From assembly GCA_963676835.2 (NCBI GenBank), contig CAXXFF010000002.1, forward strand, positions 384,001 to 448,000: a stretch of 64,000 bases of DNA, written 5' to 3'. Made by a program: the position numbers and the translations under genes. Below, one piece after another: positions 1 through 64,000 of this stretch. Numbering within the stretch: the first letter of the stretch is position 1; each line of letters opens with the position of its first letter. The stretch is from Marispirochaeta sp. Lineage in GTDB: Bacteria > Spirochaetota > Spirochaetia > JC444 > Marispirochaetaceae. Under the pieces are notes generated by a model. The model did no database searches. It was not told the origin of the DNA and saw only the letters and a program-made list of their open reading frames with translations.

Positions 1-822
1 GCCCGTCTCTCCGGCACAGCTCCGGACAAGATCGAGGAGGTTATAAACCGCCACCTTGAACTCCTGGAACGCGGCCGGCTCCAGGAAGTTGCCCGCAAAA
101 TGCAGATCGGCCTGGAAGATGTAGAGGATATCCTCCTGTTCCTGAAAACCCTGAACCCCTTTCCCGGCAGGGCCTATTCATCGGATGAATCCCGTTTTGT
201 AATCCCCGATGTCATGGTTGCCATGATCGACGGGGAATATCAGCCTATCCTCAACGATGAAGAGGTCCCGATTTTGGGGGTCAACGATTTTTATACTCAG
301 CTGCTGCGGGAAAACCAGGTTCAGGATCAGAAATCTGTCCGTCATTTTGTAAAAGACCATGTTAAAGATGCTCAGTGGTTCATCCGCTCGGTTAATCAGC
401 GGAACCAGACCCTGCTGCGGATATCCCGGGCCATTGTTGAGTTCCAGCGGGATTTTTTCCGCAGGGGACCTAAATACCTCAAGCCCCTGACCCTCAAGGA
501 CATTGCACAGGAAGTGGATGTTCATGAGACAACAGTTTCCCGAATCGCAAATTCTAAGTATATTCAAACTGAATGGGGTATCTTTGAACTTAAGTTTTTC
601 TTTACCAATTCAATCTCCGGAGCAGGCTCCGGGGGATCACAATTCTCAAAAGAGGGGGTTAAACACAGAATAAGGGAAATTATCGATGAATACGGCGGAG
701 AGAAGAAGCTTTCCGACCAGAAAATCGCAGATATCCTCGCTGAGCGGGGTATCAAGATCGCACGGAGGACCGTTGCCAAGTACCGGAAGGAGCTGGACAT
801 ACTCTCTTCCTACGATCGATAA
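1..822 (+). CDS. rpoN: RNA polymerase sigma-54 factor (5'-truncated by window edge)
   Basis: Frame open from base 1; PLTLKDIA..HETTVSR helix-turn-helix and RpoN box ARRTVAKYR. Confidence 0.97.
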   Translation, partial: ARLSGTAPDKIEEVINRHLELLERGRLQEVARKMQIGLEDVEDILLFLKTLNPFPGRAYSSDESRFVIPDVMVAMIDGEYQPILNDEEVPILGVNDFYTQLLRENQVQDQKSVRHFVKDHVKDAQWFIRSVNQRNQTLLRISRAIVEFQRDFFRRGPKYLKPLTLKDIAQEVDVHETTVSRIANSKYIQTEWGIFELKFFFTNSISGAGSGGSQFSKEGVKHRIREIIDEYGGEKKLSDQKIADILAERGIKIARRTVAKYRKELDILSSYDR

Positions 823-848
823 ATCAACCTTTTTAAGGGAGGACCTTT

Positions 849-1142
849 ATGCACTTTGAACTCAAAGGCGTCCACTACCATGTAAGCGACAACACCACCG
901 AATACATCGAGAAAAAGATGCAACGGCTGGAATCAGTCAAGGACAAACTGGAAACACTTCACTTTACCATTACCAAAGAGAAGAACCAGTTCAAAGTAGA
1001 GGTCAATTTCCATTTCGCCTGGGGCTCACCGTCCCATATAAAAGTGGAAACCCATGATCTGTGGCCCGGAATCGACCAGGTATTCGACAAGCTGGTTGTA
1101 AAAGTGAAAAAGGAAAAGGAGAAAATTGTCTCTCACCATTAA
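849..1142 (+). CDS. hpf: Ribosome hibernation promoting factor (short HPF/RaiA)
   Basis: 97 aa with YIEKKMQRL..DLWPGIDQVFDKL pattern; canonical position after rpoN; GGAGG SD. Confidence 0.85.
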   Translation: MHFELKGVHYHVSDNTTEYIEKKMQRLESVKDKLETLHFTITKEKNQFKVEVNFHFAWGSPSHIKVETHDLWPGIDQVFDKLVVKVKKEKEKIVSHH

Positions 1143-1163
1143 TCAGAGACAGCATACCTACCT

Positions 1164-2147
1164 ATGGAGAAGTTTACCGTTCTGGATCTGCTTGATCTGG
1201 ACCTTAAGGAGCAGAATGATCTCAACCTTGTCTGCATCGGCGGAAGGCCGGGGCTGGAGAATGAGATCAGTGTGCCCGATATAAACCGGCCCGGTCTTGC
1301 CCTGAGCGGATTCTTCGACAGCTTCGGCGGAGAGCGACTTCAGCTCTTCGGCCGGGGCGAATATGCCTATCTGCAGAAACTTGAGGAAGAGAATAACTGG
1401 TCCACCATAGAGGAGTTCTTTACTCACTCCGTTCCCTGCTGCATATTCTCACATTCCCTGCAGCCCAATGAGCGCTTCATAGAGATTGCCTCCGATGCAG
1501 GCTGCCCTGTACTGCAGTCGAATCTTAACTCCAGCGAGTTCGCCATCCGGCTGTTCCGGGCTCTGGGAAATATATTTGCCCCTACACGGACCATCCATGG
1601 TGTTCTGGTTGAAGTATTCGGCATCGGTGTTCTCATTACCGGGGATTCCGGGGTGGGAAAAAGCGAAACCGCCCTTGAGCTTATTGAACGGGGGCATCGG
1701 CTCATTACCGATGAATCTGTGGAGCTTAAATGTGTAAGCGGCAGTATCGTCCAGGGATCATCGGCCAACAGTGTTGCCGGGCACCATATGGAAATCCGCG
1801 GACTGGGTATTATTAATATATCCCATCTCTTCGGTGTCGGTGCAATCCGGGACAAAAAACAGGTCCAGCTCATTGTAGATCTTGAAGAATGGGATGCAAC
1901 AAAGGTTTACGACCGCCTCGGAACCGGCGATAATGTAACAGAGATTCTGGGAGTAAAAATCCCGACTGTAACGGTGCCGGTCAAACCGGGAAGAAACATA
2001 CCGATTCTCATTGAAACAGCGGCAATGAATGAAAGGTTAAAGAAAATGGGCTATTTTTCAGCCCGTGAGTTTAACCAGAATATTTTGAAATGGCTGGAGA
2101 GCGAAAATGCCCGCTCCCTCTATTTTCAGCAGAAAGACATCTTTTAG
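1164..2147 (+). CDS. hprK: HPr(Ser) kinase/phosphorylase
   Basis: INRPGL, HGVLV, Walker A GDSGVGKSE, EIRGLGII, PVKPGRN motifs. Confidence 0.97.
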   Translation: MEKFTVLDLLDLDLKEQNDLNLVCIGGRPGLENEISVPDINRPGLALSGFFDSFGGERLQLFGRGEYAYLQKLEEENNWSTIEEFFTHSVPCCIFSHSLQPNERFIEIASDAGCPVLQSNLNSSEFAIRLFRALGNIFAPTRTIHGVLVEVFGIGVLITGDSGVGKSETALELIERGHRLITDESVELKCVSGSIVQGSSANSVAGHHMEIRGLGIINISHLFGVGAIRDKKQVQLIVDLEEWDATKVYDRLGTGDNVTEILGVKIPTVTVPVKPGRNIPILIETAAMNERLKKMGYFSAREFNQNILKWLESENARSLYFQQKDIF

Positions 2148-2156
2148 GAAGTAACC

Positions 2157-2423
2157 ATGGTTTCCAAAGAGGTAACGATCAAGAACCGGGCAGGGATTCA
2201 CGCCCGCCCGGCGGCAATGATCGTACAGACAGCAAACGAGTATGATGCCCAGATTTATCTGGAGAAGGAAAACAACCGCATTAACAGCAAGTCCATTATG
2301 GGTATAATTACCCTGGGCGCTTCGTACAACACCAGACTGCAGGTTGTAGCCGAAGGTGAGGACGAAGAGGAGGCTGTAGACGCTATAGTCAAACTCTTTG
2401 AAAACAGGTTTGAAGAAGAGTAG
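2157..2423 (+). CDS. ptsH: Phosphocarrier protein HPr
   Basis: GIHARPA (His15) and NSKSIMG (Ser46) motifs. Confidence 0.97.
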   Translation: MVSKEVTIKNRAGIHARPAAMIVQTANEYDAQIYLEKENNRINSKSIMGIITLGASYNTRLQVVAEGEDEEEAVDAIVKLFENRFEEE

Positions 2424-2946
2424 ATATCTCATTATTCTTCTTTTTGCCCTGGTGCCGGCATTGTACGGAGAAAACAGCGGGGAAAGCTTCGACATACAGA
2501 TCGTTACAGGTGGGACAAATTCAGATTACAGCTGTAACATTACCGGCCTGGATAATGAACGTATTCTCAGCGGCCTCGATGGCGGAGATACAATTCGCAT
2601 CCGGCTGTGGGTAAAAGAGTGGACAGAATCCGGAAAAGGCTGGAAAAAAGAGAGTATCCAGTCCATCTATACTGTCCATGCATCATGGAATGTTATCGAT
2701 AAAATGTATGTAATTGAAAAAGAGAACAGCAGAGAATATTATCTGCACAAGGACGCTTTCCTGGAAAACCTGCTTACCTTTTCTTCTGTTCCCGTTAAGG
2801 GTTACCCCCTGACAGCACAGATACGCATGCGGGCGGACATTCTCTGGCAGGTACTGCCGCCGCCTTTGAATATACTCAGCCCTCTTCTGCCAAAGCTGCG
2901 CAGCTCTATTCCCTGGACAACCGTGTTTCCGGAGGAAGGCCCATAA
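2398..2946 (+). CDS. Exported hypothetical protein (DUF4390-like position upstream of NtrY)
   Basis: N-terminal signal peptide; C-terminal LPPPL; overlaps neighbours; family suggested only by synteny. Confidence 0.6.
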   Translation: MKTGLKKSRYLIILLFALVPALYGENSGESFDIQIVTGGTNSDYSCNITGLDNERILSGLDGGDTIRIRLWVKEWTESGKGWKKESIQSIYTVHASWNVIDKMYVIEKENSREYYLHKDAFLENLLTFSSVPVKGYPLTAQIRMRADILWQVLPPPLNILSPLLPKLRSSIPWTTVFPEEGP

Positions 2947-4703
2947 TGAGACATAGAGAACCCCGCAGCAGACTCAACAGCCTCATTGTCTTTACCCTTC
3001 TCTATTTTCTGCTGACGATCCTGGTGCTTTTCTTTGCCCGGCAGATACTGATGGATGTATCCACAGGCACCCAGCTGGGAAATGCGGTAATCATTCCTCT
3101 TGGAATAGTCCTTCCCGCCTTTTTGCTGGGATCGGTGCTGATACAGGCCCTGCGGCTGCTGCAGGATAAAAAGCATAACCGGCCGGGAAGCCGGTTCAAA
3201 CTGAAACTGGTCATATTCTTTGCGGTGATTACCCTCTTTGCATCCCTGCCGCAGATGCTTTTGTCTCTCTCTTTTATCGATACCGCCATGCAGACCTGGT
3301 TCTCTTCAGACATGGAGCAGGCCATGTCCGGCGGCATAGAAATTGCCCTGGCATATAACAGTGAGCGGGTAAGCACCCTTACCTCACTGGCGGAGAGCTC
3401 CCTCCTGAGGGACCTGCTGAGAAAGTCACAGCCGGAAACAGTCTGGCAGGCTTTATCAGAGATGAACCCCACCCTGGACGGCATGCAGTTTTTTGACAGC
3501 CAGGGAAAAAGCATGCGCTTTTTTGGAGACCCCCTCCTCAGCCTTGATGCTCCACCGAAAATGATTGCTGAGAATGGGATTGTGCCCAAGGAGTTCCTGG
3601 AAACCGTTACCATCCAGCGGGTAGTCCACCGCTACCGCAGCGACTCCGGAGCAGTATATCAACTGGTGTTTTCCAGCCGTTACATTGAAGACTTCGGAGC
3701 CTACGCCGAGAATCTCACCCGAAGCCGCAATACCTTCCGGCAGTACGCGGAATACAAACCCCTTTTCCGCCTGGTGATGGTCTTTTTCTTCGCCTTCTTC
3801 TCTTTCCCCGTCTTTCTGCTGGCAATCCTGATAAGCTTTCAGCTGAGTAACGAGCTGATCCGGCCGGTGGTTTCCCTGGAAGAGGCAACCCGGAAAGCCA
3901 TGCAGGGAGACTTCTCCTACCGCATTCTCGGACGCTCCCGGGATGAACTGTCGAACCTGACAGCCTCCTTCAACCGGATGATGTCGGAACTGGAAAACTC
4001 ACGACGGACCACCCTGCAGACAGAGAAGGTTACCGCCTGGCAGGAGATAGCCCAGAGACTCGCCCATGAGATCCGCAACCCCCTGACGCCGATCAAGCTG
4101 TCGGCCCAGCGTATCCTCCGGCGCTTTCAGAATGATCCGGCCAGCATCGAAGAGGTCCTGGAGCCTTCGGTACAGGCAATCGTCCGTGAAGTGGAGAACC
4201 TCGATCTGCTGCTTACCGAATTCCGCTCCTTTGCCCGGCTTCCCCGGCCTTCACGCGCCCCGGTACGGCTCCTTCCCCTGTTAAAGGATATTGCCGACGG
4301 CTTTATTACCGGCTATCCGGAGGTTGATTTCAACTTCTCCTCCTTTGACCCGGAAGTGGAACTCCCCCTGGACCGGGAGCAGATCAGCCGGGTTTTTACC
4401 AATTTATTCAAGAATTCCATAGAAGCCATGGAGAGTGCCGGTCGCATCTCCATACGCAACGACCTTGTACGAAAGGGCAATACAAGCTATTGTAGGATCC
4501 AGGTAGAGGACAACGGCTGCGGGATCCCGGAAGATTCCCAGCGGGAGGTTTTCAACCCCTACTACACCTCTAAAAGTGACGGCACAGGACTTGGTCTTCC
4601 CATTGTTGAGCGAATCATCTTCGATCATCAGGGGCAGATCTGGTTTGAATCCGCTCAGGGTCTGGGAACGACCTTCTTTATCGATCTGCCGCTGAATTTG
4701 TAA
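2946..4703 (+). CDS. ntrY: NtrY-like membrane sensor histidine kinase (HAMP-HisKA-HATPase)
   Basis: Several TM helices; AWQEIAQRLAHEIRNPLTPIKLSAQR H-box typical of NtrY; N, G1 (DNGCG) and G2 (GTGLGL) boxes. Confidence 0.85.
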   Translation: MRHREPRSRLNSLIVFTLLYFLLTILVLFFARQILMDVSTGTQLGNAVIIPLGIVLPAFLLGSVLIQALRLLQDKKHNRPGSRFKLKLVIFFAVITLFASLPQMLLSLSFIDTAMQTWFSSDMEQAMSGGIEIALAYNSERVSTLTSLAESSLLRDLLRKSQPETVWQALSEMNPTLDGMQFFDSQGKSMRFFGDPLLSLDAPPKMIAENGIVPKEFLETVTIQRVVHRYRSDSGAVYQLVFSSRYIEDFGAYAENLTRSRNTFRQYAEYKPLFRLVMVFFFAFFSFPVFLLAILISFQLSNELIRPVVSLEEATRKAMQGDFSYRILGRSRDELSNLTASFNRMMSELENSRRTTLQTEKVTAWQEIAQRLAHEIRNPLTPIKLSAQRILRRFQNDPASIEEVLEPSVQAIVREVENLDLLLTEFRSFARLPRPSRAPVRLLPLLKDIADGFITGYPEVDFNFSSFDPEVELPLDREQISRVFTNLFKNSIEAMESAGRISIRNDLVRKGNTSYCRIQVEDNGCGIPEDSQREVFNPYYTSKSDGTGLGLPIVERIIFDHQGQIWFESAQGLGTTFFIDLPLNL

Positions 4704-4715
4704 CTGGAGCACGCA

Positions 4716-6080
4716 ATGAGCCTGATACTGGTAATCGACGACGAACCTGGAATCAGAACGGTTCTCAATGACATACTCACCGACGAAGGCTACCAGGTCC
4801 TCACCGCCGAAGACGGAATTGAAGGCCTGGCGCTGCTGAATGAGAATCCCGTTGATCTGGTTATCCTCGATGTGTGGCTTCCCCAGATGGGGGGCATTGA
4901 TGTACTCAAGCAGATCAAAGAAAAACATCCCACCCTCGAGGTTGTGATGATTTCAGGCCATGCCAATGTTGATATTGCCGTAAAGGCAGTCAAACTCGGG
5001 GCCTTCGACTTTATAGAGAAGCCCCTTTCTCTGGATAAAATTCTGACAATCTGCCGCAATGCCCTGAGCCTTGAAGAGCTGCGCAGGGAAAACCGGGACC
5101 TCAAACGTTCACTGTTTATTGAAGATGAGATGATCGGGAGCACCTCTGCAATGGACCGTATCCGGAGCCTCATAGCTCAGAGTGCCGATTCTGATGCGAA
5201 GGTTCTGATCCTCGGAGAAAACGGTACAGGAAAAGAGCTGGTTGCCCGTGAAATTCACCGCCGGAGCAGCCGTGCCGCCCAGCCCTTTATAGAAATCAAC
5301 TGTGCCGCCATTCCGGATACCCTTATTGAGAGTGAGCTCTTCGGCCATGAAAAAGGAGCTTTTACCAGCGCAGTATCCCGCAGAAAGGGCAAGTTTGAAA
5401 CGGCCCATATGGGCACGCTCTTTCTGGATGAAATTGCGGATATGTCCCTCAGTGCACAGGCAAAAGTCCTGCGGGCAATACAGGAGCAGCAGTTTCAGCG
5501 CCTTGGAGGAGAAGAGCTGATTCAGGTGGATGTCCGGCTTCTGGCGGCAACCAACAAAGATCTTCAGCAGGAAATCAGGGCCGGCCGCTTCCGGGAGGAT
5601 CTCTATTTCCGGCTGAATGTTGTACCCATTACCGTACCGGCTCTGCGTGAGCGGACTGACGACCTGCCCCTGCTTATCAATTACTTTCTGCAGAAGTTTG
5701 CAGCTCCGGAGACAGAAAGCAGGAGAAGCTTCAGCCCGGATGCCCTGAAGGAGCTGTCCAGATACAGCTGGCCCGGGAACATAAGGGAATTGAAAAATTT
5801 TGTCGAGCGAATTACCATAATGAGCGACGAGGACAGTATTTCCGCGGAAACTGCGGTATACTTCCTTGGAGACAGGGCTCCCGAAACAGTGGACACACAA
5901 TTCGCCGACTATATGGATCTTCAGCTGAATGAGGCCAGGGAACTCTTTGAAAAACGATTTCTGGAAACAAAACTGCAGGAATGGGGTTACAATATTACCC
6001 AGGCGGCGGCAAATCTTGGAGTCTATCCAAGCAATTTGCATAACAAGATCAAAAAATTCGGAATAGAGATCAGAAAATGA
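4716..6080 (+). CDS. ntrX: NtrX-like sigma54-dependent response regulator (REC-AAA+-Fis HTH)
   Basis: REC with LDVWLP; GENGTGKE; ESELFGHEKGAFTSA (GAFTGA variant); WPGNIREL. Confidence 0.88.
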   Translation: MSLILVIDDEPGIRTVLNDILTDEGYQVLTAEDGIEGLALLNENPVDLVILDVWLPQMGGIDVLKQIKEKHPTLEVVMISGHANVDIAVKAVKLGAFDFIEKPLSLDKILTICRNALSLEELRRENRDLKRSLFIEDEMIGSTSAMDRIRSLIAQSADSDAKVLILGENGTGKELVAREIHRRSSRAAQPFIEINCAAIPDTLIESELFGHEKGAFTSAVSRRKGKFETAHMGTLFLDEIADMSLSAQAKVLRAIQEQQFQRLGGEELIQVDVRLLAATNKDLQQEIRAGRFREDLYFRLNVVPITVPALRERTDDLPLLINYFLQKFAAPETESRRSFSPDALKELSRYSWPGNIRELKNFVERITIMSDEDSISAETAVYFLGDRAPETVDTQFADYMDLQLNEARELFEKRFLETKLQEWGYNITQAAANLGVYPSNLHNKIKKFGIEIRK

Positions 6081-6682
6081 AAAAACTGACGAATCGACAG
6101 ACAGAAGTTCTCGGGTTTCTCCGCGATTATTTTTCAGATCATCACTATCCTCCCACCATCAGGGAAATTGCCTCATTCTTCTCAATCTCGGTGAAAGGTG
6201 CCTACGACCACGTTAAAGCTCTGGAAAAGAAGGGACACATCCGCTCAGGTTCAAGCAAAAGCAGAGCCATAGAAATTATTGCCGACACGGAAAACCGCGA
6301 GGAGATCCTGGAAATACCGATACTGGGCAATGTGGCGGCAGGACTGCCCCTGTTTGCCGAGGAAAACCATGAGGGAAACGTGCGTATCCCGGCCAGCCAG
6401 CTTTCCCGGGGAGAACATTTTGCCCTGATGGTAAAGGGAGACAGCATGCAGGATGCGGGTATTCTTGATGGGGACACCGCTGTGTTCCTCAAAACCGAGG
6501 CTGCCGCCAACGGCGATATAATTGTTGCCCGGGTTAACGATGAGGCAGTTACCCTGAAGCGCTTCTACCGGGAAAAAAACAGGGTTAAGCTGAAGGCGGA
6601 AAACCCCGTATATCCTCCCATCTACACCCAGAATGTACGTATTCTGGGCAAGCTCCAGTATCTGCTGCGTAATTATGAGTAA
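6077..6682 (+). CDS. lexA: SOS repressor LexA
   Basis: PPTIREI wHTH, VAAG cleavage site, GDSM catalytic Ser, TLKR catalytic Lys. Confidence 0.96.
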   Translation: MKKLTNRQTEVLGFLRDYFSDHHYPPTIREIASFFSISVKGAYDHVKALEKKGHIRSGSSKSRAIEIIADTENREEILEIPILGNVAAGLPLFAEENHEGNVRIPASQLSRGEHFALMVKGDSMQDAGILDGDTAVFLKTEAAANGDIIVARVNDEAVTLKRFYREKNRVKLKAENPVYPPIYTQNVRILGKLQYLLRNYE

Positions 6683-7676
6683 AAATGCCTATCTGCTGCT
6701 GGGACCGGAAGCGGGAGAGAAGAACCGTTTTGTTACCGGCCTCAGAGAACGTCTTGAAAAGCAAGCCGGCGGAGAACTTGAAACCTCAAGCTACTACCCC
6801 TATGAAACCTCCATGGCCGAAGTGGTCTCCAGCATGCTGAACGGATCGCTCTTTTCCAGTGAAAAACTGGTCAGAATAGGCAACGTGGAAGACCTGAAAA
6901 AAGACGGCATCGATGCTCTGACTGAATACCTGAAAAGCCCGGCAGACGGCGTAACCCTGCTGCTGCTTTCAGATGAAATTAAAGTTTCCGAGCGTATACA
7001 GAAACTCATTCCCAAGGAGAACCGTAAAATTTTCTGGGAACTCTTTGATAATCAGAAACAGGGCTGGATCAACTCCTTTTTCCGCGACCAGGGCATGTCT
7101 ATTCACCCCGACGGACTGGAGCTGCTCCTTGATCTGGTGGATAACAATACAGTTGACCTGAAAGAGGCCTGTCAGCGGCTGGCCCAGGATTTCGCCTCCG
7201 CCGGAGACGGGTATCAGATAAGCCCGGAAGATGTTGAAGCCAGGGTTCTCCACAGCAAGGAAGAGAATGTATTTACCCTGTTTGCCAAGGTTTCAGAAGG
7301 GGATCTCCCCGGCTCCCTGGATATCTGCACCAAGCTGATACAATCCGGTTCCGGACAATCGGTACAGATTCTCGGCGGTCTTATATGGCAGTTTCGCCGT
7401 CTCCATGCCCTGAGACTCATGCTGGACAGTAACTTCAGCAGCACAGATGCCCTCTCCCGGGCGGGAATACGGGGAAAGAGAAACGGACAGATTTACCTCA
7501 AGGGTTGTGAAATCTATACCTCAGAAGATCTCGGCAGGATACTGGGTCTGCAGGCACGCTATGACGGACTGCTGCGCAGCACCCCGGCAGATGCCCATCA
7601 CCACCTGTTAAGCATGTTTCTCTACTATGCAGCTGTTCGCAAAGGGCTGGAGGAAGAACCGGTCACCTGCTGCTGA
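6675..7676 (+). CDS. holA: DNA polymerase III delta subunit
   Basis: YLLLGPE start, SLFS..KLV, NVFTL motif; start re-called to ATG 6675. Confidence 0.85.
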   Translation: MSKNAYLLLGPEAGEKNRFVTGLRERLEKQAGGELETSSYYPYETSMAEVVSSMLNGSLFSSEKLVRIGNVEDLKKDGIDALTEYLKSPADGVTLLLLSDEIKVSERIQKLIPKENRKIFWELFDNQKQGWINSFFRDQGMSIHPDGLELLLDLVDNNTVDLKEACQRLAQDFASAGDGYQISPEDVEARVLHSKEENVFTLFAKVSEGDLPGSLDICTKLIQSGSGQSVQILGGLIWQFRRLHALRLMLDSNFSSTDALSRAGIRGKRNGQIYLKGCEIYTSEDLGRILGLQARYDGLLRSTPADAHHHLLSMFLYYAAVRKGLEEEPVTCC

Positions 7677-7762
7677 CCGGTTGCCGCTCCTCCATGCACC
7701 ATTGTTTCCAGATCTTCTAAAAAAGATGCAGGCAAAGGGTAAGCAAAAGAGTTAATGAGGTG

Positions 7763-8779
7763 TTATTCCTCCGGATCAACTTCAAGCCGCACCAGAAGGC
7801 CGTAATGGTCCGAAGGATAGGCACCATAGGTCTCCTGATTAAAGACAATACTGCTGCTCCGGCTGCGAATCCCCTCTCCCCGGATAAGTACATAATCAAC
7901 ACGGTCCTGTGAGATTCCCGCAGCATACAGGTCTCCAGCTTCTGAAGTGTTGGGGTTATTCTCCTCATCCCAGGTTGCACCGCCCCTCTCCCGGGTATCA
8001 CGGAAGCCGGCATTCTTCAGCACTGCCAGCTCCTCGGATTCGGGATGAACAGCTAATGTTCCCATAAGAATTGCCGGCTCACCCCCGGCAACCTCATTGA
8101 TAAAATCCAGGGTAGCCGCCGCCTGTTTCAGCCGCAGCTCCCGGGATTTTGCCGCCCTTTTTATCAGGGCAGTCAGCTCTTTCGTGTCAATCTCTTCACT
8201 GTCATACTCTTCTATCAGCAGTTTAAGATCACTTTCACGGGAATAAAGAGATTCATCCCAGTGGGTAATAAACAGATGTACCCGGCGATCCTCTATTTCA
8301 GTTACCCCGTACAGCACCAGCGCAGCGTCACCAATCTGGAGCAGTTCACCTGGCATGCCGCCGGTCAGCTTGCGTACAGCACGGTCTTCCAGGGGAAACT
8401 CCTTCCCGCAGAACAGGGCCATACCGCTGCGCAGATTGGCAGGAAGCCCCACCGGACCGATTCGCACCCCCCCCCGGTCGGCCTGGTACACACTCTTCAG
8501 GGAAAAAGTCTCCCCCAGGGATTCCGCACTTTTCGGCAGGGGATTCAGCTCAAGCAGACCGAGGATATCCGGCTCATACTCTGCTATCCCCCGCTCCAGA
8601 AGTTCCCGGCGAAAATCTCTGGCTCCGGGCTCTTCCAGATCCTTCTCGGCAAAGAATCCCCCCCGGGACAGACCATTCCAGGTGTTAAAAAGCAGTAGAT
8701 CCACCGTCTCGGCAGGCGCCTGAGACACGAAAATAAGGCTTAAAAGCAGCACAATGGCCGCAAAAGGTAACTTTCTCAT
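7763..8779 (-). CDS. Secreted endonuclease/exonuclease/phosphatase (EEP) family protein
   Basis: Signal peptide, FNTW, DRVDYVL and YPSDHYG motifs; start re-called to ATG 8779. Confidence 0.75.
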   Translation of the reverse strand: MRKLPFAAIVLLLSLIFVSQAPAETVDLLLFNTWNGLSRGGFFAEKDLEEPGARDFRRELLERGIAEYEPDILGLLELNPLPKSAESLGETFSLKSVYQADRGGVRIGPVGLPANLRSGMALFCGKEFPLEDRAVRKLTGGMPGELLQIGDAALVLYGVTEIEDRRVHLFITHWDESLYSRESDLKLLIEEYDSEEIDTKELTALIKRAAKSRELRLKQAAATLDFINEVAGGEPAILMGTLAVHPESEELAVLKNAGFRDTRERGGATWDEENNPNTSEAGDLYAAGISQDRVDYVLIRGEGIRSRSSSIVFNQETYGAYPSDHYGLLVRLEVDPEE

Positions 8780-8934
8780 ACTTATGTTATACCGCACCTT
8801 GTATGGGATTGCAAAAATATATGACTGTGAAAAAACCTGAATATGTATCTGCCCGAAACCACTGTTCACCCTCAAAAAAATAACCGGACTTTAAGGATCA
8901 TCATAAAAACCACTGCAGAAGAAGGAGTCGCCGC

Positions 8935-10773
8935 CTAATCCCCGGCTTTGTCTTTCATAAGCGGAGCAAAAGCTTCTGCGACCTTTTCCGCCACCGCTTC
9001 CGGAAGCCCTGCGCGCAGCATAAGCTGTTCATAACCGGCAGCAGCAATTCCTTCAACACCGCCGAATTCCCGGATAAGAGCCGATGCCCGCTGTTCACCG
9101 ATTCCGGGTATCTCCGTCAGTTTTTTGAGGTGAAGATCGCCGGTCCGCTGCCTGCGGCTCAAACTGGTGGCGAAGCGGTGGGACTCATCCCGCACAGCCT
9201 GCAGGATCTTCAGCGCTTCTGCAGTTTCGGGAAGACTGACCGGTTCGGAACGGTCCGGGAGGAAAATCTCCTCCCGCTTTTTTGCCAGACCGATTACTGT
9301 TATTTCCGTAAGGCCGAGGCCGTGAATAATCTCCCTTGCAGCATTGAGCTGTCCCTTACCGCCGTCTATGACCACCAGATCCGGAGGATCCAGACCCTCA
9401 TTGAGAACACGGGTATAGCGCCGGGCCATGGCCTCCCGCATGGACTGAAAGTCATCCACCTCCCCTGGTGCAAGGGTACGGATATTGAAGGAACGGTAGT
9501 TCTTTTTATCGGGATTTCCGTTATAGAAGGAAACCAGGGAAGCAACCGTATGCTTGCCGGCAAGATGGGCAATGTCAAAGCCCTCAATACGCCGTGGCAT
9601 GGACTTCATACCCAGAACAACTCGAAGTTCTTCCACTCCTGCCAGGTTGGCATTCTTTTTCTGCCGCCTCTGGGCATCCATCTGAGCATTTTCTTCCGCC
9701 ATGCGTATCACCGCCCGGTGGCGTCCCCTGGAGGGAACGAGGACTTTGACTCCGGCCCAGCCGCTTGAACGTAGATACTCCTCCACCAGGGAACCGTTCA
9801 CCCCATGAGACAGATAAACTCTCTCCGGGGGCCTGCGGTTTTCGCTGTAATACTGCAGAATAAACTGCAAGAGGAGTTCGCTCTCTTCCTGGGGGCTCAC
9901 ATTTCCATACAGTTCCCGGCCTACAAGCTTGCCGCCGCGCATCTGGAAAACAGCAAAGGAGGCAAATCGTCCGGCCGTCGAGACAGCCAGATAGTCCCGA
10001 GACTCTGCCAGAAAATCCTCCACCTGCTGACCTTCATCCACAGAACTCACCGCCAGCATTGAGTCACGGAATCTGGCAGCCTTCTCAAACTCAAGAGAGG
10101 CTGAAGCATTCTCCATCTCTGTCTTGAGTTCCTTTTTCAAAGCCGCCGTGTCGCCGGAAAGAAGCTTCTTCACCCGGCCCACATCCTCAGCATATCCGGC
10201 CTCGTCCACCTTCCCAACGCAGGGGGCACGGCAGCGTCCGATGTGGAAATAGAGACAGGGGGCATCCCGCTTTTTCAGTTTCCCCCGGCATTTACGCAGG
10301 GGGAAGAGGCGCTCTATAAGTTCCAGATAGCGGTCCACCGCCTTTGCATCCGGATAAGGGCCGAAATAGAAAGATCCATCACGGATAATACGCCGGGTTC
10401 TGAATACCCGGGGGAACTTCTCCGCGGTAATACGAATTACCGGATAGCTTTTTCCGTCTTTCAGGTTAACGTTATATCTGGGAGTCCACTTTTTTATCAG
10501 GTTATTTTCAAGCACCAGGGCTTCGTACTCATTGGCAGTTACAATATATTCAACCGTTGCCACCCGCTGCACAAGAAAGCGGGTTTTGCGGTCTTTATTG
10601 CCGGTGAAGTAGGAGGAGACCCGCTTCCGCAGGCTCACGGCTTTGCCTACATAGATTATCCGTGAAGACTCATCCTTCATAATGTAGACTCCGGGACTCA
10701 GGGGAAACTCGCGAATTTTCTCTTTTATTGCGGGGATATGTGAGTTTTCCGGAGAGACATTCAGGTCGCTCAT
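8935..10773 (-). CDS. uvrC: Excinuclease ABC subunit C
   Basis: GVY..YVGKA GIY-YIG domain, UVR domain, RIEGFDIA, DGGKGQ, RDESHRFA, C-terminal HhH. Confidence 0.98.
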   Translation of the reverse strand: MSDLNVSPENSHIPAIKEKIREFPLSPGVYIMKDESSRIIYVGKAVSLRKRVSSYFTGNKDRKTRFLVQRVATVEYIVTANEYEALVLENNLIKKWTPRYNVNLKDGKSYPVIRITAEKFPRVFRTRRIIRDGSFYFGPYPDAKAVDRYLELIERLFPLRKCRGKLKKRDAPCLYFHIGRCRAPCVGKVDEAGYAEDVGRVKKLLSGDTAALKKELKTEMENASASLEFEKAARFRDSMLAVSSVDEGQQVEDFLAESRDYLAVSTAGRFASFAVFQMRGGKLVGRELYGNVSPQEESELLLQFILQYYSENRRPPERVYLSHGVNGSLVEEYLRSSGWAGVKVLVPSRGRHRAVIRMAEENAQMDAQRRQKKNANLAGVEELRVVLGMKSMPRRIEGFDIAHLAGKHTVASLVSFYNGNPDKKNYRSFNIRTLAPGEVDDFQSMREAMARRYTRVLNEGLDPPDLVVIDGGKGQLNAAREIIHGLGLTEITVIGLAKKREEIFLPDRSEPVSLPETAEALKILQAVRDESHRFATSLSRRQRTGDLHLKKLTEIPGIGEQRASALIREFGGVEGIAAAGYEQLMLRAGLPEAVAEKVAEAFAPLMKDKAGD

Positions 10774-10822
10774 AACTGTTTAGAAAAATACTCTTTTTAG
10801 CTATGAGATTAAAGCGGGAACA

Positions 10823-11500
10823 TCAGGACTTTTTATCATTCATGACAAACTGCAGGGAGCGCAGAACATGATCTTTCATCAGAACTTCTGCCTTCTCTCC
10901 TTCCCGGTTTTTTATAGCCATATAAATGTCTTCATGCTCTTTCCAGGCACGGAGAGACTCCTCCTGACTGGATTGGGCATTTATGCGAAGCTGAACGTCA
11001 AAGGTGTGCATCATGCCGATAAGACGCATGATATGAGGGTTGTCTGCAATATCCCGCACCATTTCATGAAAAACTGCATTTGCTTCAATCCGATCCCGCC
11101 GGGTCCCTTCACTGGCACACTTTTTCATATACTCAAGCTGAATTCGCATGGCTTCAAGGTCTTTTGCCTTTGCTTTTTCAGCAGCCAGCCGGGCAATTAC
11201 CCCGTCCATGGCGGCACGGATCACCGTATTCTCCTCCATGCGCTCGGAGTATGATTCTATGACAAAGGTACCTTTTCTCGGGCGTATTTCTACAAGCCCC
11301 TCAATGCTGAGCATATTGAGAGCGCGTTTAACTGTGGTTGTACTGACTCCCATTTCTTCTGAGAGATAGCGGTCACTGAGACGGGTCCCTGGCCTGAGGG
11401 TCCCGTCAAGAATAGAGTCTTTTATTTTTTCATAAGCCGAATCGGTCAAAGACCGTAATTCGTCTGACCCCATTTTCAGGGGTGATTTTTTCTTCATCAC
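10823..11500 (-). CDS. GntR (FadR/FCD) family transcriptional regulator
   Basis: N-terminal GntR wHTH (GVSTTTVKRAL..EGLV..PRKGTFV); FCD with N..FH and EH motifs. Confidence 0.92.
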   Translation of the reverse strand: MMKKKSPLKMGSDELRSLTDSAYEKIKDSILDGTLRPGTRLSDRYLSEEMGVSTTTVKRALNMLSIEGLVEIRPRKGTFVIESYSERMEENTVIRAAMDGVIARLAAEKAKAKDLEAMRIQLEYMKKCASEGTRRDRIEANAVFHEMVRDIADNPHIMRLIGMMHTFDVQLRINAQSSQEESLRAWKEHEDIYMAIKNREGEKAEVLMKDHVLRSLQFVMNDKKS

Positions 11501-11604
11501 ATTCCTGCAGAAATCGTCCGTGCCGATCCTAAATGGCGGCGACGCTTATTATACACAAAAAGCGCCGCCTTTTTAGACATCAGCTGTGATTTTCAGCAGA
11601 AATC

Positions 11605-13119
11605 TTACTTCTCCTCTGCGGCTTTATTGAATTTTTGCAGGAAGATAACAAAGACAACTGTCAGGATAAGGAATACCAGGCTGTCCGGTTCAGTGAAGAA
11701 AATCAGCGGACTATTATGAGACAGAGAAAGTACCCGCCGGAAATACTCTTCAAAAAGCGGTCCCAGCAGGGCTCCCAGAATGAACGGAACAGATGGATAA
11801 TCCTGGTTACGAAGGAAGTAGATTGCAACACCCACACCAAGGGCTACAAACATCTGGAAAACCGAGTAGGTGGCAGCATATGCGCCGGTCAGAGAGATTG
11901 CCGCAATGCTTGAGTAGAGAACCAGGCGGTTGATCTTTACGATCTTGATGTAATACGGCCCGAAGAGAAAAAGCGAAAGAGGCATAAGCACAGCTGCTGA
12001 GAAGAAGAGAGCCGCGTACATAGGCGCAACAAGGTAGAGCTGCTTGGTAAGAATCTCAGGCCCGGGAATAACACCATAGATCATCAGCACGCCGAGAACT
12101 ATTGCGGTAATAGCATCTCCCGGGATACCAAAGGTAAGCATGGGAACCAGAGCTCCGCCGCAGACCGCATTGTTGGCTCCTTCGGCACATGCAATTCCTT
12201 CGTAAAACCCCTTTCCATATTTTTCAGGGTGCTTGGAAGAACGCTTTCCTTCAGCATAAGAAACAAAGGCAGCCATACTTCCACCGGCACCGGGCAAAGC
12301 TCCGATAAAATAGCCTATCAGTGCGCTTTTTACATAGCGCCAGAGACCTACTGCTTTAATCTCAGACCAGGGCGGAAAAAAATCTTTCCTCCGGATTTTA
12401 AGCCCTGATGAGGCTGCTGCCATTTTCTGATAATCAGCATTACTGATCTTTGACTGTGTCAGCAGCTCGGATATTGCGAAAGCACCGATAACGATGGGAA
12501 CAAAATCCAGTCCCTCCAGAAGCGAAATGGTTCCGAAGGTAAATCGCTGGGTCGGGCGCATTACACCCATACCGACTGTGGCAAGAACCAGTCCGAAAAG
12601 TGTCATGATGGCAGCTTTCGGCCAGTTTTTACCCTGCAGCGAGGCAATAACAATAAAAGCAAAAATAATCAGTGAAGCTTTACCGGGTGTTTTAACCAGC
12701 AGTGCTATCTTGATGGCCAGAGGCGATATAGCAATAAGCAGGATAACACCAATGGTACCGCCGATGGCGGAAGCAATTGTAGAGTGTCCAAGAGCCTTGG
12801 CGCCCTCTCCACGCTTCATCATCTCATGACCGTCAATTGCGGTCATTGCTCCCGAAGGGGCTCCTGGAATATTTATGGTTATCGCTGTGATACTTCCGGA
12901 ATACATACCCGCCATGTAAATTCCCATACACATAAAGAGGGAAGCATTCATAGACATGGAGTACGTCATTGGCAGAAGAAGAACTATTGCCAGGAGTGCT
13001 GTCAGTCCGGGAATAGATCCGAAAATAACTCCGACGAGAAATCCAAACATCAAAACAAGAATAAGTGTCGGATCTCCCAGGAGGGTAAATGCATCAAATA
13101 TTTGTCCTAGTGCAGACAT
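11605..13119 (-). CDS. tctA: Tripartite tricarboxylate transporter large permease TctA (copy 1)
   Basis: GSIPGLT, NIPGAP, GALPGAGG, EGANNA, LTFGIPG motifs. Confidence 0.93.
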   Translation of the reverse strand: MSALGQIFDAFTLLGDPTLILVLMFGFLVGVIFGSIPGLTALLAIVLLLPMTYSMSMNASLFMCMGIYMAGMYSGSITAITINIPGAPSGAMTAIDGHEMMKRGEGAKALGHSTIASAIGGTIGVILLIAISPLAIKIALLVKTPGKASLIIFAFIVIASLQGKNWPKAAIMTLFGLVLATVGMGVMRPTQRFTFGTISLLEGLDFVPIVIGAFAISELLTQSKISNADYQKMAAASSGLKIRRKDFFPPWSEIKAVGLWRYVKSALIGYFIGALPGAGGSMAAFVSYAEGKRSSKHPEKYGKGFYEGIACAEGANNAVCGGALVPMLTFGIPGDAITAIVLGVLMIYGVIPGPEILTKQLYLVAPMYAALFFSAAVLMPLSLFLFGPYYIKIVKINRLVLYSSIAAISLTGAYAATYSVFQMFVALGVGVAIYFLRNQDYPSVPFILGALLGPLFEEYFRRVLSLSHNSPLIFFTEPDSLVFLILTVVFVIFLQKFNKAAEEK

Positions 13120-13128
13120 ATCTCTCTC

Positions 13129-13617
13129 CTAATACAGACCAAAGAACATTTTTTCGAACTGGACTTTAAAAATAACCCAGTAGAGAAGGTAGACAACCCC
13201 GGTTATCAGAAGTGCATACAGAAACTTCCTCGGGAGCTGCTGAACCTTATCATCGAAAAAGACCAGAAAAAGAAACACATATATCAGCACTGCGGGAATA
13301 AGACCTGCAAAATGAAAAAGTACGATATACAAAAATGAAACAAGAGAGAGTATCAGCGGAGTTGTTACAATCTTGACCTTCTCAGGCGCTTTCTCGACAG
13401 TTTCAGTTTTTACTTCTTTTACAGCATCTACAAGCAGTTTTATGGCAATAGGAATGCCGATGATTCCAAGAAGCACTGGAAAAAATGACTCACTGGTCTT
13501 TTCTCCCATAAACAGGGGTCCCATGCTCAGTCCCATTGTCAAATAGATAACCAGAGCCGCCAGAACGGCTGCGGGAACCATAACTTTTGAATGCAGATAT
13601 GGATTTTTCAGTTCCAT
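13129..13617 (-). CDS. tctB: Tripartite tricarboxylate transporter small subunit TctB
   Basis: 4-5 TM helices, FFP motif, between tctC and tctA; start re-called to ATG 13617 with AGGAG SD. Confidence 0.82.
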   Translation of the reverse strand: MELKNPYLHSKVMVPAAVLAALVIYLTMGLSMGPLFMGEKTSESFFPVLLGIIGIPIAIKLLVDAVKEVKTETVEKAPEKVKIVTTPLILSLVSFLYIVLFHFAGLIPAVLIYVFLFLVFFDDKVQQLPRKFLYALLITGVVYLLYWVIFKVQFEKMFFGLY

Positions 13618-13705
13618 CTTAATACTCCTTTTTCCTGCCTGAATAAAGAATACGGCGCCCATTACCAATGGACGCCGCAACTCATCTACAGGAAAGCTCA
13701 AAGTC

Positions 13706-14695
13706 TTACTGAATAAGACCCTTTGCTTTCATGGTATCCAGTGCTTTAAAGGATTTTTCCTGTACGGCACTTACAAAATCCCGGGCCTTGTCCTGTCCGA
13801 ACCAACCGGCGGTTACACCGACAGATTTGGTCCAGCTGCGGAACTCATCGGAGTGCTGTGCATCGTAGTAGAGCTGCTCGATGGCATCAACTGTCGCCTG
13901 AGGAGTGTCGATGGGCGCTACAATTACGATGAAACTTCCAATTTCCATTTCGGCATGTCCAAGGGAAGCGATGGTGGGAACGTCTGTGTAAGTAGCGTTC
14001 TGAATGGTTGAGTATTCAACCAGACCGCGTACCTGACCGGACTGAAGAACAGCTGCGAAGTCACCGAGGCTGGTGATGGCAGCATCACACTCACCGGAGA
14101 GAAGTGCTTCACGCTGGGGACCTGCACCGTCAACATACTCAATCTGGGAGAACTCTACACCGTAGATCTCTTCAGTCTGCATGGTAATCATGGAAGGACG
14201 TCCGCCGATAGCAGTAATTCCGATAGTGATTTCGCCGGGAGCAGCCTTGGCAGCAGCAATAAACTCATCGTAGGTTTTCCAGGGAGAGTCTGCCTTAACC
14301 ATAAGTGCATCGGCTTCCTGAGTTACGATACATACAAACTTAAGCTTATCCAGGTCATACTGGGGAATCAGCTGGTAGTAAACAGCACCGACAGTAGATC
14401 CGTAGGTAAGGTTTCCGATGGTGTATCCGTCGGGACGGGCGCGCATTACGTCGAAGGGACCTGCTGCCTCACCGGAACCGGGTTTGTTGATAACCGGCAT
14501 GCTTACATCCATGTTTTTTTCGATGATAGAAGCAAGCTTACGGGAAATAGCGTCAGTTCCTCCGCCTGCACCGCTGTTACAGACATACTGAATGTCCTTT
14601 GCAGGGAAGGGTTTTTCCTGTCCGCCTTCTGCAAAAAGAGCAGAAGCTACAGAAAGAATAAGAACTGCAGCCAACAATGTTTTGAGAGTTTTCAT
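13706..14695 (-). CDS. tctC: Tripartite tricarboxylate transporter substrate-binding protein TctC (Bug family)
   Basis: Signal peptide FAEGGQE, AGGGTDAISR, NKPGSG, PDGYT, DVPT motifs. Confidence 0.93.
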   Translation of the reverse strand: MKTLKTLLAAVLILSVASALFAEGGQEKPFPAKDIQYVCNSGAGGGTDAISRKLASIIEKNMDVSMPVINKPGSGEAAGPFDVMRARPDGYTIGNLTYGSTVGAVYYQLIPQYDLDKLKFVCIVTQEADALMVKADSPWKTYDEFIAAAKAAPGEITIGITAIGGRPSMITMQTEEIYGVEFSQIEYVDGAGPQREALLSGECDAAITSLGDFAAVLQSGQVRGLVEYSTIQNATYTDVPTIASLGHAEMEIGSFIVIVAPIDTPQATVDAIEQLYYDAQHSDEFRSWTKSVGVTAGWFGQDKARDFVSAVQEKSFKALDTMKAKGLIQ

Positions 14696-14708
14696 AAACA
14701 CTCCTTTC

Positions 14709-14755
14709 TAATGTGTGATGCATCACACATTATACTAGGTTGTACCGGTTGTCAA
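14709..14755 (-). promoter_or_regulatory. sigma70-like promoter of tctCBA-gntR overlapped by a perfect 24-bp palindromic operator
   Basis: Minus strand TTGACA (14750-14755) and TATAAT (14729-14734), spacer only 15 nt; palindrome TAATGTGTGATGCATCACACATTA at 14709-14732. Confidence 0.75.
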
Positions 14756-14793
14756 TTTTTTTATGAGTAAATCGTTAAAAATTTATTTTTATT

Positions 14794-16305
14794 TTAGATT
14801 GAAACCGGCTTTCTGACCCTGCTGAGAAAAAGAACGAAGAAAACCGTCAGCAGGAGAAAGACCAGACTGTCGGGCTCGGTTACAAAAACAAGCAGGTTGT
14901 TATGGGAAATAGAGAGCATTCGGCGGAAAAATTCTTCAAACAGCGGCCCCAGAAAGGCTCCAAGAATAAAAGGAACAGGCGGGTACTGCTGCCTGCGCAG
15001 AAAATATACTGCCACACCTACACCAAGGGCTCCGAACATCTGAAAAACAGAATGAGTAGCTGCAAAGGCGCCGGTAAGAGAGATAACTGCAATCCCCGAA
15101 TAGAGCACCAGGCGGTTCACTTTCATTACCTTTATATAATATGGACCAAATAGAAAGAGTGACAGAGGAAGCAGAACGGCCGCAGAGAAAAACAGGGCAA
15201 TAATCATAGGCGCCACCATGACAAACTGATGGGAAAGCATATCCGGCCCCGGAGCTATTCCGTAAATCATCAGTACCCCCAGAATAACAGCAGTAACGCC
15301 GTCGCCCGGAATGCCGAAGGTCAGCATGGGCACAAGAGCTCCTCCACATACCGCATTATTAGCGCTTTCAGCACATGCTATGCCTTCATAATAACCCAGG
15401 CCATAAAGTTCAGGGTGGCCCGAAGAACGCTTACCTTCCACATATGCAACAAAGGCAGCCAGGCTTCCTCCCGCCCAGGGAAGCACTCCGATAAAATAAC
15501 CGATTATCGAGCTTTTAAGATAACGCCATATACCTACACTCTTTACTTCATGCCATGGGGGAAGGAAATCCCTGCGCCGGATCTTTAATCCTGAGGCTGC
15601 TTCGGCAATAAGCTTGAACTCTTCGTTGCTGTAGTTGGACTGGATTAGCAGTTCGGAGATAGCGAAGGCGCCGATAATAATCGGAACAAATTCAAAGCCT
15701 TCAAGAAGAGAAAGAGAACCGAAGCTGAACCGCTCGGTGGGGTACAGAACTCCCATTCCAATGGTGGTGAGGACCATTCCCAGAATAGTCATCATGGCAG
15801 CCTTGGGCCAGTCTTTCCCGGAAAGGGCCGAGATGATGACGAAGGTAAATAGAATAAGAGAAGTCTTTCCCGGAGTCCGTATAAGCAAGGCAATTTTAAC
15901 CGCCAGAGGAGACACCGCAACCAGCAGAATAACTCCGAGAACTCCTCCTATGGCGGATGCCAGAGTTGCATGTCCGAGAGCCCGGGTACCCATTCCCTTT
16001 TTCATCATACTGTGTCCATCCAGAGCAGTCATTGCTCCTGCAGGGGCACCGGGAATGTTCAGGGTTATGGCAGTAATAGACCCGGAATACATACCGGCCA
16101 TATAGATGCCCATGCAGAGAAAAAGAGCTGCATTCATGGGAAGGCTGAAAGCAATGGGCAAAAGAAGAACTATGGCCAGAGTAGCTGTAAGCCCGGGAAT
16201 TGACCCGAAAACAAGACCTACAAAAAATCCGAGGGAGACAAAGAAGAGCAGTATCGGGTCGGCCAGAAGCTTGAAAGTGCCGAGAATCTGAACAAGCGTT
16301 GACAT
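14794..16305 (-). CDS. tctA: Tripartite tricarboxylate transporter large permease TctA (copy 2)
   Basis: Collinear, highly similar paralog of 11605..13119. Confidence 0.9.
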   Translation of the reverse strand: MSTLVQILGTFKLLADPILLFFVSLGFFVGLVFGSIPGLTATLAIVLLLPIAFSLPMNAALFLCMGIYMAGMYSGSITAITLNIPGAPAGAMTALDGHSMMKKGMGTRALGHATLASAIGGVLGVILLVAVSPLAVKIALLIRTPGKTSLILFTFVIISALSGKDWPKAAMMTILGMVLTTIGMGVLYPTERFSFGSLSLLEGFEFVPIIIGAFAISELLIQSNYSNEEFKLIAEAASGLKIRRRDFLPPWHEVKSVGIWRYLKSSIIGYFIGVLPWAGGSLAAFVAYVEGKRSSGHPELYGLGYYEGIACAESANNAVCGGALVPMLTFGIPGDGVTAVILGVLMIYGIAPGPDMLSHQFVMVAPMIIALFFSAAVLLPLSLFLFGPYYIKVMKVNRLVLYSGIAVISLTGAFAATHSVFQMFGALGVGVAVYFLRRQQYPPVPFILGAFLGPLFEEFFRRMLSISHNNLLVFVTEPDSLVFLLLTVFFVLFLSRVRKPVSI

Positions 16306-16350
16306 CAGGTTTCCCCCTACAGAATTTTCATAAGAACTTCAGCATACAAT

Positions 16351-16379
16351 AAAAAGGCCCGGGAGTGAATCCGGGCCTT
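16351..16379 (-). terminator. Rho-independent terminator downstream of uraA
   Basis: AAGGCCCGG/CCGGGCCTT stem followed by a T-run on the minus strand. Confidence 0.75.
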
Positions 16380-16424
16380 CTGAAAAGAAGCAAATCAGCA
16401 GAGAAAACAGCTTTCAGCCGCTTC

Positions 16425-17720
16425 TTACGCCTCTTTGCTGCCGGCATCAAGGGTTTTGGGCAGCACCAGATTCAGAATAATTCCCACAAGGGTAGCCAGA
16501 GCAACATCGGCAAGTTCAAAATTCAGTCCTTCAGAAATGGGGAAGAACACTTTTCCACCGCCGATACCGATAACCAGAATTACTGAAGTAATGGTCAGGT
16601 TCCGCTTACAGGTGTAGTCAACGCCGCTTTCCACCACGGTACGAATACCGGCAGAAGCAATAATTCCGAAGAGCATCATACTGATTCCACCCATAACAGG
16701 GGTAGGAATGGTCTGAATAAGCGCTCCCACGGGCTGAAAGAAGGAAAGGACCAGGGCAATAACAGCAGCGCCGCCGATAACCCATACGGAATAAACCCGG
16801 CTGATAGCCATGGCACCGATATTTTCTCCGTAGGTGGTGTTGGGTGGTCCACCGAAAAGGGCCGCCAGAGCGGTTGCCGCACCATCACCTGCCAGCGTAC
16901 GGTGAATACCGGGATCTTTGTAGAAATCGCGGCCTACAACCTTGCTGACAACCATGGTGTCCCCCAGGTGTTCTGCAATGGTTGCGAAAGAGACCAGCAG
17001 GAAGGTCAGAATCGGAACAAAACTGAACTTGGGTATGGCGAACTTTGCAATTCCCAGTAAGGGAGCATTTACCACCGGAGCAAAGTCCACGATTTTGAAG
17101 GAGGGAACAAAGCTTCCCATAATCAGGGTGAAAATATATCCGCCGGCAATTCCGATAAGAATTGGAATAACCGTAAAGAATCCCCGCAGTACAATTGCAG
17201 AGATAATAGCGATTCCAAGGGTTACCGCAGCAATAATAACAAAGGAGCCGTTATAGCCGTTACCGGCATCCGCAAAGGGATACATAGCCATATTCATTGC
17301 AACCGGAGCAAGCTTCAGTCCGATTACAATAATGACACTTCCGATAACCACCGGAGGAAGCATCCGGTCCAGCCAGCCGATACCAATGCGGCTGATAATA
17401 AATGCAACCAGCAGATAGAAGAGTCCGACACAGAAAGCGGCTCCCAGGGCGTACTCAACTCCGAAGGTTGCAGAAACTGCAGTCAGAGGGACAATGTAGG
17501 CGAAAGAGGAACCAAGATAGGTAGGGACTTTTCCGCCGGTTATAAGAATATAGAGCAGCGTTCCGATACCGGAGGTAAAAAGAGCAGTAGCAGGACTCAG
17601 CCCGGTAAGCAGGGGAACCAGTACGGTGGCACTGAACATGGCAAAAACATGCTGAAAACTCAGGGGAATCCATTTGGAAAGTGGGGGACGATCATTCACA
17701 TCATAGACCGGTGACGACAT
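16425..17720 (-). CDS. uraA: Uracil permease, NCS2/NAT family
   Basis: QHVFAMF, YLGSSFAY, EHLGD, PNTTYGEN signature; start re-called to ATG 17720. Confidence 0.9.
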   Translation of the reverse strand: MSSPVYDVNDRPPLSKWIPLSFQHVFAMFSATVLVPLLTGLSPATALFTSGIGTLLYILITGGKVPTYLGSSFAYIVPLTAVSATFGVEYALGAAFCVGLFYLLVAFIISRIGIGWLDRMLPPVVIGSVIIVIGLKLAPVAMNMAMYPFADAGNGYNGSFVIIAAVTLGIAIISAIVLRGFFTVIPILIGIAGGYIFTLIMGSFVPSFKIVDFAPVVNAPLLGIAKFAIPKFSFVPILTFLLVSFATIAEHLGDTMVVSKVVGRDFYKDPGIHRTLAGDGAATALAALFGGPPNTTYGENIGAMAISRVYSVWVIGGAAVIALVLSFFQPVGALIQTIPTPVMGGISMMLFGIIASAGIRTVVESGVDYTCKRNLTITSVILVIGIGGGKVFFPISEGLNFELADVALATLVGIILNLVLPKTLDAGSKEA

Positions 17721-17907
17721 GTAACACTCCTTCTGCAAGGGCGTTTCGGACCGGGCATAATAACAGCACCCCTGCTCTTCGTTTGGATGATTATATACCT
17801 GATTATTTTAATAAAAGCAAGTTAACCCCTCTGGAGAGAATGGAGTAGATTATCCTCTCCAGCTGCCTTATAATGAAAGCACGATAATCAATACACCGGA
17901 GCACACT

Positions 17908-19479
17908 ATGCTATCCACCCGGGAAGAGGCCCTCTCTCAGCTCGTTCGGACCAGCAGCCTCATATCCGAAGAATTTCAATTCCGTACTCTTATTTCCCGT
18001 CTTGTGGAACAGGCGCAGGATGTGACTCAGTCAGACCTGTCCGCCCTCTATCTGTTTCAGGATCCGGAAGCAAAGCGGAGCTCCCTGAAACTGGCCTATA
18101 AACGGGGCCGCTACCCAATTACCGGAACCCTTGCTGCGTCAAATGAAGTTGCCGATTTTGTACAGGACTGCGGAGAGGCGGTAATCCTTACCGAACGCAA
18201 ACCCAGCCCCTTCATAGGGCTGCTTCTCCACGAAGAGATGAAAAGCGGCGTGGCTGTTCCCATTAAAACCGCCAAAGGGCGCATCGGCATTCTCTATCTC
18301 AACTCCAGGCAGGCCAACTTCTACAGCAGTATCCGCTTCAGTTTCATTGAAAGCTTTACCCGTCTTGCGGGGGGAATGCTGCATAACGCCAGACTCTTCC
18401 AGGAGACCCGTGAATACCTGCAGCGCATAGAAGAGATGGAACGCTATCAGGAAAGCATCTTCTCATCCATGACAAACCTGCTGATAACCACCGACGATGC
18501 CGGAACAATCCACTACTTCAACAAGGCAGCCGCAGAACGGATGCAGCTGACAGAAAAGGATCTGGGCAGGGATCTGGGCGATTTCTTCAGTAAAAAGATA
18601 GGCAGAAAGGTTATCAACGCCCTGAATGCCAGTCAGGAGAGCGGTAAAGAGGTTCTGGGTATAGAAGGGATATACCGGGGCGCAGAGAAGGAGATGGACT
18701 TCTCTCTGAATGTATCTCCACTGCAGGGGAAACGGGGCCGACACGAAGGACTTACCCTGCTGTTTACTGACCAGACCAGTGAACAGGAACTGAAGGCCAG
18801 CATGGAGGTAGCCAAAGAGGAGCGGCGGGTTATCAAGGATATGTTCGCCAGGTACATGTCCAACGATGTTGTGAGCGAACTGATGAACACCCCGGATCTG
18901 GTCAAACCCGGAGGGGATCAGAAACGGGCAACCCTCTTTTTTGCGGATATTGTGGGATACACCGCCTTTTCCGAAGGCAAGGAAGCTGCCTACATAATCG
19001 AACTGTTGAATGAATTCTTCTCTGAAGCCGTGGAGGTGGTTCTCCGCAATAAAGGCTACATAGACAAGTTCATCGGTGACTGTATTATGGCCGCCTGGGG
19101 CGTCCCTCTTTCTTCAGAAAAAGAGGATGCTATCCGGGCGGTGAGTACTGCCGTGGAAATCCAGAGGATGGTGCGGGACAAAAACCGTCGCTTCTTTACC
19201 GGAAAGGCCAAGAATCTGAAACTTGCCATCGGCATGAATACCGGCCCCCTGGTTGCAGGAAATCTCGGATCAAGCCAGCGGATGGACTATACTGTCATCG
19301 GAGATACCGTTAACCTTGCCGCCAGACTTGAAGGTGTTGCCGCTGCCAACGAAATTATCATAACCCAGGACACCATGGACCTCATTGACGGTGAGTTCAA
19401 GGTTCAGAAACGAAACCCGGTACAGGTTAAAGGCAAAGCCAAACCTATTCAGATATACAACGTTATCGATTTTCGCTGA
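17908..19479 (+). CDS. GAF-PAS class III adenylate cyclase
   Basis: FADIVGYT, DKFIGDCIMA (Lys), RMDYTVIGDTVNLAARLE (Asp), i.e. ATP-selecting residues; N-terminal GAF and PAS. Confidence 0.9.
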   Translation: MLSTREEALSQLVRTSSLISEEFQFRTLISRLVEQAQDVTQSDLSALYLFQDPEAKRSSLKLAYKRGRYPITGTLAASNEVADFVQDCGEAVILTERKPSPFIGLLLHEEMKSGVAVPIKTAKGRIGILYLNSRQANFYSSIRFSFIESFTRLAGGMLHNARLFQETREYLQRIEEMERYQESIFSSMTNLLITTDDAGTIHYFNKAAAERMQLTEKDLGRDLGDFFSKKIGRKVINALNASQESGKEVLGIEGIYRGAEKEMDFSLNVSPLQGKRGRHEGLTLLFTDQTSEQELKASMEVAKEERRVIKDMFARYMSNDVVSELMNTPDLVKPGGDQKRATLFFADIVGYTAFSEGKEAAYIIELLNEFFSEAVEVVLRNKGYIDKFIGDCIMAAWGVPLSSEKEDAIRAVSTAVEIQRMVRDKNRRFFTGKAKNLKLAIGMNTGPLVAGNLGSSQRMDYTVIGDTVNLAARLEGVAAANEIIITQDTMDLIDGEFKVQKRNPVQVKGKAKPIQIYNVIDFR

Positions 19480-19518
19480 TAACCATTCAAGAGCGATTTC
19501 TATACATTGGAGGATTCT

Positions 19519-22107
19519 GTGAATATTGCAGAAATTTTGAGCTCAATGCCCCTTTGGGTATACATTCTCGACGGCGTAATCATCGCCGCGATTCTTGCCG
19601 TCATTGTACGGACACTGATTCAGAATACACTTCTGAAAAAACGGCTGGAAAAAGCCTGCCTGGACAGGGAAGCAGCCCAGCTGCTGATTCTTGAAAAATA
19701 CTCCTACCAGGTACTGCTGCGGAAGTCAGCCTATATTGAAGCGGCGGTCGACAAATACGGCGATGCCCTGATTGATTATCTGGATATTGCCGACAAATGG
19801 GTGGAAGAGCTGAAGACCCGCAGACGGATTAAGGATATCCGCCGGGTGCTTAAATACATCCCCGAGAAAGGGCTTTTCTATGTCTTTCTTGCAGTCCTGG
19901 AAAAACCGAAAAGAGTTCAGCTTCTCTCAACCTGGCTGAAAGAGAGCGGAGACCTGCTGGCCATGCGGCGAATTGCCCTCTCCGGCAGGGGAGAAAACTT
20001 TGACGGCGCCAGGGCCCTGGGAATATTCGAGGAATACATTCCCCAGATCCGGGAAATGACCGGGGACCCCGAATGGGCATCCCGCTATTTTGCGGTAAAG
20101 ATTCTCCTCCACCATGATGATGACCGGTCACGCCGGGCGGTCTTCGATTCACTCCACGACTCCCACGCGCTGGTACGCCGCACTGTTGCAGGTGAATACA
20201 TTCACAGCGATGAAGAGGCCTTCTACCGGGAACTGGTATTTATCTTTACCGAGGATCCCGTATTCGAGGTACGAAGGACAGCCAAAGAGCGGCTGAACAG
20301 TGATTATGCCGACAGGGAAATTCTGGATGTTAAGAGTCTGAATGATGTACAGGCTTTTCATATCCTCGATCTGATGAATCCCGAATTCGCCCAGGATGAG
20401 AATACCGCCCTCTCCTTTCTGGACAGCGACAACCTGGAACTCAGACTCAGCTCCGCCTACTTTCTGGACTCAATCAAGGCACTGGACAGACTCTTTCTAC
20501 AGGCAGAAGCCGGAGACAGGGAGCAGTTCAACCGCAACTACAAGCTGTTGAAAAAGTCCTCGGAAGTGGGCATAACCTCCTTCCTGAAACTTGTAGAGAG
20601 CACCAAAAATCCGGCCAGCCTGCTTATGGCTGCCAGACTGCTGCAGAAAACCGGCTCCCGGGAAATTATAACCAGTCTGACCCCCACGGTATTCGCTCTC
20701 TCACCGGAAGAGAAAAATCATGCCGACTACCGGGAACTCTATGATGAAACTCTCAAGGCAATAAAGTATAACGGCAATGCCGATGCTGTACGTCTGCTGT
20801 ATACAGAACTGGAAAAGTTCAAATACCGTGAAGATTTTCTCAATAGAATTCTACCGAATCTCCCGGAGAACGGGGATAACATTCTGGTGCCCCTGCTTAT
20901 CGGCATGCTCAAAGACCCGAAGGTCCCGGCCAGGGATCTGCTCAGAGAGACACTGCTTAAATACCGGGAGTGTTTTTTCCTTGGAGAGATTATCTCAATC
21001 CTCAAGGCCGAGCGGGGGATCTTCCCCCATCAGGTCCGTATCGATGCACTGAAGCTCCTTGCCCAGCTGAAAAAACCCTACTGCCTGCAGCAGGTACTGG
21101 AGAATCTCTCCATACTGCCCCTGGATCAGGCCCGTATTTTTACCACCCTTTTAGCAGAGTTCAGCGGAGACCTTTTCAGCAGTCGGGTTGATGTTATCCT
21201 GAAGGATGACGACGCCCAGGTAAGAGCAGCCCTGATTGCAGCCCTGCCGGCTACCGGTTTCAAGGAGTTTGTTACCCCTATACGGAAAGCCCTGAAGGAT
21301 GCGGATCCGGATGTACGCATTGCCGCCGTCTGGGCCCTGCATGACTACCAGGAACAGCGATCCCTCAACTCCACCGTCGACATGCTGCGGGACCCGGTTG
21401 AGCGGGTCCGCGTGGAGGTTGCCCGGGCGCTGGGCTCCTACGGCAGTGAATCAACCCTGGATCGGCTCAAGGAGCTCCTGTTTGATGAAAATGAGGTGCC
21501 CACAATAAAAATTGCCGCCACCACCGGCCTCGGTTTTTCTGAAACCCAGGGCAGCGTTGATGTGCTGGTGGAAAAACTTCGGGATATGACCGGCGAACTC
21601 CATGAGGAAATTATCGAAGCCCTGTCGGTCAAACATGATGTTAAAGGCCTGACAAGGATGGTGGAAATCTTCAAGGATGCGGAACCGAAGATCAGGGAAA
21701 AAATGAGCGAAGCCTTCAAGCGGATGCGCATGAAAGGGGAACCGGCACTTATCAATCTTATTCAGGAAGATATCCCCAGCCTGCTTCCCCTGGTCTATGA
21801 CATCCTGGAAGAGACCGGCTGGGTGGAGAGCATAATCCGCAGACTGGCCCATAAATCACCGGAAGTACGCCGGGAGGCCGCCTCATTGCTGGCAAAAATC
21901 GGAACCAGAGCAGCCTTCCGGGGAATTGTACTGGCCGCCAGAGATCCTGACGAGGATGTACGGGTGGAAGTAACCAGGGCCCTGGAAAACCTCAACAGCG
22001 GCGAGGGCACTGAAATTCTCCACGATCTGGAGAATGATCCCGACAAACGGGTGCGGAAATACACCCTCTGGGCCCTGGAACGGATAAAGGCGAAGAACAC
22101 CGATTAA
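19519..22107 (+). CDS. Membrane-anchored HEAT/PBS-lyase repeat protein
   Basis: N-terminal TM helix; many 'L.D.d..VR..A..AL' repeats; GTG start after GGAGG. Confidence 0.85.
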   Translation: MNIAEILSSMPLWVYILDGVIIAAILAVIVRTLIQNTLLKKRLEKACLDREAAQLLILEKYSYQVLLRKSAYIEAAVDKYGDALIDYLDIADKWVEELKTRRRIKDIRRVLKYIPEKGLFYVFLAVLEKPKRVQLLSTWLKESGDLLAMRRIALSGRGENFDGARALGIFEEYIPQIREMTGDPEWASRYFAVKILLHHDDDRSRRAVFDSLHDSHALVRRTVAGEYIHSDEEAFYRELVFIFTEDPVFEVRRTAKERLNSDYADREILDVKSLNDVQAFHILDLMNPEFAQDENTALSFLDSDNLELRLSSAYFLDSIKALDRLFLQAEAGDREQFNRNYKLLKKSSEVGITSFLKLVESTKNPASLLMAARLLQKTGSREIITSLTPTVFALSPEEKNHADYRELYDETLKAIKYNGNADAVRLLYTELEKFKYREDFLNRILPNLPENGDNILVPLLIGMLKDPKVPARDLLRETLLKYRECFFLGEIISILKAERGIFPHQVRIDALKLLAQLKKPYCLQQVLENLSILPLDQARIFTTLLAEFSGDLFSSRVDVILKDDDAQVRAALIAALPATGFKEFVTPIRKALKDADPDVRIAAVWALHDYQEQRSLNSTVDMLRDPVERVRVEVARALGSYGSESTLDRLKELLFDENEVPTIKIAATTGLGFSETQGSVDVLVEKLRDMTGELHEEIIEALSVKHDVKGLTRMVEIFKDAEPKIREKMSEAFKRMRMKGEPALINLIQEDIPSLLPLVYDILEETGWVESIIRRLAHKSPEVRREAASLLAKIGTRAAFRGIVLAARDPDEDVRVEVTRALENLNSGEGTEILHDLENDPDKRVRKYTLWALERIKAKNTD

Positions 22108-22454
22108 AAGGTAATTACCTTATAGCCCTTTTCAATATAACTGCTCATTGAGGGGTGACCTTTCAGGTCGCCTCCAAGGGGCAGTCCCTGGGCTTCAACC
22201 TCTTTGAGCACTCCCAGCTTGGCGGAACAGGCCTGGCAGACAATATCGATGAGTCCTGAATCTTTGAGCTTCACCCAGAGATTACCAAAAGGAGCATCCG
22301 GCTTAACCAGCTCCCGGGCAACGGTAACCGCCGAGCCTTCCAGCACAACCTTCACATCGTATCCCTTCTCCTGCATGTCAAAGGCGTTGAGCATTACATG
22401 AACAAAACAGACAGGATCTCCATTAAACGCGAACAGTACAAATTTCTCAGCCAT
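22104..22454 (-). CDS. DsrE/DsrF-like family protein
   Basis: CFVHVMLNA, VVLEGSAV, VCQACS, GHPSM..Y...GY.VITF pattern. Confidence 0.75.
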   Translation of the reverse strand: MAEKFVLFAFNGDPVCFVHVMLNAFDMQEKGYDVKVVLEGSAVTVARELVKPDAPFGNLWVKLKDSGLIDIVCQACSAKLGVLKEVEAQGLPLGGDLKGHPSMSSYIEKGYKVITF

Positions 22455-22586
22455 ATCAGCCTCCATTTTTAACCCGATATCCCGATTATACCCCGATCAG
22501 GCCATAAGAGGCTGTCTAATCTTGAATTTATGGCCCTGTACTGGTACAAAAAGACAGTAATTTTCTTCAAGCAGAAGGGGTGTTCC

Positions 22587-23195
22587 ATGCGTATTGTCTG
22601 TCTCGACCTGGAAGGGGTTCTGGTACCTGAAATCTGGATCAATGTAGCTGAAAAAACCGGAATCGAAGAACTGCGGCTGACAACCCGGGATATCCCTGAT
22701 TACGATGAACTGATGACAAAGAGGCTTGGAATCCTTGATGAGCACAATCTCAAGCTCAAGGATATACAGGATGTGATTGCGGGAATGAGCCCCCTTGAAG
22801 GTGCCAATGAGTTCCTTGAATCACTTCGTTCCGCCTACCAGGTGATTATCCTCTCGGATACCTTCGATCAGTTTGCCTCCCCCCTGATGCGTCAGCTCGG
22901 ATGGCCGACACTTTTCTGCAATACCCTGGAGATATCCGATGACGACCGTGTGACAGGATATACACTCCGCCAGAAAGATGGCAAACGCAAGGCTGTTGAA
23001 GCGTTAAAATCCCTGAATATGCATATAGTCGCCTCCGGGGACTCCTATAACGACCTTACCATGCTGCTCAATGCACATGCAGGTATTCTCTTCTGTCCTC
23101 CGGACAGCATAATAGAAGAATACCCGAACCTTCCGGTAAGCAGAGAGTACTCAGATCTCCGCAGGGAGATCGATAACAGTTTCCGTACTATTTAA
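22587..23195 (+). CDS. thrH: Phosphoserine phosphatase/homoserine phosphotransferase (HAD)
   Basis: CLDLEGVLVPEIW, TTRDIPDYDELM, LSDTF, GDSYND motifs. Confidence 0.95.
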   Translation: MRIVCLDLEGVLVPEIWINVAEKTGIEELRLTTRDIPDYDELMTKRLGILDEHNLKLKDIQDVIAGMSPLEGANEFLESLRSAYQVIILSDTFDQFASPLMRQLGWPTLFCNTLEISDDDRVTGYTLRQKDGKRKAVEALKSLNMHIVASGDSYNDLTMLLNAHAGILFCPPDSIIEEYPNLPVSREYSDLRREIDNSFRTI

Positions 23196-23294
23196 TACCG
23201 AAGACACATAGGAATTTGCATATTTACCTCTTTTACTGATATTATAAGCGGAGATGTCTATCTCCGGTTATAGTTCCGGTATGAAGTTAAATAT

Positions 23295-25850
23295 GTGAGG
23301 ACCAACGTGCAAAACCACCGTATTCTGCTTTTGTTGTCTGCCCTTATTCTTATACCTCTGCTCCCTCTGCAGGCAGGAGGACAGCAGGAGATACCGGCGG
23401 ATCAGCTTCCGGCCGTGGATCAAAGTGCACCTTCCGGTGCACAGCAGGATCCAGTTGAGCTTTTTATTTTTTCAGACCCATCAGTAAGCGAACAACTGCT
23501 CTCTCCCAACGGAGATGATTTTCTTGAAAAAACAAGCATAGGCTTTTCCCTGAAAACAATGGCGGAAACAATGCCGGCGGAAGATGCGGTATTCGGGATA
23601 AGCATAGCCGGACCCGATGGCAAAGAAGTTTTCCGCACCACCAGTTCAAGTATTCCCGCCCCGGGGTACCGGAGCCATTTTGACCTGACCTGGGACGGGG
23701 CTGACCAGGATCGCATGGTTCTGGCAGACGGGCTCTATACTCCCAGACTCTTTGTCTATCAGAACGGCGGCATTGCCGCATCTCTGGTTCTGGATCCGAT
23801 TGAGCTGGACAGTACTCCGCCGGAGATCAATTTCATAAAGCCGGAAAATCTGCTGTTCAGTCCCAACGGCGACGGCTTCCATGAAACCCTGACCATAAGC
23901 CATATAGCAGAAGAGGCAGACTGGACTGCCTTCCTCATAGACAGGAACAAAGACATTGTCCGGCAGTACTATTGGAAAAACCAGGTTCCCGAGCCGATTA
24001 CCCTGGATGGAACAGACGACAGCGGCCGCAAGCTCCGGGACGGACTCTATTTCTACAAGATCAGCGGAAAGGATGCCGCGGGGAATTCCACCGGCGAGAT
24101 ACTCCTGGAAGGTATCGAAATCGATTCAACCCTCCCGGAGCTCGAGCTTTCCGTCAACTATGACGCCTTCTCACCCAACAGCGACGGGTATCAGGATACG
24201 GTTCTGGCCATTCCCCAGTTTACCTACCGCGACAGGGTTGTCGACTGGGAAGGAACTGTGGAAGGCACCGATACCCCCTTCAGCATGAGTTTCCGGGGAA
24301 GAAAAAAAGATCCCTTCCCTTTTACGTTCAAAGGGCTGAATGAAGAAAACGGCCCGCTCCCCGAAGGGATCTACCGTATCCGCTACAGCCTGACCTACAG
24401 AAACGGAATTCAGCTTACCCAATCGGTGGACGTGGAAATCGACCTCACCTTTCCGGATGTGGATATCCGCTACGAAGAGAAGTTTACCCCCAACCAGGAC
24501 TTCAACAATGATGAGGAAGACATCGTAATGTCCTCCGATGAGGGCGTTACCTTCCGGGGCGAAATCGTCAACCAGCAGGGAAAGGCCCTGAAGGTTTTCT
24601 CAGCCATCGGAACCTCGGCAGCAGTCTCCTGGGACGGCTCTGATCAGTTCGGCAAAGCCGTCCCGGACGGCACCTACTATCTTGCGGGACGCTATCAGGA
24701 TCCTGCAGGCAACGGGGCCAATCTCGATCCGCCGTATCCCATTCTGGTCGATTCCAGGCCTACCGGTATCGATATGCAGATCCCTTCAGGATTTTCACCC
24801 AACAAGGATGATATAGACGACCTTCTCCCGGTGGGAATTATTCACGATGTTCCAAACATTCTGAAAACCTGGAAAATCACTTTTGAATCTGAGGGGGGGA
24901 CAAAGATTCAGTCCTACTCCGGGGGTGAAAATATTCCGGACACGGTGTTCTGGGACGGCTCCATAGCCGGAAAAACCGGTACCACCGCTGAGGACGGCCG
25001 CTATCTGGCCCGTCTTTCTCTAACATACAAGGACCGCAGTCCCGTTGAGTTTCTCTCCCGGCCCTTTCTGCTGGATACCCACCCGCCGCGGATTCGGCTT
25101 CAGGTGTCCCCCGCCAATTTTGAGCGCGGCACCGACCGGGTCTTCGGTACCGTACCGATTACCATCGGCGCTGAAGATGAATCCGATGTGGGCTACTGGA
25201 TTCTGGATATAAAAAACAAGGAAGGGGAAATTGTCCGCAGCTATGAAGGCGACGGCGATCCCCGGGAGCATATATGGTGGAACGGCCGGGATAATGACGA
25301 CAAACCCGTGGAAGACCCCGACCAGTACACCTTCCAGGTAACGGTAATTGATAAACTGGGAAACAAAGGCGTCCTTCAGGAAGATCACGATATTGACGTG
25401 GTGGTAATCTGGAAGGATGGTAAATATTACCTGCTGGTACCGAACATTATCTTCGGAGCCTATAAGCACGACATAGACTCCGCCGGGCCGGTTATGCTCA
25501 AACGCAACAGGGAAACCCTGCGTAAGGTACTGAAGGCCTTCACAAAATATCCGGACCGCAGCCTCACCCTGGAAGGACATGCACTGAATATCTACCGCGG
25601 CGGCCCCGGAGAAGAGGGAGAGGAAGATATCCTCGGCCCCCTGACACAGCGGAGAGCCTCAACCGTACGGGATGAACTGATCAGTATGGGATTTGATCCG
25701 GAAAGAATATCAGTGGAGTTCTTCGGCGGACGGGAACCAATGGCACCGGTGGATGATCTTCGGGTGCGCTGGAAAAACCGCCGGGTTGAGTTTGTCATGT
25801 CCGGAGAGGAGTTGGCGGAGCCCCCCGAAGATGCAGGGACAAATGAATGA
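23295..25850 (+). CDS. Exported FlgD-Ig/'FSPNGDG' repeat protein with C-terminal OmpA-like peptidoglycan-binding domain
   Basis: Signal peptide; five (F/L)(S/T)PNxD units with WDG..G....DG.Y; C-terminal EGHA..LTQRRA..V..KNRRVEF. Confidence 0.85.
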   Translation: MRTNVQNHRILLLLSALILIPLLPLQAGGQQEIPADQLPAVDQSAPSGAQQDPVELFIFSDPSVSEQLLSPNGDDFLEKTSIGFSLKTMAETMPAEDAVFGISIAGPDGKEVFRTTSSSIPAPGYRSHFDLTWDGADQDRMVLADGLYTPRLFVYQNGGIAASLVLDPIELDSTPPEINFIKPENLLFSPNGDGFHETLTISHIAEEADWTAFLIDRNKDIVRQYYWKNQVPEPITLDGTDDSGRKLRDGLYFYKISGKDAAGNSTGEILLEGIEIDSTLPELELSVNYDAFSPNSDGYQDTVLAIPQFTYRDRVVDWEGTVEGTDTPFSMSFRGRKKDPFPFTFKGLNEENGPLPEGIYRIRYSLTYRNGIQLTQSVDVEIDLTFPDVDIRYEEKFTPNQDFNNDEEDIVMSSDEGVTFRGEIVNQQGKALKVFSAIGTSAAVSWDGSDQFGKAVPDGTYYLAGRYQDPAGNGANLDPPYPILVDSRPTGIDMQIPSGFSPNKDDIDDLLPVGIIHDVPNILKTWKITFESEGGTKIQSYSGGENIPDTVFWDGSIAGKTGTTAEDGRYLARLSLTYKDRSPVEFLSRPFLLDTHPPRIRLQVSPANFERGTDRVFGTVPITIGAEDESDVGYWILDIKNKEGEIVRSYEGDGDPREHIWWNGRDNDDKPVEDPDQYTFQVTVIDKLGNKGVLQEDHDIDVVVIWKDGKYYLLVPNIIFGAYKHDIDSAGPVMLKRNRETLRKVLKAFTKYPDRSLTLEGHALNIYRGGPGEEGEEDILGPLTQRRASTVRDELISMGFDPERISVEFFGGREPMAPVDDLRVRWKNRRVEFVMSGEELAEPPEDAGTNE

Positions 25851-26443
25851 TACAGACAGCCGCAGCACGGCGGGTCGGGTTTCTGCTCTACTTTCTTCTG
25901 ATCATAAGCCTGTTTTTCATCGTAACCGCGATCGGATGCAGCAATAACCAGTTCCGCGAACTTGATGTTGTTCAGAGGCAGATCCGTTCAGTACTGGAGC
26001 TGCCTTCTTATGAGCATGTTTATCATGAAGTGATATATCTCGGCGAGGAGAGCAGTTTTCTCGGGATAAAAACCAGAGACAAGAGACTGCTTTTCTCTCT
26101 GGATATGCATGTCCTGGCCGGAATCGATCTGGATAAGGGAATCAAGCTTATACCCGGAAAAAAAGGCAGCCTGGAAGTAACGCTTCCTCCACCGGCGGTC
26201 CTGCTCATAGATGCCGATGAGGAGAGTATTCATCAGTATTTCATTCTGGAAAGGGGCAGTGCCGTAACCCAGACCGATTTCTACCGGGAGATTGAGGCAA
26301 GCAAGGCTTCAATCATGGAGGACGCCCTGCAGCGGGGGATTCTTCAGAAAGCCCGGGAAAATGCCAGGGATATGGTTCGGTCCATTCTACAGGGTGCAGG
26401 ATTCTCGGATATCCGTTTTGCCGAAGCCCGGAGCGAATCATGA
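25847..26443 (+). CDS. DUF4230-like protein
   Basis: N-terminal TM/lipobox; AGIDL, VTLPPP, ILQKARENA pattern. Confidence 0.7.
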   Translation: MIQTAAARRVGFLLYFLLIISLFFIVTAIGCSNNQFRELDVVQRQIRSVLELPSYEHVYHEVIYLGEESSFLGIKTRDKRLLFSLDMHVLAGIDLDKGIKLIPGKKGSLEVTLPPPAVLLIDADEESIHQYFILERGSAVTQTDFYREIEASKASIMEDALQRGILQKARENARDMVRSILQGAGFSDIRFAEARSES

Positions 26444-26456
26444 AAAGAGGAGAAGC

Positions 26457-27164
26457 ATGAAAATACGCACCATGATCTCCCTGGCAGTTTCCATTATTCT
26501 TTTCTGTCTGTCCGTCCTTCTTCTGCTGAAGATTAACCCTTTCGCCTGGAATCTTCCGGATCTGTCCATTATTAAAACAGAGAAAACCTCCGCCCGGGAC
26601 ATACTCCTCAAAGAGGCCCGCACCGTCTACAGGCTCAATACGGTGGAACTGGTATATAAATGCGTATTTCCCTACGATTATCTGCCGGAAAACCCGGACT
26701 GGCAGGCACTGTTTTACAACGAAGCTGTGGGTCAACTTTCAGCGGAAGAAAAAGAACTGATGGAGTTTTACCGCTTCTGCCGCAGCCTTAATATCGATCC
26801 TGTTTCACGGGATCATTCCTTTGCAGTAGTAACGGTTATAGTAAAAGCAGGATTCGACCTGGAAGATTATCCTTTACCGGAGAAGATTGTCACCGAGGGA
26901 ACCCGGGTTGAGTTTACCCTTCCCTCACCTGCGGTAACAGAGATCATCATACATGACCCGGGAGAATCGGATTACCCCTATCCCGGCATGGAAATAAGCC
27001 CGGAAAACTGGAAAACACTGACTGAGTTTATTAAAACCGGCGTTGATGACATTGTCAGGGAAACGGGCCTGCTGGAAAAAGCCGCCGCAAAGGGAGAAGA
27101 ACTCTTCAGCCGTCTGGCTGCTCCCGGCGGCTTTTCGGATATTCGTTTCAGCTATTTGGAATGA
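26457..27164 (+). CDS. DUF4230-like protein (second copy)
   Basis: N-terminal TM; VKAGFDL, TLPSP, LLEKAAAK; same GFSDIRF C-terminus as neighbour; start re-called to ATG 26457. Confidence 0.65.
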   Translation: MKIRTMISLAVSIILFCLSVLLLLKINPFAWNLPDLSIIKTEKTSARDILLKEARTVYRLNTVELVYKCVFPYDYLPENPDWQALFYNEAVGQLSAEEKELMEFYRFCRSLNIDPVSRDHSFAVVTVIVKAGFDLEDYPLPEKIVTEGTRVEFTLPSPAVTEIIIHDPGESDYPYPGMEISPENWKTLTEFIKTGVDDIVRETGLLEKAAAKGEELFSRLAAPGGFSDIRFSYLE

Positions 27165-29512
27165 CGCAGAAGGATCTGTTCAGCGGCTTTGCTGAATACA
27201 CCGAAAGCATCTTCGAGGCTCATCAAATTCAGGGCACAGGCATCGCTTTTTTCGTCTCTCGCTGAGGCTTCAAGTTCCGCAGCACGGTTGCCGAGCCTGC
27301 GGGCCATAAGATTCCAGGAGCTGCCTTTTATGGAATGGGCATCCTTACACACCGTATCAAAGTCCTCTTTTCTCAGGGCCTCTTTCATTTGGAGAATCTG
27401 CTTCTCAACCTTGGGAAGAAAGCCTTCAATAACACTGATAACTACAGCAGTATCTCCCATGAAGGTTTCAACAGCTTCATCAAAATTAAAGACCTCCGGA
27501 TCAATCTCCACCGGAGCTTCCTCCTGGTGAAAACTTTCACTGTCCCTGCGGGCGACCATACTTCCCATGGCCCATTTATCCAGCATAGGCATGAGATCAT
27601 TCTTTTTAAAAGGCTTGGTGAGGAAATCATCCATTCCCACATCAAGACATTTTTCCTGTTCACCTTTGATAGCCGACGCGGTTACCGCAATAATGGGAAC
27701 TTCGATCCCCTCTTTCCGGATAGCCTTTGTCGCCTCATAGCCGTTCATCTCGGGCATCTGCACATCCATGAAGATCAGCTCAAAATGCTCCTTCTTCGCC
27801 GCTTCCAGGGCTTCCCTTCCGTTATTGGCAATGCGGACGGTATAACCGTTGTTCTCCAGGATGGTCTTGAACAGGGTCTGGTTAACCTGGTGGTCTTCGG
27901 CTACCAGAATTGTACCCTTTTCAATGGTGAGCAGTGAGTCGACCTCTTCAAGAAAATCAATATCCTCAACACTTTCCAGCTCTTCCTCTTCATTGATCAG
28001 CTTGAAGAGAAGTTCAAAAAGCTGGTTCTTCTTGATAGGCTTGTTCAGATATCCGTCAAACCATTTGAGAAGCTTCATCTTGGCTTCTTCACCGCTGCGT
28101 CCGGCGGGACTCATGAGCAGCCGCCGCACGGTTTTAATACGATCGTCGGCATTTATCTCACTCACCAGCTGCCAGCCATCCATACCGGGCATCATCTGAT
28201 CAACCAGCACAACATTAAAAGGACGCTGCTCTTCCGCCCGCTGGCGCATAAGCTCAAGGGCTTCTGCTCCTCCGGGAACCTGATCAACCAGGCATCCCCA
28301 GCCTTTCAGGTAGGAGGTGAGAATTTTCCGGGATGTATCATTATCATCACATACAAGAGCCCGGCTTCCTTCAAAAAATCCACCGGTAAGATTTCGGTAG
28401 AGACTTTCCTCGTTCTGCTTCGGCAGACGGCAGGTAAACCAGAATATTGAGCCCTTGCCGACTTCACTCTCAACGCCGATCTCCCCGTCCATCATATGCA
28501 CCAGGTTACGGGATATGGAAAGACCGAGACCGGTTCCTCCGTACTTGCGGGTAGTAGAGGAATCCACCTGGGAAAAAACCTTGAACAGACGATCTCGTTT
28601 ATCCTCGGGAATACCGATGCCGGTATCGCGGACCTCAAACTTTAACTCAACAGCAGATTCATCTTCCCTTTCCAGCGAGACAACCACAACAATCTCACCT
28701 TCATGGGTAAACTTCACAGCATTATTGAACAGGTTGACCACAATCTGGCGCAGCCGCACCGGATCTCCTTTTAAGAGATGGGGAACTTCCGGCTTGAAGA
28801 AAACAGCAACCTCAAGGCCTTTTTTATGGGCTTCCATGGAGACCAGTTTTACGGAATCTTCCACCAGGTCATTGAGATCGAAATCAATGGATTCCAGCTT
28901 CAGATGCCCCGCCTCGATCTTGGAAAAATCAAGAATATCGTTTATCAGACTCTGAAGGACATCGGCGGAATACTGAATCTGGGCGGCATACTCAATCTGC
29001 TCCGCATCCAGTGCGGTATCCAGAAGCAGCTCGGACATGCCGGTAATGGTGTGAATAGGAGTACGTATCTCATGGCTCATATTTGCCAGGAAATCGGATT
29101 TTGTCTGGGCGGCCTTGCGTACCTCTTCGTTCTCCTCTTTAAGCCGGAGGGCATCCATTTTCTGGCTGGAGACCTCGGTAATTGAAGCCAGTGGAACAGT
29201 CCCGTCACCGGAAAGATCATCAATGAGAATCCACTCAAGACGGCACCAGCCGACGGTTCCGTCTTTCTGCAGATAGGGCAGTTCGAGAATACTCTCTTTG
29301 CCGGGGTTCTGCATAAACTCATCAAAGCTGCGCATCAGTTTCTGTGCATCCGCGGGGGAAAAACAGGCCCCGAGGGGTTCCCCCGGTTGAACAGGACCGC
29401 CTCCCCGCATGGCGGTAAAAGCCGAGTTGGCTTCCTGAATACCCATATGGCTGTCCAGGATAACGAGCCCTGTGGAGAGATGGTTAAAGAGTGCCTTATA
29501 TACAGTTTTCAT
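27152..29512 (-). CDS. Cytoplasmic hybrid histidine kinase PAS-HisKA-HATPase-REC-REC-Hpt
   Basis: FLANMSHEIRTP, DTGIGI, GGTGLGL, two receiver domains, Hpt AHSIKGSS. Confidence 0.95.
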   Translation of the reverse strand: MKTVYKALFNHLSTGLVILDSHMGIQEANSAFTAMRGGGPVQPGEPLGACFSPADAQKLMRSFDEFMQNPGKESILELPYLQKDGTVGWCRLEWILIDDLSGDGTVPLASITEVSSQKMDALRLKEENEEVRKAAQTKSDFLANMSHEIRTPIHTITGMSELLLDTALDAEQIEYAAQIQYSADVLQSLINDILDFSKIEAGHLKLESIDFDLNDLVEDSVKLVSMEAHKKGLEVAVFFKPEVPHLLKGDPVRLRQIVVNLFNNAVKFTHEGEIVVVVSLEREDESAVELKFEVRDTGIGIPEDKRDRLFKVFSQVDSSTTRKYGGTGLGLSISRNLVHMMDGEIGVESEVGKGSIFWFTCRLPKQNEESLYRNLTGGFFEGSRALVCDDNDTSRKILTSYLKGWGCLVDQVPGGAEALELMRQRAEEQRPFNVVLVDQMMPGMDGWQLVSEINADDRIKTVRRLLMSPAGRSGEEAKMKLLKWFDGYLNKPIKKNQLFELLFKLINEEEELESVEDIDFLEEVDSLLTIEKGTILVAEDHQVNQTLFKTILENNGYTVRIANNGREALEAAKKEHFELIFMDVQMPEMNGYEATKAIRKEGIEVPIIAVTASAIKGEQEKCLDVGMDDFLTKPFKKNDLMPMLDKWAMGSMVARRDSESFHQEEAPVEIDPEVFNFDEAVETFMGDTAVVISVIEGFLPKVEKQILQMKEALRKEDFDTVCKDAHSIKGSSWNLMARRLGNRAAELEASARDEKSDACALNLMSLEDAFGVFSKAAEQILLRHSK

Positions 29513-29553
29513 CGATCAAATTCCCGGATACGTAAAAAATTAGGTAAAAATAG

Positions 29554-30810
29554 TTAAAATGTGGCGCCCAGTACTTCCGCCGCTTTCCGCAGCAGCTTTT
29601 CCGGTTTCAGCGGTTTCCGCAGATAGGTACGAACCCCATACTCCTGAGCCTTAAGAACTGTCTCTTTTTTGGTAAGAGCCGAGAAGATAATTACCGGAAC
29701 ATCAATATTCCTGGACCGCATATCCTGTAGCACCTCAAAACCGTTCATTGTTGGCATCATCAGATCCAGAAAAACCAGATCGTAGTGGCTCTCGTCAAGA
29801 GTATCCACAAACTCTTTCCCATCGGGAAACTGACTGATAGTCCAGCCGGTACTTTTAAAAACCGTTGCTATCAGCGTGCGGATAACCATATCGTCATCCA
29901 CCACAGCCACGGTTGCTTTTCCTTTAAGAATATCTATCATCTGGCCCATGGCACCTTCCCCGGCAAAACGCATGGACATGCTTCCTTCGGTATCACCGCC
30001 GCCTTCAGCATGATTTCCGATTATCCTCTCACGGACCACATCATCGTGGGCAAAGGCATCCGGCTTAAGGCCGATGAGGTCATCCATAGCTTTTTCGAGA
30101 CTGTCCGTCAGGCCGATCTGCTTGAGATCCTCGTTGGAAGCCAGAACCCGGGCGACCTCTTTGGACGAACTGAGAACCTTTATAAAATGGGGATTCCCCT
30201 GGGCCTCGTTAAGGATAGTTTCAAAAAGAAGAACCAGTTTTTCCGCATCCCCCACTCCTAACTCAAGTCCGGCCAGCATTATAAGCACCTTTGGTATTTT
30301 CTGATTGTACAGGGCCAGGAGTTCACGGATTTTATATTTGAGCAGGACGATCTTCTCGGTGTTGAGCCCCTGGGCAACCTCAATAAAAAGGATGTCTTCA
30401 TTAAAATGGGCTTCGATTATAGACGGTGTGGGATCCACCGTAAGGGTAACCCCCAGAAATTCGGACAAAGTATCCAGCATGGCATCAAGCTTCAGCGGCT
30501 TGGTAAAAACCTTTTTTACCCCGAACTTTGCAAGCTCCACTATATGCTGACTGCTCAGCTTGTTTGCCATAAGAATAACCGGGACATTTACCGTATTGGG
30601 ATTCCGCATTTTTTCCTGCAGAACCTCCTGAGAGCTTTTCCGGGAGAGCATGTAGTCCATTATTATAAGATCCGGCAATTCGCTCCGCATCTTCAGCATT
30701 CCATCAAGACCATTACCGGACTGAATTACTTCAATACCGTGGGTAACCAGTTTCTTGCTGAGATAGTCGCGAACCAGCGGAGATTCTTCAATAATAAGAA
30801 TTTTTTTCAT
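29554..30810 (-). CDS. Response regulator with two receiver domains and an unassigned central domain
   Basis: N-terminal REC (IIEES..IMD..KP) and C-terminal REC (VVDDD..FLDLMMP..KP). Confidence 0.88.
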   Translation of the reverse strand: MKKILIIEESPLVRDYLSKKLVTHGIEVIQSGNGLDGMLKMRSELPDLIIMDYMLSRKSSQEVLQEKMRNPNTVNVPVILMANKLSSQHIVELAKFGVKKVFTKPLKLDAMLDTLSEFLGVTLTVDPTPSIIEAHFNEDILFIEVAQGLNTEKIVLLKYKIRELLALYNQKIPKVLIMLAGLELGVGDAEKLVLLFETILNEAQGNPHFIKVLSSSKEVARVLASNEDLKQIGLTDSLEKAMDDLIGLKPDAFAHDDVVRERIIGNHAEGGGDTEGSMSMRFAGEGAMGQMIDILKGKATVAVVDDDMVIRTLIATVFKSTGWTISQFPDGKEFVDTLDESHYDLVFLDLMMPTMNGFEVLQDMRSRNIDVPVIIFSALTKKETVLKAQEYGVRTYLRKPLKPEKLLRKAAEVLGATF

Positions 30811-30883
30811 CTCTCTCCTCTTTTCGGGGAATATCCTCTACTACAGTTATTCCACATTGGACGGAGATATGCAAGGAAAAATC

Positions 30884-32919
30884 CTACCTGAGAATGGAAC
30901 TGAGAATTTCCCTGGTCACATTATAGAGAGGAGGAATTCCTTCGGAGGGATGAAGCCGCGCACTGAGAGAACTGCGGTGTCCCAGGGGAAGGTCGGATAC
31001 ATAATAGAGAAAACGGGTCGGGATCTGCCGGGGGATTACATTCAGCTCCATTGCTTCCAGTATCTGACGGTAATAGAATATACCCTCCATCTCGAGGCCG
31101 ATACAGTTCCAGATATGCCGGTAGAAACTGAGCATGCTTCTGTTCTGCATCAGGGTTCCAGCCACTGTCAGAATAGGCCCGGTGTGAACCGATGATCCGG
31201 CGGACATCTCTTTCAGCCTGGCCGAAAGACCCGTATCGGGATCATCCAGGGGATAGAAGCGGTCGCTGGTCTGCTCAATAAAAGCATCCGGAACCAGAAT
31301 ATCTCCCCGTTTACCAACCAGAGATCCCGCTTTTCCCAGGACGTTGATGCTGGCCAGATTGCGTCCAAAGAGCAGAATAAGGCTGCGGATAATATCCTCC
31401 GCCTGTTCTCCAAAGGCGTAATCGATATTGACGATGAGGCTTCGCTCCGGGGAGGCTGAACAGTGAACAGCAGGATCGAGCCCCTGGGGATCGAGTTTCC
31501 CCGTATCAATGAGCTGAACCTGTATGCCTGTGGAGGCGGTCTCCTTGAGCCTTAAAATACCGCATGAAACCTCATCGCAGCGGCGCAGCCCGGGATTTGC
31601 CTCCCAGAATGAGGGCCCCAGGGCATACATAAGATCCGACGGATTTTTCCACTCACCTTTCATAAACGGGTGACTGGTATCATCCGCCCAGTCCAGTATC
31701 ATATCCTGGTAAGTACGGAAATCGGGGCTGATACAGTTTACCACCGAATGATCATTGGAACTTATAATGTGTACCGGAATGTCCGGATCAAGATCGGCTG
31801 GTTCAAATCCGGTCAGACTGCCGGCGGCATCTGCAACCTGGTGGGTCCAGTTCTGGGACCGGTGCAGATGAAAGGTGGGAACATGACGGCGGAAATCAAT
31901 ATTTATACTCTCCCGGTGCCGGACAATCTCACTTAAGGTCTGGAGGACCCTTCCCGGCCAGAGGGACTGCAGCCCCGCAATTTCCGCCCGGGAGAAATCG
32001 AGCCTTTGCAGCAGAACATCCACCTCTTCCGGAGACTCTTCCTTCCCCTTCGACCGCAGCCGCTCTTCCAGGGCCGCTATCGATTTGGGGTCATGCAGCC
32101 GGCTGCGGATTTTGCCTGCCTCCACCGCGTAGAGGCAGAGACAGGTGATAATATCCACCATATCCGACATGCCGGAACGCAGCAGAACCATGCTCTTCCC
32201 GGGCAGCATCTCCCAGATATCCCGCCGCCGGGCCGCCGACTCCACCGAAGCAAAGAGGCTCTCCGGCTCGACGAACTCAGTAGGCAGGTCATCGGTGAGA
32301 AGATAGGTATGGTTCCGGGAAACATTCTCCGGAAGCCGCCGTACCGCGTACAACAGGGCTCCGAAATCTATTTCATAGGAGTTCAGCTGGGGATGCAGTG
32401 CCGGACGAAGGGCTCTGTAATGGGGCAGCAGTCCACGGATATCCAGAAAGCCGCGGTTTACCGCCCTGGTTATTTCCGCGGAAAAGCTGGTGAACTCGGC
32501 AAAAATACCCTGCCTGTCCTGAAGAATACTCCCCAGGGACTGGGCAAAGGCCCGGGATGAGTGAAGGAGCCGCAGGAAGCTGTCTGCAGAAACAACGTAG
32601 CAGATGGTCTCTTCTTCGGCGACGAAATCAAAAAGATAGGCTTCATTGAGAGCACCCCCCGCTCACCGAAATAGGAGCCCGCCGGAATAAGGTTTGTTCT
32701 CAGCTCCGATCCTTCTGGATCATAAACACCTACACTGCCACGCCCGACAAAAAAGAATTCGGGATGCCGGGAGGGCCCGTGGGAGAGGACCGTTTCTCCC
32801 TGAACATAAACCCGGCGGCTCATCTGTGCAGCCAGAGAACTCCGCTCCCCGGCGCTGAGAAACCGGAATGGGATGGTATGCTCAAAAAGGGGCGTCAGAT
32901 CCGCCAGAACCCCACCCAT
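30884..32919 (-). pseudogene. Frameshifted gene: cNMP-binding domain fused to DUF6909-like/AMP-nucleosidase-like domain (~678 aa if restored)
   Basis: ORF 32470..32919 encodes the first part of a cNMP domain up to GSYFGERGVL; the -1 frame continues NEAYLFDFVAEEETICYVVSADSFLRLL... without a stop into ORF 30884..32353. Confidence 0.85.
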
Positions 32920-32920
32920 A

Positions 32921-33439
32921 CTACTCTTCTTTATAGTATTCCCGGAGCTCTTCCGCGGTGGCGGATACCGGGTGACTGATCAGCAGGGAATCAGCCTTGA
33001 TTTCTGTGGCATTCATCATGGCAGCTATGCGCTGGATAGAAGAGAGGAGCAGGGTCTGTTCCCATATTTCGAGACCGTTGAATGATTCAATAAAAGTATC
33101 ATGAAGCATTGAGGGCTTGTTGATAAGCTGTGCATGACCCGCTTCGGTGAGCTGGACATACATTTTCCGCTTGTCCTCTACCCCCCTGATTCTGGTTACC
33201 AGTCCTCTGGCCACCAGTCTGTCTACAATACTGGTAACCGTCGCATGGCTGAGTGAAATATTTTTGGCGAGATCACCGGTGGTCAGTACATCCCGGTCGG
33301 CAATTTCCTGCATTACAATAAGCTGAGGCCCCGTAAGGCCATAGGTTTTAGCGAGCTTTTTGGAATGAATGTCTATAGCCCTGACGATCTGCCTGATCGT
33401 TACAAGAACCTCCTCGCTTACATCTTTCTCTCTTGCCAT
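32921..33439 (-). CDS. MarR family regulator, EctR/CosR-like
   Basis: RQIVRAIDIHSKKL..GLTGPQL, SLSHATVTSIVDRL, DKR, WEQTLLLSSIQRIAAMM. Confidence 0.88.
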   Translation of the reverse strand: MAREKDVSEEVLVTIRQIVRAIDIHSKKLAKTYGLTGPQLIVMQEIADRDVLTTGDLAKNISLSHATVTSIVDRLVARGLVTRIRGVEDKRKMYVQLTEAGHAQLINKPSMLHDTFIESFNGLEIWEQTLLLSSIQRIAAMMNATEIKADSLLISHPVSATAEELREYYKEE

Positions 33440-33485
33440 GTTCCTTTCCAGTAATGCATTGCTGCATTATACACATTTTAATACT

Positions 33486-33974
33486 TCAGTATTTGTATTT
33501 AAAGGTCCTCAACAGATCCCGGCGGGCCTGTTTGTCTTCATCTCCCTCAATGCCTTTGGGAGAGAAACCGTCGATAACACCGATAATTCCCCGGCCCTGA
33601 TCTGTGCCGGCGCTTATTATCTGCAGGGGGTTGGCAGTGGCGGCAAAAACCCGGGCCACCTCCTGACACTGCTTTATCTGATTGAGCACATTAATAGGGA
33701 AGGCATTACGGATAATAAGATAAAAGGTATGCCCGGCGGCCACCTTTTCGGCACAGGCTGCCGCCTGGGAAACAAGGACGTTATCGTTACCTTCGGTTCG
33801 GATGAGGCAGGGCCCGGAGGCTTCGCAGAAGGCAAGCCCGAATTCAATTCCCGGTACCGAGCTGATCATGATTTCACTCAGATCCTCAACGGTTTTAATA
33901 AAATGGGACTGGCCGACAATAATATTACAGCCCTCTTCCCACTCAAGCTGGTGAACATTCAGTACCGGGATCAT
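33486..33974 (-). CDS. DUF355 'adenosine-specific kinase' family protein
   Basis: GQSHFIKTVEDL, FCEASGPCL, AFPINVLN, ATANP, GVIDG motifs. Confidence 0.9.
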   Translation of the reverse strand: MIPVLNVHQLEWEEGCNIIVGQSHFIKTVEDLSEIMISSVPGIEFGLAFCEASGPCLIRTEGNDNVLVSQAAACAEKVAAGHTFYLIIRNAFPINVLNQIKQCQEVARVFAATANPLQIISAGTDQGRGIIGVIDGFSPKGIEGDEDKQARRDLLRTFKYKY

Positions 33975-34056
33975 CAGAAACCTCCCTCCGGACGACGGTT
34001 TTGGTTATTGTGCCGTCGCCGGAGGAATATGTCAATCTCGGTCGACCGGTCTCTTT

Positions 34057-35730
34057 TTAATCGGCCAGCCTGAGAGCCTGGCTTATATTAAGGCTGTAGT
34101 CGCCGATGCGCTCCAGATGACGGACAATATCTCGGAAGATAAGTTCTCCCTTCAGTTCCGACCGTTTTTTCTTGGCCATCTTGCGGCGGGAAATTTTATT
34201 CAGCTCATCCCGCATGGCATTAATGGTTTTTTCAAAACGCAGGGCATCTTCTAACCGGTAGGCACCGCCCGAGCGGGCCAGATTGTCAGCATTGAACTTA
34301 AGAAACTCCAGAACCCGGCCGGCATAATCCGCCAGCTCTTCCGGACCTTTTTTATGCATCTCCATATCGCCGTCTTTCAGCTTCTTCAGCAGCATGGTGA
34401 TACTGTAGGCACTGTCGGAAATACTCTCCAGCTCATAGATAATCCGCTGAACCGACTGTACCCTGCGGGCCTGAATCTCCGAAAGAGTATCCCGGGTACA
34501 GCCTACAAGAAAATCAGTCAGCTCTTCCTGCATGTCATCCAGGTAGTCCTCAACTCTGGCTACATGGTCCCGGGTATCATCAATACGGGCAAAATCCGCT
34601 ACTGCTCCCTGGATCATCTCCATGGTGGCGTAGTTTTCCCTGGCCATACGGGCTGCTTCTGCATGTACATTAATCAGGTTGGACTCAACCGCATCGGGGA
34701 TATTGGAAGGCACCGGAGTAAAGCGGTACTCCCCGTACTCCTTCCCCTCTTCATCATCCTTTACGGTTTTTCGTACCATATTTGCAATGGTGGGAACAAA
34801 CCAGATAAGCAGGGCAGTGTTGGTAATATTAAAGGTTGTGTGGAACATGGAGAGATGCAGTGGAATATGGGTTGGATCGCTCACCGCTCCCGGAACCAGA
34901 ATGTCCACCAGCTTGAGGAAGGGGAAAAAGACTATGAGCATCCAGACAACACCCATAAGGTTAAAGAACATATGAGCCCGGGCCGCCCGCTTGGCTTCGG
35001 ATTTCATCGGAAGAGACGCAAGAAAAGCGGTTATGGTGGTTCCGATATTTTCACCCAATACAATGGCGGCAGCTATGGGAAAATCTATCCACCCCTTGTA
35101 TGCCATTGTCAGGGTAATTGCCATGGCCGCCGAGGAGGACTGTACCACTACAGTCAGCAGCGTTCCTATCAATACAAAAATCAGGATACTCAGATATCCC
35201 ATGGAGGTAAAATGCTGCAGGAACTGCAGAACCTCCGGATTATTCTTGATATCCGGAACCGATTCCTTCATCAGATGCAGTCCGAGAAAGAGCAGGCCAA
35301 AGCCGATAATCGCTTCGGCAATATCCCGCTTTTTATCACTCTTGCTGAAATAGAAGGGAATAGCCAGGGCAATGGCCGGAAGGGCAAAACTGGTAATTTT
35401 TACCTTGAAGCCGAAAATAGAGACCAGCCAGGCCGTAAGGGTGGTACCGATGTTGGCACCCATAATTACCCCGATGGACTGCTGCAGATTGACCAGCCCG
35501 GCGTTTACCAGACTTACCAGGATTACCGTGGTTGCCGAGGAGGACTGAACAATAGAGGTGGCCGTCAAGCCGGTTATGACTCCCATGAAACGGTTGGTAG
35601 TCAAGGCTCCCAGCAGGGTTTTCAGACGGTCTCCGGAACGCTTGTGTATTCCGTCACTCATGGACTTCATCCCGATGAGGAATATTCCGAGACCTCCAAG
35701 CAGATTCAAAATCTGTAATACAGCACTCAT
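34057..35730 (-). CDS. Na+/Pi cotransporter (SLC34/NptA-like) with PhoU-like C-terminus
   Basis: Two QSSS repeats, GANIGTT/GENIGTT, LERIGDY. Confidence 0.93.
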   Translation of the reverse strand: MSAVLQILNLLGGLGIFLIGMKSMSDGIHKRSGDRLKTLLGALTTNRFMGVITGLTATSIVQSSSATTVILVSLVNAGLVNLQQSIGVIMGANIGTTLTAWLVSIFGFKVKITSFALPAIALAIPFYFSKSDKKRDIAEAIIGFGLLFLGLHLMKESVPDIKNNPEVLQFLQHFTSMGYLSILIFVLIGTLLTVVVQSSSAAMAITLTMAYKGWIDFPIAAAIVLGENIGTTITAFLASLPMKSEAKRAARAHMFFNLMGVVWMLIVFFPFLKLVDILVPGAVSDPTHIPLHLSMFHTTFNITNTALLIWFVPTIANMVRKTVKDDEEGKEYGEYRFTPVPSNIPDAVESNLINVHAEAARMARENYATMEMIQGAVADFARIDDTRDHVARVEDYLDDMQEELTDFLVGCTRDTLSEIQARRVQSVQRIIYELESISDSAYSITMLLKKLKDGDMEMHKKGPEELADYAGRVLEFLKFNADNLARSGGAYRLEDALRFEKTINAMRDELNKISRRKMAKKKRSELKGELIFRDIVRHLERIGDYSLNISQALRLAD

Positions 35731-35895
35731 TATTACTCCAGTATTCTGGTTTTGACCTTCACGGCCATAATGCGTTTCATTAATTCTTAGCTCATTCTAT
35801 TCTAATACTTTTCTAACATAAATGCCCGGTTCCTGTGGAGAGCAAAATAGAGCCAAACAGTCATTTTCCCGGCAGTTGTGCTATAATCTGCTCTC

Positions 35896-36768
35896 GTGAA
35901 GTATCTTTTTTCATCTATACGACCTGCACCCGCTTTCACGAGAAGGGCGATTCTTCTCCTGTTAACCATTCTTTCTGTTTTTCTCTCTGCAGAAGGGGCA
36001 AGGGAAGAGAACCCAACACCGGCCATGCCCATGTGGAGCCCCGAAAAGCCGATTGCGCTGATAGTTCCCGCCGGAGAGGCTTTTGCATCCGCTGCCGTTG
36101 CGGAGGCCCTTGTTCCGGTTATGCAGAAGAGGCTGAAACAGACTATAGTGCTGCGTTTTGAACAGACAGCCGGTACCGGATCTCTGGCCGATTTCCCCGC
36201 CGACGGATACAGCTGGCTTGCCGGGATATCCACAGATATTCCGGACCGTTCCTGGACGGCCTACTACGCTGTCTCCATTCCGCTTCTGCTGCTGGAAAAC
36301 AGCAGCCCCAGTGAAGAGTATATACTTGCATGTCCGGCATCGGAAAAAGAGTCCGGCGAAAAAGTGCTGGCCCTGATGGAATCGGGGACACTGAAAATCC
36401 TGCCTGATACTCCTTCTGCAGTGGCTTCTCTGATAAAGAAAGAGAGCAGTGCTGCCCTTGTACGAAGCACCGATGCGGTATCCTTCCTGCGCAGCGGACG
36501 AATTGAGACCGCCCGGGTACTTGATGCCCAGCCCCTGAAACTGACGAATGCTGAAACCATCTATCCCCTGCAGCTGATCAACTCAGTGGTTATCCACAGG
36601 AGCCCATCCCTGGGCTTCTATCTTCCACCGGGAACTCCCGAGGATGTACTCAACACCCTGGATTCGATATGGGATCATGAAATTAAAAATTCAGAAGAGA
36701 TTGCCCGGTGGGCTGCCGACCGGGGATTTGCCTTCAGCCCCGAAAGAAGCAGGAGAAACAATGAATAG
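35896..36768 (+). CDS. Divergent TctC/Bug-like exported solute-binding protein
   Basis: Signal peptide SAEGARE; WSPEKPIALIVPAG, PADGYSW, GFYLPPGTPEDV resemble TctC but GGxxD is absent. Confidence 0.6.
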   Translation: MKYLFSSIRPAPAFTRRAILLLLTILSVFLSAEGAREENPTPAMPMWSPEKPIALIVPAGEAFASAAVAEALVPVMQKRLKQTIVLRFEQTAGTGSLADFPADGYSWLAGISTDIPDRSWTAYYAVSIPLLLLENSSPSEEYILACPASEKESGEKVLALMESGTLKILPDTPSAVASLIKKESSAALVRSTDAVSFLRSGRIETARVLDAQPLKLTNAETIYPLQLINSVVIHRSPSLGFYLPPGTPEDVLNTLDSIWDHEIKNSEEIARWAADRGFAFSPERSRRNNE

Positions 36769-37063
36769 CGACCGCCACAGATTCGATGACTTCAGCCGTT
36801 TCTTCAAGGCCCTGGGTGACCCCAGCAGGCTCGAACTGGTTCAGCTCCTCTGTGCAGCCCCGGAGGGGCTGACGGTAAAAGCTTTAATAGAAGAGGTTCC
36901 CATAAGCCAGTCCACCGTCAGTCAGCATCTCCGGGTATTGAAGGATGCCGGCATTATCCGTGGTCAGCGTCAGGGAACCTCAACCTGTTATATTGTAGAC
37001 CAGCCCCGCATAGAGGAGCTGATCTACCGCATTAAAAACGAGATAGGACCTATTCTGTCTTGA
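36761..37063 (+). CDS. ArsR/SmtB family regulator
   Basis: FKALGDPSRL, SQSTVSQHLRVLKDAG; start re-called to ATG 36761. Confidence 0.9.
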   Translation: MNSDRHRFDDFSRFFKALGDPSRLELVQLLCAAPEGLTVKALIEEVPISQSTVSQHLRVLKDAGIIRGQRQGTSTCYIVDQPRIEELIYRIKNEIGPILS

Positions 37064-39479
37064 GAGGATAGCCTGCCTTTTCCATAATCTTGATCAACTG
37101 GTTCTGAGCCTGCTCCAGGAACTCTCCCGAAAGGGTTTTTTCCGGATCAAAGAAGACCGCCCTCAGGGTTATTGCCCTTCTGCCGTCGGCCATGGGGAAA
37201 ACATCCGCCACGGAAACACCGGTCAGTTCTTTCATTTTCAGCTTTCCCGCCGCCCGCAGCATCAGTGCCGCCTGAGCATCCTTCTCCGCAATTACGGTAA
37301 AGTCGAATACGGAGTGAGGAAACCTCGGCAGGGGCGTATAGCTGGTCCGGTCAGGCCGGTCATCATTCTCAAAACTGGAGAGATCAAGTACCAGAAGCGT
37401 ACAGTATCCCTTGGCTTTAAAGCTCCGCATGGTTAGAGGATGAACAGTGGTCAGAAGACCGACTGCAGCGCCCTTAACCTGTATATCCAGGGTTTCGTAG
37501 GGATGCAGCCCGGACCAGTCCCGGGGGACCGCACTGTTGGGCCGTTTGCTGTTGGGCTCTTCAAGGCGGAAGGGAAGCCTGAGAAATCTGAGCAGCCGGT
37601 CTGCCGTATTGGCGGCATCCATAAAGCGGGAAGCCTGCCGGTCGTAGAAGGCCGCAACCAGAAAGTTCTTTTCCACCGCAAAGTCGCTCTCCCCGGGAGC
37701 GTAGCTCCGTCCCAGTTCAAACATTGAGAAATTGCTGTAGTGCCTGGTGTTTGCGGCGGCAGCCTCCAGAAAGCCCGGAACCAGACTTGGACGCATCAGA
37801 CCCATATCCTTGGTAAGGGAGTTCACCAGCTGGAGCTTTTCGCTCTGCCCCGGCCAGCCAACCTTTGCAAGCAGATCCGAACCGATCAGGGGATAGGTGA
37901 ACACCTCGTGGGCACCGGCATTAAGGACCATAAAATCCTGAACTGCCCGTTCCACCTTCTTGGGATTGGGAATCTCCACGGATTCAACCTTCCATTGCGG
38001 CGGCTGGGAAGGGATCTGGTTGTAGCCGTACATCCGGCCGATCTCTTCGATCAGGTCTGCATCACACTCAACATCCTTGGTGGCACGGAAACTGGGAACC
38101 TTGACCGAGTAGCCCCCGTCCATCTCAGTTACCTCGAAATCGAGGGAGGTAAGTATGGATTTAACCTTATCCGCAGTCATGCTGCAGCCCAGAAGCTTTT
38201 CAATATCAGCATGTTTCAGCTCAATTACCGGCTGCTTCCAGGCATCCAGGTCGAGACCGTCATACTCGAGATTTCCTTCAACCTCCGCACCGGGGTTAAG
38301 CTCCAGGAGCAGTTCGAGAATTCTCAAAGCAGTAGGCTTCAGAGCCATGGGATCCAGGCTCTTCTCATAGCGCAGGGAGGAGTCGGTCCGAAGTCCTATC
38401 CGGGTGGAACTTTTGCGCACATCCACATCGACAAAGTTGGCAACCTCGACAAAAACCTCAGTGGTATTTTCCGTAACTCCCGAGTTGAGTCCGCCCATAA
38501 TACCCGCAATTACCAGAGGCTTCTCGGTATCGGCAATTACCGTATCTTCCGCTATAAGCTTGCGGGGTTGTTCATCGAGGGTAACAAACTCCTCTTCCCG
38601 GCCTACCTGGCGGACAATAATCCTGCCGCCTTCGATGGTGCTGCGGTCAAAGATGTGGTTGGGCTGCCCCATTTCCAGCATTACAAAGTTGGAAATATCG
38701 ACAATGCTGTTGATGGGCCGCATACCGCAGTCAAGCAGCCGTTTCTGCATCCATTTGGGGCTTTCTCCAACGGTAATACCCTTTACGGTATAGCCGTAAT
38801 AGGCCCGGCAGTAGGAGGCAGGTTCAACGGTTATGGTAACGGGAGATTTTCCTGTGCCGAATTGCTTCAGCATCTTACCCTGCCACTCCTTCGAGAAGGG
38901 CTTTTTCCGGGGCGCATCAAAAGCGGCGGAAAATTCTCTGGCCATGCCGTAATGACCCCATAGATCCGGCCGGTGAGTAATGGATTTGTTATCAATATCA
39001 AGCACAACCGAAGGGCTGGTTTCCAGGTACTCCGCCATGGGAGTTCCCTTTGCTGCATCGGCATCAAGTACCATCAGCCCTTCATGGTCTTCAGAGAGGC
39101 CAAGCTCATCCTCGGCACAGAGCATACCTTCAGAGAGGATTCCCCGGATCTTTTTCGGCTCCAGGGTAAAGCCTATGGGAAGGGTGGTGCCGATAGGCGC
39201 GTAGGGAACCTTCATGCCGATTTCGCAGTTCGGCGCTCCGCAGACAACCCGGCCCTTTCCGGCACTGCCCGCATCGTAGGATACCAGCCTGAGTTTATCC
39301 GCATCGGGATGTGGTTCTATGGCGGTAATTTCCGCTACAAAGGTCTCTTCAAGCACCTTTCCTGTTTCTACAACTTCCTCAACCTCGCAGGTTGAGAGGG
39401 TAAAACGCTCGCCCAGTTCGTGGGAACTCAAGCGGGGAAGGTCTACAAATTCCTTAATCCATTCCATGGAAATTTTCAT
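37050..39479 (-). CDS. pheT: Phenylalanine--tRNA ligase beta subunit (bacterial type)
   Basis: HPDADKL/VCGAPN tRNA-binding OB domain, B3/4, DLIEEIGR, C-terminal FDX-ACB (RFP..FD). Confidence 0.97.
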   Translation of the reverse strand: MKISMEWIKEFVDLPRLSSHELGERFTLSTCEVEEVVETGKVLEETFVAEITAIEPHPDADKLRLVSYDAGSAGKGRVVCGAPNCEIGMKVPYAPIGTTLPIGFTLEPKKIRGILSEGMLCAEDELGLSEDHEGLMVLDADAAKGTPMAEYLETSPSVVLDIDNKSITHRPDLWGHYGMAREFSAAFDAPRKKPFSKEWQGKMLKQFGTGKSPVTITVEPASYCRAYYGYTVKGITVGESPKWMQKRLLDCGMRPINSIVDISNFVMLEMGQPNHIFDRSTIEGGRIIVRQVGREEEFVTLDEQPRKLIAEDTVIADTEKPLVIAGIMGGLNSGVTENTTEVFVEVANFVDVDVRKSSTRIGLRTDSSLRYEKSLDPMALKPTALRILELLLELNPGAEVEGNLEYDGLDLDAWKQPVIELKHADIEKLLGCSMTADKVKSILTSLDFEVTEMDGGYSVKVPSFRATKDVECDADLIEEIGRMYGYNQIPSQPPQWKVESVEIPNPKKVERAVQDFMVLNAGAHEVFTYPLIGSDLLAKVGWPGQSEKLQLVNSLTKDMGLMRPSLVPGFLEAAAANTRHYSNFSMFELGRSYAPGESDFAVEKNFLVAAFYDRQASRFMDAANTADRLLRFLRLPFRLEEPNSKRPNSAVPRDWSGLHPYETLDIQVKGAAVGLLTTVHPLTMRSFKAKGYCTLLVLDLSSFENDDRPDRTSYTPLPRFPHSVFDFTVIAEKDAQAALMLRAAGKLKMKELTGVSVADVFPMADGRRAITLRAVFFDPEKTLSGEFLEQAQNQLIKIMEKAGYPLKTE

Positions 39480-39504
39480 ACGTCTCTACTCCTTCCTCTG
39501 CTAC

Positions 39505-40548
39505 CTAATACGCCTTGAACTGTGAAGCAAACCGGAGATCTCCGGAACGCAGGTGCCGGATATTGTCTATTCCGTAGCGCATCATCACCAGCCGGTCCCA
39601 TCCCATGCCGAAGGCAAAGCCCGAGTATTTTTCAGGATCGATATTGCCGTATTCAAGCACCCGGGGATGCACCATTCCGCAGCCAAGGGCTTCCACCCAG
39701 CCTACCTGCTTGCAGACGGAACAACCCTCGCCGCCGCAGAGAAGACACTTGTAATCGAGCTCAAAGCCCGGCTCAACAAAGGGGAAATACCCAGGCCGCA
39801 GTCGGACATCAACTTCCTTGTGAAAAATCTGGGAGAGCAGGGTTTTGAGAAAATGGACAAGGTTGGCTACAGAAACCCCTTCTCCAACCATCATTCCCTC
39901 AATCTGCCGGAAGGCAGCCTCATGGGATGCATCGATGGCCTCATTTCGGAATACTTCCCCGGGCCCTACAAACTTGAAGGGAGGCTTGTGCTTCTCCATT
40001 CCCCGCACCTGAATCGGCGAGGTATGGGTTCTGAGTAGATGATGCATGTCAGAGAACCAGAAGGTATCCTGCATATCCCGGGCCGGATGATTGGATGGGA
40101 TATTCAAGGCTTCGAAGTTGTAGTAGTCGCTTTCTATATGGGGACCGTCCAGGATATCAAAGCCCATGGAGAGAAAGATATCCTCCACCTCCCGGCCGAT
40201 AATAGTCAGGGGATGATAACCGGCAGATCCCAGGCCTTTATCTTTAAGTGAATCAAGAAGAGAGATGTCCTGCCATTCTGCGGCAAGCTTGCGGTCGATC
40301 TCCTCTCTTTCCATCCGTGCTGCGGTTGCATCAATCTCTTCCAGGATCTTCTGCTTCAGCTCGTTGGAACGGGATCCGATACTCTTCCGTTCTTCGGGAG
40401 TTGCGTCCTTCAGAGATTTGAGAATGTCATTCAGTTTTCCCTTTTTACCAAGGTAATCCGCTTTTATACCTGCGATATCAGCCTGAGTCGCAGCCGCGGC
40501 AATCTGGTCGGAAAATTCGGCATACAGCCCGTCCAGACGTTCCTCCAT
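39505..40548 (-). CDS. pheS: Phenylalanine--tRNA ligase alpha subunit (bacterial type)
   Basis: YLGKKG coiled coil, HPARDMQDTF, LRTHTSP, YFPFVEP, GFAFGMG. Confidence 0.98.
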   Translation of the reverse strand: MEERLDGLYAEFSDQIAAAATQADIAGIKADYLGKKGKLNDILKSLKDATPEERKSIGSRSNELKQKILEEIDATAARMEREEIDRKLAAEWQDISLLDSLKDKGLGSAGYHPLTIIGREVEDIFLSMGFDILDGPHIESDYYNFEALNIPSNHPARDMQDTFWFSDMHHLLRTHTSPIQVRGMEKHKPPFKFVGPGEVFRNEAIDASHEAAFRQIEGMMVGEGVSVANLVHFLKTLLSQIFHKEVDVRLRPGYFPFVEPGFELDYKCLLCGGEGCSVCKQVGWVEALGCGMVHPRVLEYGNIDPEKYSGFAFGMGWDRLVMMRYGIDNIRHLRSGDLRFASQFKAY

Positions 40549-40559
40549 GTGTCTCCTCC

Positions 40560-40602
40560 AAAAAAAAACGGCGGTCTCTCCGTATCCCGGAGAACCCCGC
40601 CG
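40560..40602 (-). terminator. Attenuator terminator in the pheST leader
   Basis: Minus strand CGGCGG-GGT-TCTCCG-GGATA-CGGAGA-GA-CCGCCG followed by T9, just before the pheS SD. Confidence 0.9.
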
Positions 40603-40626
40603 CGTTAGTCTCTGCTTACACCACGA

Positions 40627-40698
40627 TCAGGCCCGTCCGGGAATCCCCCTGCCCATAAAAAAGAAAAAAAAGCTGTAAAAAAAGAACTGCCTGTTCAT
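40627..40698 (-). CDS. PheM-like leader peptide MNRQFFFYSFFFFFMGRGIPGRA (23 aa)
   Basis: 8 Phe codons within codons 5-14; lies between a consensus promoter and the terminator. Confidence 0.88.
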   Translation of the reverse strand: MNRQFFFYSFFFFFMGRGIPGRA

Positions 40699-40707
40699 GG
40701 TCCGTTC

Positions 40708-40735
40708 ATTATATCCGCAGGACCCGTACTGTCAA
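40708..40735 (-). promoter_or_regulatory. sigma70 promoter of the pheST leader
   Basis: Perfect TTGACA-N16-TATAAT on the minus strand. Confidence 0.88.
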
Positions 40736-40812
40736 GAATGCAGCTCACACCGCGGGAGAATCCCCCGAAACCTCATCTCTGGACTTCCCCCCTTTATCTT
40801 CTCTGGAGCCCC

Positions 40813-40851
40813 TCCTCCATAGACCTTCCTCCATAGACCTCCTGTATAGAC
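40813..40851. repeat. Short tandem repeat TCCTCCATAGACCT x2 plus a degenerate third copy
   Basis: 40813-40826 and 40827-40840 identical; CCTGTATAGAC at 40841-40851. Confidence 0.7.
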
Positions 40852-40882
40852 AAAGGCGTACGCTGTTGAGCATAGTGACTAT

Positions 40883-42268
40883 ATGATTGAAAAATTGAAA
40901 AACTCTTACTGCCTGGTCCTTGGCGGCGGCGGCGCCCGGGGTGCCTATGAAATCGGCGTATGGAAGGCCCTTCGTGAAATGGATATAGAGATTCATGCGG
41001 TGGCAGGAACCTCCGTGGGAGCCCTTAATGCGGCCTTCGTTGCCCAGAATGATTTTGAAGCCGCGGAAGAGATGTACCTCAATATTGACATCCACAAGGT
41101 GGTCAACATCCCCGATGAGTTTCTCCATCAGGGAAAAATCAGCCGTGACCTTTCCACAATGAGCCGCCTCAGCGGCTACCTGCTGGAACACCGCGGACTG
41201 GACACCTCTCCCTTAAAAGCCCTTATCGACTCTCACCTGAATGAAGAAGCTATCCGGAGTTCCGGAGTGGATTTCGCCCTGGTAACCTATAATCTCTCCA
41301 CCATGAAACCCCTGCACTGTTTCCTCGAAGATATTCCAGCCGGCCGGCTGAGCGATTTCCTCTTTGCCAGTGCTGCCCACCCCCTGTTCGGGGCAGCAAA
41401 GATAGATGAAGCAAAGCTCACTGACGGGGGAGTTACGGACAATATCCCCTACAACCTCATGAAGGAACGGGGTTACCGCCGCATTATCGCCGTTGATCTT
41501 TCCGGTATGGGATGGACCAGAAAACCGAGAACAGCAAACAGTCAGACCGTATATATAAAGAACTCCCTCAAACTGGAAGGAGTTATGGACTTTACCCCCG
41601 AGTGTTCTGCCACCGCGCTCAAACTCGGGTATCTGGACACCCTGCGCAGCTTTGAAAAAATCGAAGGTGTCCGTTACTTCATCAAAGCGGATACGTCACC
41701 CCTGAAACAGCTGAGCCGGCAGCTCGAAATGCCGGCCAACAGGGCATTGATAGAAGAAATCGCCGGAAAAATCAGAGGCGGCAAAAACCGCGAAAAGAGA
41801 AATAACGGAAAAAAAGCTGACCGCAGCCTGATTACCCCTCCCCCGCTCAAGCAGATACTCCCCGCAGAGACGGCACACCACCGTTTTCCCGGCCTGGCAC
41901 TCCTCGAATGTTCCGCTGACTGTTTAAACATACCCAGAGACCCCCTCTACTCAGTGGAAGAACTTCTGGATCTGGTGAAGGAAGGATTCAACCGGCTCCA
42001 GGCGGAGCCCTTCAATGAAAAACGGGGATTCCGGGGAATTATCCGCCGCCTGCGGCGGGAACTGAAGAAACTGAACCGGAAAGATCTGTTTCAGCTCTCC
42101 TCTGCCCGCTACGCCTCAGCTCTTAGCACGGTACTGGGAGGAAAAGACCCTTATCTCGCGGTAAAGCTCCTCAGCCCCTTCTTTCCGGAACTTCCGGCAG
42201 CCCGGCTTATGTATACTCTGTTAAATTCACCCCGCAGCAGTTTTTCTATTGACCAGTCGGATCGCTGA
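40883..42268 (+). CDS. Patatin-like phospholipase
   Basis: GGGGARG, GTSVG, DGG motifs. Confidence 0.92.
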   Translation: MIEKLKNSYCLVLGGGGARGAYEIGVWKALREMDIEIHAVAGTSVGALNAAFVAQNDFEAAEEMYLNIDIHKVVNIPDEFLHQGKISRDLSTMSRLSGYLLEHRGLDTSPLKALIDSHLNEEAIRSSGVDFALVTYNLSTMKPLHCFLEDIPAGRLSDFLFASAAHPLFGAAKIDEAKLTDGGVTDNIPYNLMKERGYRRIIAVDLSGMGWTRKPRTANSQTVYIKNSLKLEGVMDFTPECSATALKLGYLDTLRSFEKIEGVRYFIKADTSPLKQLSRQLEMPANRALIEEIAGKIRGGKNREKRNNGKKADRSLITPPPLKQILPAETAHHRFPGLALLECSADCLNIPRDPLYSVEELLDLVKEGFNRLQAEPFNEKRGFRGIIRRLRRELKKLNRKDLFQLSSARYASALSTVLGGKDPYLAVKLLSPFFPELPAARLMYTLLNSPRSSFSIDQSDR

Positions 42269-42317
42269 TTCTACAATTGAAAGGGTAAATAAAAACATTT
42301 TTTTCGAGGAGTTACGA

Positions 42318-43433
42318 ATGAAAAAAGCACTGGTGCTTATGCTCTCTCTCGTCCTTCTGTTCTCTCTTGCCGCAGGACTTACTTCCTGTTCAAAGAAAAC
42401 CGAAACCGCAGGAGAACCTGCCAAGGCTGCAGAGTCTGCAAAAGCAGACCTCAAAGTCGGAATGGTTACCGATGCCGGAACCATCGATGACAAATCCTTC
42501 AACCAGGGAACCTGGGAAGGAATCCTGAAAGCCAAAGATGATATGGGTATTGAAGTGAAATACCTGAAACCCTCCGGAACAACCGAAGCGGACTACCTGA
42601 AAGAGATCGGCAACCTCTATGACGCCGGCTACAAGTTCATTGTAACCCCGGGATTCAAGTTTGAGACCAGTATCTATCAGGCTCAGACCAAATACCCCGA
42701 TGCAAAATTTGTCATTCTCGATGGTGTTCCCCATCCCGGAGACTATTCTGTAGACGTAAAATCAAATACGGTATCAATCTTCTTCGCAGAACATGAATCA
42801 GGCTTTATGGCCGGTGTAGCCGCTGCCCTGCAGCTTCGCGAAGGCGAATTCGGTTTTATCGGAGGAATGGAGATTCCTGCAGTACAGAAGTTCAACTGGG
42901 GCTTCCAGCAGGGTGTTGCCTATGCCAACGACCACTACAGCACCAAGGTAAACATTTCTCCCGAGAATGTTGTCTACCAGGGAACCTTCAATGATGTAGC
43001 CGCAGGACAGCAGCTTGCCGCACAGATGTACGACAAGGGAGTAAAGGCGATCTTTACCGCAGCCGGCGGAGTCGGTGTGGGAGCAATCAACGAAGCAAAA
43101 ACCCGTGCCAAAGCCGGAGAGGAAGTCTGGATTATCGGTGTTGACGTAGACCAGTATGCCGAAGGTATCTATGAAGGTGAAAAATCCATCATCCTCACTT
43201 CTGCAATGAAGAGAATCGATCAGGCTGCCTACGACATGATCAAGGCGGAACTTGATGGTACCTTCCCCGGTGGAGATGTGCTTACCTTTGACGCAACCAA
43301 TGACGGTATCGGTATTCCAGAAACCAACCCGAACCTGCCCATGCAGCTGGAAGCCAAGGTTGCAGAGATTTTCGGCGACCTGAAGGCCGGAAAGATCACG
43401 GTATCATCCGAACAGGGATCTTTAATCAAATAG
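42318..43433 (+). CDS. BMP family nucleoside ABC transporter substrate-binding lipoprotein
   Basis: Lipobox GLTSC; DDKSFNQGTWEG, AAGGVG.G, IGVDVDQ, LTSAMK. Confidence 0.93.
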   Translation: MKKALVLMLSLVLLFSLAAGLTSCSKKTETAGEPAKAAESAKADLKVGMVTDAGTIDDKSFNQGTWEGILKAKDDMGIEVKYLKPSGTTEADYLKEIGNLYDAGYKFIVTPGFKFETSIYQAQTKYPDAKFVILDGVPHPGDYSVDVKSNTVSIFFAEHESGFMAGVAAALQLREGEFGFIGGMEIPAVQKFNWGFQQGVAYANDHYSTKVNISPENVVYQGTFNDVAAGQQLAAQMYDKGVKAIFTAAGGVGVGAINEAKTRAKAGEEVWIIGVDVDQYAEGIYEGEKSIILTSAMKRIDQAAYDMIKAELDGTFPGGDVLTFDATNDGIGIPETNPNLPMQLEAKVAEIFGDLKAGKITVSSEQGSLIK

Positions 43434-43447
43434 TTGAGTTTATTATC

Positions 43448-43483
43448 AGGGGCATACCGGAATCCCGGAGTGCCCCTTTTTTT
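43448..43483 (+). terminator. Intra-operon terminator/stabilising hairpin after the BMP gene
   Basis: AGGGGCA..CCGG..CCGG..TGCCCCT followed by a T-run. Confidence 0.75.
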
Positions 43484-43577
43484 AAATTTTGCAAATTGTA
43501 ACTATGTACCTTTTAACCCGCAGAACTGTCTGTTTGCCTGTTCTTCAGAAAAATCCACTGCCGGAGGCCTGTAGCTT

Positions 43578-45110
43578 ATGGAAAATGTTGTAGAAATGAT
43601 CAACATCCGCAAAGAGTTTCCCGGAATTGTCGCCAACGACAATATTTCGATTAATCTGAAAAAAGGCGAGATTCTTGCCCTTCTGGGAGAAAACGGAGCG
43701 GGAAAATCCACCCTTATGAGTATTCTCTTCGGGCTCTACCGTCCGGATAACGGAAGCATCCGTATTCGGGGTAAAGAGGAACATATAAGCAACCCCACCT
43801 ATGCCAATGATCTGGGTATCGGTATGGTCCACCAGCACTTCAAGCTGGTCCACAACTTTACCATCACCGAAAATATTGTTCTTGGAATGGAACCGAAAAA
43901 GGGCTTAAGCCTGAACCTGGGCGAAGCATCCAAACGTATCCGGGAGCTCTCGGAACATTACGGCCTGAATGTTGACCCCGACGCTATTACCGAGGATGTT
44001 TCCGTTGGTATGCAGCAGCGGGTGGAGATTCTGAAGATGCTCTACCGGGATGCGGAGGTTCTGATTTTTGACGAGCCGACCTCGGTGCTCACTCCCCAGG
44101 AGATTCAGGATCTGATGCAGATAATGCGCAACCTGATACAGGAAGGCAAATCCATAATCCTGATTACCCACAAACTCAAGGAAATCAAGGCAATAGCAGA
44201 CCGCTGTACCGTAATCCGCCGGGGAAAAGTTATTGGAACTGTGGATGTCAAGGGCACAAGCGAAGCTGAAATGGCCAGGATGATGGTCGGCCGGGAAGTC
44301 TCCTTTTCGGTGGATAAAGAAGCGAAGGAAGCGGGAAGAACCATTCTTCAGGTCGAGAACCTTTCGGTTATCAACAGCCGGAAGATTCAGGGGCTGAAGG
44401 ATTTCTCTCTGGAAGTTAAGGCCGGAGAGATTGTCGGCCTTGCAGGAGTAGACGGAAACGGCCAGTCCGAGCTGGTGGAAGCAATTACCGGCCTGGTACC
44501 GTCCTCGGGGGGACGTATCCTCCTGAACGGAGAAGATATTACCGGCAACTCCATTTCTGAACGGATCAGCGCTGGGATTGCCCATATTCCCGAAGACCGG
44601 CAGAAACGGGGTCTGGTACTGGATTACACCGTGGAAGACAACATGATCCTTGAAACCCACGGATCAGAGCCTTATTCCCGGCATGGATTTCTCCAGCGGG
44701 AACCAATTCGTAAACATGCGGAAAAGCTTATTGAGGACTTTGACGTACGGGCCGGACAGGGAGGTGCAACCGCAGCCAGGGCACTTTCCGGCGGAAACCA
44801 GCAGAAGGCAATTGTAGGCCGGGAGATCGATCTTAATCCTGATCTGCTTATCGCGGTTCAGCCTACCCGGGGCCTGGATGTCGGGTCCATCGAATACATT
44901 CACAAACGGCTGGTGGAACAGAGGGACAAGGGCAAAGGTGTACTTCTGGTATCCCTGGAACTAGATGAAATTCTTGATCTTTCCGACCGGATCGCCATTA
45001 TCAGCCATGGACAGCTTGTAGGCACCGTAAAGGCGGAAGATACCAACGAAAATGAAGTCGGCCTTATGATGGCCGGAGTAGAACAGGGAGAAAGCAGAAA
45101 TGAAGCTTGA
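43578..45110 (+). CDS. Nucleoside/sugar (CUT2) ABC transporter ATPase
   Basis: GENGAGKST, SVGMQQRVE, LSGGNQQK, QPTRGLD. Confidence 0.95.
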   Translation: MENVVEMINIRKEFPGIVANDNISINLKKGEILALLGENGAGKSTLMSILFGLYRPDNGSIRIRGKEEHISNPTYANDLGIGMVHQHFKLVHNFTITENIVLGMEPKKGLSLNLGEASKRIRELSEHYGLNVDPDAITEDVSVGMQQRVEILKMLYRDAEVLIFDEPTSVLTPQEIQDLMQIMRNLIQEGKSIILITHKLKEIKAIADRCTVIRRGKVIGTVDVKGTSEAEMARMMVGREVSFSVDKEAKEAGRTILQVENLSVINSRKIQGLKDFSLEVKAGEIVGLAGVDGNGQSELVEAITGLVPSSGGRILLNGEDITGNSISERISAGIAHIPEDRQKRGLVLDYTVEDNMILETHGSEPYSRHGFLQREPIRKHAEKLIEDFDVRAGQGGATAARALSGGNQQKAIVGREIDLNPDLLIAVQPTRGLDVGSIEYIHKRLVEQRDKGKGVLLVSLELDEILDLSDRIAIISHGQLVGTVKAEDTNENEVGLMMAGVEQGESRNEA

Positions 45111-46176
45111 ACTAAAGTTACCCCGGCAGCTTATCGTCGCATTGACGTCCGTCCTTCTCGGCCTGCTGGCCGGAGCAATATTCATGGCAACTACCGGCAG
45201 CAATCCCTTCGCAGGCTACTCCTTTCTTTTCCGCGGAGGACTGATGAATATCGAGCGGGTCGGCAATTCCATTGCCACCGCAACTCCCCTTATTCTTACC
45301 GGCCTTTCGGTGGCTTTCGCTTTTAAAACCGGACTCTTCAACATCGGTGCTTCCGGCCAGATGCTTATAGGCGGGCTCTGTGCCACCGCCGTAGGGCTTA
45401 CCATGGTGCTGCCGAAACCGCTGCTGCTGCTGATAATGCTTATTGCAGCCATCGCCGGCGGGGCACTCTGGGGGCTGGTTCCGGGATTTCTCAAGGCCCG
45501 CTTCAACGTCCATGAAGTAGTTGCCACAATCATGATGAACTGGATTGCCTACTGGACCGTCTACTACGCTGTTCCGGCCTACTTCAAGGGACCCTATCTG
45601 GAAACTGAATCTAAAAAAATTCCCGATATTGCATCCCTGAAAGTTCCCTGGATGACAGAGCTTTTTGACGGCAGTTATATAAATCTGGGACTGATCATTG
45701 CCCTTGCTGCCATTATTGTAATCGGGGTGATCCTCAACAGTACCGTCCTCGGCTACCAGCTGAAAGCAGCAGGTTTCAACCGCTTTGCCTCTGAATATGC
45801 CGGCATGAATGTTCACCGCAACATTATTCTCTCCATGGTTATCGCCGGAGCCCTTGCCGGGGCAGGAGGAATGACCCTCTACACAGGCTATGCCTCCAAC
45901 ATCCAGATAGGAGTTATGCCCTCCCAGGGATTTGACGGCATTGCTGTTGCCCTATTGGGATCCAATTCACCCATTGGGGTTTTGGGTGCGGCCCTCTTTT
46001 TCGGCGTACTCCATTCCGGCAAGGGTTTTATGAATGCCATGACAGAGATACCGCCCCAGATAGGCGATACTATAATTGCCACCATAATCTACTTCGCAGC
46101 CACCAGCGTGCTGATCGAAAACGGCCTGGATGCCCTGACCCGGCGTCTCAATAAAGCCAGAACCAGGGAGGCCTGA
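45100..46176 (+). CDS. Nucleoside ABC transporter permease
   Basis: GLFNIGASGQ, HEVVATIMMN, GFDGIAVALLG. Confidence 0.93.
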   Translation: MKLELKLPRQLIVALTSVLLGLLAGAIFMATTGSNPFAGYSFLFRGGLMNIERVGNSIATATPLILTGLSVAFAFKTGLFNIGASGQMLIGGLCATAVGLTMVLPKPLLLLIMLIAAIAGGALWGLVPGFLKARFNVHEVVATIMMNWIAYWTVYYAVPAYFKGPYLETESKKIPDIASLKVPWMTELFDGSYINLGLIIALAAIIVIGVILNSTVLGYQLKAAGFNRFASEYAGMNVHRNIILSMVIAGALAGAGGMTLYTGYASNIQIGVMPSQGFDGIAVALLGSNSPIGVLGAALFFGVLHSGKGFMNAMTEIPPQIGDTIIATIIYFAATSVLIENGLDALTRRLNKARTREA

Positions 46177-46177
46177 T

Positions 46178-47125
46178 ATGTGGACCATACTTACCCAGAT
46201 TTTCCCCTATGCTGTTGCCTTCACCATTCCCCTGCTTATAACAGCCCTGGGAGGACTTTTCAGTGAACGTTCCGGAGTGGTAAATATCGGCCTTGAAGGG
46301 CTTATGGTGGTAGGCTCGTTTACGGGAGCCCTGGTTATCAGTACTGCCTATCCGGTTTTCGGTGACGCCGCCGTCTGGATCGGCCTGTTTGCTGCAGTTG
46401 CCGCGGGGGCGGCCTTTTCCCTGCTCCACGCTTTTGCCAGCATCAACCTCAATGCCAATCAGGTTATCAGCGGAACCGCAATTAATATGATCGCAGGCTC
46501 CCTGACCGTCTTTTTTGCCCGCCACATTACCGGTTCAGGAAACATACAGATTGTCTCAGGACTTCCCCGGCGAAGTATCCCTCTGCTGAAAAGCATTCCC
46601 TTTATCGGAAAGCTCTTTTTCACCCAGACCTATGCCAGCACCTGGCTTGTGCTGCTGATACTGCTGGGAAGCTGGTATCTGATCTACCGCACTCCCTTCG
46701 GCCTGCGCCTGCGCTCCTGCGGGGAGCATCCCCAGGCGGCGGATGCTGCAGGGATCAATGTCTACCTTGTCCGTTATGTCGGCGTTATCTTTTCCGGTGC
46801 CTTTGCCGGACTGGGAGGCGCGATTATTCTGGTAACCTACTCCGGTGAGTTCAACGGCTCTGTTGCAGGACTCGGCTTCCTCTCCCTGGCCTCACTGATC
46901 TTCGGTCAGTGGAGACCTCTGGGAATCCTTGGAGCAACCTTCTTTTTCGGCTTTGCCAGCACCATAGCCAACGTATCCCAGGTTGTTCCCGCCCTGGCAG
47001 TTATACCCGGTCTTATTCTGAAGGCCTTTCCCTATGTAGTGACCCTCTTCGCCCTGGTGCTTTTTTCCAAGAGCTCCCAGGCGCCCAAAGCTGCGGGGGA
47101 ACCATTTGATCACGGTAAAAGATAG
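46178..47125 (+). CDS. Nucleoside ABC transporter permease
   Basis: SERSGVVNIGLEG, RSCGEHPQAA..AGINV, PYVVT. Confidence 0.93.
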   Translation: MWTILTQIFPYAVAFTIPLLITALGGLFSERSGVVNIGLEGLMVVGSFTGALVISTAYPVFGDAAVWIGLFAAVAAGAAFSLLHAFASINLNANQVISGTAINMIAGSLTVFFARHITGSGNIQIVSGLPRRSIPLLKSIPFIGKLFFTQTYASTWLVLLILLGSWYLIYRTPFGLRLRSCGEHPQAADAAGINVYLVRYVGVIFSGAFAGLGGAIILVTYSGEFNGSVAGLGFLSLASLIFGQWRPLGILGATFFFGFASTIANVSQVVPALAVIPGLILKAFPYVVTLFALVLFSKSSQAPKAAGEPFDHGKR

Positions 47126-47150
47126 GAATGTACATTAAAGGAGTTTACCA

Positions 47151-47540
47151 ATGCCCTATAAAAATCTGATACAGGCTGCAACCGAAGCAAGGGAGAATGC
47201 TCATGCACCCTACTCGAAATTCAAGGTTGGCGCGGCCCTTATGCTCGACTCCTGCGAAATTGTTTCAGGCTGTAATATTGAAAATGCCAGCTATGGAGCC
47301 ACCGTTTGTGCTGAAAGGGTGGCTATTTTCAAAGCCGTGAGCGAAGCCCCTGGAGCGCGGATAACCGCCCTGGCGGTTGTCACCGACAGCACCCCTCCGG
47401 CGCCGCCCTGCGCCCTCTGTCTGCAGGTACTGTCCGAGTTCTGTCCTGCAGATATGCCCATAATTCTTGAAAGTCTGGATGGAACCAGAAAGGAATATAC
47501 CTTCAAAGACCTGCTTCCCCACCCTTTTACTGATTTCTGA
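47151..47540 (+). CDS. cdd: Cytidine deaminase (homotetrameric type)
   Basis: APYSKFKVGAA, NIENASY, CAER, PCALC, LLP..F. Confidence 0.96.
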   Translation: MPYKNLIQAATEARENAHAPYSKFKVGAALMLDSCEIVSGCNIENASYGATVCAERVAIFKAVSEAPGARITALAVVTDSTPPAPPCALCLQVLSEFCPADMPIILESLDGTRKEYTFKDLLPHPFTDF

Positions 47541-47586
47541 TTACTGATTCTCGATTCCTGATTATTCATATCGAGAATCATAATCA
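47538..47586. promoter_or_regulatory. Long inverted repeat between cdd and the alkaline phosphatase gene
   Basis: TGATTA(C)TGATTCTCGAT ... ATCGAGAATCATAATCA; no U-tract. Confidence 0.5.
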
Positions 47587-47688
47587 AAACCTCATCATAA
47601 TCTTACCATCACCGAACAGCAGGGTAACTGTCCCCTAATAGAAGCGTTGAATACTGATCTCATCTTATTACTCATTCAATAAGAGGAG

Positions 47689-49152
47689 ATGAAAATGAAA
47701 AAGATGAAATCAGTAGTTCTCGCAGCCCTGCTGCTGCTCCTGGTTCCTGCCCTGGTAATCGCAGAGGGTGCAAAGGAATCAGATTCACAGATGGATGCTC
47801 CCAATGCAAAGTATGTGTTCCTTTTTATCGGTGATGGTATGTCCATGACCCAGATCAATGCAGCTGAAGCATACCTCAAATCTGAAGAAGCTTCCGACAT
47901 CGGTGTTGAAAAGCTTACTTTCACCCAGTTTCCCGCTCAGGGACTTACCACAACCTACGATGCCGGTTCATTTATTACCGACTCAGCATCCGCTGGTACT
48001 GCAATCGCAACGGGTAACAAGACTCTCTCCGGTGTGATCAACATGGACACAACCAAAACCAAAGAGTTCACCACCATTGCCGAAATGGCAAAAGCCGCAG
48101 GCATGAAGGTTGGTATTCTTTCCAGCGTAAACCTCGACCATGCAACTCCCGCCTGTTTCTATGCAAAACAGGACAGCCGCAGCAAGTATTACGATATCAA
48201 CATGCAGCTTGCAAACAGTAACTTCGATTACTTTGCCGGCGGAATGGTGCGTATCGACAAAACCCCGGAAGGCCAGAAAAACGCCCACGAGGTAATGGCC
48301 GAAAAGGGCTGGCAGATTGCCTCCAACCGCGCTGAACTTGAGGCTCTGAAACCCGGAACCCAGGCCTATGCCTACTACAGCACCAGCTTTACCCGCAACT
48401 CTCTGGACTACGCCATGGATCAGGAAGCAGATGACGTCAGTATTGCCGAGTACACTGCTAAAGGTATCGAGCTGCTGGATAATGAGAAGGGATTTTTCAT
48501 GATGGTTGAAGGTGGAAAAATCGACTGGGCATGTCACGCCAACGATGCTGCAGCCTCCATCCACAACACCATTGCCTTCAACGAAGCAATTCAGGAAGCT
48601 GTTGATTTCTACCGGCAGCACCCCTCTGAGACCCTGATCGTAGTTACCGGAGACCACGAAACCGGTGGGCTCTCCCTCGGTTTTGCCGGTACAAAATACG
48701 ATTCAGCCTTCGGTGAGATTGCAAAGCAGAATATGAGCTTCGAAGCCTTCGACAACTTCGTATTCAAGAAGTTCAAGGAAGAGAATCCCAACGGTACTCT
48801 TGCACAGATAATGCCCGAAATTAAAAAGGCTTTCGGCATCGAAACCCTGACCGAATACGAAACAAAAATGGTAGATAAAGCTTTTACCGCCGCCATGCAG
48901 GGCGCCGGCAAGGATGAAGAATCCTATCTACTCTACGGTGGATACAATCCCCTGTCTGTAACCCTTACTCACATCCTTAATAACCGCGCCGGTCTGGCAT
49001 GGGCATCCTACTCCCACACCGGAGTACCCGTACCAACCTTCGCCATGGGCGTCGGATCCGAACTCTACAACGGGTACTACGACAACACAGATATTTTCAA
49101 AAAAACCACAGCTGTCCTCGGTGTAAACCAGGCAACTGCAATGGCTGAATAA
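47689..49152 (+). CDS. phoA: Alkaline phosphatase (PhoA/PhoB family)
   Basis: Signal peptide; FIGDGM, TDSAS (catalytic Ser), HATPA, EGGKIDWACH.ND, TGDHETGG, HT. Confidence 0.93.
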   Translation: MKMKKMKSVVLAALLLLLVPALVIAEGAKESDSQMDAPNAKYVFLFIGDGMSMTQINAAEAYLKSEEASDIGVEKLTFTQFPAQGLTTTYDAGSFITDSASAGTAIATGNKTLSGVINMDTTKTKEFTTIAEMAKAAGMKVGILSSVNLDHATPACFYAKQDSRSKYYDINMQLANSNFDYFAGGMVRIDKTPEGQKNAHEVMAEKGWQIASNRAELEALKPGTQAYAYYSTSFTRNSLDYAMDQEADDVSIAEYTAKGIELLDNEKGFFMMVEGGKIDWACHANDAAASIHNTIAFNEAIQEAVDFYRQHPSETLIVVTGDHETGGLSLGFAGTKYDSAFGEIAKQNMSFEAFDNFVFKKFKEENPNGTLAQIMPEIKKAFGIETLTEYETKMVDKAFTAAMQGAGKDEESYLLYGGYNPLSVTLTHILNNRAGLAWASYSHTGVPVPTFAMGVGSELYNGYYDNTDIFKKTTAVLGVNQATAMAE

Positions 49153-49181
49153 AAGAAAATATCCATAACAAACAGTTTATT

Positions 49182-49212
49182 AACCAGGTCCCCTCCGGGG
49201 GGCTTGGTTTTT
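49182..49212 (+). terminator. Hairpin/terminator after phoA
   Basis: AACCAGGTCCCC-TCC-GGGGGGCTTGGTT followed by Ts. Confidence 0.65.
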
Positions 49213-49251
49213 CATTTTATATCGGGGGAACTGATGATAATAAAAGAAAAG

Positions 49252-50400
49252 ATGGAGAACAAAGACAGGATCCTGACTCTGGTGCTGGCGCTGCTTACTG
49301 CGGCAATCCTGCTTATTCCGGTAAACTTCGGCCAGTCTGCTGCGGGTAATACCAGCCGCGTACGGGCCGAGGTGCTGTCCACCGACGACAGCACCATAGA
49401 GCAGTTCGGCATTGTAAAAACCGGAGATCAGGGGCTTACCATGAAAATCCTCAACGGCCGGTTTAAGAACAAAGAAATTGAAGGAGTCAATCTGCTCATG
49501 GGGAAGATGGATCTGGACAAAATCTTTACCCCCGGAGACACGGCCCTGGTTACCCTCAACCTGAATGATGCCGGAGATACCATCCTTTCAAATCAGGTGG
49601 TTGATCACTACCGTCTCAATGTTGAACTGATCCTCTTCGGGCTGTTTATTGCCCTGCTGATCGTGTATGCCGGATGGACCGGATTCAAAGCCCTTATCTC
49701 TTTCGTTTTCACAGCGGCTTTGATCTGGAAGGTAATGATCCCCGGATTTCTGATAGGCCTGCCGCCGGTTACCCTGTCTCTAACAGTTGTCACCGCCATG
49801 ACAGGGGTAATCATTTTTCTTATCGGCGGCATTTCCCGCATGGGCGCCGTAGCCTTTCTCGGAGCAATTTCCGGAGTCGGGGTAACCGCCCTGCTGGCCC
49901 TGCTTTTCGGCGCCGCCTTCAAGGTACACGGAGCGGTAAAACCCTTTGCGGAAACCCTTCTTTACGCGGGATACGCCCACCTGAATATAACCTCAATATT
50001 TCTTGCAGGAATTTTTCTCTCCTCCTCGGGAGCCGTCATGGATATAGCCATGGATATTGCCGCCTCCATGCGGGAAGTTCAGGAAAAACATCCTGAAATC
50101 GGCAGAAAAGAGCTGATCCTTTCCGGTCTCCGGGTAGGCCGTGCCGTGGTGGGAACCATGACAACAACCCTTCTCCTGGCATACTCCGGAGGATTTACCT
50201 TTATACTTATGGTTTTCATTGCCCAGGGAACTCCGCTGGTGAACGTTTTCAACCTTATCTATGTCAGTTCAGAAATTTTGCATACCCTGGTTGGCAGTTT
50301 CGGCCTTATCCTGGTTGCCCCCCTTACCGCCCTTTACGGAGGCTTCCTCTACACCACAAAAAAGGGTGTGCCTGCCGCCACAGCAGAGGAAATCCTTTAA
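49252..50400 (+). CDS. YibE/F family membrane protein
   Basis: GAVMDIAMDIA, G.RVGRAVVGTMTTTLLLAY.G; multiple TM helices. Confidence 0.88.
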   Translation: MENKDRILTLVLALLTAAILLIPVNFGQSAAGNTSRVRAEVLSTDDSTIEQFGIVKTGDQGLTMKILNGRFKNKEIEGVNLLMGKMDLDKIFTPGDTALVTLNLNDAGDTILSNQVVDHYRLNVELILFGLFIALLIVYAGWTGFKALISFVFTAALIWKVMIPGFLIGLPPVTLSLTVVTAMTGVIIFLIGGISRMGAVAFLGAISGVGVTALLALLFGAAFKVHGAVKPFAETLLYAGYAHLNITSIFLAGIFLSSSGAVMDIAMDIAASMREVQEKHPEIGRKELILSGLRVGRAVVGTMTTTLLLAYSGGFTFILMVFIAQGTPLVNVFNLIYVSSEILHTLVGSFGLILVAPLTALYGGFLYTTKKGVPAATAEEIL

Positions 50401-50408
50401 ACCCCTTT

Positions 50409-50436
50409 TTGACAGTGGATTAACACATTTCTGACA
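50409..50436 (+). promoter_or_regulatory. Pho-box-like triple direct repeat
   Basis: TTGACA (50409), TTAACA (50420), CTGACA (50431) at an exact 11-bp period. Confidence 0.55.
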
Positions 50437-50476
50437 TAAAAACACGCCTAGTATGGGTAACAGGAAGGAGGCAGAT

Positions 50477-52873
50477 ATGGCCCGAATTGACCTGCATGTA
50501 CACTCAAAATACTCCGACCACCCCTCCGAGTGGTTTCTCCAGCGTCTGGGGACCTCGGAATCCTATACCGAACCGGAGTACATTTATACCACCGCCAAAC
50601 AGCGGGGGATGCAGCTTGTTACCATCACCGACCATAACAGTATTCAGGGAGCAGTCGAGCTGCACAAGAATCATCCTGAAGATACCTTTATCAGCGTAGA
50701 GTCCACAGCCTACTTTCCCGAAGACGGCTGCAAGATCCATATTCTTCTCTTTGATATCAGCGAAGCACAGTTTGAGAAAATTGAAGAGATTCGAAAGAAT
50801 ATCTATGATCTTCGGGATTATATTGTCAGGGAAAACATCGCCTACTCTGTCGCCCATGCAACCTACTCGGTAAACGGCGCGGTTACCTCTGCTCATCTGG
50901 AAAAACTGATACTTCTCTTCGATATCTTTGAATCCATTAATGGCGGCCGTAACCGCCGCAACAATGATGAGTGGACTGAATTCCTCAAGTCCCTTACCCG
51001 GGAAGATATCGATGCAATGAAGCTACGCCATGGAATAAAACCCATTTCCGATACCCCCTGGATCAAAGGCTTTACCGCAGGTTCCGACGATCATGCCGGA
51101 ATCTTTATCGCCAAAACCTATACCCAGTGCGACGGCACCGGTACTGCGGATCTGTTGGAATCAATCCGCCAGGGAACCTGCCAGGCACAAGGCCGGCACC
51201 ACAGCTTCCACTCCATGACCTTTATGATCTACAAGGTAGCCTTCGACTTTATCCGCTACCAGCAGCGGAGTACTCTTCCAGGACCGGTAGCAATAATCCT
51301 TGAGAGCCTGTTTAACGAAGAAGGCTTTGACTTTAAGAAAGCCTTTGCCCTTAAACGGATAAAACGGCGCAAGAAAAAAAGTAACAACCAGAGAATTCTG
51401 CTGGAACTCATTGACGGCGTGCGCCAGGTAGATTTCCACGAGATCGATGCCCGGCTGGATATCGTATACGAAAAAGCAGCCGATCTGCTGGATGGAATGA
51501 TCAGCGACTTTGCCGACTCTGTGGGCAAAAACCTGAAAAAAGGCAATTTTGACAAGCTGATGCGTAATTTCTCCGCCCTCCTGCCGGCGCTTTTTCTTTC
51601 AGTCCCTTTTGTCAGCACCTTTACCCACATGTTCAATAACCGCCGTCTTGTAGGAGAACTTTACAGCAGCCTGAAAAAAGAGCCGCCGAAGCGGGAGAAA
51701 AAAATTCTCTGGTTTACCGATACCCTTACGGAGCTCAACGGAGTCGCCATAACGGTTCAGGAGATAGGCTGGATTGCCCACAGCATGAAAAAGAATATTC
51801 GCATTGCAGCTGCGGTGGACGACGACCAGATGTCGGCAAAACTTCCTCCCAATCTGATGCGTATACCAACAGTGGCAGGCTTCCCCCTTCCCCATTACGA
51901 ACGCCTCAGCCTGAAGGTGCCCAGCCTGCTGAAAACCCTGAAAATGATCAATGACTATGATCCCGATGAAATCTATATTTCAACGCCCATGACAATAGGG
52001 CTTACCGGACTGGCAGCCGCCAGGCTGCTGGATATTCCGGCAACCGCAATTCACCATACCGACGGCACCATGCAGGTAAAAGAGATTGTGGATGACATAA
52101 CCATAACCAACTACGTGGAAAGTTATATGAAGTGGTTCCATTCAGCCTGCGGCACTACCCTGGTGAATACCCGTGAATATGGAGAAATACTGCAGAAACG
52201 GGGCTACCGCATGAAAAACCTCGGACTTTTCCGGCGCGGCATCGACACCGCCCGGTTCATCCCGGATAAGGATGCCCGCAGCAAGGTCAGGGAAGAGTAT
52301 GGCATACAGGATGGCATAAACCTTATCTTTGCCGGACGCATATCAAAAGACAAGAGTGTTGATACCGTAGTCGATGCCTACCTTGCTCTCAAGGAAAAAT
52401 ACAGCAGTCTTAATCTGATTATGGCCGGGGAAGGCCCTTATATGGATGATCTTGTCCGCCGGCTGAAAAATGAAGAGAGAGTTTACTTCCTGGGCCGGGT
52501 AGACCACGACCTGATGCCGGTGGTTTACTCTTCCGCCGATCTTTTTCTCTTTCCCAGCATTACCGATACCTTCGGCAGGGTGGTTGCAGAAGCCCAGGCC
52601 TGCGGCGTTCCCACTATTGTAAGCAATCAGGGAGGCCCCCAGGAGGTTATTGCCGACGGGATGACCGGCCGTATTATGAAGGATCAGGCCTCCGGGGCCT
52701 GGACAGAAGCAGCAGATATATACCTGCAGAAACTTATCAGCGACCCTGAAGGCTACGCCGCCCTGCGCACTAAATCCAGAGAGCATATACTTAAAGAGTA
52801 CAGCATGCAGCACTTTATTGATGGACTCTTTAAAGAGGACGGGATTCCTGTGGAAAAACGCATAAGCGCCTGA
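50477..52873 (+). CDS. PHP phosphoesterase domain fused to a GT4 glycosyltransferase
   Basis: DLHVHS, ITDHN, AH, GSDDH (PHP); FTDT...NGV, GRISKDK, DTFGRVVAEAQACG (GT4). Confidence 0.9.
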   Translation: MARIDLHVHSKYSDHPSEWFLQRLGTSESYTEPEYIYTTAKQRGMQLVTITDHNSIQGAVELHKNHPEDTFISVESTAYFPEDGCKIHILLFDISEAQFEKIEEIRKNIYDLRDYIVRENIAYSVAHATYSVNGAVTSAHLEKLILLFDIFESINGGRNRRNNDEWTEFLKSLTREDIDAMKLRHGIKPISDTPWIKGFTAGSDDHAGIFIAKTYTQCDGTGTADLLESIRQGTCQAQGRHHSFHSMTFMIYKVAFDFIRYQQRSTLPGPVAIILESLFNEEGFDFKKAFALKRIKRRKKKSNNQRILLELIDGVRQVDFHEIDARLDIVYEKAADLLDGMISDFADSVGKNLKKGNFDKLMRNFSALLPALFLSVPFVSTFTHMFNNRRLVGELYSSLKKEPPKREKKILWFTDTLTELNGVAITVQEIGWIAHSMKKNIRIAAAVDDDQMSAKLPPNLMRIPTVAGFPLPHYERLSLKVPSLLKTLKMINDYDPDEIYISTPMTIGLTGLAAARLLDIPATAIHHTDGTMQVKEIVDDITITNYVESYMKWFHSACGTTLVNTREYGEILQKRGYRMKNLGLFRRGIDTARFIPDKDARSKVREEYGIQDGINLIFAGRISKDKSVDTVVDAYLALKEKYSSLNLIMAGEGPYMDDLVRRLKNEERVYFLGRVDHDLMPVVYSSADLFLFPSITDTFGRVVAEAQACGVPTIVSNQGGPQEVIADGMTGRIMKDQASGAWTEAADIYLQKLISDPEGYAALRTKSREHILKEYSMQHFIDGLFKEDGIPVEKRISA

Positions 52874-52989
52874 AAAAAGTCTATTTTTCTTTACTTTTCC
52901 CTTCCTTTTCCTTCCTTTTTTCTGCAAAACTACTTTTTTACCTCGCCGGGGTATATACTAGTAGTATAAAAAAGGAAGGAGGAAGAGAT

Positions 52990-53526
52990 ATGAAGAAACT
53001 GATTCTAATCTCTATTATTCTCTGTATAGGAGCATCACTTGCTTTCGCCCAGTCCGGGTCGGATAATATCGGAAGCCAATGGGATATCTATCTTCATGTT
53101 CCTTACTATATTGGTATTCATACCGACAATGACGACTTGGGTTCAGGCCTGGATTATGCCTTTCTGGTACCTGAGGTTAACTGGCATTACTACTTCGGCT
53201 CGGATCTTCTACACCTTGGCGTCGGGGCAGACCTGTTTACCCTGATTCTTGAAAGCATGGCAATGCCGAGTGTAGCTGTTGAATCCTTCATGGGTCCTCT
53301 TGTGCTGAATGCACGGGTCAGCGGCGGGGCTTTTTTCTTTTTCGGACTTATCAATGATTTTGGCACTGCAAGTCTGTTCTTCCCTGAAGCATCTGTAGCA
53401 TACCGCTTTGGCGAGAAAAAGACCTTCGGTGTCGGCACATCGATTAAACTGATGGTTGCTCCGGATGTAGCCGATGTGGATAATTTTGCCTATATCGGTA
53501 CGGTTTACGCCCGCTGGACCCTGTAG
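52990..53526 (+). CDS. Exported hypothetical protein, possible small beta-barrel outer-membrane protein
   Basis: Signal peptide ASLAFA; alternating hydrophobic beta-strands; aromatic-rich C-terminus YARWTL. Confidence 0.6.
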   Translation: MKKLILISIILCIGASLAFAQSGSDNIGSQWDIYLHVPYYIGIHTDNDDLGSGLDYAFLVPEVNWHYYFGSDLLHLGVGADLFTLILESMAMPSVAVESFMGPLVLNARVSGGAFFFFGLINDFGTASLFFPEASVAYRFGEKKTFGVGTSIKLMVAPDVADVDNFAYIGTVYARWTL

Positions 53527-53536
53527 GATTTCCTGA

Positions 53537-55375
53537 TTAATACACCCGGCGGTCAACCAGGTAGCCGCTGTTTCCGGTCTTCATATTGGAAGACTTGACC
53601 TGTTTCTTTATCAGGGCGGCTACCTGCCCCAGCTTTCCCGGGTGTACTTCATCTGAAAAATTTTCACTGGTTACCACCGCTATACTCAACGACAGGAGGG
53701 GGATCTTTGAGCGCCCTCCCCTTCGTCCGGTAACCTCGTACCAGCCTCTGCGTACAATCTCGGGGGGAAACAATTCCTCCCGGCGGCGGTCAAACTCTTC
53801 ACAAAGTCCCGCAAGATCAGGCTCGTTTATCAGCCCTTCACAGACAACAATATAATCATCACCGCCGATATGCCCAAGTCTGGAGTTTCGGGAGAGACTT
53901 GAAACAAATGTGTTGAGGATTGATCCGGTCATCTGCAGGACCTCATCCCCCCGGGTAAAGCCGAAGGTATCATTGAAGGCTTTAAAATTGTCCAGATCGC
54001 AGTAAACAATACTGTAGGATTGGCTCTGGATAGCCTCTTCGAGCCAGTATCCGATTATCATATTTCCCGGCAGCTGGGTAAGGGGATTGGCGCAGGTGGC
54101 AACCTTTATCTCCAGATCAAAGGCCTTGTGGATAATCTGCTTCATGGTTACCGTCCCCACAAGATCCGCATCTTCATTCGTGATAATAACCGGATCATAA
54201 AGATTCTCCTGCGAGCGTTCCATTGCAAGACGGCCTACGGTCCGCAAATCCGTATGTTCATCCAGGCATAGCATCTCGGTCTTTGCCACAGTCTCAACAA
54301 ATTTTTTCTGAAAGAGACTGTAGCCGAACTGGCCTCCGATAACAGAGTAAAAATGGCTCCTGGGAAGAATCCCCCAGGGACGTCGCCCTTTCATAAGTAC
54401 CACATGGTCCAGACTGTTGGATTTACGGAATATCCGGTCCATGTCCCGGCAGGTGATGCTTTCCAACTGATATGTTGCAGGCTTTATGACCATCCCGGAA
54501 ATTGATACATCCACGGTAAACCGGGTTCTTTTCCGCGATTCAACCAGCAAATCAAGACTTGCCTGCGCTTCCTGGTCCAGCTCCCGTGGGATTTCTGCAG
54601 GGCGGCCGAGATAAAATCCCTGGGCGTAGCGGACTCCAAGCCGAAAAAGGGTCATAAGGTCCGCCTGATTTTCTATACCCTCTGCAATACAGGCACTGCC
54701 GACTTCGGCGGCAAAGGAAGTTATTGCCCGCACAAGATTCTGCTTGTAGCCGCTTTCGGCTATTCCCTGAACCAGAGCCATATCCAGCTTCAGAAAATGG
54801 GGAGTCATGGCAACCAGGGTCACCATTCCCGAATGGCCGGCGCCGAAATCATCCAGGGCAACCTGAAAGCCCTGGGAAACATAATAGCGGATGAGCTCTT
54901 CGAACCTGTCATAATCCTCAACTGTGGCAATCTCGGTAATTTCAAAGACGATATTCTTTGAATCGAGCCCCAGACGATTAATGGAATCAACGGTAGTTCC
55001 TTCAACAAATCTTGGATCGCTGAAAATATGGGGACTGACATTGAAAAAATAGCGGATATCCCTGAGATCTGCAGGATAGGTCGCAATGGTCTCAAGAGCC
55101 TTGGCGCGGCAGGCCCGTTCAAGTTCCCAGTTAAGATTCCATTCATTAGCCAGGGCAAACATGCGGGCCGGATTCTCAAAGGGAGGCTCGCACCTGGTCA
55201 GGACTTCATAGGCATATATTTCGCCTGAAAACGTATCTATAATCGGTTGGAAATGGGGTGTAATGCGTTTACTTTCAATAATGTCCAGCAGATGCAGCCG
55301 GTCCTCACCTTCCTCGGCGGTGATTCCCTGTTTAAGAAGAGTTAGCATTATGTTCGATCCTTCCCCGGTGTACAT
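53537..55375 (-). CDS. EAL-CBS-like-GGDEF c-di-GMP metabolism protein
   Basis: FQPI..EVLTR, EITE, DDFGAGHS, AEGIE, QGFY; NPLTQLPGN, FK.FNDTFG, GGDDY; start uncertain. Confidence 0.92.
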   Translation of the reverse strand: MYTGEGSNIMLTLLKQGITAEEGEDRLHLLDIIESKRITPHFQPIIDTFSGEIYAYEVLTRCEPPFENPARMFALANEWNLNWELERACRAKALETIATYPADLRDIRYFFNVSPHIFSDPRFVEGTTVDSINRLGLDSKNIVFEITEIATVEDYDRFEELIRYYVSQGFQVALDDFGAGHSGMVTLVAMTPHFLKLDMALVQGIAESGYKQNLVRAITSFAAEVGSACIAEGIENQADLMTLFRLGVRYAQGFYLGRPAEIPRELDQEAQASLDLLVESRKRTRFTVDVSISGMVIKPATYQLESITCRDMDRIFRKSNSLDHVVLMKGRRPWGILPRSHFYSVIGGQFGYSLFQKKFVETVAKTEMLCLDEHTDLRTVGRLAMERSQENLYDPVIITNEDADLVGTVTMKQIIHKAFDLEIKVATCANPLTQLPGNMIIGYWLEEAIQSQSYSIVYCDLDNFKAFNDTFGFTRGDEVLQMTGSILNTFVSSLSRNSRLGHIGGDDYIVVCEGLINEPDLAGLCEEFDRRREELFPPEIVRRGWYEVTGRRGGRSKIPLLSLSIAVVTSENFSDEVHPGKLGQVAALIKKQVKSSNMKTGNSGYLVDRRVY

Positions 55376-55497
55376 GTGGTCACCCGATTTTTTGTATACC
55401 CCGTTTTTTAAAATGTGGTGCAACTTTTATGTCTTTTCTGTTAACAAAGTTTTCCATGCCTCGCGGGCTGTGATAAAATGGAAATTCAGGAGTATCT

Positions 55498-56025
55498 ATG
55501 GGTGATTTTTTTGTTCTCACTGCCATTGGCAGAGACCGTGTCGGTATTGTAGATGAAATTGCATCAATTCTCGGCCGTCAGGGCTGTAATATAGAAGAGA
55601 GCCGCATGGCTGTGCTGGGAAGAGAATTCGCGGTAATACTGCTTGCGTCCGGTCCGGACGGAATCATCCAGACCCTGAAAAGCTCTGAAAACCTTGAAGA
55701 GGAACTCGGTCTGCATGTGGAAATACGCTCTACAGAAGCCCCAGGCGCAGAAGCCGCCGGAAGACCCTATGTAATAGAAGCAGTCTCCCTTGATGCTCCT
55801 GGAATCATGCATGCCGTTACGGCAGTGCTTAAAGAAGCCAGAGTCAATATTGAAGAAATTTCCACCGAAACCGCATCTGCTCCATGGACGGGAGCAACCA
55901 TGTTTCAGATGAAGGGAACCGTTATCCTTCCTGCCGACCTGAATGCCGCAGCCCTCAGGGAGAAACTCGAAAAACTGGAGCATGAGCGGGACATTGATAT
56001 TGTACTGAAGCCGGTTAACCGGTAG
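55498..56025 (+). CDS. GcvR-like tandem ACT domain protein
   Basis: TAIGRDRVGIV..NIEESRM; second ACT D.PGIM..V. Confidence 0.85.
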   Translation: MGDFFVLTAIGRDRVGIVDEIASILGRQGCNIEESRMAVLGREFAVILLASGPDGIIQTLKSSENLEEELGLHVEIRSTEAPGAEAAGRPYVIEAVSLDAPGIMHAVTAVLKEARVNIEEISTETASAPWTGATMFQMKGTVILPADLNAAALREKLEKLEHERDIDIVLKPVNR

Positions 56026-56142
56026 AGAGCACCCCTCGCCCCTGCAACCTTTCAAACATTACAAATCTGTAATAATTCAGAAAGGTTTCTGAAAAGTTTA
56101 CGGAGTATCCTCTAAACATATCTTAGGAGGAGGATACTGACC

Positions 56143-57606
56143 ATGAAAAGAAAAACTTTACTGCAGCTTGCCTCTGTTTCCCTGCTGATCCTGATGGCCG
56201 TATCTGCCTTTGGACAGGTCAGCGGGTACTCACAGGCACTTTACACTGCATCTTCACGATCCGGAGGGGGGCTGAAAGCCCTGCAGGATGATTTCAGAAG
56301 GGTTGCCAATACCGCACTGCCCGTTGTGGTAAGCCTTGATGTAGTGGATGTTGTAGAACAAACCGTTTCAAGCAGGCAGTCTCCCTTTGAATTCTTTTTC
56401 GGGCGGCCCGATCCCCGTAACAATAATGAAGAAGAACCCCAGACAAGGGAATACCGCCAGGAAGGCCTGGGTTCCGGGGTTATCGTACAAAAGACCGGCA
56501 GAACCGTTTATGTACTCACCAACCATCACGTTGCCGGCAGCGCCGACGAAATTACCGTCAACCTCTATGACGGCCGCTCCTTTTCGGCGGAGCTCGTCGG
56601 TTCCGACGCCCGGAAAGACCTTGCCCTGGTTAAATTTGAAACCGCCGAGAACATACCCGTTGCCGAACTGGGCGACTCCGATGCAACTCAGGTGGGAGAT
56701 ATTGTATTTGCCGTAGGCAACCCGCTTGGGTTTGAATCCACCTTTACCTCGGGCATTGTAAGTGCTGTCGGCCGCGACGGCGGCCCCGACCTGAATTCCA
56801 GCCTGACAGACTATATCCAGACCGATGCAGCCATCAACCGCGGAAACTCAGGCGGTGCTCTGGTAAATATTGACGGACAGGTAATCGGTATAAACACCTG
56901 GATTGCCTCCCAGAGCGGAGGGAGTATAGGCCTTGGTTTTGCCATTCCCATTAATAATGCAAAGAAAACCATTCAGGATCTGATCCGTTCCGGTAAGGTC
57001 GAATACGGCTGGCTGGGAATCTCCATGGGTGATCCTTCTGACAATATCGTAGAAGATATGGATCTTGAAGGAAAAAAAGGCTCCTTTGTGTTCAACGTTT
57101 ACAAAGACTCGCCTGCCATGAACGGCGGAATCCGCCCGGGAGATCTTATAACCTCTATAGACAGCCGCAATGTTGATTCCAGTGACAAGCTGCTGCAGGA
57201 AGTTGCAGCCCTGGAGCCCGGCCGGACCTACCGGTTCGGATTGATTCGGGATGGCAGAGAGATGACCACAAGGGTCCGGATAGCTACCCGCGAAGCTGAG
57301 GATGCAATCCGCTCCAATGTAGCCAAGCTGTGGCCGGGTATGACTGTGGTCAAAATAACCGATGAGATCCGCACCCGGCTGGATCTTCCCCGCAGCAATG
57401 GAGAGATTATGGTCGGTGCCGTAGAGGAGGATTCTCCCGCCTACTCCGCCGGTTTCCGTTCCGGAGACATAATTAAAGAGGTAAACCGGCAGAAAGTCGG
57501 TTCTACCAGAGATTTTTACCGTGTTTTCAATTCTGAGGATGATGACGAGCTGATCTTCAAGATTAATCGTCAAGGAAACGACATTATTCTCGGACTTGTA
57601 AGGTGA
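56143..57606 (+). CDS. degP: DegP/HtrA (Do family) periplasmic serine protease
   Basis: LGSGVI, TNHHV, DLAL, QTDAAINRGNSGG, two PDZ domains. Confidence 0.95.
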   Translation: MKRKTLLQLASVSLLILMAVSAFGQVSGYSQALYTASSRSGGGLKALQDDFRRVANTALPVVVSLDVVDVVEQTVSSRQSPFEFFFGRPDPRNNNEEEPQTREYRQEGLGSGVIVQKTGRTVYVLTNHHVAGSADEITVNLYDGRSFSAELVGSDARKDLALVKFETAENIPVAELGDSDATQVGDIVFAVGNPLGFESTFTSGIVSAVGRDGGPDLNSSLTDYIQTDAAINRGNSGGALVNIDGQVIGINTWIASQSGGSIGLGFAIPINNAKKTIQDLIRSGKVEYGWLGISMGDPSDNIVEDMDLEGKKGSFVFNVYKDSPAMNGGIRPGDLITSIDSRNVDSSDKLLQEVAALEPGRTYRFGLIRDGREMTTRVRIATREAEDAIRSNVAKLWPGMTVVKITDEIRTRLDLPRSNGEIMVGAVEEDSPAYSAGFRSGDIIKEVNRQKVGSTRDFYRVFNSEDDDELIFKINRQGNDIILGLVR

Positions 57607-57641
57607 CGCGTTGCGTCATGTATAATTCCCTTCCTTCGTTT

Positions 57642-57672
57642 ACCCCGGCTTAACCGCCGGGGTTCTTTTTTT
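57642..57672 (+). terminator. Rho-independent terminator after degP
   Basis: ACCCCGGC-TTAACC-GCCGGGGT followed by TCTTTTTTT. Confidence 0.85.
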
Positions 57673-57767
57673 GCCCGGAAATAACTCCATATGGACTTTT
57701 TTGCTGAGCTGATCATGCCCGCAGGGGATAGTATTGGCAGAAATTGAAATCCATATGGGAGAAAATA

Positions 57768-58883
57768 ATGAAAAACCTATTACTGTTACTCTTCTGCGTA
57801 ACTGCCGCACTGGCTTTTACCTCCTGTGAGGGAGCCGGCAGCTCCGGCGGCAGCTCTGCATCGGAACCGGCCATCGGTGATATAGAATCCGTATCAGTGG
57901 GGTCCAATGTCAACTTTAATATGATCTACGCAAGCATAGCCGGTTCGGAAACCTTCCCAACCGGGACTGACGACCTCGGCACAGCAACCCTGACAGAGCC
58001 ATTCCTGGTTGCCGAAACAGAGCTTACCTGTGATGTTGTAGCTGAGGTCTATCAATGGGCCTACGACAACGGCAGAATAACTACAGATGAGGATGACAGG
58101 ATCTACATCGGGTTTGATGAATCCGATGCAGAAGCGATTGTATACAAGCGAACAGATGATTCGTTCGAGTGGCTCTCCTGCCTGTACAAAAATCCAACCA
58201 GTGCCACCACGGAATGTCACGTCAACTTTAATATTTCGAGCGACACCTTTGAAGTTTCCCCCTCGGGTTACGAAAAGTTCCCTTTTGTTATGGTTTCCTG
58301 GTACGGTGCCGTACAGATATGTAACTGGCTCACGGAAATGAGGGACGGGAACACAGATAACCTGGTTTATTCCGGCATTGATTACGCAGACTGGCAATTT
58401 TCGGAAACCATAGCCGACACCGCAAATACCGGCTTCCGTCTGCCCTCGGAAGATGAGTGGGAGTACGCCGCCCGCTACCGCGGCAGCGATTCCGTAAACA
58501 CGGTTGCCGAATTCTCCAACCCCTGTTTTACAACAGGAAACTCCGCAAGCGGTGCAACAGCAGCTGTCGATCCGGCTTCCACTGTACCAACGGACCTTGT
58601 AGCAGTCTGGGACATTGGACCGAACCCGGATGGACCTAAATTTTCTCAGACAAAACAGCCCAACGCTCTGGGGCTCTATGATATGAGCGGAAATGTATCC
58701 GAAATGACCTTTTCCCAAACATGGAAGGTTTTCCGAGGGGGTGATTACACAAGCCGCTATGTGGCAGACCCTTGGAATAACTCCTATATTATTCTTCAAA
58801 ACGGCTACGCTCCGTCTTCTGAACCAAACTTCAGAGGCAGCTCTGCGTCAAACGGCCTTCGCCTATGTAGGACAATGGAGTAG
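57768..58883 (+). CDS. FGE-sulfatase (C-type-lectin-like fold) domain lipoprotein
   Basis: Lipobox AFTSC; VSWYGA..CNWL, FRLPSEDEWEYAAR, PNALGLYDMSGNVSE, GLRLCR. Confidence 0.88.
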   Translation: MKNLLLLLFCVTAALAFTSCEGAGSSGGSSASEPAIGDIESVSVGSNVNFNMIYASIAGSETFPTGTDDLGTATLTEPFLVAETELTCDVVAEVYQWAYDNGRITTDEDDRIYIGFDESDAEAIVYKRTDDSFEWLSCLYKNPTSATTECHVNFNISSDTFEVSPSGYEKFPFVMVSWYGAVQICNWLTEMRDGNTDNLVYSGIDYADWQFSETIADTANTGFRLPSEDEWEYAARYRGSDSVNTVAEFSNPCFTTGNSASGATAAVDPASTVPTDLVAVWDIGPNPDGPKFSQTKQPNALGLYDMSGNVSEMTFSQTWKVFRGGDYTSRYVADPWNNSYIILQNGYAPSSEPNFRGSSASNGLRLCRTME

Positions 58884-58885
58884 TA

Positions 58886-59941
58886 GTGAACAGATTCTAC
58901 AGAACAACTCTTTCTGCCTTGCTGTTCCTGACAGTTTTCACCAGCTGCCAGGATGCAGGCGAATCCTGGACAGACAGCTCATCCATCCGAGGCGTCGGAA
59001 CTGTTGAAGAGATCACCCTGCCGGGCTCCGATATTGCCTTTTCCATGGTACTGGCAAACACGGCCGACAGCATAACCTTACCGACCAGAACAGATGACAG
59101 CGTAACTGCAACCCTGGACAGCCATTTCTGGATTGCAGAGACCGAACTGACCAATGAAACCGCGGCCGCAATACTGCAATGGGCTTTTAACCGGGGAAAA
59201 TTCAGCACTACCTTCAGCGACCATAACGGGATTAACACAGAAGATCTTAAATACGGAGGACAGGTTCTTCTAAGATTTGACACAACTTCTACACAAATCG
59301 CTTATGACGGAAGTATCGATATTTACTGCACTCCCGGTTATGAACAATACCCCTTAGCGGGTATCCACTGGTATGGAGCCATACTGCTCTGTAACTGGCT
59401 GACCGAGATGCGGGACGGAAATACCGACAACCTGGTCTACACCGGAATTGACACAGACTGGCTCCATGATGAGACCATCGATGACCCTTCGAAAACAGGG
59501 TTCAGACTGCCCTATTCAATTGAATGGGAGTACGCCGCCCGCTACAGGGGGAGTGATCCCACAAACTCCGTTCCGGATTTTGCAGACCCCTATTTTACCA
59601 GGGGAGACTCGGCCAGTGGAGCCCCTGCGGCCCATACAACTACGGCTACACTCCTGTATGCCGTTTACTGTACTGATGGAAATCCATATGACGGAGAAGA
59701 AGCAAAGCAGGCAGGCAGTCTCGGTCCGGACAGCACGAATGCCCTGGGCTTGTTTGACATGAGCGGCAATGTATCCGAATGGTGTTTTAACCAGCATGCA
59801 ACGACAACTTCCTACCGGGTATTTAAAAGCGGATCATGGGATAATGACTCTACACACCTGCAGGTTGGAATAGGCTATCTTGCCCGCCATGATTCATCCC
59901 GCATTTCTATGGGCCTCCGCCTCTGCCGCACCGACGGATAG
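58886..59941 (+). CDS. FGE-sulfatase domain lipoprotein (tandem paralog)
   Basis: Lipobox VFTSC; FRLP...EWEYAAR, NALGLFDMSGNVSEW, GLRLCR. Confidence 0.88.
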   Translation: MNRFYRTTLSALLFLTVFTSCQDAGESWTDSSSIRGVGTVEEITLPGSDIAFSMVLANTADSITLPTRTDDSVTATLDSHFWIAETELTNETAAAILQWAFNRGKFSTTFSDHNGINTEDLKYGGQVLLRFDTTSTQIAYDGSIDIYCTPGYEQYPLAGIHWYGAILLCNWLTEMRDGNTDNLVYTGIDTDWLHDETIDDPSKTGFRLPYSIEWEYAARYRGSDPTNSVPDFADPYFTRGDSASGAPAAHTTTATLLYAVYCTDGNPYDGEEAKQAGSLGPDSTNALGLFDMSGNVSEWCFNQHATTTSYRVFKSGSWDNDSTHLQVGIGYLARHDSSRISMGLRLCRTDG

Positions 59942-60008
59942 ACTGCTGGCAAATTTTACACACTGTTTGATCAAACTAGCCCCGCTGTGGTACCATGGCG
60001 GGGTGTCC

Positions 60009-60932
60009 ATGTATTATAAAAAGTCATTGCTCCCTTTTATGGCGCTCTTTTTTTCTCTCTCAGTTATTCTATCGACATCTGCTCTGATGACTGCCGGGAA
60101 AACGGGTCATATTCTTTCCACCGGTATACTGCTGCTCTGCATGGATTACCTCTTCTATATGATTATACTCCATTGCCGGGCCGAAGATTTCTCATGGATA
60201 CTGCTTACATTCGGACTGCTGATTATCGGCATTACCATCGCGGCTGCAGTGGTTCTGGATCTGGATCTGTTACGCTCTGCGTTTCATCAGGCCGGTCAAC
60301 TCTACATGATTTCCCTCTACCGCAAAAAAGAACTCTATACCGACAACTCATCCAAATCCGGCTCAAGAACAATGATCCTTGTCGCTTTTCTCATTATCCT
60401 GGCTTCTGTTTTCTGGATGTTTATTCTCGGCTATCAGATTATTTTCAACCACATTCCGGGAGCTTCCGCCTGGATGCTTTTTAATCTCTACTCAATCCTC
60501 AACATACTCATCGCCATAGACGCCTTTATGTATCTACAGAACAGCCTGTATACACATGTAGATTTAAAGACTGACAGGCTCAGAATAGACAGTAAGGATT
60601 TATCCCCCCTGCTTGCAGCAAACGATATTCAGCTGCTTTACCTGTTTGCAGAACAGAAAAACCACACCCTGACCTGCAGCCTGGCACTGCAGAAACTAAA
60701 TAACAGCAACAATACAATTGTCGATTCCTGCCGGCACTGTCTTGATGAACACCGGAAAGCTACCCTGTGCTCAGATTACAAACGGATCTACAACCAGATA
60801 CTGAAGCTGAAACGTTTCCTGGAGACCATGAAAATTGCAACCATACTGCCCCCGGATAACAAGATGCAGATTACCCGACTCGGATGGACCCTGCATCTCT
60901 TTGAGGACGTACATCTCCATCTGAATAAATGA
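60009..60932 (+). CDS. Multi-pass membrane protein with a Cys-containing C-terminal cytoplasmic domain
   Basis: About 5-6 hydrophobic segments, then C..CRHC..C and YNQILKLKRFLE; start re-called to ATG 60009. Confidence 0.7.
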   Translation: MYYKKSLLPFMALFFSLSVILSTSALMTAGKTGHILSTGILLLCMDYLFYMIILHCRAEDFSWILLTFGLLIIGITIAAAVVLDLDLLRSAFHQAGQLYMISLYRKKELYTDNSSKSGSRTMILVAFLIILASVFWMFILGYQIIFNHIPGASAWMLFNLYSILNILIAIDAFMYLQNSLYTHVDLKTDRLRIDSKDLSPLLAANDIQLLYLFAEQKNHTLTCSLALQKLNNSNNTIVDSCRHCLDEHRKATLCSDYKRIYNQILKLKRFLETMKIATILPPDNKMQITRLGWTLHLFEDVHLHLNK

Positions 60933-60987
60933 CTTTCAAACAGTGCATGGCTTTGCGGGAAGTTCAAAAAGGTCTACACTGAACACA

Positions 60988-61584
60988 ATGGCAGAGAACA
61001 GTTCCCCCTGGCTTGAAGGCCAGTTTCTTATCTCCGAAACAGAACTGATGGATCCCAACTTTATGCAGACCGTGGTTTATATGGTTGAACATAATGAAAA
61101 CGGCGCCCTTGGTTTTGTGGTTAACAGAAAAAGCGAAACAAATCTCAACGAACTTCTGCCGGATTTTGTCGATCACCCTGCCGGAGAAATAGAGGTTTAT
61201 ATCGGTGGACCGGTGGAGCAGATGTACCTGTTTACCCTCCACTCGGGATTGCCCAAGAACCGCACCAGCGATGCCGCAAGTTCTGCTCTTGATGGAGTAA
61301 TACTGGAGCCGGACTTCTCGGTGGTAAAAGATTTTCTCCTGAATGAATGGACTGAAATGCCCGCAGAAAACCGTCCCGACATCCGTTTCTACGCAGGCTA
61401 TGCCGGATGGGCTCCGGGTCAGCTGGAGAATGAGCTGCAGCACAAGGCCTGGGTGGTTATTCCTGCATCTCCCGGAATCGTGTTTGCACCAAACCCCGAG
61501 GAATCCTGGCGTAATGCCCTGCGCAAAAAGGGCGGGATCTACTGGGTTGTTGCAGAAACCGGTTCCAAGCCATCACTCAATTAG
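60988..61584 (+). CDS. YqgE/AlgH (UPF0301) family protein
   Basis: DPNF.QTV, H...GALGFVVN, GGPV, GYAGWAPGQLENEL. Confidence 0.93.
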   Translation: MAENSSPWLEGQFLISETELMDPNFMQTVVYMVEHNENGALGFVVNRKSETNLNELLPDFVDHPAGEIEVYIGGPVEQMYLFTLHSGLPKNRTSDAASSALDGVILEPDFSVVKDFLLNEWTEMPAENRPDIRFYAGYAGWAPGQLENELQHKAWVVIPASPGIVFAPNPEESWRNALRKKGGIYWVVAETGSKPSLN

Positions 61585-61599
61585 CGGCTCCCTCCCCCT

Positions 61600-61632
61600 A
61601 AAAAAAACGGCCCCGGATTTCCGGGACCGTTC
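61600..61632 (-). terminator. Terminator downstream of hsp20 (between convergent genes)
   Basis: Minus strand AACGGTCCCGG-AAAT-CCGGGGCCGTT plus T-run. Confidence 0.8.
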
Positions 61633-61655
61633 AATGCTGTCTTGTGTGAAAAGCT

Positions 61656-62090
61656 CTACTTGATGCCTTTGATCTTTATTTCCCTGGGTTTTGCTTCCGG
61701 CTTTTTTTCAAGGATCAGAGACAAAACACCGTCTGCGAAAGTACCGTTGATCTTGTCTGCATCAACATCCTTGGGCAGGACAAAGCTGCGGCTGAAGGAT
61801 GAAGATCGGCGTTCACGAATAAGGAAACGTCCTTTCTCTTCAGATTTTTCTTCCTTGCTGGCAGAAGAGATGGTCAGAAGGTTGTCTTCAACCTTTACAT
61901 CCACATCCTTCTCGGTAATGCCCGGAAGTTCAGCCTCAAGAACATAACGGTTCTCTTCTTCCCTGACATCTACCCTGGGACCAGCAACTCCCTGAGAGGG
62001 AAGATCCTCAAAAAATGTATTGAAGATCCTGTCCATGTCGTCCCAAACATTCAGATGACGGGGGGTATTGTTGCGAACTAAAGCTTTCAT
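61656..62090 (-). CDS. Small heat shock protein Hsp20
   Basis: PRVDVRE, AELPG, ERR...FSRSF.LP, DGVL; start re-called to ATG 62090. Confidence 0.95.
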   Translation of the reverse strand: MKALVRNNTPRHLNVWDDMDRIFNTFFEDLPSQGVAGPRVDVREEENRYVLEAELPGITEKDVDVKVEDNLLTISSASKEEKSEEKGRFLIRERRSSSFSRSFVLPKDVDADKINGTFADGVLSLILEKKPEAKPREIKIKGIK

Positions 62091-62184
62091 ATAAGCCTCC
62101 AAAAAAATTGGTATCTATCTGCCGGCCCCTTGAAGGTCCCGGCTGCATCCCCGTACCGGGGTTAATTGCCTTCATATAGTATAT

Positions 62185-62200
62185 TGCAAACAGTGTGCCA
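62185..62200 (-). promoter_or_regulatory. sigma54 -24/-12 promoter of hsp20
   Basis: Minus strand TGGCAC-ACTGT-TTGCA matches the consensus. Confidence 0.8.
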
Positions 62201-62312
62201 ATTTTCTTAAATACTTATATAGCAGTAAATTACATTTTTATTTACTCGAGTTTCATGAAAATAGAGAGCTGTTAGCGAGTGTCAATGTGCCAAAAAGAAA
62301 CATGGTAATATT

Positions 62313-62335
62313 TTTTGACACACAATGTGTCAAAA
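62313..62335. promoter_or_regulatory. Palindromic enhancer-like site upstream of the hsp20 sigma54 promoter
   Basis: TTTTGACACA-CAA-TGTGTCAAAA perfect 10-bp arms. Confidence 0.6.
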
Positions 62336-62370
62336 TGATACTTTTCTGAAAAATCAGGGATAAAAACTGT

Positions 62371-62940
62371 CTACTTGATACACTCTGTATGCCTGAAACA
62401 GCCTACTATATGATCATTCACCACCCCTGAGGACTGGAGAAAAGCATACACAATTGTTGGTCCGATATAATTGAAACCCCGTTTTTTCATATCTCTGCTT
62501 ATTGTCTCTGCAAGGGGAGTAACCGCAGGAATCTCGCTGCTTTTCTGCCAACGGTTAACAATCGGCGCCCCGTCAACAAAGTCCCAGATATATGCATCAA
62601 AGCTGCCAGCTTCCTCACAGACTTTTAGAAAACAGCCTGCATTACGGATACTTGATTCAATCTTGCGTCTGTTTCGAATTATCCCCGGATTTGAAAGCAA
62701 TTCACCGATGTCATTTTCGCCGAAGAGAACAACTCTCTGCGGATCAAAATTCCTGTATGCTTTCCGGTATGCTTCCCGTTTGCGGAGCACCGTCAGCCAG
62801 GATAATCCGGCCTGGGCTCCTTCCAGGCAGAGCAGTTCAAAAAAGCGGATATCATCATGGAGGGGCATTCCCCATTCCTTATCATGATATGTTACATATT
62901 CAGGAATATTTTCCGGAACCCAGTCACAGCGGATCTTCAT
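62371..62940 (-). CDS. tag: DNA-3-methyladenine glycosylase I
   Basis: RCDW, YHDKEWG, LEGAQAGLSW, IIRNRRKI, NDH...C. Confidence 0.96.
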   Translation of the reverse strand: MKIRCDWVPENIPEYVTYHDKEWGMPLHDDIRFFELLCLEGAQAGLSWLTVLRKREAYRKAYRNFDPQRVVLFGENDIGELLSNPGIIRNRRKIESSIRNAGCFLKVCEEAGSFDAYIWDFVDGAPIVNRWQKSSEIPAVTPLAETISRDMKKRGFNYIGPTIVYAFLQSSGVVNDHIVGCFRHTECIK

Positions 62941-63009
62941 ACTGTCATTATACAGCAGAAAGGCCCTGAATGCTTGCAAGACAAACCGCCAGAAGGTAGA
63001 CTCAGCGCC

Positions 63010-63909
63010 ATGATACTTGGAATTATTCTGGGCTTCGGCGCAGCTCTCTTTCAGAGCTTTGCCTACCTCGGGTCCCGCTTCTACTCAGAAAAGAAAGGTG
63101 GAACCCCGGTACAGCTCCTGCTGACAGCCCATTTACTCATGGGAATAATCGCCCTCATTATTCTGGTAGTGTATCCGAAAGATAATTTCCCCCCTATGCA
63201 GCAGTACCTCATCCCTGCGGCCGGTACGACAATTGCCTTTATGCTGGCACAGTTCTGCCTTATGACCGCATTAAGTATGGCAGTGGCATCGAGGATCAGC
63301 CCTCTTCTGGGCCTCAAGCTTCTTTTTGTTGTAATCATTACATCCGTCTTTTTCTCCGAACACTACACAGTAATCCAGGTTCTTGCAGTTCTGCTTGCAT
63401 TGGCTGCCGCAATAGTACTGAATTACTCCGGCGGCGCCATGCCTCTGCGGGTTCTTTTTCTTGGTCTGGGTGCCAGTTTTCTTCTGGCAGTATCCGATAT
63501 TTTCATTCAGCAGACCGTTGTACCTTTCCGCGGATTTGGTCCGTTAATGGGCGGGCTTCTGCCCCTTTCTGTAAGCTATGTTATGGCCGGAGCTGCCTCA
63601 CTGGTGCTGTACCCGTTTATCTGCTCTTTTACACTCCGCCCCATAAAGCTCGCCCTGCCCTATACCATTGCCTGGTCCATCGGTATCTTTCTCTTCTTCG
63701 CCGCCGTAGGCGAAATAAAGGTAATGTATACTGTGATCCTCCAGTCAACCAGGGGTATTCTGAACGTTGTCCTGGGAGCTGCTATCGGCCTGATGGGCTA
63801 TCATATGCTTGAAGAACGGCATTCCTGGAATGTAATTTTCCGGCGCATTCTGGCCGCAGGCATGATGACCGGTGCCGTAGCCCTGTTCGGGTTTGGAGGA
63901 AGTCTGTGA
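63010..63909 (+). CDS. EamA/DMT-like 10-TM membrane protein
   Basis: Two five-helix repeats, about 299 aa; start re-called to ATG 63010. Confidence 0.7.
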   Translation: MILGIILGFGAALFQSFAYLGSRFYSEKKGGTPVQLLLTAHLLMGIIALIILVVYPKDNFPPMQQYLIPAAGTTIAFMLAQFCLMTALSMAVASRISPLLGLKLLFVVIITSVFFSEHYTVIQVLAVLLALAAAIVLNYSGGAMPLRVLFLGLGASFLLAVSDIFIQQTVVPFRGFGPLMGGLLPLSVSYVMAGAASLVLYPFICSFTLRPIKLALPYTIAWSIGIFLFFAAVGEIKVMYTVILQSTRGILNVVLGAAIGLMGYHMLEERHSWNVIFRRILAAGMMTGAVALFGFGGSL

Positions 63910-64000
63910 TAAAACTGATCTGCGCCCTGGGTAATCCCGGCAGAGAATACACTCTGACCCGGCATAATGCAGGCTGGATTTTTCTCGACTCATGGCAGCC
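63906..64000 (+). CDS. pth: Peptidyl-tRNA hydrolase (3'-truncated; not in the ORF track)
   Basis: GTG start overlapping the upstream TGA; MIKLICALGNPGREYTLTRHNAGW matches the Pth LGNPG..Y..TRHN.G motif. Confidence 0.92.
   Translation, partial: MIKLICALGNPGREYTLTRHNAGWIFLDSWQ

Follow-up and report, generated by a model that had tools for sequence, protein, structure and literature searches.

The gene at positions 30884..32919 (minus strand) of the 64,000-nucleotide stretch of Marispirochaeta sp. DNA that we analysed (the window) encodes a three-part protein of 678 residues, which we interpret, with moderate confidence, as a housekeeping enzyme that probably separates the base of a purine nucleotide or nucleoside from its sugar, hydrolysis being the likely reaction, and whose cyclic-nucleotide-binding (CNB) domain is likely unresponsive to cAMP or cGMP in this copy. 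Within this interpretation we hold base-sugar cleavage of some kind with good confidence; hydrolysis is mildly favored, phosphorolysis is a lesser possibility, and some other reaction is improbable. New here are a frameshift that is likely an artefact, a sensor pocket that takes three lineage-specific forms, and a middle domain that could substitute for a partner subunit.

In the assembly, the gene is split between two open reading frames. Its ATG begins at 32919 and its stop occupies 30884-30886, giving a length of 2036 nt, or 679 codons minus one base, with the missing base near 32650, where the reading switches from one frame to the other. The motifs GETV, FFFVGRGSV and GSYFGERG all lie in the frame starting at 32919, and the frame ending at 30884 holds VAEEETICYVVSADSF, IDYAFGEQA, LGKAGSL, GDILVP, GPILTVAGT, IGLEMEG and LYYVSDLPL; every motif quoted in the earlier note on this DNA was therefore found in the two minus-strand frames. 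Pfam assigns PF00027 to the 5' piece (E 3.1e-6) and PF21850 (DUF6909) to the 3' piece (E 4.2e-123; 412 bits against a curated cut-off of 27, covering profile positions 1-534 of 535). A 30 kb Logan contig of run X1 (depth 12) covers the entire gene stretch and, across 2401 bases, differs from the window only in carrying one extra A behind 32650 (32650..32651). Inserting an X at the break yields a 678-residue protein with no internal stop, which is 90.1% identical to the intact ortholog of the same-genus genome G002 and 70.5-72.0% identical to four further copies from the genus, the gene being intact in 5/5 same-genus genomes. Since the X1 contig holds the missing base and the restored protein is stop-free and so close to the G002 copy, the split is likely an assembly error in a gene that is intact in the organism. 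The frames, the Pfam matches, the contig and the orthologs together uphold the earlier note on three points, namely that the two reading frames form one fused protein of about 678 residues, that its N-terminus is a CNB domain, and that the remainder belongs to DUF6909. We consider a recent pseudogene in the window's strain very unlikely: the frameshift is present in the assembly, and a single contig at depth 12 could come from a sister strain, but that contig is otherwise identical to the window, no second lesion is present and every motif is retained. If X1 is the source sample, which is possible, an assembly error would be favored over a second strain. A promoter and terminator scan gave chance-level results.

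Intact fused homologs were looked for and found. Among 8000 scored candidates there are 536 homologs, and 114 of the 120 best ones listed combine PF00027 with PF21850 on a single chain. A single copy of the family occurs in 6/6 genomes of the same taxonomic family and in 11/41 genomes overall; across an even draw of 201 Spirochaetota genomes, some of them with bases withheld, it occurs in only 5, which argues against a place in core metabolism. A genome pattern scan (175 of 198 matches confirmed) returned at least 80 loci from Spirochaetota, Gemmatimonadota, Myxococcota and a few other groups, and atlas clusters extend DUF6909 to Bacteroidota and Chloroflexota. A profile search of 50% representatives recovered standalone forms of about 550 residues together with long forms, many of which have a degenerate CNB pocket. 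Two of the ten representatives that were looked up are named protist proteins, the eukaryotic members coming from Colponema vietnamica and Blepharisma stoltei. Further DUF6909 fusions involve a DFP C-terminal domain, NADAR, receiver and GAF domains (among P0184, P0178, P0174, P0147 and P0153, eukaryotic members included), with P0147 and P0153 being the REC- and GAF-fused versions. The CNB-DUF6909 gene is real and of ordinary distribution. No published description of DUF6909/PF21850 was found in a search of the openly available literature; as far as that search reaches, the family is uncharacterised, as had been supposed.

The structure predicted for the ortholog P0004, which is 72% identical to the window protein, is of high quality (pLDDT 93.2, pTM 0.91) and consists of a CNB fold (residues about 1-140; 32501..32919, minus strand), a middle domain (about 141-348; 31877..32500, minus strand) and a catalytic domain of nucleoside-phosphorylase-I (NP-I) fold (about 349-678; 30887..31876, minus strand). 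Residues 1-143 superpose on CNB-B of PKG II (5bv6) with Z 18.4 and rmsd 2.6 over 140 aligned residues. The NP-I part matches MTAN 6aym (VIA Z 18.9, rmsd 2.7, 205 aligned), UP 6k5g (Z 18.8, rmsd 3.3, 232 aligned), PNP 1odi (Z 18.5, rmsd 2.8, 214 aligned) and Amn 7uwq (Z 17.5, rmsd 3.5, 233 aligned), and Foldseek matches the model to MTAN, PNP and Amn at E about 1e-7. The proposal that the C-terminal region has a fold of the PNP/Amn type is thus well founded on the ortholog model. A special tie to Amn, also proposed, is suggested by motifs, but the scores do not single it out: the Z values of MTAN, UP and PNP are tied, with Amn close behind, so that no NP-I subfamily is singled out, and E-values from thin profiles are better for MTAN (4.7e-4) and DeoD (1.8e-3) than for Amn (0.05). 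An hhalign comparison of the family profile A1 with single-sequence Amn was spurious and was rejected. A PDB sequence search with the C-terminal piece gave no matches at E up to 10, a search with profile A1 gave CNB proteins only among the 60 matches listed, and the NCBIfam (TIGR) Amn model matched 0/7 family proteins at E up to 1. The organism's own genome holds MTAN-, PunA- and Udp-like genes, and no Amn was found in it; likewise, five entries and 61 genomes from the phylum to which genome G239 belongs yielded no full Amn gene above the cut-off.

Active-site residues were counted in 85 distant representatives, left from 87 of 150 that passed a length and motif filter after a non-member and a truncation were dropped. 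The E-M-E at 610-612 (31085..31093, minus strand; E612, M613 and E614 in P0004) corresponds to the ribose-binding D403-M404-E405 of Amn and is kept in 83, 85 and 85 of the 85, and D643 (30992..30994, minus strand; D645 in P0004) corresponds to the base-binding Amn D428, which we take to be a general acid, and is kept in 84. Q594 (P0004 numbering) is invariant in all 85. Both the (D/E)-M-E ribose motif and the base-binding Asp of the NP-I superfamily are therefore present and near-invariant, and the catalytic residues of the PNP/Amn type are kept; hhalign also aligns LEMEG with IDMES and VSDLPL with VSDKPL of Amn (E 0.0013). K530 (31331..31333, minus strand; K532 in P0004) takes the position that H305 has in E. 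coli Amn and is Lys in 84/85, and the Bacteroides Amn 1YBF has a Lys there too, with LGKCGG against LGKAG in DUF6909. N389 (31754..31756, minus strand; N391 in P0004), placed in the Amn N205 slot by eye and motif position, is Asn in 71/85.

PMC9584410 names N205, W383, M404, E405 and D428 as the base and sugar residues of Amn, and R381, K436, H188' and Y189' as its phosphate residues. The slot of the base-stacking W383 is usually Leu/Met in DUF6909 (Leu/Met/Ile at 592-593 by sequence register), and by the same register there is no conserved Arg/Lys in the slots of the four phosphate residues. The phosphorylase-Arg slot (529) is V, I, C or F, and never Arg, in 85/85, and position 394, the DeoD R24 slot by eye, is most commonly S/T/C/G/A. 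Accordingly, no cis phosphate-binding Arg was found in the 85 representatives at the slots of DeoD R24 and R87, presumably the cis phosphate-binding arginines of hexameric PNP. MTAN has a water-activating Glu in its first loop and an Arg before S-D; this pair was not found in DUF6909, where the first loop reads SSN(T/D)HS and position 641 is Tyr. From these residue patterns we take DUF6909 to be a putatively active enzyme that forms a separate subfamily within NP-I and is more likely to be a hydrolase. In the mechanism we propose, E612 (window numbering) would hold the ribose hydroxyls, D643 would protonate the leaving purine, and N389 and K530 would line the site of the nucleophile in the manner of AMP nucleosidases.

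The middle domain is predicted confidently even when residues 138-350 are modeled alone (pLDDT 94.6), and it has no clear fold match. Foldseek returned none at E up to 0.001; STING was rejected as a match (E 0.5 or worse, TM-scores about 0.2 or less); in a wide structural search nothing but helices matched (best Z 5.0), which does not in itself make the fold new; and the domain profile gave one meaningless match in the PDB. H176, D185, Y191, R195, R233, R248, D253, D256, E267 and K270 are near-invariant (H176 in 79/83, R233 in 78/83), and R231 is also conserved. In a second-look search, 28 of 39 rows were NP-I chains, Amn, PNP and MTAP among them, aligned over their first ~95 residues with rmsd 3.2-4.5 and Z of only 2.1-3.8, many being near-identical UPs in a set preselected by Foldseek; UP 3c74 gave Z 3.8 and rmsd 3.5 over 82 residues. 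One Amn range, starting at model residue 47 against Amn 174, pairs D185/Y191/R195/L196 with Amn D175/F181/R185/L186 by eye. Profile tests of the domain against NP-I stayed within shuffled controls and were not significant: an internal-repeat test against the catalytic N-half gave E 0.27, and a comparison with the Amn N-half scored 10.1 against 6.7-17.5 for shuffles, the Amn profile having only five rows there. We tentatively suggest, with rather less than even confidence, that the middle domain is a vestigial partner subunit. Since the residues that hold the 5'-phosphate in Amn are unmatched, the basic residues H176, R195, R231, R233, R248 and K270 of the middle domain would likely take over the job done by the neighboring subunit in Amn, PNP and UP.

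In DeoD and UP, a His and an Arg work in trans, and the same observations could be read as those of a nucleoside phosphorylase that depends on phosphate and forms a pseudo-dimer from a single chain, in which the middle domain supplies the partner's His and Arg and K530 helps to hold phosphate. The NP-I rows of the second-look search and the conservation of H176 and R233 are consistent with this, but those rows all fall below Z 4 and carry the redundancy and preselection described above, the cis arginines are absent from the DeoD R24 and R87 slots as placed by eye, and PunA- and Udp-like enzymes are already encoded in the genome; we consider such a phosphorylase rather unlikely and continue to favor a hydrolase.

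The ligand pocket of the CNB domain, G85-E86...Y95 (32636..32667, minus strand), spans the frame break and reads G85-E86-R-G-V-x-x-N-E-A-Y95 in the window and GERGVLLNEAY in the intact G002 copy. Relative to PKA-type domains, G85 and E86 correspond to the G-E, position 88 to the A202 slot and position 95 to the R209 slot, so that a Gly occupies the A202 slot and a Tyr the R209 slot, the latter in the window and in 5/5 other genus copies (6/6). According to PMC10959531, the phosphate-binding Arg of PKA CNB domains contacts the cyclic phosphate, and a Glu in the A202 position holds the 3' and 5' hydroxyls of the ribose and collides with a cyclic phosphate; the same source gives an engineered trypanosome PKA mutant 4 (GELELMYQTPRVA, Glu plus Arg) an inosine EC50 of 36 nM against 24 uM for cIMP. 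The window copy, with its Gly and Tyr, fits neither the canonical nor the Glu-type pocket. Across the 107 homologs aligned (of 120 listed, 13 partial or near-duplicate ones being left out), G85 is kept in 107, E86 in 106 and the phosphate-binding Arg in 95; 77 have Glu plus Arg, 15 Ala/Ser plus Arg, 12 no Arg and three another combination. The 79 pocket-typed genome loci (the 80 returned minus one without an ORF) comprise 35 with Glu plus Arg, 29 with a small residue plus Arg, six without Arg, two others and seven incomplete, and, of the 70 distant representatives that possess a CNB region, seven have Glu, 20 are canonical and 37 are without even the G-E.

In a quick tree of 72 rows built from the DUF6909 part alone, the 35 Glu-plus-Arg rows form one branch (SH-aLRT 94) and this pocket requires one change, where shuffling gives a mean of 24.4; the Tyr-type Marispirochaeta rows lie on a separate branch. 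Judged by pocket residues, the putative Glu-type pocket is thus that of one well-sampled spirochaete clade, and the family pocket comes in three predicted, lineage-specific forms: canonical, Glu-type and degenerate. The G-E-x-E...P-R pattern of the spirochaete clade is that of trypanosome PKA mutant 4, and by this analogy its CNB domains likely sense plain nucleosides. The sensor ligand would then depend on lineage, being a cyclic nucleotide where the pocket reads G-E-x-A/S...P-R and a nucleoside where it reads G-E-x-E...P-R, and in the genus Marispirochaeta it may be absent or of another kind.

The earlier note had proposed activation by cAMP, which the Tyr in the R209 slot speaks against for the window copy. 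A true cAMP- or cGMP-gated nucleosidase in this organism too would accord with the retained CNB fold and G85-E86 and with the eight class III cyclase domains of the genome, and the G-E-x-small...R pocket of 29/79 loci and 20/70 distant representatives makes cyclic-nucleotide binding probable for many relatives. However, the Arg that holds the cyclic phosphate (PMC10959531) is replaced in all six genus copies, the cyclase of the window lies 11 kb from the gene (class III adenylate/guanylate cyclase, 17908-19479, plus strand), and more than half of the distant representatives (37/70) lack even the G-E; we judge such gating unlikely here.

As a control, we took the 18 other CNB domains of the organism's own genome, 12 of which have G-E-x-A/S, together with 20 chosen Crp-sized matches from ten relatives, and found Glu at the slot in 3 of these 38. 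One of the three lies behind a uridine phosphorylase, and the surroundings of the other two (L245 and L248) contain no nucleoside gene out to about 2.5 kb. The first of the three is a Crp-like regulator of the organism's own genome, outside the window (L229; G000:C2 about 907850-908600, minus strand), directly behind a uridine-phosphorylase-like gene; its pocket is G-A-A-E without Arg, making it a candidate nucleoside-sensing regulator, and G002 has matches at the equivalent places. In E. coli K-12, yeiL (L241:4356-5015) lies between nupX-rihB and psuT-psuG-psuK and has a CNB pocket of Glu-plus-Arg type, GEIE...PR; YeiL was chosen from prior knowledge and is not an unbiased case.

A wider proposal, which we put forward as speculative and doubtful as a whole, is that DUF6909 is a new purine-nucleosidase branch built as a single-chain pseudo-dimer, whose CNB domain was retuned repeatedly, with one spirochaete clade gaining a nucleoside sensor by the Ala-to-Glu switch of trypanosomatid PKA and so reading its own substrate or product pool. 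If this is true, G-E-x-E would be a general sign of nucleoside-sensing bacterial CNB domains, including YeiL and the G-A-A-E Crp-like gene behind uridine phosphorylase.

The surroundings of the gene are stable within the genus. A MarR regulator (32921..33439, minus strand) ends 1 nt before the ATG of the fusion gene, and downstream follow a response regulator with two receiver domains (29554..30810, minus strand) and a hybrid histidine kinase (PAS-HisKA-HATPase-2 REC-Hpt; 27152..29512, minus strand); the order of marR, fusion gene, response regulator and kinase-sized ORF is kept in 5/5 genus relatives. Recurrent neighbors in other lineages are PheST, HAD, ProU, ParA, RF3 and two-component genes. 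In 19 loci (e.g., L025:4005-4955), the listed ones being Glu-type spirochaetes, pheT and the fusion gene are separated by a gene of ~320 residues, which gave no Pfam match in the three copies scanned. Two genes upstream in the window is a PF04008 'adenosine-specific kinase' gene (33486-33974, minus strand). In four genus relatives a glycine-betaine ABC operon, absent from this place in the organism's own genome, stands between the PF04008-sized ORF and marR, and at L086, L093 and L096 a PF04008-cluster gene is directly upstream of the DUF6909 fusion. A PnrA-like (Bmp) binding protein with an ABC ATPase (42249-45110, plus strand) and a xanthine/uracil permease (16425-17738, minus strand) lie 9-13 kb from the fusion gene, outside its operon. 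No purine operon was found among 44 neighbors of 15 standalone loci (15 of the 24 ORFs passing the standalone size filter).

A role in defence, raised in the earlier note, finds little in these surroundings. PADLOC gave no match on the DUF6909 part of 11 family proteins, with CNB matches to PycTIR in three, and only partial matches to generic domains among the neighbors. No family copies turned up in viral contigs or in 50,697 phage records, and 2 of 72,556 plasmid records carry the family, both being large non-mobilizable Persicobacter replicons. No cyclase adjoins the fusion gene among the flanking genes scanned. In the Cap17 preprint (10.1101/2023.01.24.525353), the clade is defined by tree position and defence neighborhood; no such association with defence systems was found in our neighbor samples. 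From the single copy, the fixed gene order, the lack of a defence-model match on the enzyme part and the lack of copies in the phage records searched, the CNB-DUF6909 protein looks like a housekeeping protein. An effector of the Cap17 or Detocs DtcC kind, depleting nucleotides against phages and working beside the two-component pair, would share the NP-I fold and would suit both the downstream response regulator and kinase and the REC- and GAF-fused versions, but the results just given and the recurrent neighbors of other lineages make it extremely improbable.

The housekeeping interpretation provides an assayable predicted function for a family with members in Spirochaetota, Gemmatimonadota, Myxococcota, Bacteroidota, Chloroflexota and protists (Colponema, Blepharisma). 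The authors of PMC10959531 describe trypanosome PKA as the first departure from cyclic-nucleotide binding and anticipate further CNB ligands outside trypanosomatids. Natural variants with three pocket types on one enzyme would make sensor specificity readable as enzyme activity, and they caution that not every PF00027 fusion is cAMP-regulated.

Compared with known systems, Amn (E. coli 1T8S, Klebsiella 7UWQ, Bacteroides 1YBF) shares with DUF6909 the NP-I fold (Z 17.5 for 7uwq), the N205, M404, E405 and D428 slots, the SD-x-P motif and, in 1YBF, the Lys at K530. It differs in W383, R381, K436, H188' and Y189', which are unmatched at about 14% identity, and in its N-terminal domain, which the DUF6909 protein lacks, adding CNB and middle domains instead. 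MTAN (6AYM, 1NC3) has the best, though tied, Z of 18.9 and has in common the E-M-E, the catalytic Asp and the absence of phosphate arginines; however, DUF6909 has no first-loop Glu and has Tyr where MTAN has Arg before S-D, and the genome has its own MTAN. DeoD and UP share the fold (Z 18.5-18.8), and the middle domain weakly matches their N-terminal half, whereas the DUF6909 protein lacks their cis phosphate arginines and is three times their length. Cap17 (CBASS) and DtcC (Detocs) have the sensor-plus-PNP-fold layout in common with it, and PycTIR (Pycsar, 8jsk) the N-terminal CNB domain (Z 18.3); the DUF6909 protein differs from all three in having no defence context, no paired cyclase and a vertical, single-copy pattern, and its middle domain of ~210 residues is absent from their descriptions. 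The regulatory subunit of trypanosomatid PKA, with its nucleoside-binding CNB domains (PMC10959531), has in common with 77 of the 107 DUF6909-family homologs the Glu at the A202 slot, and these homologs keep the Arg as mutant 4 does; the window copy differs in having Gly and Tyr at the two slots and a single CNB domain, which is joined to an enzyme and does not control a kinase.
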